Shown here one piece after another: positions 1 to 64,000 of a stretch of 64,000 bases of DNA (its first letter is position 1; every line of letters begins with the position of its first letter). Location: positions 331,223 through 395,222 of the forward strand of contig CAWGKP010000011.1 of assembly GCA_963823185.1 (NCBI GenBank), given 5' to 3'. A model generated the notes under the pieces. It saw only the letters and a program-made list of their open reading frames with translations, did no database searches and had not been told where the DNA came from. Origin of the DNA: an uncultured Acidobacteriota bacterium. GTDB taxonomy: Bacteria; Acidobacteriota; Thermoanaerobaculia; UBA5066; Gp7-AA6. A program made the position numbers and the translations under genes.

Positions 1-15846: not shown

Positions 15847-16537
15847 GCATCTCGCGCGCCGCGTCGAACTTCTCTTTGTGCTTCCGGATGATCTCGACGA
15901 CCTCGTCGACCTCGGTCGTCAGGCGCACGAGCTCCAGGTCCTCGGGGTTGACGAGCTTGCGCGGCACCATCTCGCGATTCATCCATTCGACGAGCCCGCG
16001 CCACATCTCTCCGACGAGCACGACCGGCCGCTCCGTCATGAACCCGACCTGAAGGAGCTGCCAGACCATCAGCAGCTCGAGCGCCGTGCCGATGCCCCCC
16101 GGGAAGATGACGAAGCCCTGCGACATCCGCACGAAATGGTGCAGGCGCGAGAAGAACGTCCGGTGCGCCGTGACGCTGTCGAGATACGGGTTGGCCTTCT
16201 CGTACGGGATGGCGATCGTCAGGCCATAGGAGCGCGTCTTGCGCACGCCGCGCGAGGACGCCGCCCCCTCGTTGGCCGCCTCCATGAGGCCCGGCCCTCC
16301 GCCGGTCACGATGTCGCAGTTCAACTCCGTCAGCCGCTCGGCGAGCTGGCGCACGTCGCTGTACTCGCGGTCGCTCGAGACGAGGCGCGCGCTTCCGAAG
16401 ACCGCCACGCGGTAGAAGTGGAGCTCCGCCGGATTCAGGGCCTCGAGCTCCTCGATCGTGTCCCAGAGGCGCACGATCGTCCGGTCGATGATCCGGCCGA
16501 CGTCCGGCTCTCGCCGGATCTTCTTGGTCCCTCTCAT
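15764..16537 (-). CDS. LOG-family protein (TIGR00730-type, cytokinin riboside 5'-monophosphate phosphoribohydrolase-like)
   Basis: It carries the motifs VTGGGPGLMEAAN and FPGGIGTALE. The start is ATG 16537 (MRGTKKIRR). The longer 766-aa track ORF is a read-through artefact. Confidence 0.8.
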   Translation of the reverse strand: MRGTKKIRREPDVGRIIDRTIVRLWDTIEELEALNPAELHFYRVAVFGSARLVSSDREYSDVRQLAERLTELNCDIVTGGGPGLMEAANEGAASSRGVRKTRSYGLTIAIPYEKANPYLDSVTAHRTFFSRLHHFVRMSQGFVIFPGGIGTALELLMVWQLLQVGFMTERPVVLVGEMWRGLVEWMNREMVPRKLVNPEDLELVRLTTEVDEVVEIIRKHKEKFDAAREMLILERRRAARAKDDPPPALEPGEPAAS

Positions 16538-16590
16538 GGATGGATCTCCCGCGGGGCGGGCGCCGCCGTGCCCCGCTGCTTTGGAGAAGC

Positions 16591-18064
16591 TTACTCCGGT
16601 GTCCGCAGCGTGGCCGAGAAAGCCCGCGTCAGAAGCCCGTCGGCCGTGACGGCCCACACCGTGTAACGGTAGTAAGTTCCCGCGCGGAAGCCGGTGTCGA
16701 GGTACGCGTAGCGCAGCGATTCCGGCGTGTCGCTGGACGCAGGGACGATCTGCGGACCGGTGCGGACGATGCGACCGTCCGCCTGGACCTCCTCGCGGAA
16801 GACGGCCCACCCCGTGAGGCCGGCGTTCGAGGCCGTCGTCCACCACAGACGCGGGCCCTCGGGGAGGGGCATGGCGTGCGGCTGAAGACCCGCGAACGGA
16901 TAGCCGGAAACCGCCTCGAAGAAGACGGGAACCACGGGACCGGCCGGCGAGGAGCCTCCGGTCGCGGCCACGATCCAGTCCACGCGCGCGACGCCCGAGA
17001 GCGCGATCGTCTGCACGCGGTCGGGCTCGAGAAAGACGACGTCGGGCGGCAGGTCCGCGTCGCGATAGTGCACGATCGCGGCGCCGAGGCCGGCGCCGGC
17101 CGGCCAGCCGTATCGGATCGCCGCCGTGCCGTCCGCCGGCACGTAGGTCCGGTGGCGGACCGTCCAGGGGGCGGGCACGCCGGCGTCGAACGCTCCCGCT
17201 TCGAGGTCCCAGAGCCCGACGGAGGAAGGCCCGGGCTCGGTGTCGGCCGCCGACGGAGACGCGTAGAGACGCGCGCCGAAACGCGCGACGAGCGTCTCCT
17301 CGGGCAGTCCGGTGCGCTCGGTGTAGATGTGCGCCAGGCTCGCGAGCGGCTCCTCGCCGAGATCGCGCGCGCGCTCGTAGATTTGACGGACGGAAGTGCG
17401 GCCTCCGGTCGAGCGCGCGAACTCGTCGAGCAGGAGGCGCCCGAGAGAGCCCGGGTGATCCGCCAGGGCCAGGCTCGGCGCCGCCGCGGCGGACGCCGTC
17501 TCGGCCGGATCTCCGGCGTCGGCGAGGAACGCGGCGGCCGCGTCGGTCACGAAGGTGCGATCCGCGACACCGTAGCCCGAGATCACCGCGAGCGCGAAGA
17601 GGCGCGAGGCCTCGCGGACGATTGCGTCGTTGCCGAGATCCGATCCGTCGATCTCGATCGTCGGGCCGGCGATCCGCCCCGGCTCGATCGAACGCGAAGA
17701 GAGGCGCCGCACGCCGCCGGCGGCGCTCCGCGCGACGAGAAACCGGACGGGATCGGCTTCGGCGAACGGGTTCGGCCATCCCTCGCGGACGAAGAGCTCG
17801 TCGGAGAGCCGGGCGATCCGGTCGTCCAGAGCCTGACGGAGCGCCGGATCGTCGGCCTCGTCGCGCACGACGGCGTCGGAGGCCGCGAGCACTCGCGCCG
17901 GACCGAAGCTCCGATAGGGGCTTTCCGACCAGGGAACGCGCGGAGCGGCTTGCCGCGGGCTGCGCGAAGACGCCCGCTGTCCAGCCGATCGCCATCAGGC
18001 CGCAGGCGGCGACCTTCGCGGCCCACGCGGACAGCGCGAATTTATGCTGTTTTCGCATCAGCAT
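16591..18064 (-). CDS. Secreted hypothetical protein with C-terminal Ig/FN3-like beta domain; one frame break near the signal peptide
   Basis: The signal peptide MLMRKQHKFALSAWAAKVAACGLMAIGWTAGVFAQPAA lies in one frame. The body (PRVPWSESPYRSFGPARVLAASDAVVRDE...YYRYTVWAVTADG) lies in another. The break is at about 17938..17966. Confidence 0.5.
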
Positions 18065-18067
18065 TTC

Positions 18068-18096
18068 AGAATAGACGGATCCCCTCCGTGCGTCAA
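18068..18096 (-). promoter_or_regulatory. Candidate sigma-70-type promoter (TTGACG - 17 nt - TATTCT) abutting the ATG at 18064
   Basis: On the minus strand, the -35 is at 18096..18091 and the -10 at 18073..18068. Only 3 nt separate the -10 from ATG 18064, suggesting a leaderless or very short leader transcript. This is a pattern match only. Confidence 0.35.
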
Positions 18097-18140
18097 ACCG
18101 GGTACGGAGACCGGGGCGTCCCCGTTGAGGGGTTTGTCGC

Positions 18141-18929
18141 CTAGGCGGCAGCCGAGGCGGTCGAGTCGTTCAGCACGCGGCACACGACGACCGTGATGTT
18201 GTCGACGCCGCCCTTCTCGTTTGCGAGATCCACGAGCGCGCGGCAGAGGTCCTGCGGATCCTCGTGCTTCGCCACGATCTCTTCGATCTCCTCGTCCGAC
18301 AGCATCGTCGTCAGGCCGTCGGAGCAGAAGAGAAAACGGTCCTTCGCCGAGAACGGCAGCTCCTGAAGGTCCGCCGAGACGGTCGAGCCGCCGCCGAGCG
18401 CCCGCGTCACGACGTTCTTCAGCGGATGGGTCTTCGCCTCGTCCTCGGTCAGGATTCCCGCGGCGACCTGCTCGTGCACCCAGGAGTGGTCGTCCGTCAG
18501 GCGCTGGAGACGGCCGTCGCGGTACATGTAGGCGCGGCTGTCGCCGACGTGCGCCAGCGAGAGGATCTTCTCGTTCAGCAGCCCGGCGACCACGGTCGTT
18601 CCCATGCCCTTCAGCCACGGCTGCGCGGCGACCGCCGCCATCACGCGCTCGTTGGCCTTCTCGATCGCAATCGCGAGCCGGTTGCTGTTGAAGTCGAGCG
18701 AGTGGTCGTACTTGAACGGCCAGGTCGCTTCTTCCTTCTGCCGGGTGGCGGCGATGAACTCGCCGATCGTCTCGACGGTGATCCGCGCGGCCACCTCGCC
18801 GGCCGCGTGCCCGCCCATGCCGTCGGCCACGATGAAGAGCCCGTCCGAGATCTCGAGCGCGAAAGCGTCCTCGTTGTGCTTGCGCTTCCGGCCGACGTCG
18901 GTCAACCCGAACGCTTCGATCGACGGCAT
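18141..18929 (-). CDS. PP2C-family Ser/Thr protein phosphatase
   Basis: The sequence includes GLTDVGRKRKHNEDAF, ADGMGGHAAGE, VGDSRAY, CSDGL and GGVDNITVV. The start is ATG 18929. Confidence 0.85.
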   Translation of the reverse strand: MPSIEAFGLTDVGRKRKHNEDAFALEISDGLFIVADGMGGHAAGEVAARITVETIGEFIAATRQKEEATWPFKYDHSLDFNSNRLAIAIEKANERVMAAVAAQPWLKGMGTTVVAGLLNEKILSLAHVGDSRAYMYRDGRLQRLTDDHSWVHEQVAAGILTEDEAKTHPLKNVVTRALGGGSTVSADLQELPFSAKDRFLFCSDGLTTMLSDEEIEEIVAKHEDPQDLCRALVDLANEKGGVDNITVVVCRVLNDSTASAAA

Positions 18930-18931
18930 GC

Positions 18932-19558
18932 TCAGGACTTGACGGCCCGCTTCGCGCGAACTTCGTCGAGAGCCCGCCGGACCTCTCCCGCCGAGGGATC
19001 CCAGCGCAGCGCCTCCTGATACGCCTTCTCCGCCTTGACGAGAAGGCCGGCCTGGCGAAACACCGTGCCGGCGTCCTTCAACAGGCTGACGTTGTGCGGC
19101 TCGAGCACGATCGCCGTCTCCAGGGCCTTGACGGCGGTTCGCATGTCCCCCGACCGCGCGGAGGCCAGGCCCAGATAGTGCTGCGCCTTGGCGTCGTTGG
19201 GATTGCGGTGAACGGCGAGCTGGAAGTTGCCGGCCGCGTCGGCGAACTGACGGTCCTTGAAGGCCTGCATGCCCTGGGCGAGCAGACTCTGCGTGACGTC
19301 GTCGGCGTCGGGCGACGCGGCGCCGCTCGCCTTGAAGGCCTGCTCGAAGTCGTAGGCCTTCCGGCGCTCGGGGTTCGTCAGCACGTTGACGGCCTCGGTC
19401 AGGTTCTGGAAGTTCGCCTCGGCCTCGGCCTTGGCTTCCCGAGGCGCCCGGTCCGGGTGGGCCTCCCGGGCCAGCGCCCGAAAACGGTCTCGAATCTCGT
19501 GATCGTTTGCTTCTCGATTGACGCCCAGCAGGGCGTAGTAGTCGACGTCTCGGGACAT
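18932..19558 (-). CDS. J-domain (DnaJ-like) protein with C-terminal TPR repeats
   Basis: The J domain reads DYYALLGV...AHPDR (HPD motif). It is followed by TPR-like AKAQHYLGLA...KAEKAYQEALRWDP. Confidence 0.8.
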   Translation of the reverse strand: MSRDVDYYALLGVNREANDHEIRDRFRALAREAHPDRAPREAKAEAEANFQNLTEAVNVLTNPERRKAYDFEQAFKASGAASPDADDVTQSLLAQGMQAFKDRQFADAAGNFQLAVHRNPNDAKAQHYLGLASARSGDMRTAVKALETAIVLEPHNVSLLKDAGTVFRQAGLLVKAEKAYQEALRWDPSAGEVRRALDEVRAKRAVKS

Positions 19559-19702
19559 TGGTTTGCGAAAATTTTACGGCATGCGCCCGCGAGCGCCGCG
19601 CCTTATTGGAGGCTAAAGATACGGGAAAACCGAGTGCCCCGGCAAGGGCCGTGGAAACCGCGCAGGACACCGGTTCGGGCGCGCACCGCCCGTTTCGAGG
19701 CG

Positions 19703-20779
19703 TCAGCGCTGCTTTTCGCCGAGGAGCTTCTTCGCCGTCAGGCGCACTCCCTCGGGCAGATTGGGGTCGCGCATCACGGCTTTCAGCTCGCGAACGGACA
19801 GATGCTTGATCAGAGGCAGCGTGAGGGCGATCGGGACGGCCGGGTTCTTGACGAGCGCCACCATCACGGCCTGCTTGCGAATCCACTCACGATTCCCGGT
19901 GATCTTCCGGAAGATCTCGGAGTCCAGGTGCCGCATCGTGCAGAAGGCCTCGATCTCCGCGAGCGTCAAACCCCGCGACTTCAGGACGGCCTGGCCGACG
20001 AGCGTGTTCGAGTCGCCGATCAGGATCCGGCGCTCCTCCTTTCCGCCCGAGTAGGCGAGGTTGACCTTCTCCTGCACGGTCATCACGCCGATCCGCCGGA
20101 AGAGGACGCCGCCCGTCGCGAGCTGATCGTCCTCCGGCGCCGCCTCGCCTTCGGCCGCCGGCTCCCCCTCGCCCGCTTCCGTCTCGCCCGCTTCCGCGGC
20201 CGCCCGCGCCGCCTCCTCCGCTTCGATCGCTTCCTGGATCCGCCGCTCCTCGGCCTGCCGCCGGCGCTCCTCCTTGTCGAAGAACTCCTCGCGGTTCTCG
20301 TTGAGCCGCCGCCGGCTCTCCGCGGTCAGGTCCGGGTTTTCGAAGAGGGCGTCGATGAGCGCCGGCAGGCGCAGCAGCCGGACCTGGTTGACGACGAGCG
20401 CGTCCTGGGGCGAGCCCGTCACGGTCCGCGCCAGGCGCAGGAGGGTCTGATCGTGCACGTTCCGGTGGCGAATGGCCCGCTCGAGCACCGCTCCGTCCGC
20501 GCAATGGCGCGCCAGCGTGTCGATCTCGACGCCCGTCGGGTCCGCGGTCTCCAGGAACCGCGAGAGATCGTCCGGGGGCGTCTCGGCCAGGGTGACGCGA
20601 GCGGTCTCGGCCGTCCCGGCGTCTGGATCGTCCAGCACGGCGAGCAGCGCCCGCATCTGGCCCTCTTGATCGAGCGGCAGCAGCCCGCGCGCGGCGAAGC
20701 GCCGGATCTCGGGAGCGGCCTCTCCCGACCGCAGCAGGGAGAGGAGGTCGAGAGTTTCCGCCGGGAGAGGCTCGGCCAA
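19703..20779 (-). CDS. Hypothetical helical-repeat (HEAT/ARM-like) protein with acidic E/A-rich linker
   Basis: A 358-aa ORF with a TTG start. It has repeated NPxLP-type helical units and a central EAEEAARAAAEAGETEAGEGE linker. No enzymatic motif was found. Confidence 0.5.
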   Translation of the reverse strand: MAEPLPAETLDLLSLLRSGEAAPEIRRFAARGLLPLDQEGQMRALLAVLDDPDAGTAETARVTLAETPPDDLSRFLETADPTGVEIDTLARHCADGAVLERAIRHRNVHDQTLLRLARTVTGSPQDALVVNQVRLLRLPALIDALFENPDLTAESRRRLNENREEFFDKEERRRQAEERRIQEAIEAEEAARAAAEAGETEAGEGEPAAEGEAAPEDDQLATGGVLFRRIGVMTVQEKVNLAYSGGKEERRILIGDSNTLVGQAVLKSRGLTLAEIEAFCTMRHLDSEIFRKITGNREWIRKQAVMVALVKNPAVPIALTLPLIKHLSVRELKAVMRDPNLPEGVRLTAKKLLGEKQR

Positions 20780-20799
20780 GGGCGCGCCGCCCGAGGCGC

Positions 20800-21579
20800 C
20801 TAGCCCCGCGCCGGCGAGCCGGGCAGCAGCAGGTTGCGCACCACCTTGCCTTCGCCGCCCAGGCGGTCGAGGGCGCGCCCGTCCACGGTCACGCGCACGG
20901 CGCCCGCGTTTCCGAGCGTGAGGCGGAATCCCGCCTGCGCCTCGAAGCGCTTCGCCTCGCCCTGGCGGGCGAGGCCGGAGAACACCATGCGGCCGTCGGC
21001 CTCGAGCTGCGTCCAGGAATCGCCGTCGAACTCGAGGAGAAGCGAGACCCGGCCGGGAGTCGCCGGCGGCGCGGGATCGGGCGCAGGAGCCGGAGCCGCG
21101 ACCGGCTCGAGTCGCATCGCGGGCGTGGGCTCGCTCGAGAACGTCACGTTCTTGAGCGCCGGCGCCGCGGCGCGCGGCGCCGCGTGTCCGCGGAACGCGA
21201 GCGGGCGGCGCTCGGGATTCGCGATCAGTCCGAGGAGAAGGAGCAGGCCCGTCACCCCGCCGACGATCGTGCCGGCCGTCGCGCGGCGGCTTCTCCAGAA
21301 GCGCGAACGCGGCCGCGGCTTCTTCGGACCGGGCCCGTCCGGCGGCCTGCCGGCGAGATCCGCGAGATACGCGTTCACCTTCTCCTCGGGGTCGATGCCG
21401 AGGTGCCCGGCGTACGCGCGGATGAAGCCGCGCGTGAACGTCGGCGGCGGAAGCTTGCGCAGGTCACCGTCCTCGAGCGCCTGGAGAAGGCGCAGGGAGA
21501 TCTTCGTCGCCGACGAGATCTCTTCGAGCGAGATCTCCCGAACGACGCGTTCTCGTCTGAGCTCCTCTCCGAAGCTCAT
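20800..21579 (-). CDS. rodZ: RodZ-like cytoskeleton-associated protein (XRE-type HTH, TM segment, DUF4115-like C-terminus)
   Basis: The HTH is ISLEEISSATKISLRLLQALEDGD and FTRGFIRAYAGHLG. A TM segment (TIVGGVTGLLLLLGLI) and a C-terminal beta domain (LLLEFDGDSWTQLEADGR...VTVDG) follow. The start is ATG 21579. Confidence 0.7.
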   Translation of the reverse strand: MSFGEELRRERVVREISLEEISSATKISLRLLQALEDGDLRKLPPPTFTRGFIRAYAGHLGIDPEEKVNAYLADLAGRPPDGPGPKKPRPRSRFWRSRRATAGTIVGGVTGLLLLLGLIANPERRPLAFRGHAAPRAAAPALKNVTFSSEPTPAMRLEPVAAPAPAPDPAPPATPGRVSLLLEFDGDSWTQLEADGRMVFSGLARQGEAKRFEAQAGFRLTLGNAGAVRVTVDGRALDRLGGEGKVVRNLLLPGSPARG

Positions 21580-21632
21580 GGCAGGCGGTCCCGTCGTGCC
21601 TTTAGAACCCATCGGTGGGGAAGTAAGTCATG

Positions 21633-22289
21633 CTAGACCTGCCGGGACCGATCCGCAAGAACTCTTTCGGCGCAGGCCTTCAGAATCTCCGGGACACCGG
21701 GATTTCGACACAGTCCCTCGAGATCCTGCCGCGAGGCGCGGGTCAGGAGGGACAGGGCGCCCGACACCGGGAGCGCGGCGTTGCGCAGCAGCGCGCTCCG
21801 GACCGACGGCCGCAGGCTCCAGCGCGGGTGCGCCGCGATGACCTCGAGCACGGCGGCGCGCGCGCCGGGCCGCGCGGCGGCCTGGACGACGTCCGGCTCG
21901 GTCGCGAACCGGTTGTCGAGAAGGGCCGCGACGACCCTCGGGTCGGGGTCGAATCGCAGGACCACCAACGTGCCCCGCCCCACGGTCCTGGCCAGGTCGA
22001 TCCGTTCGGCCAGGGCCATCTCGGGAAGCCTCCGGAGGAGGTCCCGGTCCGCCGCGCGCCGCACCTCGGGGTGCACGCGAGCGTTGGCGGAGAGGGCGGC
22101 GAGATCGCGCCAGAAGAGCGTGCCGACGAGCGACAGGGCCGCCGCGCGGGGCGTCCGGGGATGGGCGGCGAGGGCCAGTCGGACGGCGTGGTATCGCCGC
22201 GCGCCGCGGTCCTCGAGGAGCTCGTCGAGCGCCTCCGGAGGCAGGTCCGCCCGCCGCAGCAGCTTGAGGAAGTGCCCTTCCGGGCGCAT
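21633..22289 (-). CDS. Hypothetical helical-repeat protein (HEAT-like)
   Basis: A 218-aa ORF starting 9 nt after the trpA stop. It has repeated AAHPRTP / NAALP motifs similar in style to 19703..20779. Confidence 0.45.
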   Translation of the reverse strand: MRPEGHFLKLLRRADLPPEALDELLEDRGARRYHAVRLALAAHPRTPRAAALSLVGTLFWRDLAALSANARVHPEVRRAADRDLLRRLPEMALAERIDLARTVGRGTLVVLRFDPDPRVVAALLDNRFATEPDVVQAAARPGARAAVLEVIAAHPRWSLRPSVRSALLRNAALPVSGALSLLTRASRQDLEGLCRNPGVPEILKACAERVLADRSRQV

Positions 22290-22298
22290 GCGCCGAGT

Positions 22299-23102
22299 TT
22301 AGGGCTCTCCGCGCCGGCACGCGCCGGCGAGCTCGCGGGCCAGGCGCTCGACCGCCCGATCGCGGTCCGGGCCCGCCCGCTCCGCCGCGGCCACGAGGGC
22401 CGACCCGACGACGACGCCGTCGGCGAGCCGCGCCGCCTGCCGCGCCGACTCGGGCGTCGAGATCCCGAATCCGATCGCGATCGGGAGATCGCCGGCCGCG
22501 CGGCGGGCCCGCCGCGCCGTCGCCGCGAGGTCGCGCGGCAGGCTCGTCCGGGCGCCCGTCGTGCCGGGGCGGGAGACGACGTAGAGGAAGCCCGAGGACA
22601 GGCGCGCGGCCGCGCGCATCCTTGCGGCGGGCGACGTCGGCGAGACGAGGAAGACGGTGGCGAGGCCGCCGGCGCGCAGCGTCGCGGAGATCTCCGGCGC
22701 CTCCTCGGGCGGCAGGTCGGTCACGAGCACCGCGTCGAAGCCCGCCGCTTTCGCTTCTCCCGCGGCGCGGGCGATGCCGCGGCGGTGCAGCGGGTTGAGG
22801 TACGTGAAGAGGAGGAGCGCGAGGCGCGTCTCGCGGCGGATCCGATGCGCGATCTCGAACACGCGCGGGAGCGTCGTCCCGGCCGCGAGCGCCCGGGAGG
22901 CCGCGCGCTGGAGCACGGGGCCATCGGCGATCGGGTCCGTGAAGGGAACGCCGAGCTCGAGGACGTCGGCGCCCGCCCGCTCGAGGGCGCGGGCCAGCGC
23001 GACCGTCGCGTCGGCGTCGGGGTCGCCGGCGGTCAGATAGGCGAGGAAGGCGGCCCGCCGCTGCCGCCGGGCGGCCGCGAACGCTTCGGCGAGGCGGCTC
23101 AC
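22299..23102 (-). CDS. trpA: Tryptophan synthase alpha chain
   Basis: The sequence includes YLTAGDPD and [17 protein letters not shown]. The GTG start overlaps the trpB stop (GTGA). Confidence 0.9.
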
Positions 23103-24304
23103 GCCGGGGACCCGCGCAGGCGCGCGTATTCCTCGAGATCCTTGTCGCCGCGGCCCGAGAGGTTCACGAGCACCCAGCGGCTGCGGGGCATCTTCGACGC
23201 GAGCTTCGAGGCATACGCGACGGCGTGCGCGCTCTCGAGGGCCGGCACGATCCCCTCGGCGCGCGAGAGCGATTCGAAGGCGTCCAGCGCCTCGGCGTCC
23301 GAGACGGCGACGTAGGTCACGCGGCCCCGTTCGGCCAGAGCCGCGTGCTCGGGGCCCACGGCCGGATAGTCGAGGCCGGCCGAGACGGAATGGGTCGGGA
23401 GGATCTGCCCCGCGTCGTCCTGGAGGAGCATCGTGCGCGTCCCGTGCAGGACGCCGAGCGAGCCGCCCGAGAATCGCGCCGCGTGCTCCCCCGGCCCCGT
23501 TCCGCGGCCTCCGGCCTCCACGCCGTAGAGCTTCGTCTTCGAATTCGAACCGAGGAACGCCGAGAAGAGGCCGATCGCGTTCGAGCCGCCGCCGACGCAC
23601 GCGACCGCCGCATCGGGGTCGCGGCGCGCGATCTTGCGGAACTGCTTCCGCGCCTCGCGGCCGATGACGGACTGGAACTCCCGGACCATCGTCGGGTACG
23701 GGTGCGGCCCGAGCGCCGATCCGAGGACGTAGTGCGTCGTCGCGACGTTCTCGCTCCAGTCGCGCATCGCTTCGTTGATCGCGTCCTTGAGCGTCCTCGA
23801 GCCCGAATCGACGGCGATCACCTCGGCGCCGAGCAGGCGCATCCGCAGGACGTTCGGCGCCTGGCGCGCCATGTCGACCGACCCCATGTAGACGCGGCAC
23901 GGCAGCCCGATCTTCGCCGCGGCGGCGGCCGTCGCGACGCCGTGCTGACCCGCGCCGGTCTCCGCGATGACGCGGCGCTTCCCCATCCGCCGCGCGAGGA
24001 GCACCTGCCCGAGCGCGTTGTTGAGCTTGTGCGCGCCGGTGTGGAGGAGGTCCTCGCGCTTCAACGCGATGCGCGCGCCCTTGCTCCCGGCTGCCAGGCG
24101 ATCCGCGACCGTGATGGGCGTGGGTCGCCCCGCGTAGGTCGACAACAGCGCGTCGAGCTCCGCCCGGAACCGCCGGTCGCGCCGCCAGCGGTCGAACGCG
24201 CGCTCGAGCTCCTCGAGCGGCGCCATCAGGGTCTCGGGCGCGAAGCGGCCGCCGTACTCGCCGAAGTAGCCGGGCCGGGCCGAGGTCCTACGTCGCGGCG
24301 CCAT
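23099..24304 (-). CDS. trpB: Tryptophan synthase beta chain
   Basis: The sequence includes [24 protein letters not shown] (PLP Lys), GGGSNAIG and SAGLDYP. The start is ATG 24304. Confidence 0.93.
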
Positions 24305-24920
24305 CCGCGCTCCGCACCGCCTCGAAGAAGCGGCGCATCTTCTGGGCGTCCTTGACCCCCGGCGAGCTCTCGACGCCCGACGCGACGTCCACGCCCCAGG
24401 GCCGCGCGCGGCGAATCGCTTCGGCCACGTTGGCGGGATCGAGACCGCCGGCGAGAAGGACCGGCGCGCCGAACTCGCGCCCCGCGACGAGGCTCCAGTC
24501 GAAGCGCTTGCCGGTCCCTCCGGCGCGGCCGGGAACGCGCACGTCGAAGAGAACCGCCTTGCACTTCGAGAGCAGCTCCGGGGGCGGCGGTTTGGGGGCC
24601 GAGATCCCCATGTGCGCGACCGCGACGACCGGGACTCCATACGCGCCCGGGTCCTCGGGCGTCAGGCGCCGGTGAATCTGCACGAGGTCGAGACATGCCG
24701 CGTCGACCGTCTCGCGGATCATCGCCGGGCCCTCCGACACGAAGACGCCGACGCGCAGGACGCCGTCCCCCGCGGCCGACGCGAGGCGCCGCGCGGTCTC
24801 GGGGCTGACGCGCCGCGGCGACTCCGCCGAGAAGTTGAAGCCGACCCAGGCCGCGCCGAGCTCGCCCGCGAGCGCCGCGTCCTCGGGCCGCGTCAGGCCG
24901 CAGATCTTGACGGCCGTCAC
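24288..24920 (-). CDS. trpF: Phosphoribosylanthranilate isomerase
   Basis: The sequence includes [12 protein letters not shown] and [10 protein letters not shown]. The GTG start overlaps the trpC stop (GTGA). Confidence 0.85.
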
Positions 24921-25693
24921 GAGCGCAGCTCCCGCAGGAGCTCGACGGGATCCTCGGCGCGCAGGAGAGTCTCGCCCACGAGGAACGCGCGGTAGCCGGC
25001 CGCCGCAAGACGCGCCACGTCCTCGCGCGAGCGGATGCCGCTCTCCGCGAGGCGCACCGGACCCGGCGGGATCTCCGCGGCGAGCGTCTCGAGACGCGCC
25101 AGGTCCGTCGTGAAGGTCGCGAGGTCCCGCGCGTTGACGCCGAGAACGTCGGGCGCCGCCGCGGCGGCGCGTCGGATCTCCCCGCCGTCGTGCGCCTCCG
25201 CCACGACGGCGAGACCGCGGGCGCGCGCCGCGGCGGCGAGCCGCGAGAGCTCCTCGTCGGAGAGCGCCCGCACGATCAGGAGGATCGCATCCGCTCCCAG
25301 CGCGACCGCGAAGTCGAGCTGCGCCTCGTCCACGACGAAATCCTTCATCAGAGCCGGGAGGCCCGCGATCTTCTTCGCGCGCGGGAGCCACTCGGGCCGG
25401 CCGCCGAAGAAGTCCTGCTCGATGACGACCGAGAGGGCCGCCGCGTGGCCCCGGCGATACATCAGCGCGATCGTCTCGAGACGCCCCTCCGTCTCCGCCA
25501 CGATCTCCCCGGCCGACGGAGAGCGGCGTTTGATCTCGCCCACGATGCGGACGCCGGGCGCGCGCAGGGCCTCGACGAAGCTTCGCCCGTCCGAGGGGCG
25601 CTCCGCCGATCGGCCTCCTTGCGACGCGTACTCGCCCCGCGAGATCCGCTCGCGTTTGGCGGCGAGGATCTGCTCCAGGACGCCGCCGCTCAT
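24917..25693 (-). CDS. trpC: Indole-3-glycerol phosphate synthase
   Basis: The sequence includes IVGEIKRRSPSAG, LMKDFVVD, LGVNARDL and ESGI. The ATG overlaps the trpD stop (ATGA). Confidence 0.9.
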   Translation of the reverse strand: MSGGVLEQILAAKRERISRGEYASQGGRSAERPSDGRSFVEALRAPGVRIVGEIKRRSPSAGEIVAETEGRLETIALMYRRGHAAALSVVIEQDFFGGRPEWLPRAKKIAGLPALMKDFVVDEAQLDFAVALGADAILLIVRALSDEELSRLAAAARARGLAVVAEAHDGGEIRRAAAAAPDVLGVNARDLATFTTDLARLETLAAEIPPGPVRLAESGIRSREDVARLAAAGYRAFLVGETLLRAEDPVELLRELRS

Positions 25694-26742
25694 GCCGGCC
25701 GCGCGACCGGCGCGCCGGCCCGGGCGTTGCGCGACGCGTCGCGAAGCGCCTCGAAGACGGCGAGCGCGGCGCCGGAGTCGATCGCGCGCCGTCCGCGCTC
25801 GTAGCCGTCCGGCAGGTCCCGCGCCCGCCCCTCGACGACGAGCGCGAGCGCGGCGTTCAGCAGCGCCGTCTCGCGGAGCGCGCCGGACTCCCCCTCGAGC
25901 AGTCGCCGGAGCATCGCGGCGTTGCCCTCCGCGTCCGATCCCGCGAGCTCGGCCATCTCGACCGCGCGCTGCCGCAGCGTCGCGGGCTCGTAGCGCCAGG
26001 GCCGCGTCCAGCCCTCCTGGATCTCCACGCCGAACGCGGCGACGCCCGGCACGAGCTCGTCGAGCCCGTTCTCCGAATGGAAGACGACGGCGTGCTCCGT
26101 GCCGAGCGACGCGAGCGCGTCGGACAGCAGGCGCACGAGCTCCGGACGCCCGACGCCGATCATCTGGCGCGAGGCGCCGGCCGGGTTGGCCAGCGGTCCG
26201 AGCGCGTTGAAGATCGTGCGCACGCCGAGCTCGCGGCGCACCGTCCCGAGCTCCTTCATCGCCGGATGGAAGGACGGCGCGAAGAGGAACACGAGGCCGA
26301 CATCGTCGAGAATCCGTCCGGCGCCCGCCGGATCGAGCTCGACGTTCACGCCGCAGGCCGCGAGGACGTCCGCGGACCCCACGCGCGAGGTGATCGAGCG
26401 GTTCCCGTGCTTGGCCACCGACGCGCCCGCGCCGGCGGCCACGATCGCCGTCGCGGTCGAGACGTTGAAGAGGTCGCGCCCCAGCCCGCCCGGACCGCAG
26501 GTGTCGAGCAGCGGCTGCCGGCGGCTCTCGACGCGGCGCATCCGCGCCCGCAGCGCCGCCACCGCGCCGGCGACCTCGTCGGCCGTCTCGCCTCGCGTCG
26601 CGATGCCCAGGAGGATCGCGCCCTTCTGGGCCTCCGTGGCCTTGCCGTCCATGAGGTCCAGGAAGACTTCCTCGGCGAGGGCGCGCGAGAGGGTTTGGCG
26701 CGCCGCGACGACCTTCAGGCCCTCGGCCACGCGCGGGGTCAC
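25690..26742 (-). CDS. trpD: Anthranilate phosphoribosyltransferase
   Basis: The sequence includes DTCGPGGLGRDLFNVSTA, AKHGNRSITSRVGSADVL and IFNALGPLANP. The GTG start overlaps the trpG stop (GTGA). Confidence 0.9.
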   Translation of the reverse strand: MTPRVAEGLKVVAARQTLSRALAEEVFLDLMDGKATEAQKGAILLGIATRGETADEVAGAVAALRARMRRVESRRQPLLDTCGPGGLGRDLFNVSTATAIVAAGAGASVAKHGNRSITSRVGSADVLAACGVNVELDPAGAGRILDDVGLVFLFAPSFHPAMKELGTVRRELGVRTIFNALGPLANPAGASRQMIGVGRPELVRLLSDALASLGTEHAVVFHSENGLDELVPGVAAFGVEIQEGWTRPWRYEPATLRQRAVEMAELAGSDAEGNAAMLRRLLEGESGALRETALLNAALALVVEGRARDLPDGYERGRRAIDSGAALAVFEALRDASRNARAGAPVARPA

Positions 26743-27332
26743 GCGGCGCCTCCGCGCGCGCGCTCTCTCGCGATCGCCACGAAGTTCGCGAGCAGCTTCT
26801 CCCCTTCCGGCGTCAGGACGGACTCGGGGTGAAACTGAACGCCGAAGACCGGGAGGGCGCGGTGCGCGAGTCCCATGACGAGGCCGTCGTCGCTCCGGGC
26901 GGTGACCCGCAGATCGTCCGGCAGTCCCTCCTCGCGCACGACGAGCGAATGGTATCGCGCGGCCGGAAACGGGCTCGGCAGTCCCGCGAAGATTCCGCGG
27001 CCGTCGTGCGCCACCTCCGAGCTCTTCCCGTGGCGCGGCGTCGCGCGCTCGACGCGGGCGCCGTGCAGCGCGCCGAGCGCCTGATGGCCGAGGCACACGC
27101 CGAGAAGCGGAATGCGCTCGCGCTCCGCGGCCGAGATCATCGCCATCGACCGCCCCGCGTCCTCGGGACGGCCGGGCCCGGGCGAGACGACGACGGCCGC
27201 CGGGCGCCGCGTCACGACCGCGTCGGGATCGAACCGGTCGTTGCGCGCGACCTCGACGTCCGGGTCGAGCTTCCCGAGCGCCTGGACGAGATTCCAGGTG
27301 AAGGAGTCGTAGTTGTCGACGACGAAGATCAT
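26739..27332 (-). CDS. trpG: Anthranilate synthase component II (glutamine amidotransferase)
   Basis: The sequence includes DNYDSFTWNLV, GVCLGHQ (catalytic Cys) and FHPES. The ATG overlaps the trpE stop (ATGA). Confidence 0.9.
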   Translation of the reverse strand: MIFVVDNYDSFTWNLVQALGKLDPDVEVARNDRFDPDAVVTRRPAAVVVSPGPGRPEDAGRSMAMISAAERERIPLLGVCLGHQALGALHGARVERATPRHGKSSEVAHDGRGIFAGLPSPFPAARYHSLVVREEGLPDDLRVTARSDDGLVMGLAHRALPVFGVQFHPESVLTPEGEKLLANFVAIARERARGGAA

Positions 27333-28813
27333 TCGCCGCCCCGCGACCAGGCGCGCGCGATCTCGATCGCCCGGAAGAGCGCCGCCGCTTTACTCTCCGC
27401 CTCGCGATACTCCCGCTCGGGCACCGAGTCGGCCACGATGCCGGCGCCCGCCTGCACGCGGCAGACGCCGTCCTCGACGACCGCCGTGCGGATGGCGATC
27501 GCCATGTCGAGATTGCCCGCGTGGTCGAGGTAGCCGACCGCGCCCCCGTAAACGCCGCGCCGCGCGCCCTCCCATTGATCGATGCGCTCCATCGCGCGGA
27601 TCTTCGGCGCGCCCGTGAGCGTCCCGGCCGGAAAGCACGCCGCGAGCGCGTCGAGCGCGGACCGCGGCGCCGCCAGCCGGCCCGACACGTCGGAGACGAG
27701 ATGCTGCACGTGCGAGAACTTCTCGATCGCCGAATAACGATCGACCGTGACGCTCCCGATCTCGCAGACGCGCCCGAGGTCGTTGCGGGAGAGATCCACC
27801 AGCATGACGTGCTCGGCGCGCTCCTTCGGGTCGGCCGCCAACGCTTCCGCCAGCCGCGCGTCCTCGGCGGGCGTCGCCCCGCGGGGCGCGGTTCCGGCGA
27901 TCGGCCGCGTCTCGACCCGCCGGCCGCGGCATCTCACGAGCATCTCCGGCGAGGCGCCGAAGACGACGGCGTCCCGCGTCTGCAGATAGAAGAGGTAGGG
28001 CGAGGGGTTGAGAACGCGCAGCGCCCGGTACGCGTCGAACGGATCGGCGCCGAGCGGCGCGGTCCAGCGCTGCGACAGGACGACCTGGTAGATGTCGCCC
28101 GCGAAGATCGCTTCCCGGGCGAGCGCGACCCTCTCGAGGAACTCCTCGCGCGAGAGGAGCGCCTTCCATCCGTCAGGCGACATCGCGCCGCCCGCCGCCT
28201 CGGGCATCCGGCGGACCGGACCGACGGCCGGCGCCTCGGCGAGGAGCGACTCGAGGCGGTCGAGGCGCGCGGCGGCGCGGTCGGCCTCGGCCTCTTCGTC
28301 GCCCGGGCGCTGCGGCGCGAGCTCGGTCAGCAGGAGCAGACGGCGTCGCAGATGATCGAACGCGACGACGGCGTCGAAGTGGAGGAAGAGGCCGTCCGGA
28401 ATCCTTCCCTCGCGCGGATGGCGGTCCGGGATCGCCTCGAAGAGACGCACCGCGTCGTACCCGAGCCACCCGACCGCGCCGCCCGAGAGCGGCGGCAGGT
28501 CCGGATCGGGCACGAAGCCCTCGCGGACGACGAATCGCTCGAGCGCGGCCAGCGGAGCCTCGCCCGAGGGAGCCGCGCTCGCGCTCCCGATCTCGAATCG
28601 CGCGACCGGATCGCAGCCGAGGAACGTGTAGCGGCCCGTCTCGCCGGCCTCGACGCTCTCGAGGAGAAAGCACTCGCGGCCGTCGCGGCGCATGCGGTCG
28701 AGCAGCGCGACCGGCGTCACGGTGTCCGCCGCGAAGATGCGCGCGACCGGCACGACCGCGCCGGCGCGTGCCCTCGAGGCGAAGTGCCGGCGCTCGGCCT
28801 CGCGCACGTTCAC
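27329..28813 (-). CDS. trpE: Anthranilate synthase component I
   Basis: The sequence includes LLESVE, MLVDLSRNDLGRV, FPAGTLTGAPKIRAME and YGGAVGY. The GTG start overlaps the aroDE stop (GTGA). The 999-aa track ORF is a read-through artefact. Confidence 0.9.
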   Translation of the reverse strand: MNVREAERRHFASRARAGAVVPVARIFAADTVTPVALLDRMRRDGRECFLLESVEAGETGRYTFLGCDPVARFEIGSASAAPSGEAPLAALERFVVREGFVPDPDLPPLSGGAVGWLGYDAVRLFEAIPDRHPREGRIPDGLFLHFDAVVAFDHLRRRLLLLTELAPQRPGDEEAEADRAAARLDRLESLLAEAPAVGPVRRMPEAAGGAMSPDGWKALLSREEFLERVALAREAIFAGDIYQVVLSQRWTAPLGADPFDAYRALRVLNPSPYLFYLQTRDAVVFGASPEMLVRCRGRRVETRPIAGTAPRGATPAEDARLAEALAADPKERAEHVMLVDLSRNDLGRVCEIGSVTVDRYSAIEKFSHVQHLVSDVSGRLAAPRSALDALAACFPAGTLTGAPKIRAMERIDQWEGARRGVYGGAVGYLDHAGNLDMAIAIRTAVVEDGVCRVQAGAGIVADSVPEREYREAESKAAALFRAIEIARAWSRGGE

Positions 28814-30289
28814 GCGGCTCCCTTCGGGAGGAGCTCCGAGATCTCCTCGAGCGTCGCGTCCTTCGACCCGAAGAGCCGCGCCTGGCGCACGGCCTGCGCG
28901 GCGAACATCTGTATCCCTTCCACGACCGGGCAGCGCGCGGCGCGCGCCGCGGCGACGGTCGCCGTTTCCGATCCGTCGCGCCGATAGACGCAGTCGAAGA
29001 CCAGCGGGCGATTCTCGAGAACCGTCCGGGGGAAGGCCGGCGGATCGCCGGGGCGCGACCCGAGGGGTGTCGCGTTCAGGTACAGATCGGCTTCGCTCGC
29101 CGGAAGATCCGCGAGGGCCAGCGAGTCGACGTGCATCGCGTCCGCCAGGGCGTCCGCCGCGGCGTCGTCGCGGCCCGTGACGAGCACCTCGTATCCGAGG
29201 CGGCGCGCCGCGAGCACCGCCGCGCGCGCCGTTCCGCCGGTGCCGAGGATCACGGCCGTGCGGCCCTCCCCCGTATCGTGATCGGCCAGAGGATCGAAGA
29301 TGCCGTCGACGTCCGTGTTCTCGGCGCGCCAGCTTCCGCCGGCGCGCACGAGCGTGTTCGCCGCCTTCGTCTGCGCGACGTCCTCCGAGCCGCGCGCCGA
29401 CGCGGCCGCCGCCAGTTTCCAGGGCTGCGTGATCGAGAAGCCGCGGAAGGCGGGGTCGAACACGAGGTCCTGCGGGCGCGCGCGGTCCCAGTCGGCGACG
29501 GGAAGGGGCAGATAGAGATTCGGCAGCGACCGCGCGCGGAAGAGCGCGTTGTGGACGCGCGGCGAGAGCGACCCCGAGACGTCTGCGCCGACGATGCCGT
29601 AGAGCGCCTCGATTCGGCGAGGCGCGCTCGACCGCGTAGATGTCGAACAGATCCTCGAGCGGAATCTGCCCCGGAGCCGTCGCCGCCTCGACCGGGCCAT
29701 ACACGAGCGCGGAGCCCGAGAGCGCCGAGAGCACGCGGCCGGGCGCGCTCGCCGGCCCCATCGGAAAGATGGCCGCCGAGTCCCTCGCCTCGCGCGCCTG
29801 GATGGCCGCCACGGCGAGGCTCGCCGGAAGGTCCGCCGCGCCGCAGACGAGCTTGACCGCGCGCGCTCCGGCGGCGCGCATCGCGGAAAGCCGTTCCGCC
29901 CAGTCGGCCGGGAGGCCGAACGGCGCGTGGTGCGACACGATGACGCGGCGGCGATCCGGCAGCTCGCCCGGATCCGCGAGCAGGCCGCTCGCGTGCTCGA
30001 CGTCCACCGTGGCGCCGGCGGCGTACGCATCGCGGACGAGTCGCCGGTAGTCCTCGGCCGATCCCGAGAAGTCGCCTCCCTCGGCGCGCGTTCGCCAGGT
30101 CGCGACGACCGGCCGCGGGTCGAGCTCGAGGAGGCGGGCGGCCGGGATCGGCGCCGCCGCGCGGTCGAGGCGCATCTCGATCGCCGTCGCTTTCGGCGGC
30201 ACACGCGCGACGAGACGGCGCGCGTCGTCGAGGTCGCGCGGTGCGAGCGACGCGACGTAGGCCGGAATCGGAACGATTCGTTCGCTCAA
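28810..30289 (-). CDS. aroDE: Bifunctional 3-dehydroquinate dehydratase (type I) / shikimate dehydrogenase fusion; one frame break as sequenced
   Basis: The N-terminal half is AroD-like (IPAYVASL..ATAIEMRLD..VIVSHH..AVKLV). The C-terminal half is AroE (YGIVGADVSGSLSPRVHNALF, KAANTL, ILGTGGTARA, LNATPLG). The halves lie in different frames, joined at about 29611..29625. The start is probably TTG 30289. The length of 1480 nt (3n+1) fits a 1-nt indel. Confidence 0.75.
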
Positions 30290-30322
30290 AACGAAAACCC
30301 CCGAGCCCGTCCGGGCCGGGGG
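30288..30322 (-). terminator. Intrinsic terminator (attenuator terminator) immediately upstream of aroDE
   Basis: On the minus strand, CCCCCGGCCC-GGAC-GGGC(U)CGGGGG forms a 10-bp stem with one bulge (30322..30298). It is followed by UUUUCGUUUU (30297..30288). Confidence 0.75.
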
Positions 30323-30383
30323 TTCCATTCTGCCGCCTCTGGTTTCGCCCCGCCCGAACGAATTCGGCAGGGCGCAAGCCGCC

Positions 30384-30434
30384 CTACCGGGTCGCCTCCC
30401 GCCACCACCACGACCGAGCCGAGCGAATCTTCAT
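30384..30434 (-). CDS. trpL: Candidate trp operon leader peptide MKIRSARSWWWREATR (or 21 aa from in-frame ATG 30449)
   Basis: A mini-ORF below the track size cutoff. It has three consecutive TGG codons at 30410..30402 and its TAG stop at 30386..30384 inside a hairpin. It lies between the upstream gene's stop and the terminator preceding aroDE-trpEGDCFBA. No convincing SD was seen. Confidence 0.65.
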   Translation of the reverse strand: MKIRSARSWWWREATR

Positions 30435-30470
30435 GGGCCGGAGGATCATCCTGCAAAGGATCGGCCGAAG

Positions 30471-31724
30471 TCAATTCGAGGAAGGAGGAGTCGCGGTGGG
30501 CGCCGGCATCGGCGAAGCCGTCGGCGCAACGGCCCGGCGGTCGGCGCGGGTCGAGAAGGAGAGCGGCAGGTTCAGACCGGACTCCGACGACGGCGGCTTG
30601 CCCTGGAACGCGATCTCGATCGACGATCCGGTCCGGCGGTACACGTACCGTTCGCCGGGGCACGCGCGGGACGCGTCGTCCTCGAGGTTCGCGGGCCACT
30701 TGCCGTCGCGGGAGCCGGCGCGCGCGAGGCGCAGCTCGAGGATCTTCGACGTCAGCTCGGAGTCGATCGCCGACCTCCCCGCGCGCTCGAGGACGTTGCG
30801 AAGCTGCGGCACCTGCATGTCCGTCATGATCCGCGCCATCTCGGCCGAGTCGCCGCCCGAGTCGGTGCGGCGGTACTCCTCGATCATCGGCCTCGCGATC
30901 TCGTCGTTCGAGACCTCCGCGAGGGCGCACGGCGCGACATGGCGGAGCGGCTCGGCGGCGGCCTTGCGGGCGCGAACGCTCAAGTTCGAAAGCGCGGACG
31001 AGGACAGGAAGCTCTTCGGTTCCTCTTCGTAAGTGTCGAGAGCCCGGGTCCAGGGATCGTCGCGAGAGAGGCGATCGAGCCACGACACGGGCGGCTCGCG
31101 CAGCTTTCGGAGCGTCCCGGACTGCATCTTCATGACCGCGATCGCGAGCAGATCGTCGATCAGCTGGGAGCCGCGGGCGAAGGACTCGAAGATGGACCAG
31201 GAGGCTTCCAGAAACCGAGCGCTCTCTTCGGTTCGGCCTCGACGCTCCGCGGAGAGCGCGGCGGCGAGCAGGAGTCGATCCAGCCGGATGAGCGCCAGGG
31301 CGCGCGGCGCGACGCCCTCCCGGGAGCTGATCGGCCGACGACCACTCCGGCACTCCCTTCTCGAGCGCCGCGACGACCGGCCAGAGAGCTCCTTGACGGC
31401 TCTCGAGAAAGTCCCGGAGGCTCTTCGGCTCCTCGCCGATCGAGTCGTCCGCGACGGAGAGCTGCGCGTTGAGCCAGCCGCCGGCGCCCGAAGCCGTGAA
31501 CGGCCTCGACGCTCTCGGGCGAGGCCCGGTCGAAGCGGGAGTCGCCCGGCTCGAACTCGATGCCGAGGGCGGGCCCCCTGCGGCAGAGCTCGTCGGCAAC
31601 CGAGTTGCGTGGCCGGGCCCGACGGCTTCGGGACGAGGTCCTCGGCGCGCGGGGCGGGAGTCGTCTGTCCCGAGGAGCTCGCCGCGGCAAGGAGGAGAAC
31701 GAACGCCGCGGCGACGCGGCTCAC
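30471..31724 (-). CDS. Secreted hypothetical protein downstream of cysS; apparently three frame breaks as sequenced
   Basis: GTG 31724 overlaps the cysS stop (GTGA). The signal peptide is VSRVAAAFVLLLAAASSSGQ. Plausible non-low-complexity translation passes through three frames, with breaks near 31595..31607, 31478..31500 and 31312..31330. The last ~270 aa (LALIRLDRLLLAAALSAE...IEIAFQGKPP) are in one frame. No family was recognised, so the reconstruction rests on composition only. Confidence 0.4.
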   Translation of the reverse strand: MSRVAAAFVLLLAAASSSGQTTPAPRAEDLVPKPSGPATQLGCRRALPQGARPRHRVRAGRLPLRPGLARERRGRSRLRAPAAGSTRSSPSRTTRSARSRRASGTFSRAVKELSGRSSRRSRRECRSGRRPISSREGVAPRALALIRLDRLLLAAALSAERRGRTEESARFLEASWSIFESFARGSQLIDDLLAIAVMKMQSGTLRKLREPPVSWLDRLSRDDPWTRALDTYEEEPKSFLSSSALSNLSVRARKAAAEPLRHVAPCALAEVSNDEIARPMIEEYRRTDSGGDSAEMARIMTDMQVPQLRNVLERAGRSAIDSELTSKILELRLARAGSRDGKWPANLEDDASRACPGERYVYRRTGSSIEIAFQGKPPSSESGLNLPLSFSTRADRRAVAPTASPMPAPTATPPSSN

Positions 31725-33113
31725 GCCCTCTTCCACCTCGTTCCCGCGGGGCCGTCCTCGAGCACGATGCCCCTGCCGGCGAGCTCCTTGCGGATGCGGT
31801 CGGCCTCGGCGAAATCGCGGCGCTTGCGGGCGTCGTTGCGGGCGGCGATCTGCGACTCGATCTCCTCCGGCAGCGCCTCGGCCGCCTTCGGCAGGATCCC
31901 GAAGACCCGATCGGCGGCGGCGATCGCCGCCTTCGCTTGAGACGCGCCCGCCGCGTCGAGCGTGTGCCCGTCGACCGCCGCGTTGACCTCGCGCACGAAG
32001 GTGAAGAGCGCGCCCTGCGCCTCGGCGGTATTCAGGTCGTCGTCGAGCGCCGCGGTGAACTCCTGGCCGCAGCCGGGCCGCGCGCTCGGCCGCCGGGAAT
32101 CCTCCCGAGGTCTTTCCGGACGCCGCGATCTCGTCGAGTCGCGCCGCCGCCGTGCGGACGCGTGCGACCGCCGCCGCCGCGCCGGCGAGCCCGTCCCACG
32201 TGAAGTTCAGCTTCTTGCGGTACGGGACCGAGAGAAAGAGATAGCGCACCGCCGCGGGATCGTCGCGCTTCGCGAGCACGTCGGCGAGAGTGAAGAAGTT
32301 CCCCTTCGACTTGGCCATCTTCTCGCCGTCCACGATGAGGTGCTCGGCGTGCATCCACAGGTTCACGAAGGGATGGCCCGTCGCGCCTTCGCTCTGGGCG
32401 ATCTCGTTCTCGTGGTGCGGAAAGATGTTGTCCACGGCGCCCGTGTGGATGTCGAAATGCTCGCCGAGATACTTCATGCTCATCGCCGAGCACTCGATGT
32501 GCCACCCCGGCCGCCCCGGACCGAACGGCGACGGCCACGTCGGCTCGCCGGGCTTCGCGGCTTTCCAGAGGACGAAGTCCTTGACGTCCTCCTTCTCGTA
32601 CTCGTCGTCCGCCACGCGCTCGCCGCGGCGCGTGCTCGTCAGGTCGATTTGCGACAACTTCCCGTAGCCCGGGAAGGACGCGATCCGGAAGTAGACCGAG
32701 CCGTCGGCCTCGTACGTGTAGCCGCGCTCCCGGAGCTTCTCGATCATCGCGATCATCTCGGGGATGTGCTCGGTCGCGCGCGGATAGCGCTCGGCCTTCT
32801 CGATGCCGAGCGCCGCGATGTCCTTGAAGAACGCCTCGATGTACTGCGCCGTGAAGTCGTCGAGCTTCTGGCCCGCCTGCGCCGCGCCGCGGATCGTCTT
32901 GTCGTCCACGTCCGTCAGATTCATGATCTGCGTGACGCGCAGCCCGCTGGCGAGCAGATGGCGGCGCAGCACGTCCTCGAAGAGGAACGTGCGCAGGTTC
33001 CCGATGTGGACGACGTTGTAGACCGTCGGCCCGCAGGTGTACATCCGCACGTGCCCCGCTTCGAGCGGCGACAGCTCGTCCACCCGCCGTCCCAGCGTGT
33101 TGAAGAACCTCAC
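31721..33113 (-). CDS. cysS: Cysteine--tRNA ligase; one frame break as sequenced
   Basis: The sequence includes MYTCGPTVYNVVHIGNLRT (HIGH), WHIECS and KMAKSKGN (KMSKS). The C-terminal part (EFTAALDDDLNTAEAQGALF...RKRRDFAEADRIRKELAGRGIVLEDGPAGTRWKR) is in another frame, with the break at about 32068..32090. The GTG start overlaps the def stop (GTGA). Confidence 0.85.
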
Positions 33114-33619
33114 CACACCCCCCGCGCCTGCGTCTTCGCGATCTTGCGCCAGGTCATCTCGCGCTTCAACCCGCGCAGGCGGTCCACGTAGAGGACGCCG
33201 TTCAGGTGATCGATCTCGTGGCACAGAGCGCGCGCCATGAGGCCCGTGCCCTCCATCTCGCGGAGCTGTCCGTTCGCGTCGAAGAAACGCGCCTTCACCC
33301 GCGCCGGACGCACGACCTTCTCGGCGAAGTCGGGAATCGAGAGGCAACCCTCCTCCTCCTTCTGCTCGCCCGAGGTCTCGACGATCTCCGGGTTCACCAT
33401 CGCGATGCGCGCGGCGGGATCCGCGCCGGCCGACAGATCGATGACCGCCACGCGCCGGTTCACGGCGATCTGCGGCGCGGCGAGGCCGATGCCGGGAGCG
33501 GCCCGGCACGTGTCGAAGAGGTCGGCGATCAGGGCGGGGAGGTCGGCGCCGGCCGGGTCCACCTCATCGTTGGGATCGAGCAGACGCGGGTCGCCATACC
33601 GTACGATGTCGCGAATCAC
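33110..33619 (-). CDS. def: Peptide deformylase
   Basis: The sequence includes GIGLAAPQI, EGCLSIP and HEIDHLNG. The start is GTG 33619 (VIRDIVRYGDPRL). Confidence 0.9.
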   Translation of the reverse strand: MIRDIVRYGDPRLLDPNDEVDPAGADLPALIADLFDTCRAAPGIGLAAPQIAVNRRVAVIDLSAGADPAARIAMVNPEIVETSGEQKEEEGCLSIPDFAEKVVRPARVKARFFDANGQLREMEGTGLMARALCHEIDHLNGVLYVDRLRGLKREMTWRKIAKTQARGVW

Positions 33620-33807
33620 GCCGGTCCCCCGGCGCCGGGGGCTGTCCTCCCGCCCTCGACAATGTCCCCGACTTGGGACAAACCCTCCGCCGAGCCCCGG
33701 CGCAGCCATTCCATAAGTCTTTTATTTAGAGCATATTTCGCGTCTCGGGACAAGGGCTGCCGGTGGCACGTTTATGGCTCTTTAATCTCGCCGGAGGCTC
33801 GAAGTCG

Positions 33808-35895
33808 ATGGACGTCAAACGCAGCGGTCTTCTGGCGATCGGGATCGCCCTCGCCCTCTCGGGCGCGGCGGCCGGCCAGACCGGCGGCTCGGGGGGCGGC
33901 TACTCGTACATCCGCGAGGCGACCGGCGACGTGCGCGTCGAATCGCGCTACAACGGGACGGTCACGGCCGGACGCAACATGCCGATCTCGGTCGGCGACC
34001 AGATCGTGCTCGCGGACTCGGGCAAGGCGGAGGTGAGTCTCGCCGACCGGACGAATCTCTATTTCGGCGGCGGGACGCGGGCGCGGTTCGATTCGATCCG
34101 CGACCAGCAGGGCGAGGACGACGCGTTCTCGATGGTGCGCCTCGAGGAGGGCTCGCTCATCCTCGCGGCGATGGGACAGGACGACCGCGGCATCCCGCGG
34201 ATCGACACGGACGACGCGACCGTGTACCTGGACCCGGGCGACCGCGCGCGCGTCAACTACGATCCGAACCGCGGAACGGTCGTCATCGGACGCGAAGGGA
34301 CGATCGAGGTGCGCACGCGCGCCGGCAACTACCGCGTGCGCGCCGGCGAGTACCTCATGGTCCGCGGCGAGGAAGAGCCCGAGATCGAGAAGGGCGTGTT
34401 CTCGCGCGACCGCTTCGACCTGTGGGCGGCCGACCGTTTCGACGCCGCGACCACGACGCGCACCGCCTCGGCGAACTCCGTGGACGAGGGATACGCCAAC
34501 GATCTCGTCGCGCTCGACGGCTACGGCAACTGGGACTACAGCGACACGACGGGCTCGAACGTCTGGCGGCCCAACGTGGACAGCGGATGGAGCCCGTACT
34601 CCAACGGAACCTGGTACTACACGCCCGCCGGCCTGACCTGGTGGCCCTACGACCCCTGGGGCTGGTACCCGTTCCACTACGGCAACTGGTTCTTCGACGC
34701 GTCCTGGTCGAGCTGGTGCTGGGCGCCCGCGAACGTCTACTCGCCGGCCTGGGTCTACTGGGCCTATGCGCCCGGCTACGTCGGCTGGTGCCCTGTGGGC
34801 TGGTACTCCTTCTACTCGCCCTGGTGCAACAACTACTACAGGCACTGGGGCTGGACGGGGCGGGGCGGCGTGTACCTCTCGGTCAACGGCCGCTTCAACT
34901 CCCACAACGTGGATTTCCGCGGCTGGAACTTCGCGGGCTCCGGCGGCATCGGCGCCGCCGGCCGCATGGACGTGATCCCCGGCTCGCGCATGGGCGGCCG
35001 GCTCGGCGACACCGTCTCGATCTCCTCGCGGCCGATCGTCGCGCCGGCGCGCCCCGGCGCCGGAGCCGAAGCCGTGCAGAGCTTCGTGCGTGAGGCGCCG
35101 CGCGTGATCGACCGCTCGAGCACGACCGCGGACTCCGACCGCCTGTCTCCGATCATGGCGCGGGAGCGCACGCTCCCCGCGTCCGCGGTCGACGCGCTGC
35201 GCGACCATGCCGTCATCGCCGAACGCGGCCGGCTGGCCGGCCCCGGCGCCGCGGGCATCGCGCCGCGCGGCGCCCTCGTGGATCGCGGGCGGACGCTCGA
35301 TTCGCTCGGACCGGCGCCCGCGATCTCGCGCGCGGACTCGGGCCGGAGCTCGATCCCTTCACGCACCGTCATCCGCGGCGACGCGAACGGCGTCGAGGCC
35401 CGGACGGCGCCGCCGAACGGCGCCTCGGACTCCTGGCGCAACTCGCCGCGCCGCACCTTCGACTCCTCGCGCCCGTCGGCGGATTCCGGAGCCGGCGCCC
35501 GCGCCCAGGCGCGCGACGACTGGCGCGCGCGCCAGCTGAGCGGCGATTCCCCGCAGCCGCGCAACACCGCCCCGCGCGACGGCCTCTCGCGTTCGATCGA
35601 GGACTGGCGCTCCCGCTCGTCGATCCCGCCCGCGCGCCGCGTGGTCGAGGGCTCGGTTCCCAACCGGCGCGATCTCCGGCAGCCGGACAACGCCATGCCG
35701 ACACGCGACGCGGCGCCCCGCTCTTTCCGGTCCGCGCCGCCGCGCGACTATCGCCCGGCGTCTCCGCCGCCCCGCGGCGAGGTGCGCTCCGCTCCCGCTC
35801 CGCGCAGTGAAGTTCGCTCGGCGCCCGCGCCGCGTTCGGCTCCCCCTCCGGCCCCGCGGCCGGCGCCCGCTCCCCACGGCCGCAACCGTTCCTGA
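33808..35895 (+). CDS. Secreted FecR-domain protein with Trp/Tyr-rich DUF6600-like middle region and Arg/Pro/Ser-rich tail
   Basis: An SD (GGAGG) precedes ATG 33808. After the signal peptide comes a FecR-like beta domain (GDVRVESRYNGT..GDQIVLADSGKAEV), then YGNWDYSDTTGSNVWRPN..WYPFHYGNWF. The tail carries EVRSAPAPRS twice. Confidence 0.65.
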   Translation: MDVKRSGLLAIGIALALSGAAAGQTGGSGGGYSYIREATGDVRVESRYNGTVTAGRNMPISVGDQIVLADSGKAEVSLADRTNLYFGGGTRARFDSIRDQQGEDDAFSMVRLEEGSLILAAMGQDDRGIPRIDTDDATVYLDPGDRARVNYDPNRGTVVIGREGTIEVRTRAGNYRVRAGEYLMVRGEEEPEIEKGVFSRDRFDLWAADRFDAATTTRTASANSVDEGYANDLVALDGYGNWDYSDTTGSNVWRPNVDSGWSPYSNGTWYYTPAGLTWWPYDPWGWYPFHYGNWFFDASWSSWCWAPANVYSPAWVYWAYAPGYVGWCPVGWYSFYSPWCNNYYRHWGWTGRGGVYLSVNGRFNSHNVDFRGWNFAGSGGIGAAGRMDVIPGSRMGGRLGDTVSISSRPIVAPARPGAGAEAVQSFVREAPRVIDRSSTTADSDRLSPIMARERTLPASAVDALRDHAVIAERGRLAGPGAAGIAPRGALVDRGRTLDSLGPAPAISRADSGRSSIPSRTVIRGDANGVEARTAPPNGASDSWRNSPRRTFDSSRPSADSGAGARAQARDDWRARQLSGDSPQPRNTAPRDGLSRSIEDWRSRSSIPPARRVVEGSVPNRRDLRQPDNAMPTRDAAPRSFRSAPPRDYRPASPPPRGEVRSAPAPRSEVRSAPAPRSAPPPAPRPAPAPHGRNRS

Positions 35896-35916
35896 TCGTC
35901 GAGCCCCTCTCCTCGT

Positions 35917-35946
35917 GGCCGCGCCTTCGGGCGCGGCTCTTTTTTT
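35917..35946 (+). terminator. Rho-independent terminator after the FecR-like gene
   Basis: GGCCGCGCC-TTCG-GGCGCGGC(T)C is followed by TTTTTTT. Confidence 0.85.
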
Positions 35947-35989
35947 GCGGGCCGGTCCTCGGGCGGTTCGGATCCGGCCGCGTTCTAAA

Positions 35990-36232
35990 ATGAACGCAAT
36001 GTCCCGGCGCCTCGTGACTCTCCTTCCGAGCATGCTGTTCATCTTCTATTGCACGGCGGTCGGCGTGTATCTCGTCCTCCGGCCGTGGTCGCCGGTCCGC
36101 GCGGCGGCGCTGCCTTCCTCCGGATTCCTCCGGGGCTTCATCTCGGGCCTCGGCCTCGTGCATCTCGTGGCCGGCATCGCCGACCTCCGGTCGCTATCGC
36201 GCGAGATCGAGGCGCCGGCCGAGGGCGCATGA
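35990..36232 (+). CDS. Small membrane protein (80 aa, two predicted TM helices)
   Basis: The translation is MNAMSRRLVTLLPSMLFIFYCTAVGVYLVL...GLGLVHLVAGIADL. The stop overlaps the thiE ATG (ATGA). Confidence 0.5.
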   Translation: MNAMSRRLVTLLPSMLFIFYCTAVGVYLVLRPWSPVRAAALPSSGFLRGFISGLGLVHLVAGIADLRSLSREIEAPAEGA

Positions 36233-36840
36233 AGGCGCTTTACGTCACGGACCGGGCCGCGTCGGGAACCGAGCGGCTGAAAGAGGTCCTCGCGGCGCTG
36301 TCGGGAGCGCCGGAGCTCGCGGTGCAGCTGCGGGAGAAAGACGGCTCCGACCGGGTCACCCTCGACCTCGCGCGCCGGTGCCGGGAGTGGCTCGGTGCCG
36401 GCGTCCCGCTCTTCCTCAACCGGCGATTCGATCTCGCGCTCTCGGCCGGCGCCGACGGCGTGCACCTGCCGGCCGACGGGCTGCCGCTCCGGCGCGTGCG
36501 CGCGGCCACGCCGCGGGGATTCCGCATCGGGGTGTCCACGCACTCCGCGGAAGAGGCGCGCGCCGCGATCGCCGACGGCGCGGATCTCGTCCTCATCGGC
36601 CCGATCTTCGACACGCCTTCCAAGCGCGCGTACGGCGCGCCGCTCGGTCCGGCCGTTCTCGCCGGGCTCCCGCCGGCCGCACAGCACGCGAGCGCCGTCT
36701 ACGCGATCGGCGGCGTGGACGAAACGAATCTCGAAGCCCTCGCGCCATATCGCGACCGGATCGCCGGGATCGCGGCCATCCGCCTGTTCCAGGACGCCGC
36801 GGATCCGCGCGCGGTCTGCGACCGGATCGCGGCGAGCTGA
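36229..36840 (+). CDS. thiE: Thiamine-phosphate synthase
   Basis: The sequence includes AVQLREKD, GADGVHLP, IGVSTHS and YAIGG. Confidence 0.8.
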   Translation: MKALYVTDRAASGTERLKEVLAALSGAPELAVQLREKDGSDRVTLDLARRCREWLGAGVPLFLNRRFDLALSAGADGVHLPADGLPLRRVRAATPRGFRIGVSTHSAEEARAAIADGADLVLIGPIFDTPSKRAYGAPLGPAVLAGLPPAAQHASAVYAIGGVDETNLEALAPYRDRIAGIAAIRLFQDAADPRAVCDRIAAS

Positions 36841-36847
36841 CGCCGCC

Positions 36848-37258
36848 ATGCGCATCCGCGTCGGCGTCGATCTGGCCGAGGTCGAACGGGTCGCGGGCGT
36901 TCTCTCGCGGCGCGGCGAGCGATTCCTCGCCCGCGTCTTCGGGCCAGGCGAGATCCTGCGCCGACGCCGGCATCCGCGCGCGTTCGCCGAGCACGTGGCG
37001 GGGCGGTTCGCCGCGAAGGAGGCGGCGATGAAGGCGCTCGGCACGGGTTGGCGCGGGCTGTCGTTTCGCGAGATCTCGATCCGGCGCGACCCGGGTGGCG
37101 GCCCGCGCCTCGTCCTGCTCGGCCGCGCGGCCGAGCGGGCGCGCCGGCTCCGGGTGGTCGACGCGGAGGTGACGATCACGCACACCGCCACGACCGCCGC
37201 CGCCGTGGTCGTTCTCGTGACCGACGAGGCCCCCGGCCGGGACGGCCTCTTCGGATAA
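36848..37258 (+). CDS. acpS: Holo-[acyl-carrier-protein] synthase
   Basis: The sequence includes [27 protein letters not shown] and ITHT. Confidence 0.85.
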
Positions 37259-37277
37259 ACTCCGCGGTTTCGAGCAC

Positions 37278-40178
37278 ATGGCCGACGCACCCGACTACAA
37301 GGCGACCCTCAATCTCCCGCGCACCGAGTTCCCCATGAAGGCGGACCTGCCGCGGCGGGAGCCGCAGCAGCTCGCCGCCTGGCAGGAGATGAATCTCGAG
37401 GCGAAGCTCCGCGCCGCGTCGGCCGGCCGCCCCCGCTTCCTCCTGCACGACGGCCCGCCCTACGCCAACGGGCCGATCCATCTCGGGACGGCGCTCAACA
37501 AGATCCTGAAGGACCTCGTCGTCCGCAGCCGTTCGCTCGCCGGCTTCGACGCGCCCTACGTGCCCGGATGGGACTGTCACGGTCTCCCGATCGAGCAGAA
37601 GGTGGACAAGAAGCTCGGCTCGAAGAGGAAGGACATGTCGGCCGTCGAGATCCGCCAGGCCTGCCGCGAGTACGCCGAGGGATTCATCGACGTTCAGCGC
37701 GAGCAGTTCCGGCGGCTCGGCGTCGGCGGGCTCTGGGAGCGGCCTTACAAGACGATGAGCTACGGCTACGAGGCCGAGATCGCCCGGGCGTTCGGCGCGT
37801 TCTACGAGAAGAACCTCGTCTTCCAGGCGCTCAAGTCCGTGCGCTGGTGCTTCACGGACCAGACCGCGCTCGCCGAGGCGGAGCTCGAGTACGAAGAGCA
37901 GACCGATCCGGCGATTTCCGTCGGGCTGCCGCTCACGGAACCCGACTCGAAGAAGCTCCTCGATCGCATCGGTTTCTCGGAACCCGGCGCCGGCCGGGCG
38001 CACCTCCTCATCTGGACGACGACCCCGTGGACGATCCCCTCGAATCTCGCGGTCGCCGTCGATCCGGACGCGAGCTACGATCTCTTGCGCCGGGACGGCA
38101 AGCTCTATGTCGTCGCCTCGCCGCTCGCCGCCGCGAACGGCGGATCGTCGGTGAAGACGGGCATCAAAGGCCGCGACCTCATCGGCCTGCGCTACGAGCA
38201 CCCGCTCGGACGCTCCATGCGCGGCGTGCTGACGCCCGAGGAGGAATCGCGCTCCTTCCGCGTCGTCGGCGCCGACTACGTCGCGATGGACACCGGCACG
38301 GGCCTCGTCCACACCGCGCCCGGCCACGGCGAGGACGACTTCCGCACGGGCCAGCGCGAGAACCTGCCGATCCTGTCTCCCGTGGACGCGGGCGGCCGCT
38401 TCACGACGGTCGAGAAGTACCAGGGCAAGAAAGTCCTCGAGGCGAACCCGGAGATCATCGAAGACCTGAAGGCCGCCGGGGCGCTCGTGCACGTGGACCA
38501 CGCGTTCCGCCACGAGTACCCGCACTGCTGGCGCTGCAAGAAGCCGGTCATCTTCCGCGCGACGGTCCAGTGGTTCATCCGCCTCGACGACGAGCGCGTC
38601 AACGTCCGGCAGATGGCGCTCGCGGCGATCCCGAAGGTGCGCTGGGTCCCGGCCTGGGGCGAGCAGCGCATCGCCGGCATGGTCGAGAACCGGCGCGAGT
38701 GGGTCATCTCGCGGCAGCGGCGCTGGGGCTCGCCGATCACGATCCTCTACGCGATGCGCGGCGGCGAGCGCGTCGAGAAATATCCGTGGGCCGACGACCC
38801 GGCCGAGCAGCGCAAGTTCTTCGAGCACGTCGCCGGGATCTTCCGGAAGGAGGGCGGCGACGCCTGGTTCGCGCGGCCGGCCGAGGACTTCCTGCCGCCC
38901 GCCGCGAACCGCCGCGGCCACGCGGAGTTCGCCAAGGAGACGGACATCCTCGACGTCTGGTTCGACTCCGGCGTGTCGCATCTCGCCGTCCTGCGGGAGG
39001 GCGAGTGGCCGGACCTGCGCCCGCGCGACAACGGCAGCGGGCCGCCCGCCGACGTGTACCTCGAGGGGCACGACCAGCACCGCGGCTGGTTCCAGTCGTC
39101 CCTGCTGACCTCGGTGGCGCTCTTCGGCGACGCGCCGTACCGCGCCGTCGTGACGCACGGCTTCTTCCTCGACGCGGGCCGCGCGAAGATGTCGAAATCG
39201 CTCGGCAACGTCATCGACCCCCAGGACCTGATCGCGAAGTACGGCGCCGACATCCTGCGGCTCTGGGTCTCGAGCCTCGACTATCGGGACGACATGCCGA
39301 TCTCCGAGGAGATCCTCGCGCGCTGCGCCGAGGCGTATCGCAAGATCCGCAACACGGCGCGGTACCTGATCTCGAACCTCTACGACTTCGACCCGGCAAA
39401 GGACGCGGTGCCGGCCGACCGCCTGCTGCCGCTCGACCGCTGGGCGCTCGCCGCGACGCGCGAGCTGTCGGACCGGGTGCGTGCGGCGTTCGACCGGTAC
39501 GAGTTCCACCTCGTCTATCACGCGCTCGTCGGCTTCACGGCGACGACGCTCTCGGCGTTCTACCTGGACATCCTCAAGGACCGGCTCTACGCCTCGCGGG
39601 CAGCCTCCCTCGAGCGGCGGTCCGCGCAGACCGCCCTCCATCGCATTGCCCGGGCCGTCGCGACGCTCGCCGCCCCGATCCTCCCCTTCACGGCCGAGGA
39701 GATCTGGAAGGAATTGCCCCCGCCGAAGGAAGAATCGGTGCATCTCTCGCGTTTCGAGACCCTGAGCGACCAGCCCGAGGGCATTCCGTCGCGGGAAGCG
39801 TGGGAACGATTGACCCAGTTGCGTGAGGAAGCGGCCGTGATGCTCGAGCAGGCCCGCCGGGACAAGCAGATCGGCGCGTCCCTCGAGGGGGCCATCCTCC
39901 TGACGCCGTCGGCCGACCTCGACCGCGACCGCGCGGCGACGGGAGCGGAAGGGCCGGGCCTCGCCGACCTCTTCATCGTGTCCGAAACCGCGACGCTGCC
40001 CGACGCCGCGGGCGACGGCTGGACCGAATCGCGCGTCTACCCGGGCCTGCGCCTCAAGTTCCGCAAGGCCGCGGGCCGGCGCTGCGACCGCTGCTGGAAG
40101 GTGACGCCGGAAGCGGAGGGCGAGGGGCTCTGCGAACGGTGCCGGGCGGTGCTCGCTTCCCCGGGCGTCGCCGCGTGA
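37278..40178 (+). CDS. ileS: Isoleucine--tRNA ligase
   Basis: The sequence includes [14 protein letters not shown] (HIGH), KMSKSLGN (KMSKS), and a C-terminal zinc-finger-type pair of Cys motifs: CDRCW...CERC. The 966-aa frame is uninterrupted. Confidence 0.95.
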
Positions 40179-40185
40179 GGCGGGC

Positions 40186-40734
40186 ATGAACACAGGAATC
40201 AAGCTGAAGGAGTCCACCCTGTACCGCGCGGCGTACCTCGTCGTGTCGCTCGCCGTCCTGCTCCTCGACCAGTGGACCAAGGGCATCGTCACGCGCGCGT
40301 TCGAGGTCCATCAGTCGACGTCCGTGCTCGCGGGCCTCCTCGACATCACGTACGTTCGCAACAGCGGCGCCGCGTTCGGGCTCTTCGCCTCCGTCGATTC
40401 CTCCGTCAAGGCGATCCTGCTGAACAGCGTCGCGGTCCTCGTCTTCCTCGTCGTGTCGGCCTACGCGCTGCGATCATCGCATCGCTCGATCCGCCTGCAG
40501 GTCGGTTTCGCGCTCATCCTCGGCGGCGCCGTCGGCAACCTGCTCGACCGCGTGCGCTTCGGCTACGTCGTGGACTTCCTCGACTTCTCGATCTCCGGCC
40601 ACCACTGGCCGGCCTTCAACGTCGCCGACTCCGCGATCTGCGTGGGCGTCGGGCTGCTCTTCCTCGACATGCTGCGCAACGAGAGCGAGGGTGCGGCCTC
40701 GGGACCCGAGACCCGAGCCGGCGCCGGGAGCTAA
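40186..40734 (+). CDS. lspA: Lipoprotein signal peptidase (signal peptidase II)
   Basis: The sequence includes YVRNSGAAFG, GNLLDR, VVDFLDF and FNVADSAI. Confidence 0.9.
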   Translation: MNTGIKLKESTLYRAAYLVVSLAVLLLDQWTKGIVTRAFEVHQSTSVLAGLLDITYVRNSGAAFGLFASVDSSVKAILLNSVAVLVFLVVSAYALRSSHRSIRLQVGFALILGGAVGNLLDRVRFGYVVDFLDFSISGHHWPAFNVADSAICVGVGLLFLDMLRNESEGAASGPETRAGAGS

Positions 40735-40737
40735 CCG

Positions 40738-41523
40738 ATTCACCCGCGCCTCATCCAGATCGGCTCGTTCTACCTCCCGACGTACGGCGTCCTGCTCGCC
40801 ATCGCCTACCTGACGGCGATCTGGGTGCTGCGGCGCAAGGCGGCGGCCGAAGGACTGCCCGAGCAGAAGATCCTCGACCTCTCGCTGTACGTGCTCGCCG
40901 CGGCGATCCTCGGTGCGAAGGGACTCCTCGTCGTCGTCGAGTGGCGCCATTACCTCGCGAATCCGCGCGACCTCATCGAGGTCGTGCGCTCCGGCGGCGT
41001 CTTCTTCGGCGGCCTGATCTGCGCCTCGGTCGTGGGGATCGCCTACCTGCGCAAGCACAGGCTGCCGGCCTGGAAAGTCGCCGACATGGCGGCGCCGGCG
41101 ATCGCGCTCGGCGAGGCGATCGGGCGCTGGGGATGCTTCGCGGCCGGCTGCTGCTACGGCAAGCCGTCCGACGGGCCGTTCGCCGTGCGGTTTACCGACC
41201 CGTTCGCGCACCAGGCGGTCGGCACGCCGCTCGACACGCCGCTCCATCCGACGCAGATCTACCTCTCGATCAACGCGTTCGTGATCTTCCTCGTGCTGCA
41301 GTGGGCCTACCGCCGCAAGACCTTCGACGGCGAGGTGTTCTGGCTCTACGTCCTGCTCTATTCGGTGACGCGCGGCATCATCGAGATCTGGCGCGGCGAT
41401 CTCGTCCGGGGCTTCGTGATTCCCGGCGTCCTCTCGACCTCGCAGTTCATCGGCCTGCTCACCGCCGTGGCGGCCGGCGCGATGCTCTTCTACCTGTCGC
41501 GCCGCAGCCGCGCGGAAGCGTGA
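40738..41523 (+). CDS. lgt: Prolipoprotein diacylglyceryl transferase; conserved N-terminus has no canonical start codon (ATT 40738?)
   Basis: The sequence includes (I)HPRLIQIGSFYLPTYGVLLAIAYL, GRWGCFAAGCCYG and HPTQIY. The track ORF begins at GTG 40825, 28 codons into the conserved region. The frame is the same as lspA and opens directly after its TAA. Confidence 0.8.
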   Translation: MHPRLIQIGSFYLPTYGVLLAIAYLTAIWVLRRKAAAEGLPEQKILDLSLYVLAAAILGAKGLLVVVEWRHYLANPRDLIEVVRSGGVFFGGLICASVVGIAYLRKHRLPAWKVADMAAPAIALGEAIGRWGCFAAGCCYGKPSDGPFAVRFTDPFAHQAVGTPLDTPLHPTQIYLSINAFVIFLVLQWAYRRKTFDGEVFWLYVLLYSVTRGIIEIWRGDLVRGFVIPGVLSTSQFIGLLTAVAAGAMLFYLSRRSRAEA

Positions 41524-42494
41524 TCCGCCGGTTTCGCGTCGGCACCCCGTCGGCCGGGACGCGCCTCGACCTCTTCCTCGCCTCGGCCTGCTCGGACCTC
41601 TCGCGCTCCCGCATCCGGAGGCTCATCGAGGAGCGCGCCGTGCGCGTCCGTGGCGCCGGGGCCAAGCCCTCGCAGCTCGTCCGCGCCGGAGACGAGGTCG
41701 AGGTGGAGGTGCCGGAGCCGGTGAAGACGGCTCTGGAGCCCGAGGCGATTCCGCTCGCGATCCTGTACGAGGACGACGACCTCCTCGCGATCGACAAGCC
41801 GCCGGGGCTCGTCGTCCATCCCGCTCCCGGCCACGCCTCGGGCACGCTCGTGAACGCGCTCCTGCACCACGTGCGCGACTGGAAGGGCGTCGGAGGCGTC
41901 GAGCGTCCCGGCATCGTGCACCGCCTGGACCGCGACACGTCGGGCGTGCTCCTCGTCGCGAAGACGGACCGCGCCCACGCGTCCCTCTCGCGCCAGATGA
42001 AGAAGCGCTCGATGCGCAAGGAGTATCTGGCTCTCGCCGCCGGGGTCCCGCGCGTCCGCAAAGGCGAGGTCGCGCTGCCGATCGGGCGCGACCCGCGCGA
42101 CCGCAAGCGCATGAAGGCGTTCCGCGCGGAGCCGGAGCCGCCCTCCGGCACCCGCGAGGCGCGGACGCTGTACGAGATCGAGCGGGACTGGTTCGAGCTC
42201 GGGCTGACCCTCCTGCGCTGCCGCCTCGTGACGGGGCGAACGCACCAGATCCGCGTCCACCTCGCCGCCGCGGGCCTCCCGGTCGTCGGGGACCCGGTCT
42301 ACGGGCGTCCGAGGTACGAGCGCGTCAAGGACGCGGCGCTGAAGAAGCGGCTCCTCGAGTTTCCGCGCCAGGCGCTCCACGCCGAGCGCGTGGGGTTCCG
42401 GCATCCGGCCACGAACGAGCCGGTCGAGATCGCCGCGCCGCTTCCGGCCGATTTCGCGGAGCTCCTCGCGGCGATCGACCGCGCGGGGCGTTAG
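41520..42494 (+). CDS. rluD: 23S rRNA pseudouridine synthase, RluA/RluD family
   Basis: It has an S4-like N-terminus, then LAIDKPPGLVVHP, HRLDRDTSGVLL, KEYLAL and THQIRVH. The GTG start overlaps the lgt stop (GTGA). Confidence 0.88.
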   Translation: MIRRFRVGTPSAGTRLDLFLASACSDLSRSRIRRLIEERAVRVRGAGAKPSQLVRAGDEVEVEVPEPVKTALEPEAIPLAILYEDDDLLAIDKPPGLVVHPAPGHASGTLVNALLHHVRDWKGVGGVERPGIVHRLDRDTSGVLLVAKTDRAHASLSRQMKKRSMRKEYLALAAGVPRVRKGEVALPIGRDPRDRKRMKAFRAEPEPPSGTREARTLYEIERDWFELGLTLLRCRLVTGRTHQIRVHLAAAGLPVVGDPVYGRPRYERVKDAALKKRLLEFPRQALHAERVGFRHPATNEPVEIAAPLPADFAELLAAIDRAGR

Positions 42495-42632
42495 CTCGAG
42501 GCCTTCGGCTGCGGCGGTCGATGACGACCGGCAGCCGAGAGTTTCGGCCCGGAGGGCTCGGGAGCTGCGGCTAGGAAAGCTCGGCCGCCGGTTCGGGGGC
42601 CTCGAGGGCCTCCGACGCGCAGAAGAAACCGG

Positions 42633-45600
42633 CTAGTACTCGCCGTCCTCCGGAGTAGCCGGCGCGCCCGCCGGCTTCTCGACTCCCTCCTTCGCCGGCG
42701 CCGCCACGACCGGCGGAATTCCGGCCTGGGCCACCGAGCGGTTGAAGGCCGCCAGGTCGCCGTCGAGCACCGCCTGCAGCTCCTTCAGGATCCCATCGAG
42801 CTCTCCGCGGATCTGCCTGTAGTAGACGGCCGACGAATCGGTCGGCTTCGCGTCGGCGCTCGAGACCACCGAGGCGAGCCCCGCGAACTGGTGATCGAGC
42901 GCGGGCGGGAAGTTGAGCGGATCCTGGTTCGACTTGATGTCCGGGTTCACGAGCTTCTTCTCGATCGCCGTCAGCTTGTCGGAGAGCGCCTTCCCCTCGT
43001 CCTTCAGCGCGGCCCCCTTGCCGAGCCGCTCGGCGTGGTCTTCGACGGTCTGGATCTGCGCCTTGACGTCGCGGATCTGCTGCACCGCCTCGTGCGTCGC
43101 CGAGAGCCCGTCGCGCGTGTCGCGCAGGAGCCGGAACTGGGCCTCGAGATCGGCCGGCGTCGCCGCGATCCCCGGACGCGGCACGACCTCGAACCCCTGC
43201 GTCTGTTCCTGCCCGTTGAGCCGCACCTTCACGGTGTACTTGCCGGGCGCGACCATCGGTCCGCGGTCGCTGCCCCAGAGAATCGCTTTCGGCAGCAGCG
43301 TCGGCCGCAGGATGCGCATGTCCCACACGATCCGGTTCAGGCCGGCTTTCGGTTCGAGCGGCTTGTCGGCGCGGTCGTCGTCGGCGCCCTCTTCCTTGTC
43401 CTTGTCCTTCTTCTCGTTCGTGTAGGAGCGCAGCAGCGTGTCCCCGTCGCGGATCTCGACCGCGAGCTTGTCGCCGTCCTTGGGCTTGTCCTTCAGCCAG
43501 AACGTGATCGGCACGCCCGCCGGCGGGTTCTTCCCAGCGTCGAGCCGCGGGTTCTCGTCGTCGTTCCCCGGCCCCCCGCGTCCCGGAAACCGCACGGACG
43601 GCGCGGGCGCGAAGAGATGGAGCGCCTCGCCGCGGATCGCGTCCTTGTAGTCGCGCAGCGGCGTCAGGTCGTCGAGCACCCAGAACGAGCGGCCCTGCGT
43701 CGCGACGATGAGGTCTCCGCCCTTGACCGCCAGATCCGTGATCGGCGTCACCGGGAGATTTCGCTGGAACGGCTGCCACGTCGCGCCGTCGTCGAAGGAG
43801 AGGAAGAGGCCGAACTCCGTTCCGGCATAGAGCAGACCGCGCCGGACCGGGTCCTCGCGCACGACGCGCGTGAAGCAGCGATCCGGGATGCCGGACACGA
43901 TCTTCGTCCAGGTCTTGCCGTAGTCGGCCGTCCTGTAGAGATAGGGACGCGGGTCGTCGAACTTGTACATCGTGGCCGCGACGTAGGCCGCCCCCTTGTC
44001 GAGCGGCGACGCGTCGATCGCGTTGATCTGGATCCAGTCGGGGATGCCTTTCGGCGTGACGTTCGCCCAGGTCTTCCCGCCGTCCCGCGTCACGTGCACG
44101 AGACCGTCGTCCGTGCCCACCCAGAGCACTCCGGCCTCGACCGGAGACTCGGAGATCGCGAAGATCGTGTCGTAGACCTCGATGCCCGTGTCGTCCTTGG
44201 TGATCGGCCCGCCGGATTTCTCCTGCTTCGACGGATCGTTGCGCGTGAGATCCGGCGACGTCTCCGACCACGACTGCCCCTCGTCGCGGCTGACGAGCAG
44301 CTTCTGCGCCCCGTGGTAGAGGGTGTTCGGGTCGTGGCGCGAGATCAGGATCGGCGCGTTCCACTGGAACCGGTATTTCAGGTCCTTCGCGCCGAGCCCG
44401 ATCGCGAGCTGCGGCCAGGCGACGACCTGCCGCTGCTCCTCGGTCTTGCGGTCGTACCGCGTGATCTCGCCGCCGTAGGAGCCCGCGTACACGACGTCGG
44501 GGTCGCCGGGCTTCGGAGCGATCCAGCCGCTCTCGCCGCCCCCCACGTCGTACCAGTCCGTCAGACCGATCACGCCGCCCCGGCCGCGGCTCGCGATCGC
44601 GACCGTCGTGTTGTCCTGCTGCGCGCCGTAGATGCGGTACGGGAAGTGGTCGTCCGTGATGACGCGGTAGAACTGCGCGGTCGGCTGATTCAGGAGCGTC
44701 GACCACGTGCGGCCGCCGTTGTACGACACCGTGGCGCCGCCGTCGTTGCCCTCGATCAGGCGCTGCGGGTCGTCCGGGTCGATCCACAGGTCGTGGTTGT
44801 CGCCGTGCGGCACGCGCACCGGCGCGTAGGTCTTCCCGCCGTCGTTCGAATGGAAGATGCCGACGTTCAGCACCCAGACCGAGTCGGCGTTCTTCGGGTC
44901 GGCGTAGATCTTCGTGTAGTACCAGGCGCGCTGGCGGAGCTTGTTCTCCGAGTTGATGCGGGTCCATTTCTCGCCGCCGTCGTCGGACCGGTAGACGCCG
45001 CCCTTTTCGGCCTCGACGATCGCCCAGATGCGCTCCGGGCGAGCCCCCGAGATCGCGACGGCAACGTTTCCGACGACGCCCTCGGGCAGTCCGCCCGCGA
45101 GCTTCTTCCAGGTGTCGCCGCCGTCGGTCGAACGGTACACGCCGCCCTCCGTGCCGCCCGAGGAGAGCGTCCAGGGCTTTCGATAGACCTGCCAGAACCC
45201 CGCGTAGAGGATCCGCGGATTCGTGGGATCCATGCAGAGGTCCGAGGCGCCGGTCTTGTCCGATACGAAGAGGACCTTCTCCCAGGTCTTGCCGCCGTCC
45301 TTCGACCGGAAGATGCCGCGCTCGGCGTTCGGGCCCCAGACGTGGCCCTGCGCCGCGACGTAGACCAGGTTCGGGTCCTTCGGGTGCACGCGCACGCGCG
45401 AGATCTGGAACGTGTCCTTCAGGCCGACGTTGACCCAGGTGCGGCCGCCGTCGGTCGACTTGTAGACGCCGTCGCCGTTGGAGACGTTGCCGCGGATCGC
45501 CGGCTCCCCCATCCCCGCGTAGACGACGTTCGGATCCGACTCGGCCACGGCAATCGAACCGACCGAGGCCGTCTGGAAGTCCTTGTCGGACATCGGCCGC

Positions 45601-45875
45601 CAGTTCGAGCCGCCGTCCACCGTCTTCCAGACGCCGCCGCCCGTTCCGCCGAAGTAGAAGACGAGCGGCTGTCCGCGCACGCCGGTCACGGCGTCGACGC
45701 GGCCGCCGCGGAACGGCCCGATGTTGCGGAACTCCATGCCGCCGTAGACGGCGGACAGGCTGTCGTCCTTCCTGTCGGCCTTCTCCGCCTTCTCGCCCGC
45801 CGGCGGCGCCGCGGCGCCCGCCCCGAGGCCGGCCAGCAGACACACGACCGCCCGAAAGCTCGCTCTTCCGATCAT
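42633..45875 (-). CDS. Secreted BNR/Asp-box repeat protein (sortilin/VPS10-like double beta-propeller)
   Basis: It has a signal peptide and at least 10 SxDxGxTW-type Asp boxes (STDGGRTW, SKDGGKTW, STDGGDTW, SNDGGKTY, TRDGGKTW, ...). The 1080-aa frame is uninterrupted. Confidence 0.8.
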   Translation of the reverse strand: MIGRASFRAVVCLLAGLGAGAAAPPAGEKAEKADRKDDSLSAVYGGMEFRNIGPFRGGRVDAVTGVRGQPLVFYFGGTGGGVWKTVDGGSNWRPMSDKDFQTASVGSIAVAESDPNVVYAGMGEPAIRGNVSNGDGVYKSTDGGRTWVNVGLKDTFQISRVRVHPKDPNLVYVAAQGHVWGPNAERGIFRSKDGGKTWEKVLFVSDKTGASDLCMDPTNPRILYAGFWQVYRKPWTLSSGGTEGGVYRSTDGGDTWKKLAGGLPEGVVGNVAVAISGARPERIWAIVEAEKGGVYRSDDGGEKWTRINSENKLRQRAWYYTKIYADPKNADSVWVLNVGIFHSNDGGKTYAPVRVPHGDNHDLWIDPDDPQRLIEGNDGGATVSYNGGRTWSTLLNQPTAQFYRVITDDHFPYRIYGAQQDNTTVAIASRGRGGVIGLTDWYDVGGGESGWIAPKPGDPDVVYAGSYGGEITRYDRKTEEQRQVVAWPQLAIGLGAKDLKYRFQWNAPILISRHDPNTLYHGAQKLLVSRDEGQSWSETSPDLTRNDPSKQEKSGGPITKDDTGIEVYDTIFAISESPVEAGVLWVGTDDGLVHVTRDGGKTWANVTPKGIPDWIQINAIDASPLDKGAAYVAATMYKFDDPRPYLYRTADYGKTWTKIVSGIPDRCFTRVVREDPVRRGLLYAGTEFGLFLSFDDGATWQPFQRNLPVTPITDLAVKGGDLIVATQGRSFWVLDDLTPLRDYKDAIRGEALHLFAPAPSVRFPGRGGPGNDDENPRLDAGKNPPAGVPITFWLKDKPKDGDKLAVEIRDGDTLLRSYTNEKKDKDKEEGADDDRADKPLEPKAGLNRIVWDMRILRPTLLPKAILWGSDRGPMVAPGKYTVKVRLNGQEQTQGFEVVPRPGIAATPADLEAQFRLLRDTRDGLSATHEAVQQIRDVKAQIQTVEDHAERLGKGAALKDEGKALSDKLTAIEKKLVNPDIKSNQDPLNFPPALDHQFAGLASVVSSADAKPTDSSAVYYRQIRGELDGILKELQAVLDGDLAAFNRSVAQAGIPPVVAAPAKEGVEKPAGAPATPEDGEY

Positions 45876-45894
45876 CGCCCCCTCCTGCGCCGAC

Positions 45895-47400
45895 TTACTC
45901 GTGCGTGTCGATCTGCGCCTTCTGCAGGCGTCCCGAGAAGTCCACGTAGATCGATTTCCATTCCGTGAAGACCTCGATGCCGGCGATGCCCGCCTCGCGG
46001 TGGCCGTTGCCGGTGTCTTTGATCCCGCCGAACGGGAGATGAACCTCGGCGCCGATCGTCGACGAGTTCACGTAGAAGATGCCCGTCTCGAACTCCCGCA
46101 TCGCGGTGAACGCCTTGTTGACGTCCCGGGTGTAGATCGAGCCCGAGAGGCCGTAGGCCACGGAATTCGCGATCCGGATGCCCTCCTCGAGCGAGCCGAT
46201 CGGCACGACGGTCGTGACGGGGCCGAAGATCTCCTCGCACGCGACGCGCATCCGGGCGTCGGCGTCGGCGAAGATCGTCGGCTCGAAGAACCAGCCTTTC
46301 GCGAGCTTGCCGTCGGAGAGCCTCGAGCCGCCGGTGACGAGCTTCGCGCCCTCCTTCTTCCCGATCTCGACGTAGCGCGCCACGTTCTCGCGCTGCTTCT
46401 CGGAGACGCACGGGCCCATCTCGACGCCGGCGTCGAGGCCGTTGCCGACCTTCAGCTTCTTCGCCCGCGCGGCCAGCTTGCCGACGAAGTCGTCGTAGAC
46501 CTTCTTGTGGACGAGGAGGCGCGAGGACGCCGTGCACCGCTGCCCGGTCGTCCCGAAGGCGCCCCAGATCGCGCCGTCCACCGCGAGGTCCACGTCCGCG
46601 TCGTCCATGACGAGGATGGCGTTCTTGCCGCCCATCTCGAGGTGCACGCGCTTGAAGGTCGGCGCGCAGGCGACCGAGATGCGCCGTCCGACTTCGGTCG
46701 AGCCCGTGAAGGAGACGACCTTGACGTCCGGGTGCGAGACGAGCGGATCGCCGACGGCGCCGCCGGAGCCCATGACGACGTTGAAGACGCCGGCCGGGAG
46801 CCCCGCCTCTTCCAGCACCTTCGCGAGCGCGACGACCGAGGCCGGCGTGTCGGTGGCCGGCTTGATGACGATCGTGTTGCCCGCGATCAGGGCCGCCATC
46901 GACTTCCACGCCGGGATCGCCATCGGGAAGTTCCAGGGGGTGACGAACGCGCAGACGCCGATCGGCTGGCGCACGCACATGGCGAACTTGTTCGGCAGCT
47001 CCGACGGCGTCGTGTACCCGAAGAGGCGCCGGCCCTCGCCCGCGGCGAGGTAGGCCATGTCGATGGCCTCCTGGACGTCGCCTCGCGTCTCCGTCAGGAC
47101 CTTTCCCATCTCGCGGGTCATGAGGCGCGCGAGCTTTTCCTTGTCGCGCTCGAGAATCCGTCCGGCGGCGTACAGGATCTCCGCGCGGCGCGGCGCCGGC
47201 ATGTCGCGCCAGCCCGGGAAAGCCTTCTTCGCGGCCGCGACCGCCGACTCGACGTCCGCGGCGCCGCCTTCGGCGAAGACGCCGACGACATCGTCGTTGT
47301 CGGCCGGGTTACGGTCTTCGAACGTCCTGCCCGAAGCGGCGGGCACCCACTTGCCGCCGATGTAGTTGGATTGGGTCTCGAGCGCCAGCTCGGTGCTCAT
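45895..47400 (-). CDS. NAD(P)-dependent aldehyde dehydrogenase
   Basis: The sequence includes [17 protein letters not shown] and [10 protein letters not shown] (catalytic Cys). The start is ATG 47400, preceded by SD GAGGAGGA. Confidence 0.88.
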
Positions 47401-47462
47401 CGGAAAATCCTCCTCGTTCCGAAGCGCGGGATCGTGCCGCGCGAAGTTCCGTGTGTTGCGGG

Positions 47463-48722
47463 TCAGCTCTGGGCGGAGGCGGCCACGCCGGCCGGCGCCC
47501 GTTCCCGAGGCCGCTGCGCGTGCGCCTCGAGCGCGGCCCCGAGGATCCGGATCGACGCCCGAAGATCCTCTTCCTTGAGCACGTACGCGATGCGGACCTC
47601 GTTGCTTCCGAGACCCGGCGTCGCGTAGAAACCGCTCGCCGGCGCGACCATCACGGTCGACCGGTCGAGCTCGAAGTCCGAGAGCAGGAAGCGCGCGAAG
47701 TCCTCGCTGTCCTCGACGGGCAGTCGCGCGACGAAATAGAAGGCTCCCTCCGGCTTCGTCAGGAACACGCCCGGAAGTCCGCGCAAGCCCTCGAAGAGCA
47801 GATCGCGGCGCTTCTGATATTCCGCGACGATGGAAGCGTAGTAGGTCGGCGGCAGGTCCTTCATCCCGACGGCGACGAACTGCGCGAGCCCGGGCGGCGA
47901 GAGGCGTCCCTGCGCCATCTTGAGCGCCGCCTGATAGACGTCGCGGTTGCGGGTGGCGAGGCATCCGAGCCGGATCCCGCAGGCGCTGTAGCGCTTCGAA
48001 AGGCTGTCCACGACGATGACGTGCTTCTCGAAGCCCGGCAGCTGCAGCCCGCTCTCCGCGCGGCGGCCGTCGTAAACGAACTCGCGGTAGACCTCGTCCA
48101 CGACCAGAAATAGCCCGCGGTCGCGGCAGAACTCCGCCACCATCTGGAGCTCGTCGTCGGTGTAGACGGTGCCCGTCGGATTGTTCGGATTGCAGAGCAG
48201 CACGAGCCGCGTGCGCGGCCCGACCGCGCGCTCCCACGCCTCGCGGGGCGGCAGGTGGAACCCGTTCTCGGAGCGCGACGGCAGCGGCTTCAGCGTCACC
48301 CCCGCCATCGTGGCGAACGAGCGGTAGTTCGTGTAGTAGGGCTCGACGACGAGGGCCTCGTCTCCCGCGTCCGTGATCGAGAAGAAGGCGAAGAGCAGCG
48401 CCTCGCTCCCGCCGGCGGTCGCGACGAGCTCGTCCGCCGAGAGGGAGACGCCGAGCTTGCCGTAGTAGTCGCGCAGGGCACCGAGGTACTCCGGCGTGCC
48501 GCCCGACGGCGAATAGGCGAAGACCTTGTCCTTGAGCTTCCCGAGACGCTCGCGGATCTCGGGCGGCGTCTCGAGATCGGGCTGCCCGATGTTCAGGTGG
48601 TAGACGTGGACGCCGCGCCGGCGCGCCTCGTCGGCGAGCGGCATCAGCTTGCGGATCGGCGAGGCCGGCATGGCCAGCCCGCGGCTCGAGACCTTCGGGA
48701 CCGACGTCGGAACGGGGCTCAC
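47463..48722 (-). CDS. PLP-dependent aminotransferase, class I/II (aspartate-aminotransferase-like)
   Basis: The sequence includes ASPIRKL, NPNNPTG and [15 protein letters not shown] (PLP Lys). The start is GTG. Confidence 0.85.
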
Positions 48723-48769
48723 GGAGCCCGGATTCTACCTTCGGCGGGAGGTGGACTGCCCGGCCGGCC

Positions 48770-49204
48770 TCAGGAGGACTGTTTCGACGCGACGGGGGCG
48801 GCGACGCTCGGGGCGGACATGGCCACGCTGCCCTGCAGCTTCGCACCCTCGGCAATCACGACCTTGGGGGCCTGGACGCCGCCCTTGACCTCGGCCGAGG
48901 CGAGGAGCTCGGCGCGTTCCTGAGCCATGATCTGTCCCTCGACTTTTCCGGCCACCACCACGGACCGCGCCACGACGTCCCCCTGGATGTCGCCGGTCCC
49001 GCCGATCGTGACTTTCTTGTCCGTTCGGATCTTGCCCTCGAGCCGGCCCTCGATGAGGACGTCCTCGTCCCCCGAGATTTCGCCCACGACGATCGCCTGC
49101 GGACCGATCACCGTCGGTCCGCGCGTCCCGTCGTTGACCAGGTTGTCGCGCAGGTCGCGCACGTTGCTCGAAGGCGGCGAATCGGTCTTGACGAAAATGC
49201 CCAG
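48770..49204 (-). CDS. Bactofilin (polymer-forming cytoskeletal protein)
   Basis: It shows the repetitive beta-helix pattern ([28 protein letters not shown]...VAGKVEGQI). The conserved N-terminal (L)GIFVKTD begins at CTG 49204, 7 nt after a GGAGGA SD. The track starts at GTG 49162. Confidence 0.75.
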
Positions 49205-49253
49205 AAGTCCTCCAGTCGGGGTTGGAGCCCTCAGTATAGCCCGAGGCCGGCCG

Positions 49254-51666
49254 TCAGGAGATGCCGAAAGCGCGATTCAGAAACGCGGCCATCTGCCCGC
49301 GCGTGACCGTGAGCGAGGGACAGAAGCTCCCGCCGCCGCAGCCGAGGGTCACGCCCTCGCGGGCGAGCTCTTCGATCCATTTCGCGAAGGGCGCGCCCGT
49401 CCCGACGTCCGAGAAGAGCCCCTCGGTCGCCGGCGGAGCGAACGCCCCACCCTTCCGGCCGCGCAGGAGGAACACCGCCATCTGGTCGCGCGTGACCGAA
49501 TCGTCGGGGCAGAACTTCCCGCCACCGCAGCCGGAGGTGATGCCCTCGGCCGCGAAGCGCTCGATCCAGTCCGCGAACGGCGCGCCGGCCGGAACGTCGG
49601 TGTACATCGTCCCGGTGGCCGAAGGCGGGTTGTAGCTGCCGCCGTGCTCGCCGCGCAGGACGAAAACCGCCATCTCGCCGCGCGTGACGGGGAGGTTCGG
49701 GCAGAAGTTTCCGCCGCCGCATCCGGAGGTGACGCCGGCGCGCGCGATCCCGACGACGGGGTCGTGAAAGAGGCTGCCTCCCGGCACGTCGTAGAAGTCG
49801 AAGAAGAAGCCGCGCGCGAGCGTCGCGCTGCCGCTCCCGGAGACCGATACGACGACGTCGGCCGGGCCCGGCGCGTGCGCGCCGGAGGAGGCGTCGATGC
49901 GATGCGGCGTCGCGACCGCGATTCCGGTGGCCGCGGAGCCCGACAGCGTAACGCCGGCGCCGGAGGCGAACCCCGCGCCCCCGACCGTGAGCGCCGTGCC
50001 CCCGGACGCCGGCCCGGAGGCCGGCGACACCGTGGAGACGGCGAGGCCCGCCGCGGGAATCAAGAAGAGCGTCACGGTCTGCGCGGGGAGCGTCGCCACG
50101 AGGCTGCCGCCCGAGACGGCGACGTCGGCCAGGTGTGTGATCGCGTTCGACGCGTCGAGCTGCCAGGCCTGGGCGGCCGATCCGGCGGCGAAGTTCGAGA
50201 GGCTCAGGGTGAGGGCCGCGCTGCCCGTCAGACGCTTGTGCACGACCATGACCGTCAGCGCCGCGTCGTCCGAGCGGAATGCCGCGAAGGCCGACAGCGT
50301 GTCGGGATCGGGCGCCGTCGCGCGCACGTTCACGTCGCCGAAAGAGGACTTCGCGCCGTCGTAGTTGCGGTAGATCTTGATCGCCTTGTACGTCGGCGTC
50401 GAGGCATCCGGCATCGTCCACCGCGTCGCGAGATCGAGGCCCTCGCGGCCGAAGATGCCGAGGACGTCCGCCTGCGCCGTCGCCCCGTTGATGTGCGACT
50501 CGGCGCCCCAGTTGTACTCGGTGACGGCCGTCTTCGTGAACGGGTACCAGGCGCCGACCCACTCCTTGAGCCGCGGCACGAGCCGCACCGTGTCGTTGAT
50601 CCAGGTCTCGTCGACGTAGGCCGGGTCCCACAGAGATCGCGTCGAGCGGTTGCGCCGCTGCTGCATCGCGGTCGAGACGTCGTCCGAGAACTCGCCGCCC
50701 TGCGGGTAGTAGTGGACGCTGAAGACGTCGAGGAGGCGGCGCCCGTTCCGGATGCCGTCGCGCCGCAGCGCGTCGAGGAGCCAGGGCAGATAGTCCTTGC
50801 CGCCGTGCGCGGCGCGATCGGGCAGCGAGCTCCAGCCGTGCAGGCTGCCGTACTGCTGGTCGGCGCCGCTGTAGAAGTAGCCGCTCCAGCCCCACTCCTC
50901 CGGGCCGACGACCAGGCCGCCCGCGTCCGCCTCCTTGATCCGGGCGGCGTAGTCGAGCGCCTTGTCCCGGATCTCCTCCATCGGCGGCCCGGCGGGATGG
51001 ACGTCGCGATGCGTCGAGAACCAGATCGAGGGCTCGTTGTCGAGCAGGTAGTAGCGCACGTTCGCGGCGGAGGCCGGCCCCCACGTCGCGGCAAGGTGCG
51101 CGACCCAGGCCTTCTGGAACGCCGAGTCGACGAGCACGCTCGCGTCGGTCGGATCGTTGCCGACGACGTTTCCGCCGCCCGACTTCACGCCGTTGCCGGC
51201 GTCCGGATACCACTGCCAGTCGTTCCCGGTCTGCGCGCCGTACTTCGCGATCGAGAAGCTCGCGAGCTTCGAGCGGCTCCCGCCCACGCGCGCGACCCAG
51301 CCGATCGTCGGGATCGTCAGCATCGGGCGCGCGCCGGCGGCCGTGCTCTGCGAGACGAAGGTGTCGCCGACCTCCCCCGCCGTGCTCGATCCGTACGCGA
51401 TGCTCTCGAAATACCAGTCGGCGCCGCGGTTGTCTGCGTTCGCCTGCCAGTTGTAACGGCTCGTGTTGTTGCCGCCGAGCCGGTTGAGCGGACAGTTCAG
51501 ATCGGAGAGGGACGCCGTATCGCCGTATGCGACGCCGTAGACGAGCGGACTGATCGGATGGCGGTCCGCGGCGGCGTCGACCGAGACCGTGACGGGAGTC
51601 TGGGCGGATGCCGCTGGCGGCGGCGCAGAGCGCCCAAGCGCAGGCGAGACGAGCGGTGCGGCGCAT
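49254..51666 (-). CDS. Secreted glycoside hydrolase family 44-like enzyme with an IPT/TIG domain and three C-terminal Cys-containing SLH-like modules; one frame break in the signal peptide
   Basis: The GH44-type N-terminal signature is HPISPLVYG...NRLGGNNTSRYNWQANADNRGADWYFES. An IPT/TIG domain follows (VSTVSPASGPASGGTALTVGGAGF), then three copies of F/YxDV..GITxGCGGGxFCP..VTRxQMAxF. The signal peptide MRRTARLACAWALCAAA (ATG 51666) is in another frame, with the break at about 51615..51625. Confidence 0.75.
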
Positions 51667-51865
51667 GTCGACCTCACGCCCGGCGCCTCGCTTCCGCCCC
51701 CTCTCCAAGGCGAGGCCCGGGGAGGAGGCACCCCTGACCGAAACCTGAACAGGCGGCGGAAGGAAAACGTCGGCGCAGACAATGATAGCAGCCGTCCGCC
51801 GCGCGGCGAAGCCGCCGGGTCGGCCGCGGGCGTCGGACCCGCGGCCAACCCCTTCGCGGACTGCG

Positions 51866-54800
51866 CTACAGCCCGAACGCCGCGCGGACGAACTTGGCCA
51901 TCTCGCCTCGCGTCACGGTGCCGTTCGGACAGAACGACGGCAGCGGAACGCCGGCCGCGCATCCCTGCGTGATGCCTTCCGTCTTCAGCTCCTCCATCCA
52001 CTTCGCGAGCGTCGTCGTCGTCTGGACGTCCGCAAACACCGTCCCCGTCGCCGCCGGCGGATTGAAGCTCGACCCGTGCTTGCCGAGCAGCAGGAACTTC
52101 GCCATCGCGTTGCGCGTCACGTTCTGAGTCGGGCAGTACGGCGGCGGGCTGCCTCCCCCACACCCCGTCGAGATCCCCTCGGCCGCGAACCGCTCCATCC
52201 ACTTCGCGAACGGCGTGCTCGTCGTCACGTCGGAGAACACGGTCCCCGTCGCGGCTGGCGGGTTGTAGGTCCCGCCATGCTCTCCGCGCAGGATGAACAC
52301 CGACATCTGGTCCCGCGTCACGAGCTGCTGCGCGCAGTAGTTGCCTCCCCCGCATCCCGACGTGATCCCCGCCCGCAGCACCTTCTCGATCGCCCCGTGG
52401 TAGATGTACGCCTGCGGCACGTCCAGGAAGTCCGCCAGCCATCCCTTCGTCAGCGTGCCGGACTTCGTGCTCGTGTTGGTCACGATGACGTCGTAGAGCG
52501 CTCCCGCCGGGAGCGCCGGAGCCTTGCACGTGATCGTCGTCGCTCCGACGAACACGACGTTGGTCGCCGCGACAGTGCCGAACTTCACGGTCGCTCCCGC
52601 TGCGAAGTTGGTCCCCGTGATCGTGACCGCCGTCCCACCCGTCGCCGGGCCCGACGTCGGGTTGATCGATGTCACCGTCGGCGTCGGCGGACCGGGCGCG
52701 CCTACTGTCAGCGTGATCGTGTAGCTGCCTGAGGATCCCGACGAAAGCCCGATCCAGCGGACGCCCGTCGTCGGTGCCGTCCAGCCAGCGGCCGTGAGGA
52801 TCGCGCCCGAAGCGGCGACGTCGGGGAGCTTTGTCGTCCCGTTGAAGACGGAGATCGTGGGACCGTACAGGGTGACGCCGCCGGCCGTGATCGTCACCTT
52901 GTAGATCATTCCGGACGTCGCGCTGAACTGAAACCAGTCGGAGTCCTCTCCGTCTTTGATCGCGCGATGCTGGGGCGCGTCCGGAAGAAGGCGGATCGGA
53001 CCCGCGTCGCTCTCGGGACGCGACAGCACGCCAGGCGTTCCGACGTCGTCCGGCTCGCCGGGATCGGCGGGAAGCTCCGCCATCGCGAAGTCCTTGCCGG
53101 TCGTGATCGCGCCATTCGTCACGGCGACGGCGTCGGCGGTCGCCAGCGTTGCCTTGCCGTCGAAGAACTGGTAGGCGAAGTTGTCCTTCGCCAGCGCGAT
53201 CAGGTTCACCGTGCCGGTATCGAGCCCGAGGATCGTGTACGTGCCCGAGCTGTCCGTCATCGCGCAGTTGTTCCCCACAGTCGTGCAGACCTTGATGCCC
53301 TGGACCGGCTTGCCGTCGAAGGTAACGTTGCCGGTGACTCCTCCCGCGAGCTTCGTGAGGCTGAAGTTCTTGACCTGGTCGGCGCCGGCCATCACGAGGG
53401 CGTCGCTCTGGCTGAGCGTGCGATAGCCGTTCGAGGTGACGATGACGCTGTATGTTCCGTCGAGCACGCCGTCGATATCGTACCCGCCGCAGGGATCGAG
53501 GCTGGCGAAGTAGAAATTCGTGCCGTAGAACTCCACGAAGCCCGAGGTCAGGCCGTTCATGCTCGCGGCGTCTGTGACCCGGCCGGTGACCTTGTGTCCC
53601 GTCGGACCGACCGAAGCGGCGGGCAGCGCCTGGTTCGAGGTCGTCGTCGCCCCGGCGGCTACGGAGATCCCGGGCGCCGCCCCGCACGTCGCGGCGCTCC
53701 CGTTCCATATGCTGCCGAGCCCGGAGTTGGCCGGCGGCGTGACCATGTACCTGTAGGTGCCGGCCGCCATGGCCGGCGACAGGAACTTTCCGTCCGAGCC
53801 CGTGAAGCCATAGCTGATCGAGCCGCTGGAGCAGTCGCTTCGGATCTGGACCGTCGCGAAAGCGACGGGACTCGAATCGGAGGCCTTCTTGATCGTCCCG
53901 CCGATCTTGCCGCCGAGCGTGAGCGGAATGTCCACTCCGAGCTTGATCTCCGCTTTCAGATCGAAGAAAGCCTTCGTGGGCGACGCGTCGTAGTAGTAGT
54001 TCGTGGTCGTGTTCGGAATGAACGGGCTCACCGTGTATCGATGGCCCGGCTGGATCCCGTCGATCTCGTAGCTGCCGTCGGCCGCGCTCGGTTGGGAGGT
54101 CCAGTTGTTCAGACCGAGCCGGAAAAGCCGAACAGGGTCGTTCGTCGTGACGCTGATGCCCGGAATCGGAGTCGTCGTACCCGCCACGACGACGTGACCT
54201 TTTACGGTGCCCGGGGTCTGGCCCGCGATCGTCCCAACGGTATTCGGGCCAGACAAAGCGGTTTGCCAGTCGCCCGCCGACACCGGAAACGTGCCGGTCG
54301 TGTTGCCGAGGGCGGTCACGAAGGGATGCGAGGGACTGCCCCAGCTCACGATCTGGCCCTGATATCCGGGATCGAGATCCCCTCCCGAAAACGTAAAGTT
54401 CCCCCCGGAGTCGGTCGTCGTGTACTGAGAGCCGCCGCCTCGCGTGTACAAATAGACCGAAACCCCGGACTCGAATCCTCCGCCGGGAATGCTGACCTTG
54501 CCGGCGATCGTCGGGACCGGCTTCAGCGAGAAGTTGATGTTCGTGAGGTTTGCCGTGAAGTTGACGACCGACGCGGCGCCGAGCGCATTCGCACCGGAGT
54601 AGTACTGCTCTGCGTACTTCGTCGGGAAGCCCCGATCGTCGGCGAGAAAGATCCACTTCCCCGCCGGCAGGTACGGAATGCTCCAGGTCGCGCTCGTGAA
54701 CGTCTGCTGGACGACCGTCGGCTCTCCGTGCTCGCCGAAGACCGAGACCGAGAGGACCGAAGGAAGCGCTGCGGTCGCCGAGAACGTCCCGCCCACCGAG

Positions 54801-55165
54801 TGCCCCGTCGGATACTGGAGATCGAGACCCGTCATTCCCGTCGGCCCGATCTCGATGCCGACCTGCAGGTCGGGGCGGATCGTACCGGGATACAGGATCG
54901 TTCCGTGGGTGCTGTCGGTCGCGCTCATGTTCCAGCAGCCGGGAGTGAGATCAATCGTGTAGGAGCCGTCCGCAATCGAGGCCGTGGTGACGGGAAGCTG
55001 ATAGAGCTGCTGGAACGAGATCGTCGCAACGAGCGGACTGCTGTCGGGCCCGCGAACGTGTCCGGTGACGGTCACCGCGCGAGCCCTCGCGGCGAAGAGT
55101 GAGAGCGCGAGCGAAAACGACAACGATCGCGCGGACAGAGAACGACCACGGAGAACAGACGCCAT
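51866..55165 (-). CDS. Large secreted multi-domain protein (CarboxypepD_reg-like beta-sandwich repeats, PPC-like domain, IPT/TIG, three C-terminal Cys-containing SLH-like modules)
   Basis: The signal peptide is MASVLRGRSLSARSLSFSLALSLFAARARA (ATG 55165; the track uses TTG 55183). The domains in order are:
- Repeated G-V/T-V-x-D..G-x-Y beta-sandwich units.
- A DSDWFQF PPC-like motif.
- IPT/TIG: VTSINPTSGPATGGTAVTITGTNF.
- Three SLH-like modules. Confidence 0.7.
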   Translation of the reverse strand: MASVLRGRSLSARSLSFSLALSLFAARARAVTVTGHVRGPDSSPLVATISFQQLYQLPVTTASIADGSYTIDLTPGCWNMSATDSTHGTILYPGTIRPDLQVGIEIGPTGMTGLDLQYPTGHSVGGTFSATAALPSVLSVSVFGEHGEPTVVQQTFTSATWSIPYLPAGKWIFLADDRGFPTKYAEQYYSGANALGAASVVNFTANLTNINFSLKPVPTIAGKVSIPGGGFESGVSVYLYTRGGGSQYTTTDSGGNFTFSGGDLDPGYQGQIVSWGSPSHPFVTALGNTTGTFPVSAGDWQTALSGPNTVGTIAGQTPGTVKGHVVVAGTTTPIPGISVTTNDPVRLFRLGLNNWTSQPSAADGSYEIDGIQPGHRYTVSPFIPNTTTNYYYDASPTKAFFDLKAEIKLGVDIPLTLGGKIGGTIKKASDSSPVAFATVQIRSDCSSGSISYGFTGSDGKFLSPAMAAGTYRYMVTPPANSGLGSIWNGSAATCGAAPGISVAAGATTTSNQALPAASVGPTGHKVTGRVTDAASMNGLTSGFVEFYGTNFYFASLDPCGGYDIDGVLDGTYSVIVTSNGYRTLSQSDALVMAGADQVKNFSLTKLAGGVTGNVTFDGKPVQGIKVCTTVGNNCAMTDSSGTYTILGLDTGTVNLIALAKDNFAYQFFDGKATLATADAVAVTNGAITTGKDFAMAELPADPGEPDDVGTPGVLSRPESDAGPIRLLPDAPQHRAIKDGEDSDWFQFSATSGMIYKVTITAGGVTLYGPTISVFNGTTKLPDVAASGAILTAAGWTAPTTGVRWIGLSSGSSGSYTITLTVGAPGPPTPTVTSINPTSGPATGGTAVTITGTNFAAGATVKFGTVAATNVVFVGATTITCKAPALPAGALYDVIVTNTSTKSGTLTKGWLADFLDVPQAYIYHGAIEKVLRAGITSGCGGGNYCAQQLVTRDQMSVFILRGEHGGTYNPPAATGTVFSDVTTSTPFAKWMERFAAEGISTGCGGGSPPPYCPTQNVTRNAMAKFLLLGKHGSSFNPPAATGTVFADVQTTTTLAKWMEELKTEGITQGCAAGVPLPSFCPNGTVTRGEMAKFVRAAFGL

Positions 55166-55440
55166 TCGTCCGGAACATCGCAACCTCCATCGTCGGGTTC
55201 GCCCGAAGCCCGTCGGATGCCGCGAAGCCTACTGCCGCGAAGGTGCAAAAGAAGAATGGCCCGAAGGTGCCATGCGACGAATGCGATCAATCATTGAACA
55301 GCTCGCCGGAAAATCTTTCAATCTGTCGACGAATTCGCGCGCGAAAGTAAACGGACGCTGAACGCGAAGACGAGTTTTTCGGAGGCGCGATCCATCGCGA
55401 AGAAACGAAGAAACGCGAGAGAGGCGGGCGCGAGAGGGGC

Positions 55441-56277
55441 TTAGCCCGACCAGCGCGCCCGCTTGCCGCGGGCGTCGATGTGGACGAAGGGGCCGTGCGC
55501 GCCGTTGCCGGGATAGACGCCGATGCCGCCGGCGAGCTCGGGATGCCGCGACTCAACGGCGTCGGCGGCGGCGCCGAGGAACGCCGCGTCGCGAAGGTCG
55601 ATCCGACCATCGCCGTTGAGGTCTTCCATCCGTCCGAGGCCGGCCATGTCGGGGAAGACGTCCGCCGCGTCGCCGTACATGTGGCGCGAGACGGCCGACC
55701 GGCCCCCGGGGCTGCCGCCCGACTCGTTGTACTCCGGCGTCCGGAATCCGCTCATCACGACGAGGCCGTTCACCGGGTGACCCCGTCGCGCGAGCTCGTC
55801 GATCGTCAGCTCGAGCTTGTCCACGAGGCGCCGGTCGAGCGCCACGTACTTGGGCCACACCTCGTCCTGTCCCTTGGTGATGAACTGGCCCAGCGTGAAG
55901 TGCTCGGAGACATGCGTCCCGAAGTTCTCGGGCGTGACCTCGATGAAGCCGGACGGGCTCTCGTAGGCCGGATCACGCGGCGCGCGCCGCTCGTACGGCC
56001 ACTCCCCCATCCGATAGGGCCCGATACGCCCGTTGATCTTCGCCGAGAAGGGCGTGAGCACGATGAGGGAGAGCGCCTGCCGGGCGTCGCTCAGGATCTT
56101 GTAGACGCCGGGCCGTCCCGGGATGCCCGCCTGCTGTCCGGGCAGCGCGAAGACCGCCCGCAGCTTCCCCGAGAAGCCCGAGAGGAGCGCCGGCATGCCC
56201 GTCGAGCGGCCGAAGGCGCTGCCCAGGCCGGACAGGAGCAGGATCGCGAAGAACGCGGCGGCGCGGCGGGGCCTCAT
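55441..56277 (-). CDS. Peptidase M15A family (YcbK/MepK-like, DUF882) with inserted EF-hand/dockerin-like calcium loop
   Basis: It has a signal peptide. The metal-ligand contexts are SRHMYGDAADV and FVHIDAR. The loop DLNGDGRIDLRD lies between them. Confidence 0.7.
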   Translation of the reverse strand: MRPRRAAAFFAILLLSGLGSAFGRSTGMPALLSGFSGKLRAVFALPGQQAGIPGRPGVYKILSDARQALSLIVLTPFSAKINGRIGPYRMGEWPYERRAPRDPAYESPSGFIEVTPENFGTHVSEHFTLGQFITKGQDEVWPKYVALDRRLVDKLELTIDELARRGHPVNGLVVMSGFRTPEYNESGGSPGGRSAVSRHMYGDAADVFPDMAGLGRMEDLNGDGRIDLRDAAFLGAAADAVESRHPELAGGIGVYPGNGAHGPFVHIDARGKRARWSG

Positions 56278-56289
56278 GAGACGGCTGAA

Positions 56290-56318
56290 ACCTTAGACGA
56301 TCCGAGGGTTCGGGTCAA
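56290..56318 (-). promoter_or_regulatory. Candidate sigma-70-type promoter for the M15A peptidase gene (TTGACC - 17 nt - TAAGGT)
   Basis: On the minus strand, the -35 is at 56318..56313 and the -10 at 56295..56290, 12 nt upstream of ATG 56277. This is a pattern match only. Confidence 0.35.
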
Positions 56319-56347
56319 CGCGGGCGAGCCCGGAATGTCGCTAAGTG

Positions 56348-57289
56348 TTAGTAGATGATGACTTCGTCGCCCACCTGTACCAGCCCGTACAGCTTCTCGA
56401 GGTCCCGGTCCCCGACGCGCACGCAGCCGTGCGAGACGCTGCGGCCGAGCTGGCCCGTGGCCTGCGTCCCGTGGATGGCGTAGCCGTCGCCCAGGTTCAG
56501 GCGATACCTGCCGAGGGTCTTCTCGAGACGCCGCTGCCGCGTGCCGAGCGGCGGCACGACGATGGCCTTGCCGGCTCGCAGGAATTCTTTCGGCGCGACC
56601 TCCTGCTCGGAGCCGTCCGGCCGCACCTCCACGATCGCGTCCTTGCGCACCTCGAGCACGCGCCGCGGCGCGCGGCCGCCTCCGAGGAGGGACCAGACGC
56701 CGCCGGCGCTTCGCGTCACCGCGGCGCCGGTGTCGGCGTCGATGACGTCGCCCGGTTTCGCGCGCACGAGGTCGAGCTTCTTCTTGCGCGCCTCCTCGAC
56801 GTAGTGCCAGTCGGGCGGCACCCAGACCGGGTTCTCTTCCTTCGAGAGGATCTTGAAGCGCCCGGTCGGCGTGTCGAAGACCATCTTGCGGCCCTCGATC
56901 TCGAGCGTCGTCCCCTTCCCCGTCGAGACGACGGCGGAGAAGACGCTCTGCCGCCCGCGCCGGAGCCAGAGCCGGTTTTCGGCCGTCGAGACGAGGATCG
57001 TCTGCGCGCTCTCCGATGGCGCGTCGAGATCCACGGCGACCTCGGCGACCTGCGCCCTCAGGCCGCCGACGCGACCCGCGCGCTCCGAGGCTTCGCTGCG
57101 AAGACTCCGCACCGCTCCCGTGAGGCGCGAACCGAGAAGCCCGTCGATCTTCTCGAGGCGCACGATGCGCGTCGCGTCGCGCAGGTTTGCGAGCTCTCCC
57201 GCGGCGGCGAACGCCGCGAGGCCCGCCGCCACGACCGCGAGCGCCCAGCTCCCGAGAAACCCCAGCCGATATCGCCAGAGCTCGCGCAT
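56348..57289 (-). CDS. L,D-transpeptidase (YkuD domain) with N-terminal TM anchor and coiled-coil
   Basis: The catalytic motif is YAIHGTQATGQLGRSVSHGCVRV. A TM segment (LGFLGSWALAVVAAGLAAFAAA) is present. The ATG overlaps the upstream stop (ATGA). Confidence 0.8.
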   Translation of the reverse strand: MRELWRYRLGFLGSWALAVVAAGLAAFAAAGELANLRDATRIVRLEKIDGLLGSRLTGAVRSLRSEASERAGRVGGLRAQVAEVAVDLDAPSESAQTILVSTAENRLWLRRGRQSVFSAVVSTGKGTTLEIEGRKMVFDTPTGRFKILSKEENPVWVPPDWHYVEEARKKKLDLVRAKPGDVIDADTGAAVTRSAGGVWSLLGGGRAPRRVLEVRKDAIVEVRPDGSEQEVAPKEFLRAGKAIVVPPLGTRQRRLEKTLGRYRLNLGDGYAIHGTQATGQLGRSVSHGCVRVGDRDLEKLYGLVQVGDEVIIY

Positions 57290-58083
57290 CAGAAGACGTA
57301 CACGCGCGTGTCTTTGCCGACGCGCTTCCAGATCGCCGCCAGATCCGCCTCCGGCGCCTCGAAGGAACCGGGCCGCGGACCCTGCAGCGGGCTTTCCGGA
57401 GGCGGCGGCGAGTGCAGGACGACGTCCTCGGCGAGCACGATCACATAGCGGCCGAGCCCGCCCGGGATCTCGAGCAGCGGCGACGGCACCGGTCGCCGCG
57501 CGGCCGTCCAGACGGAGGCCGGCGGCTTCCACGACGGACGCTCGAGCTTCTGCCGCACGGTGAAGGCGCCCGAAAGCGGCGGCTCGCTCACGTTTTCGCC
57601 CGACGCCGTGCGGATCGTCCGCGGCGGTCCGACCGCGAGCGGCGCCTCGCGCACGATCCGGTCGCCGACGCGCAGACTCATCTGTTTCGTCTTCGTGTCG
57701 AGCACGAGATAGAAGTCCGAGCTCTCTTCCTCCTCCGCCGCGGCGAGGCGCGTGTCGAGCTCGCGGGAGAGCGCCTTCTCGTCGAGATCGAGCGACGCGA
57801 GGTCGCGCCGGATGCGCTGGATCTCGAACGGCGCCGACTGCCCGCGCAGCACGAGCGCGCCGAATCGGGCGTCGAGGCGCTTACGATGGACGATCGCGGC
57901 GGCGGCGAGGACCACCGCGAAGAGCAGAAGGCCGAGGCTCGCCTCGAGCGGCGGACGCCAGAGCCTCGCCGGCCGCTTGATGACCTGAGACCTCCGCCAG
58001 AACGCCGTTCGGAGCCGGAAGATCCCCGAGGCGCGCGGCGCGATGGTGCGCTTCCAGATCGGTTTCGAATCCTTCTCGCTCAT
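57289..58083 (-). CDS. Membrane-anchored L,D-transpeptidase-like paralog lacking the catalytic His/Cys motif
   Basis: It has the same architecture as 56348..57289 (TM, coiled-coil, beta domain: DFYLVLDTKTKQMSLRVG...GRYVIVLAEDVVLHSPPPP). No SHGC motif is present. Confidence 0.5.
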   Translation of the reverse strand: MSEKDSKPIWKRTIAPRASGIFRLRTAFWRRSQVIKRPARLWRPPLEASLGLLLFAVVLAAAAIVHRKRLDARFGALVLRGQSAPFEIQRIRRDLASLDLDEKALSRELDTRLAAAEEEESSDFYLVLDTKTKQMSLRVGDRIVREAPLAVGPPRTIRTASGENVSEPPLSGAFTVRQKLERPSWKPPASVWTAARRPVPSPLLEIPGGLGRYVIVLAEDVVLHSPPPPESPLQGPRPGSFEAPEADLAAIWKRVGKDTRVYVF

Positions 58084-58096
58084 GCGGGAAGGGACT

Positions 58097-59221
58097 TCAA
58101 AGGCGAGGTCCGACGAGCGCGGCGAGCACGAGCGCGAGACCCGCGACGAGCGCCGCCGACAGCGCGCCGACGGCGAACGGCTTGCCGCCGAGCTGCCGCA
58201 GCGCCCGCAGATTCGTCGAAAGTCCGACGCCAGCCATCGCCGTGCCGAGCGCCGCCGAGCCCCAGGTCTCGCCGACGGTCTTCGCGACCCCCTTCCATCC
58301 CGCGGCGTCCCAGATCCCCCAGGCGCGGCCGCCGGAGAGGAGGGACGCGTCGCCGATCGAGCGCACGATCGCCATCGCGAGAAACCCGAGGACGAAGAGC
58401 GGGAAGAGCTTGCGGAAGTCCACGCGCCCCGCGGCGCGTCCCGTGCGGCGCGCGTGGAGGAACGCGAGGCCCGGCACGATCGCCACGAGAAAGACGTTGC
58501 GCGTCAGTTTCGTGACCGTGGCGACGTCGAGGACGCGCTCGTCCCGGAAGATCTCCTTGTACGAGAGCGCCGCGCCGACGACCTGCGATGTGTCGTGAAT
58601 GCCCGTCCCGAGGAAGAGGCCGGCGGCCGCGGGGTGCGCGCCGAAGAGCGCGTGGGCGAGATACGGGTACGTCAGCATCGCCACGAGACCGAAGAGGGTC
58701 ACGTTGGCGACCGTGTACGCGACCTCGCTCTCCTCGGCCTCGATGACCGGACCAACGGAGAGCGCCGCAGTCACGCCACAGATCGCGGTCGAGGCGGCTG
58801 CCAGCGTGCCGAGGTTGTCGGAGACGCCGATCGCGCGCGAGAAGACGTGCGTCACGACGAGCGCCGCGACGATGATCACGGCCACGACCGGCACTCCCCA
58901 GGCGCCGAGCTTGAGGACGTCGTAGAAGGACAGCCGGATCCCGACGAAGATGATGCCGAGCCGCAGCATCCGCTTGACGGCGAACTGGAGCCCCGGCTTC
59001 AGGACCGGCGCGGCGCCCACGGTGTTCGCCGCGAGAAGTCCCAGGAGGATCGCCATCGAGATGCCGGAGATCGGGCTCGCGCCCCCGGCCGAATCGAGGC
59101 CCTGGAGGCGGAGGATTCCGGCGCCGAGCCACTTCGCCACTTCGCCGGCCAGGAGCATCACGGCGACCGCGACCAAGAGCCCGGGCAGAATTCGAGCGGC
59201 GGCTTCGAGACCCTTGCGCAC
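58097..59221 (-). CDS. yeiH: YeiH/UPF0324-family polytopic membrane protein (putative sulfate exporter family)
   Basis: A 374-aa, about 10-TM protein. It has the family-typical TAICGVTAA and GTGIHDTSQVVGA motifs. Confidence 0.7.
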   Translation of the reverse strand: MRKGLEAAARILPGLLVAVAVMLLAGEVAKWLGAGILRLQGLDSAGGASPISGISMAILLGLLAANTVGAAPVLKPGLQFAVKRMLRLGIIFVGIRLSFYDVLKLGAWGVPVVAVIIVAALVVTHVFSRAIGVSDNLGTLAAASTAICGVTAALSVGPVIEAEESEVAYTVANVTLFGLVAMLTYPYLAHALFGAHPAAAGLFLGTGIHDTSQVVGAALSYKEIFRDERVLDVATVTKLTRNVFLVAIVPGLAFLHARRTGRAAGRVDFRKLFPLFVLGFLAMAIVRSIGDASLLSGGRAWGIWDAAGWKGVAKTVGETWGSAALGTAMAGVGLSTNLRALRQLGGKPFAVGALSAALVAGLALVLAALVGPRL

Positions 59222-59246
59222 GCGCGCGCAGCTTATCGCGCCGGCG

Positions 59247-59513
59247 TCAGCGGCCGGAGCGCGCGCTTTTCCAGTCGCGATGCCGCCCGGGAAGGCATCT
59301 CGCGCACGGCCGGTAGCCGGCGGCGATCGCCGCGGCCTCGTCGCGAAAGAAGACGCGGCGCTGCGCGTATCCGCGCGAGAGCGCCCGAGCGGCCGACGGG
59401 CAGTCGAGGCGCCCGTAGATCCGGAGACGTCGGTTGCCGCCGAGGGTCCCCGGCACGCCGCTCTCGAAGAAGGTCCCGTCCGCGGCGAGAAGGCGGAAGC
59501 TCATCCTCTGCAT
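59247..59513 (-). CDS. Small Ada-type metal-binding-domain-like protein
   Basis: The sequence includes YGRLDCPSAARAL...RVFFRDEAAAIAAGYRPCARCLP. The start is ATG 59513. The longer track ORF would run antisense through tRNA-Gly. Confidence 0.5.
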   Translation of the reverse strand: MQRMSFRLLAADGTFFESGVPGTLGGNRRLRIYGRLDCPSAARALSRGYAQRRVFFRDEAAAIAAGYRPCARCLPGRHRDWKSARSGR

Positions 59514-59522
59514 TTTCACGCG

Positions 59523-59551
59523 TTGCCGCGTTCCCGGCGTTTCGCTATATT
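59523..59551 (+). promoter_or_regulatory. Candidate sigma-70-type promoter for tRNA-Gly (TTGCCG - 17 nt - TATATT)
   Basis: The -35 is at 59523..59528 and the -10 at 59546..59551. The mature tRNA 5' end lies 13 nt downstream. Confidence 0.45.
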
Positions 59552-59563
59552 CGAGCGGCCCGG

Positions 59564-59638
59564 GCGGGCATAGTTCAGCGGTAGAACGCCAGCTTCCCAA
59601 GCTGGATGTCGCCGGTTCGATCCCGGTTGCCCGCTCCA
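59564..59638 (+). tRNA. tRNA-Gly (anticodon CCC), CCA encoded
   Basis: Acceptor GCGGGCA/TGCCCGC, D arm GTTC-AGCGGTA-GAAC, anticodon arm CCAGC-TTCCCAA-GCTGG, T arm GCCGG-TTCGATC-CCGGT, discriminator T, then CCA. Confidence 0.92.
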
Positions 59639-59650
59639 AGAATCACTCCT

Positions 59651-59905
59651 TCAGGCCGACAGCCCCGCCGCGCGCCGAAGGCGAAGCCGCGAAGCCAGCC
59701 GCGGCAGCCGCACCTTCGCGTACAGCCGATCGTTGACGAAGAGGACCGGGATCTCCTCGCCGTACCGGCTCGCGAGCGCGGCGTCTTCATCAACGTTCAC
59801 GATCTCCCAATCGAGGCTCTCCCCTTCCAGGATCTGGTCGACCTCGGCTCGCATCCGGTCGCAGAGATGGCAGCCGGGTCGCGAAAGCAGTCGCAGCCGG
59901 ATCAC
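59651..59905 (-). CDS. Glutaredoxin-like small thiol-disulfide protein (DUF836-type, CxxC)
   Basis: The translation is VIRLRLLSRPGCHLCDRMRAEVD...IPVLFVNDRL. The GTG start overlaps the pgsA stop (GTGA). Confidence 0.65.
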   Translation of the reverse strand: MIRLRLLSRPGCHLCDRMRAEVDQILEGESLDWEIVNVDEDAALASRYGEEIPVLFVNDRLYAKVRLPRLASRLRLRRAAGLSA

Positions 59906-60474
59906 GCCGCGGGCTTCGGTTCGGCGGCCGAGCTCGACGCCGCCTGATAGACGTAGTCGAAGCCCGAGAAGATCGTCGTCGTCGCGGCTGCACCGAACGC
60001 CACGAGGACGAGCGCGCGCGGCCACGGCCAGATGTTCGCGCACAGGACGAAGAGCACGGTGATGATCTGGACGACCGTAGTCACCTTGCCGACCCAGCTC
60101 GGCGGAAAACGCTTGCGACCCGTCGCGAGGATCATCACGAGCGCCACGAGGAGCAGGAGGAAGTCGCGCGAGATCACGAGCACGGCGAGCCAGACCGGGA
60201 CCTTGACGGTGGCCGGATAGGAAGGGATCGCGAGGAAGAGATACGAGCTCATGAGCATCAGCTTGTCGGCGATCGGATCGAGGAAGGCGCCGATCGCGGA
60301 CCGCATGTCGAAGCGGCGCGCGAGGAATCCGTCCACGCCGTCCGAGAGTCCGGCGGCGACGAAGATCCCGAGCGCGATGTCGAAGCGCCCGTTCGAGATG
60401 GCCACGAGAAAGAACGGCAGCGCCGCCAGGCGGAGCAGCGTGATGAAGTTCGGAAGCGTCCAGGGCCCCTTCAT
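59902..60474 (-). CDS. pgsA: CDP-alcohol phosphatidyltransferase (PgsA-like)
   Basis: The motif is DGVDGFLARRFDMRSAIGAFLDPIADK (DGx2ARx8Gx3Dx3D). The ATG overlaps the upstream stop (ATGA). Confidence 0.8.
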   Translation of the reverse strand: MKGPWTLPNFITLLRLAALPFFLVAISNGRFDIALGIFVAAGLSDGVDGFLARRFDMRSAIGAFLDPIADKLMLMSSYLFLAIPSYPATVKVPVWLAVLVISRDFLLLLVALVMILATGRKRFPPSWVGKVTTVVQIITVLFVLCANIWPWPRALVLVAFGAAATTTIFSGFDYVYQAASSSAAEPKPAA

Positions 60475-61826
60475 TGCTTGCCCGTGCTCTCCGGATTCTC
60501 TCCCGAATGGGCGAGGGCGCGGATGCGGTCGACGGTCTTCGTGAACCCCGGTCCGGTGACGGGCGGGCCGTCTTTCTCGTCGAGGATCCCGCACTCCCGA
60601 GCGACTCGAATCGCCTCGCCCGGATCCAGCGTCTCGACCGGGCGGTCGGAGAGACACCGCGCCGACCCGGCCGGCGCCAGCAGCGCGTACAGCCGCAGAT
60701 CGAGGCGCGCATAAGCGCCGAAAGTCAGCAACGCGTCGGGCCGCGCACGATGCGTCTCGCGATCCACGTCAAGGAGACCGAGGCCGACGGCGCGCGCGAT
60801 CTGCTCGCGGTCGCTGCGGTCCACGATGTCGCTCGCGATGATCCCCGTTGAGACACGGACCTGGCGGACTTCCGGCACCATCCACCAGACGAGGCGGGCC
60901 GCATCCCCGCGCGTCAGGCGGCTCGACCGCGCCGCCGCGCGCTCGGGCTCGGGCCAGTTGGAGAGGCGAAACGAGAGGCGGGCCTCTTCCGCCTCCGCCT
61001 CGAAGCTCGGGTCCTCGGCGGCGAGGCGCTCGAGAGCCGGAACGGCGGAGGCCCAGTCGCCGCGATCCGCGGCGAGCCGCGCGATCTTCCCCTGGAGCTC
61101 GCGGCTCGACGGATTGCGCTGCAGAGCCTCGCCGTACCTCTCCAGAGCCGCGGAGCCCTCGCCCGCCTCGCGCTCCACGTCGCCCGCCGCCTCGCGCGCC
61201 GCCGCCGAATCCGGGTCGATCTCGATCGCGCGCCCCGCCGCGAGACGCGCCGCGGCCCAGTCCTTGCGCGCGGAAGCCTCCTGCGCCTCCTTGCTGGCTC
61301 GGTCGCGCGCCTGCACGCGCAGCTCCGCGGCCCGCGCCGTGATGCCCGCCCGCTCGGAAGCGCGGGAGGCGGCCTGACGGTAGAGGTCGTAGCCGGCGAT
61401 CGGTTGACCGGACCGCGCCTCCGCCTCGCCGCATGCGACGAGAAGCGGCAGCGTGGCGCCGGCCGGTCCGGAGCCCGGCATCGCTTCGGCGCAGGCCGCG
61501 CGAGCCTCCGGGAGCGCCCCGGCGGCCACGAGCGCCTCGATCTCGCCGATCCGGACCGGCAGACTACCCGGCTCCTGGCGCCGCGCGACCTCGAACTCGG
61601 CGCGCGCGCCCGAGGCGTCGCCGGCGAGAAGCGACATCCAGCCGCCCTGCGCGTCCGGCGGGAATGCGCCCGACGCGCCCTCGCGCGGATCGAGCGGAAA
61701 GCGATCGCGCGGCGGCGGCGCCTTCGGCGGTGTCGCGCAGGAGACGGCGAGCACGAGAATCGCCGCCGTTCCGAAGCGGCGCCAGGTCTCCCCGAGCGAC
61801 ATCGCCGGCCGCCGGAGGCGGCTCAA
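60471..61826 (-). CDS. TPR-repeat lipoprotein
   Basis: The lipobox is AILVLAVSCATPP (start ATG 61826 or 61802). TPR-like repeats follow through about residue 280. The C-terminal domain is of unknown type. Confidence 0.6.
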   Translation of the reverse strand: MSRLRRPAMSLGETWRRFGTAAILVLAVSCATPPKAPPPRDRFPLDPREGASGAFPPDAQGGWMSLLAGDASGARAEFEVARRQEPGSLPVRIGEIEALVAAGALPEARAACAEAMPGSGPAGATLPLLVACGEAEARSGQPIAGYDLYRQAASRASERAGITARAAELRVQARDRASKEAQEASARKDWAAARLAAGRAIEIDPDSAAAREAAGDVEREAGEGSAALERYGEALQRNPSSRELQGKIARLAADRGDWASAVPALERLAAEDPSFEAEAEEARLSFRLSNWPEPERAAARSSRLTRGDAARLVWWMVPEVRQVRVSTGIIASDIVDRSDREQIARAVGLGLLDVDRETHRARPDALLTFGAYARLDLRLYALLAPAGSARCLSDRPVETLDPGEAIRVARECGILDEKDGPPVTGPGFTKTVDRIRALAHSGENPESTGKQ

Positions 61827-61845
61827 TCGCGCCGCCCGGCTCCCG

Positions 61846-62067
61846 TCACGATCCCGAGGGCAGGTTCTCGGGACGGATCGAGGCGATCGCGTGCTTGTAG
61901 ATCATCTCCTCGCGTCCCTCGACTTCCAGGACCAGAGCGAACTTGTCGAAGCGGCGCAGCCGCCCCATGCGCTCTTCACCCGAGGTCAGCCGCACCGTGA
62001 TGACCACGTTGTCCTTCCGGAGGTTGTAGAAGAAGGAGTCCTGAACGTTGATCGGGGCCTTGTTCAT
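61846..62067 (-). CDS. hfq: RNA chaperone Hfq
   Basis: The Sm1/Sm2 motifs are VQDSFFYNLRKDNVVITVRLTSG and MIYKHAI. Confidence 0.92.
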   Translation of the reverse strand: MNKAPINVQDSFFYNLRKDNVVITVRLTSGEERMGRLRRFDKFALVLEVEGREEMIYKHAIASIRPENLPSGS

Positions 62068-62086
62068 CCGCTTCTCTCCGTCTCCG

Positions 62087-63004
62087 TCAGCCCAGAAGCT
62101 CGAGCGCGCGCGCGAGCGCCGCGGCGGGCTCGACCCAGACGACTCCCGGTTCCCGTCGGAACCAGGTCGCCTGGCGCTTGGCCAGTTGTCGGGTGGCAGT
62201 CACGATCGTCCTTTCGATTTCCAGGGGAGCGGCGCGGCCCGAGATCGCGGCGTCGGCGAGCTCCCGGTAGCCGATCGCCTCGAACGCGTTCGCCTCCCGC
62301 GAGACGCCTCGCGCGAGAAGCCCTCGAACCTCCTCTTCCCACCCCGCTTCGAGCATCTCGCGGACTCGCCGGGCGATCCTAGCATAGAGATCCGCGGGCG
62401 CCGGCCGAACGCCGACTTTCACGACACGGAATCGATCGGTCCAGGTGTCGCCGGTCGGAAGCCGAGACGAAGCCGGCCGTCCCGTCTCGAGGAGAATTTC
62501 GAGCGCGCGCAGGACGTACCGCCGGTTGCCGGGCGCGATTCGCGAGGAGGCCTCGGGGTCGTTCAGCGCGAGCATGCGCGCCGCGCTCCCGGGATCCCGA
62601 TCGCCCCAGCGCGCGAGCGCCCGGCGCCGCTCCGGATCGACGGCGTCGCCGGGAGGGAGGCCCTCGAGCAGCGCCCGGATGTAGAAGCCGCTCCCGCCGC
62701 AGACGATGGGCAGGCGGCCGCGGCTCACGATCTCCTCGACGATCGCGCGGGCCGCGCGCGCCCAGCGGCCGGCGGAGAACGTCTCCGACGGATCGGCGAC
62801 GTCGATCAGGTGATACGGAACTTCCCGGCGGCGCGCCGGCGACGGCTTCGCCGTCCCGATGTCGAAGCCGCGATAGACGGCGAAGGCGTCGGCCGAGAGG
62901 ATCTCGCCGTCGCGCGCCCGCGCGACGCCGTGCGCAACGTCGCTCTTCCCCGCTCCCGTCGGACCGAGCACCACGAGGAGCGCCGGCTTCTCCCGCGCGG
63001 TCAT
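62087..63004 (-). CDS. miaA: tRNA dimethylallyltransferase
   Basis: The P-loop is VVLGPTGAGKS. The sequence also includes DAFAVYRGFDIGTAKP, YHLID and IVCGGSGFY. The ATG overlaps the comEC stop (ATGA). Confidence 0.9.
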   Translation of the reverse strand: MTAREKPALLVVLGPTGAGKSDVAHGVARARDGEILSADAFAVYRGFDIGTAKPSPARRREVPYHLIDVADPSETFSAGRWARAARAIVEEIVSRGRLPIVCGGSGFYIRALLEGLPPGDAVDPERRRALARWGDRDPGSAARMLALNDPEASSRIAPGNRRYVLRALEILLETGRPASSRLPTGDTWTDRFRVVKVGVRPAPADLYARIARRVREMLEAGWEEEVRGLLARGVSREANAFEAIGYRELADAAISGRAAPLEIERTIVTATRQLAKRQATWFRREPGVVWVEPAAALARALELLG

Positions 63005-64000
63005 CGGGTCCCCCGCCAGGCGACGCGCGTCCACGACGGGGCGAGCTCGATCCGGATGTCGGAGGAGAGATCCGTCCGATAGACCGGAATCCGGCGGCGC
63101 CCGAGGGCGGCCAGCGTCTCCGGCGCGGGATGGCCGAATCGATTCTCGCGCCCGCACGACAGGACGGCGACGCGCGGACAGGCCGCGTCGAGGAACGCCG
63201 GCGTCGTCGAGCCGCGGCTGCCGTGGTGTCCGACCTTCAGGAGGTCGACCGGCTCGACCGCGCCGGCGCGGAGCAGATCTTCCTCCGCCGCCGCGCCCGC
63301 GTCGCCGGTCAGCAGGGCGCGCCGCCCGTCGCGCTCGAAGATCGCGACCACCGACTGGTTGTTGACGGCGTCGCGCTTCCGCGGGGGACCGCCGGACACG
63401 AGCACGCGCAGCTGCGCCTCGGGCAGCGGGAGCGTTCCCGACTCGAGCACCGTGACCGGAACGCCGCGTGCCCGCGCCCGGCGTGAGAGGTCGGCGTAGA
63501 GGCCGGCTTCGTCGTCGCCCGCGCCGCGCAGCAACCGCCCGACCGGCAGCTCGTCGAGCACGGCGAAGAGTCCGAGCGCGTGATCCGGGTGCGGATGCGT
63601 CAGGAGGACGGCGTCGAGCGCCGTCACGCCGCGGTCGAGAAGCTTCGGCACGAGCCGCGTTCGCCCGAAGTCGCGCGCGTCCAGATCGAACGGCCCGCCG
63701 CCGTCCACGAGCAGCGCGTGCCTCTTCCATCGGAGGAGGAGCGCGTCGCCCTGCCCGACGTCGAGCGCTTCGACGGAGAAGCCCTCTCGGGGGCCCGGCG
63801 GCGCCGGGCGCAGCGCAAAGAAGAGAAAGAGCGTGGCGGCGACGGCCGCCGCCGGCGCGCGCAGTCGGCGGGCTCCAATTCCCGCCAGGAGGAGCAGGAC
63901 GCCGACCGCGAGCATCGCGGGCAGCGGCGGCGTCGGGCGCAGCAGCGCGATCCCCGCCGCGCGCTCGGCGGACCACTCGAGCAGCCGGCAGCCCGCGCCG
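63001..64000 (-). CDS. comEC: ComEC/Rec2-family competence protein, C-terminal metallo-beta-lactamase part; 5' end beyond window
   Basis: The sequence includes LDVGQGDALLL, LLTHPHPDHALG, LKVGHHGS and NRFGHP. The frame stays open to nt 64000. Confidence 0.8.
   Translation of the reverse strand, partial: GAGCRLLEWSAERAAGIALLRPTPPLPAMLAVGVLLLLAGIGARRLRAPAAAVAATLFLFFALRPAPPGPREGFSVEALDVGQGDALLLRWKRHALLVDGGGPFDLDARDFGRTRLVPKLLDRGVTALDAVLLTHPHPDHALGLFAVLDELPVGRLLRGAGDDEAGLYADLSRRARARGVPVTVLESGTLPLPEAQLRVLVSGGPPRKRDAVNNQSVVAIFERDGRRALLTGDAGAAAEEDLLRAGAVEPVDLLKVGHHGSRGSTTPAFLDAACPRVAVLSCGRENRFGHPAPETLAALGRRRIPVYRTDLSSDIRIELAPSWTRVAWRGTR

Follow-up and report, generated by a model that had tools for sequence, protein, structure and literature searches.

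A putative ribosome-mediated transcription attenuator upstream of the aroDE-trp operon in Thermoanaerobaculia

How the operon aroDE-trpEGDCFBA is controlled was the question raised by the gap ahead of its first gene in the window (the whole stretch of 64,000 nucleotides that was analysed, from an uncultured bacterium of the Acidobacteriota). To our knowledge, the class Thermoanaerobaculia, to which it belongs, is known almost only from metagenome-assembled genomes, and its gene regulation is essentially unstudied. The initial annotation had proposed that the gap contains a leader peptide with tandem Trp codons and a chain of alternative hairpins, acting as an attenuator. This interpretation was supported by the conservation of the element at 58 loci, by a fold better than that of shuffled sequences, and by the appearance of His codons in the leader where his genes enter the operon. 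The element was read as a ribosome-mediated (leader-peptide) transcription attenuator controlling aroDE-trpEGDCFBA, with a probability of about 85%. The mechanism is already known from the trpL and hisL leaders of E. coli and would not be changed by the element, which was well supported in silico as a predicted further case of it.

Leader gene, promoter and regulated operon

The genes and signals of the locus were as follows.

22299..30289, minus strand: operon aroD(E)-trpE-G-D-C-F-B-A, from Pfam matches
30289..30287, minus strand: start codon TTG of aroD, from homology to relatives
30469..30474, minus strand: -35 hexamer TTGACT, from the promoter scan and conservation
30445..30450, minus strand: -10 hexamer GATGAT, after a spacer of 18 nt, from the promoter scan and conservation
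30384..30434, minus strand: leader ORF (trpL-like), MKIRSARSWWWREATR followed by TAG, 16 codons, with ATG at 30434..30432 and TAG at 30386..30384
30402..30410, minus strand: three tandem Trp codons (TGG x3), putatively regulatory, five codons from the stop, from the sequence

The Pfam matches in the operon were DHquinase_I, Shikimate_dh_N, Chorismate_bind, GATase, Glycos_transf_3, IGPS, PRAI, PALP and Trp_syntA. The first regulated gene was a fused aroDE, and the gene order of the operon was kept in the relatives. The start of aroD proposed earlier, TTG 30289, was borne out, as the homology to relatives begins at this codon. The ATG at 30328 given in the ORF list was rejected: with this start, the conserved terminator would become part of the aroD reading frame, and the codon lies ahead of the point where homology begins. 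The gap was also free of any other supported gene, since the long ORFs overlapping it on either strand had no Pfam match.

The mini-ORF described in the initial annotation was found with its ATG at 30434, its three TGG codons at 30410..30402 and its TAG at 30386..30384. Its length among the homologues was 14–19 codons, in frame with an invariant TAG, in all 42 genomes and in 17 metagenome contigs; a leader gene of this size is missed by gene callers. The Trp run of the relatives was WWW, WW, WRW or WCW at the equivalent position, four to six codons ahead of the stop, and the C-terminal part of the peptide was conserved as W-W-W-R-E-x-x-R. The alternative start suggested earlier, ATG 30449, lies inside the -10 hexamer and is hence not expected to be transcribed, so that 30434 was taken as the leader start.

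The promoter had been described as a weak match, a description that did not hold. In 41 of 42 homologues, TTGAC(A/T) stood at a constant distance from the leader start, and in the window the upstream gene ends within the -35 hexamer, at its TGA stop codon (30473..30471). The -10 hexamer was GATGAT in 22 of 41 sequences and a TAnnnT-type hexamer at the same place in the rest. Moreover, the pattern scanner, which also picks up the terminator (helix D below), returned TTGACT-18 nt-GATGAT as the sole promoter-like site in 1 kb, with 0.0 expected. The leader ATG stands 10 nt past the -10 hexamer, and this distance was 6–11 nt in 41 of 42 sequences. Such a geometry suggests a transcript with a 5' UTR of about 0–4 nt, leaderless or nearly so, which would explain why the leader has no ribosome-binding site.

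Alternative helices and their conservation

The predicted helices between the Trp codons and the aroD start were as follows.

30388..30401, minus strand: hairpin P0, CGGG-AGGCGA-CCCG, between the Trp codons and the leader stop
30365..30389, minus strand: helix A, CGGUAGGGCG (30389..30380) with CGCCCUGCCG (30374..30365), 10 bp, -20.2 kcal/mol
30346..30374, minus strand: helix B, putative anti-antiterminator, CGCCCUGCCGAA (30374..30363) with UUC-G-GGCGGGGCG (30358..30346), 12 bp with one bulge, -20.1 kcal/mol
30310..30358, minus strand: helix C, putative antiterminator, UUCGGGCGGGG (30358..30348) with CCCCG-G-CCCGGA (30321..30310), 11 bp with one bulge, -20.0 kcal/mol
30288..30324, minus strand: helix D, putative intrinsic terminator, AACCCCCGGCCC (30324..30313), loop GGAC, GGGC-U-CGGGGGUU (30308..30296), stem -23.7 kcal/mol, then the U tract UUUUCGUUUU (30297..30288), which reaches the aroD start

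Helices A to D, near-equal in energy in the window, were predicted to be mutually exclusive, each sharing a strand with its neighbours. Helix A encloses the leader stop codon, and its 3' arm is shared with B. Helix C takes one strand from the 3' arm of B and draws the other from the terminator, where it occupies the 5' arm and a portion of the loop. The hairpin 30389..30380 with 30374..30365 and the terminator (here delimited as 30324..30296, followed by UUUUCGUUUU) had both been recognized in the initial annotation. The two pairings reported between them were real, but longer than had been thought: CCGAA/TTCGG (30367..30363 with 30358..30354) belongs to the 12 bp of B, and GGGCGGGG (30355..30348) with CCCCGGCCC (30321..30313) to the 11 bp of C, each helix having one bulge. 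The 191-nt RNA folded at -100.8 kcal/mol (z = -3.2), and none of 200 shuffled sequences was as good, in agreement with the structured leader that had been proposed.

Hairpin P0 was weak (about -7 kcal/mol), and its 3' arm overlaps helix A by the first 2 nt. A different hairpin sequence (CGUCUC/GAGGCG or GAGACG) occupied the site in L027 and L029–L035. The P0 segment gave a mean z of -2.0 against shuffles, with z below -1 in 32 of 42 sequences. P0 may have a role in the relay.

The element was found upstream of aroDE in 41 genomes of Thermoanaerobaculia/Acidobacteriota and in 17 metagenome contigs, which gave 58 loci in total. The ORF, the Trp codons, the hairpin chain and the terminator were kept in these homologous loci, as the attenuator reading had anticipated. 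With the covariance model, every one of the 41 related genomes showed a single copy upstream of aroD (68–153 bits), and the window showed no second copy. The AroD of these genomes was just 50–91% identical, and the helix strands held invariant base runs. A pattern scan of metagenomes yielded the 17 further copies and none of the scaffold before operons other than aroDE; about 100 of its 120 matches were rejected as chance or unrelated hairpins lacking the terminator, the promoter and a Trp/His leader. In Rfam, no relevant family, T-box included, was matched in 29800..31000 at E-values up to 10, no relevant leader family in the whole window at the gathering score, and no relevant family in three relatives (L018, L030 and L009) at E-values up to 1. 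An RNA family absent from Rfam is thereby defined, with 58 examples and a working covariance model.

Helix A was 98% paired over 42 sequences and almost invariant, and gave no covariation signal. Helix B was 90% paired across the homologues, three of its pairs being altered on both sides, and its covariation score by column counts was equalled by 4 of 500 shuffles. Neither A nor the greater part of B varies much, and so they carry little covariation. Helix C, 87.6% paired, was present in all 42 homologues with energies from -16.5 to -29 kcal/mol, and its column-count score was equalled by 1 of 500 shuffles. Column counts for terminator D gave no pair changed on both sides, and pairing with the partner shifted by one column was almost as good. 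This lack of column covariation was attributed to MAFFT and Infernal, which leave one-column register shifts where the loop or bulge differs; the same caveat holds for part of the column count of C. The column test of D was replaced by folding each sequence and by comparing cognate with non-cognate strands. All 42 homologues had a hairpin of -18 to -27 kcal/mol followed by U4-5, and the cognate arms of D outpaired the non-cognate ones (0 of 2000 permutations). For helix C, the mean duplex energy was -23.6 kcal/mol for cognate and -21.2 kcal/mol for non-cognate strands (0 of 2000 permutations).

Proposed switch and rival explanations

In the proposed mechanism, transcription would start from the conserved sigma-70-type promoter a few nucleotides before ATG 30434, and the leader ORF would be translated from an mRNA with little or no 5' UTR. 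Under a shortage of Trp-tRNA, translation would stall at the three UGG codons, with the leading edge of the ribosome short of helix A. Helix A would then form and hold the strand that B requires, so that the G-rich strand of B would be left free. This strand would pair with the 5' arm of the terminator in helix C, and RNA polymerase would continue into aroDE-trp. With abundant Trp, the ribosome would advance to the UAG inside helix A and would cover the 5' arm of A. The released 3' arm would pair into B once its partner strand was transcribed and C would be blocked, upon which D would form and transcription would end at the U tract just ahead of aroD. The coupling of ribosome and polymerase and the response in vivo are presumed in this scheme, and the element would imply tight transcription-translation coupling, probably with leaderless translation, in Thermoanaerobaculia.

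The effect of ribosome position was evaluated by footprint folding, a thermodynamic model, in 42 homologues. In the full transcript at equilibrium, the terminator was in the minimum-energy structure for most homologues at any ribosome position; therefore, the switch must be kinetic, and equilibrium folding of the full leader cannot reveal it. Partial transcripts, cut before the 3' arm or before the 5' arm of the terminator, were folded instead, with the ribosome modelled at various positions. In the transcript cut before the 3' arm, the antiterminator was in the minimum-energy structure of all 42 homologues when the ribosome edge lay between 12 and 3 nt ahead of the U of UAG, as expected of a ribosome stalled at the regulatory codons. 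The number decreased to 13 of 42 with the edge 9–12 nt past the U, the position of a terminating ribosome, and was again 42 of 42 once the edge had moved more than 21 nt past it; with no ribosome, the antiterminator was favoured in 33 of 42. In the transcript cut before the 5' arm, a ribosome at the stop left the G-rich strand held in B in 40 of 42 homologues, as opposed to 10 of 42 for one at the last Trp codon. In 22 of 42 homologues, the antiterminator remained the thermodynamically best structure even for a ribosome at the stop.

A helix between the G-rich strand and the coding part of the leader, similar to 1:2 of E. coli, appeared in the minimum-energy structure of the window and in 36 of 42 ribosome-free transcripts cut before the 5' arm. 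It was rejected, as it could not be separated from generic GC-rich pairing.

Two other modes of action could replace or accompany termination. Helix D may, as the initial annotation suggested, hide a GGGGG run (30302..30298) that lies 8 nt ahead of the TTG start of aroD, and stalling in the leader might open aroD translation rather than, or besides, preventing termination. This run is the sole purine-rich one ahead of the aroD start, it lies within the 3' arm of D, and D, as the most stable helix, could re-form on read-through transcripts. In the relatives, the start codon always follows GGGGG by 8–13 nt, a constant arrangement but a long spacing for a ribosome-binding site, and the conserved U4-5 directly past a GC stem of -18 to -27 kcal/mol is a hallmark of intrinsic termination. 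Translational attenuation, on its own or layered on transcriptional control, was considered improbable. The terminated leader transcript (about 140 nt) or the peptide may act in trans beside the attenuation in cis. A precedent is given by rnTrpL and peTrpL of Sinorhizobium meliloti, which are reported to act in trans (PMC6614838, PMC7298713), and the C-terminal part of the peptide is conserved here. However, the RNA constraints from P0 and helix A fully explain this conservation, and an action in trans was judged unlikely.

The conserved blocks of the leader resemble riboswitch cores in their extreme nucleotide conservation, and the RNA might sense a ligand, a tRNA or a protein directly (riboswitch, T-box or TRAP-like), with the small ORF being incidental. 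Nevertheless, every conserved block was accounted for by its membership in two alternative helices, and the start position, reading frame and stop codon of the leader were all conserved. Furthermore, the codon run (WWW to HHWHH) was the sole part varying with operon content. Together with the empty Rfam search, T-box included, at E-values up to 10, this made direct sensing highly improbable. The hairpin and U tract are located downstream of the upstream gene (stop at 30471) and could be its terminator, with the Trp mini-ORF arising by chance. On the other hand, a conserved promoter lies between that stop and the terminator, the antiterminator pairing co-varies, and the ORF with its Trp codons is kept in 58 loci, three tandem Trp codons being very unlikely by chance. 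This explanation was hardly credible, and attenuation by the translated leader was retained as the preferred reading.

Known attenuators and recoding of the leader

The element resembles E. coli trpL in its short leader ORF with tandem Trp codons and in a terminator just before the first structural gene. The antiterminator likewise shares a strand of the terminator, and the outcome is predicted to depend on whether the ribosome is stalled or at the stop. However, there was no homology in sequence or structure and no match to the Rfam family Trp_leader. The chain A/B/C/D has one link more than 1:2, 2:3 and 3:4 of trpL, the stop codon lies inside the first helix, and three Trp codons are found in place of two. 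In addition, the leader has no ribosome-binding site, its start is probably leaderless, and the first regulated gene is the fused aroDE and not trpE. The hisL leader of E. coli and Salmonella is a multi-helix relay, modelled as A:B, B:C, C:D, D:E and E:F. Here too, a relay of mutually exclusive helices would carry the ribosome position to a distant terminator, through five successive helices when P0 is counted. In contrast, the sequences are unrelated, hisL has seven tandem His codons whereas three Trp codons or HHWHH are found here, and P0 is weak and overlaps A by 2 nt only, which makes it an uncertain link of the relay.

Leaderless leader peptides, including one for trpEGD, have been documented in Deinococcus deserti (PMC4007540). 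Such peptides are translated from the very 5' end of the mRNA, as predicted for the leader studied here. Like the trpEGD leader, it has Trp codons, no ribosome-binding site and trp genes downstream, in a genome that is high-GC and non-proteobacterial. The present element differs in its phylum, its unrelated RNA sequence and an operon that starts with aroDE, and its transcription start is deduced from promoter geometry alone. Furthermore, trp attenuators of the actinobacteria Corynebacterium glutamicum and Streptomyces venezuelae are cited in PMC4833913. No earlier description of the element, or of such a switch in Acidobacteriota, was found in the literature searched; the sequence and folding results suggest that classical ribosome-mediated attenuation extends to this phylum, in the class Thermoanaerobaculia.

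The regulatory codons agreed with the pathway encoded downstream, WWW going with aroDE-trp and HHWHH with aroDE-his(-trp). Every Trp-type leader with enough downstream sequence was followed directly by aroDE-trpE. Among the HHWH(H/Y) leaders with enough downstream sequence, six of six preceded aroDE-hisZGD (L018, L020, L051, L058, L139 and L166). In one clade of Thermoanaerobaculia, a whole his operon (hisZGDCBHAFIE) lies between aroDE and trpE, and the leader reads HHWHH and not WWW; the operon of L166 is aroDE-hisZGDCBHAFIE-trpEG, and its leader keeps one Trp codon. In L028, a nested lineage without the his insertion, the leader reads NGWRN. The in silico comparison indicated that the recoding belongs to one clade and goes back to one or two events in evolution rather than to eight separate ones. 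We somewhat favour the view that the scaffold was reprogrammed when the his genes were inserted: with WWW changed to HHWHH, it would have become a leaderless sensor of His and Trp for an aro-his-trp super-operon, with the His codons lost again in L028 and the downstream helices untouched, so that specificity would act as a swappable cassette. The change of WWW to HHWHH with the his insertion would then be a natural experiment in which specificity is set by the codon cassette and not by the RNA fold.

Mixed regulatory codons are found in the E. coli thr attenuator (Thr and Ile) and in that of ilvGMEDA (Leu, Val and Ile), and HHWHH likewise pairs two end products. We know of no described attenuator that combines His and Trp codons. 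Compared with thr and ilvGMEDA, the His and Trp leader would have arisen by the recoding of an existing Trp attenuator upon the his insertion.

Leader region and promoter in the window

The gap on the minus strand between the TGA stop of the upstream gene (30473..30471) and the TTG start of aroD (30289) was 180 nt long, and the candidate attenuator was laid out as follows.

Features of the leader region in the window
30474..30445, minus strand: promoter TTGACT-18-GATGAT, from the pattern scanner
ATG 30434 to TAG 30386..30384, minus strand: leader ORF, encoding MKIRSARSWWWREATR
30410..30402, minus strand: TGG TGG TGG, the Trp codons of the leader ORF
30401..30388, minus strand: small hairpin P0, between the Trp codons and helix A
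30389..30380 with 30374..30365, minus strand: helix A, containing the stop codon, −20.2 kcal/mol
30374..30363 with 30358..30346, minus strand: helix B, anti-antiterminator, −20.1 kcal/mol
30358..30348 with 30321..30310, minus strand: helix C, antiterminator, −20.0 kcal/mol
30324..30313 with 30308..30296, minus strand: helix D, terminator, −23.7 kcal/mol; GC-rich hairpin 30324..30296, then UUUUCGUUUU

The mini-ORF with three TGG codons, the hairpin enclosing its stop codon, the CCGAA/UUCGG hairpin, the pairing GGGCGGGG/CCCCGGCCC and the terminator were all present as proposed in the initial annotation, and the terminator was also reported by the pattern scanner. One strand was common to each successive pair of helices A, B, C and D. 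The promoter match, previously called weak, was the sole promoter-like site in 29900..30900 (0.0 expected), and its geometry was kept in relatives. The 191-nt RNA folded at −100.8 kcal/mol, compared with −86.0 ± 4.6 in dinucleotide shuffles (z = −3.2), and 0/200 shuffles equaled it, as had been anticipated for an attenuator. The features of the leader region exceeded chance expectation. Pfam had no match for the long ORFs overlapping the gap, where a different gene had been considered as a rival, and it confirmed aroD, aroE, trpE, trpG, trpD, trpC, trpF, trpB, and trpA downstream (30289 to 22299, minus strand).

Across the homologues, the leader start codon lay 35–40 nt from the T that opens the −35 hexamer, which placed it 6–11 nt past the −10 hexamer. 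If transcription begins at the usual site, about 7 nt past that hexamer, a 5′ UTR of about 0–4 nt is expected, and translation of the leader would be leaderless or nearly so, which would account for the absence of a good ribosome-binding site noted earlier. By the same geometry, ATG 30449, once offered as an alternative start, fell inside the −10 hexamer and was therefore rejected. Leaderless leader peptides have been mapped in Deinococcus deserti, one of them for trpEGD (PMC4007540).

Conservation and recoding of the leader peptide

An AroD-domain scan with one genome per species gave 45 loci, all from metagenome-assembled genomes of Thermoanaerobaculia/Acidobacteriota, with AroD 50–91% identical to that of the window. 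The element was carried within the upstream 230 nt in 41 of them, so that the proposed alignment of relatives bore out leader ORF, hairpin blocks, and promoter alike. The promoter consisted of TTGAC(A/T), a spacer of 17–18 nt and a −10 hexamer whose second base was A and whose sixth was T. The leader ORF had 14–19 codons and an invariant TAG end in the 41 loci, and the conserved blocks were CGGUAGGGCG, CGCCCUGCCG, UCGG(G/C)CGGGGCG, ACCCCCGGCCCG, and GGGCUCGGGGGUUUU. No Rfam family matched the region at E-values up to 10. The covariance model derived from our alignment found exactly one copy per locus (68–153 bits), with a single copy in the 64-kb window (30284..30437, minus strand) and no second one anywhere in it. 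Another 17 genuine copies, every one upstream of aroDE, came from a pattern scan of metagenome contigs; about 100 other matches were unrelated and did not have the rest of the element.

The homologous locus L038 (3770-4000) had no promoter, leader ORF or helices A to C, and of the terminator it kept just the end (..GGTCGGGGGTTTTTGTTTTGAGC) in front of aroD; the genome is a long-read one, and a deletion, a rearrangement or a misassembly may be responsible. The proteins of locus L044 appeared just 40–52% identical because of 194 gap positions in an alignment with 89.5% DNA identity to the window over 8.6 kb; it is an indel-rich long-read assembly and not a distant relative.

The leader peptides ended in WWWRExxR* in most genomes, with WW, WRW, WRRW, WCW, and CCW as other versions, and the regulatory codons were always four to six codons from the stop. 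UGC and UGU differ from UGG by a single base. Cys codons mixed with Trp codons (CCW, WCW) were observed in the leaders of five homologous loci (L031, L073, L076, L087, and L163) and may reflect either added Cys sensing or neutral drift; cysS is the gene two positions upstream. Directly after the Trp codons inside the leader ORF, a conserved GGGAGG run resembling a ribosome-binding site was found (30392..30400 in the window). Most WWW-type homologues had it in the equivalent position, in the P0 loop and 5′ arm, and no start codon came after it. The run could be purely structural, or it could slow the ribosome by pairing with its anti-Shine-Dalgarno sequence.

Eight leaders possessed HHWHH or HHWHY in place of WWW. 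In all six His-type loci with sufficient downstream sequence (L018, L020, L051, L058, L139, and L166), aroDE was followed by hisZ-hisG-hisD and not by trpE, while every Trp-type leader with sufficient downstream sequence was followed directly by aroDE-trpE. The longest contig, L166, had the order aroDE-hisZ-G-D-C-B-H-A-F-IE-trpE-trpG, with the hisIE stop overlapped by the trpE start, which indicates that aroDE and trpE were separated by the insertion of a complete his operon, giving a predicted aro-his-trp super-operon. In the AroE tree, the His-type leaders formed one clade derived from Trp-type ancestors, consistent with one or two recoding events and not eight independent ones. Nested in this clade, L028 (leader 3854-4006) was without the his insertion, trpE directly following aroDE. 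Its leader read GNGWRNEVNR. Of the four codons other than Trp in the regulatory stretch (NGWRN), three were each one base from a His codon, which suggests that the insertion was lost secondarily and that the regulatory codons have decayed. The HHWHH leader held four His codons and one retained Trp codon. Since the downstream helices were unchanged, the change from WWW to HHWHH would be predicted only by a codon-reading (ribosome-mediated) sensor. A leader recoded to sense both His and Trp would be a notable extra of the system.

Covariation and ribosome-position folding

Helix A was 98% paired and nearly invariant, and therefore uninformative on covariation. Helix B was 90% paired, with both sides changed in three pairs (for example, CCGA/UCGG to CCCG/CGGG in L024 and to CCGG/CCGG in L025), and helix C was 87.6% paired, with register shifts of the alignment touching some of its columns. 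The controls ignore phylogeny and yield counts rather than probabilities: the covariation score was matched by 4/500 shuffles for helix B and 1/500 for helix C, and cognate strands paired better than non-cognate ones, independently of the alignment, for helix C (−23.6 vs −21.2 kcal/mol; 0/2000 permutations) and likewise for the arms of helix D (0/2000). The advantage in helix C came from covariation between the terminator loop and the bases immediately 5′ of the G-rich strand, with UUCGG:CCGGA in one clade and CAUCGG:CCCGAUG in another. No column covariation was found for helix D in the alignment; all 42 homologues (the window and 41 related genomes) nevertheless formed it, at energies between −18 and −27 kcal/mol and with indels that compensated for bulges. 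A different hairpin sequence occupied the place of P0 in L027 and L029-L035. P0 folded better than shuffles (mean z = −2.0), and its role as a further relay link or pause element is speculative.

The ribosome was modelled as an unpaired 5′ block, and the transcript was folded as just before the 3′ arm of the terminator is made. When the leading edge stopped 12 to 3 nt short of the U in UAG, corresponding to an A site on any regulatory codon, helix C was in the minimum-energy structure of 42/42 homologues. The count fell to 13/42 with the edge 9–12 nt beyond the U, the expected place of a ribosome with UAG in the A site, and returned to 42/42 beyond 21 nt, where the strand common to A and B would be covered too. 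In the transcript before the 5′ arm of the terminator, the G-rich strand was locked in helix B in 40/42 with the ribosome at the stop, compared with 10/42 at the last Trp codon.

These foldings suggest a relay in which a stalled ribosome would leave helix A intact, B would be blocked, C would form, and polymerase would read through. A terminating ribosome would melt A, allowing B to form and block C, so that D would form and transcription would terminate. At equilibrium, the terminator was present in the full transcript of most homologues at any ribosome position, and the antiterminator was still the thermodynamic optimum in 22/42 with the ribosome at the stop; on these model results the decision would have to be kinetic (co-transcriptional). 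With no ribosome, the leader coding region paired with the G-rich strand in the minimum-energy fold of 36/42 transcripts before the terminator 5′ arm, which could be an effect of GC content. In addition, the GGGGG 8 nt before the aroD TTG was the only purine run there, and the start codon of relatives lay 8–13 nt after it; helix D possibly also masks this putative ribosome-binding site, as proposed initially.

Known attenuators and the operon surroundings

In E. coli trpL, the termination decision is kinetic (co-transcriptional). The Acidobacteriota element would work in the same way as this attenuator, is like hisL in its multi-helix relay, and resembles the leader peptides of Deinococcus and actinobacteria in its presumed leaderless translation; it belongs to none of the Rfam leader families. 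As modelled, it has all those defining features of ribosome-mediated attenuators that can be tested by computation, and we put the probability of this mechanism for the aroDE-trp operon at roughly 0.85. It would be a known kind of attenuator in a phylum for which the literature searched held no description of one.

In the window, an additional base near 29627 that the closest relatives do not have (gaGcgcgcc, compared with ga-cgcgcc in L001 and L002; junction 29570..29689, minus strand) put aroE out of frame with aroD; in those relatives, AroD and AroE were fused in frame into a single protein of about 490 residues. The extra base is probably an assembly indel, a real frameshift being the alternative, and it created an artefactual 999-aa ORF (27329..30328) that leads from aroD into trpE by way of aroE read in the wrong frame.

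The TGA stop of the upstream gene sat inside the −35 hexamer (T-TGA-CT), both in the window (30471..30474) and in L018 (~3812-3817). This gene encoded a conserved hypothetical protein that has no Pfam domain and probably carries a signal peptide. The gene after trpA (20800..21612, minus strand) encoded a RodZ-like protein with HTH_25 and RodZ_C domains. Two tRNA genes, 1015..1086 (+) and 59564..59635 (+), were the only Rfam matches of the window at the gathering score.
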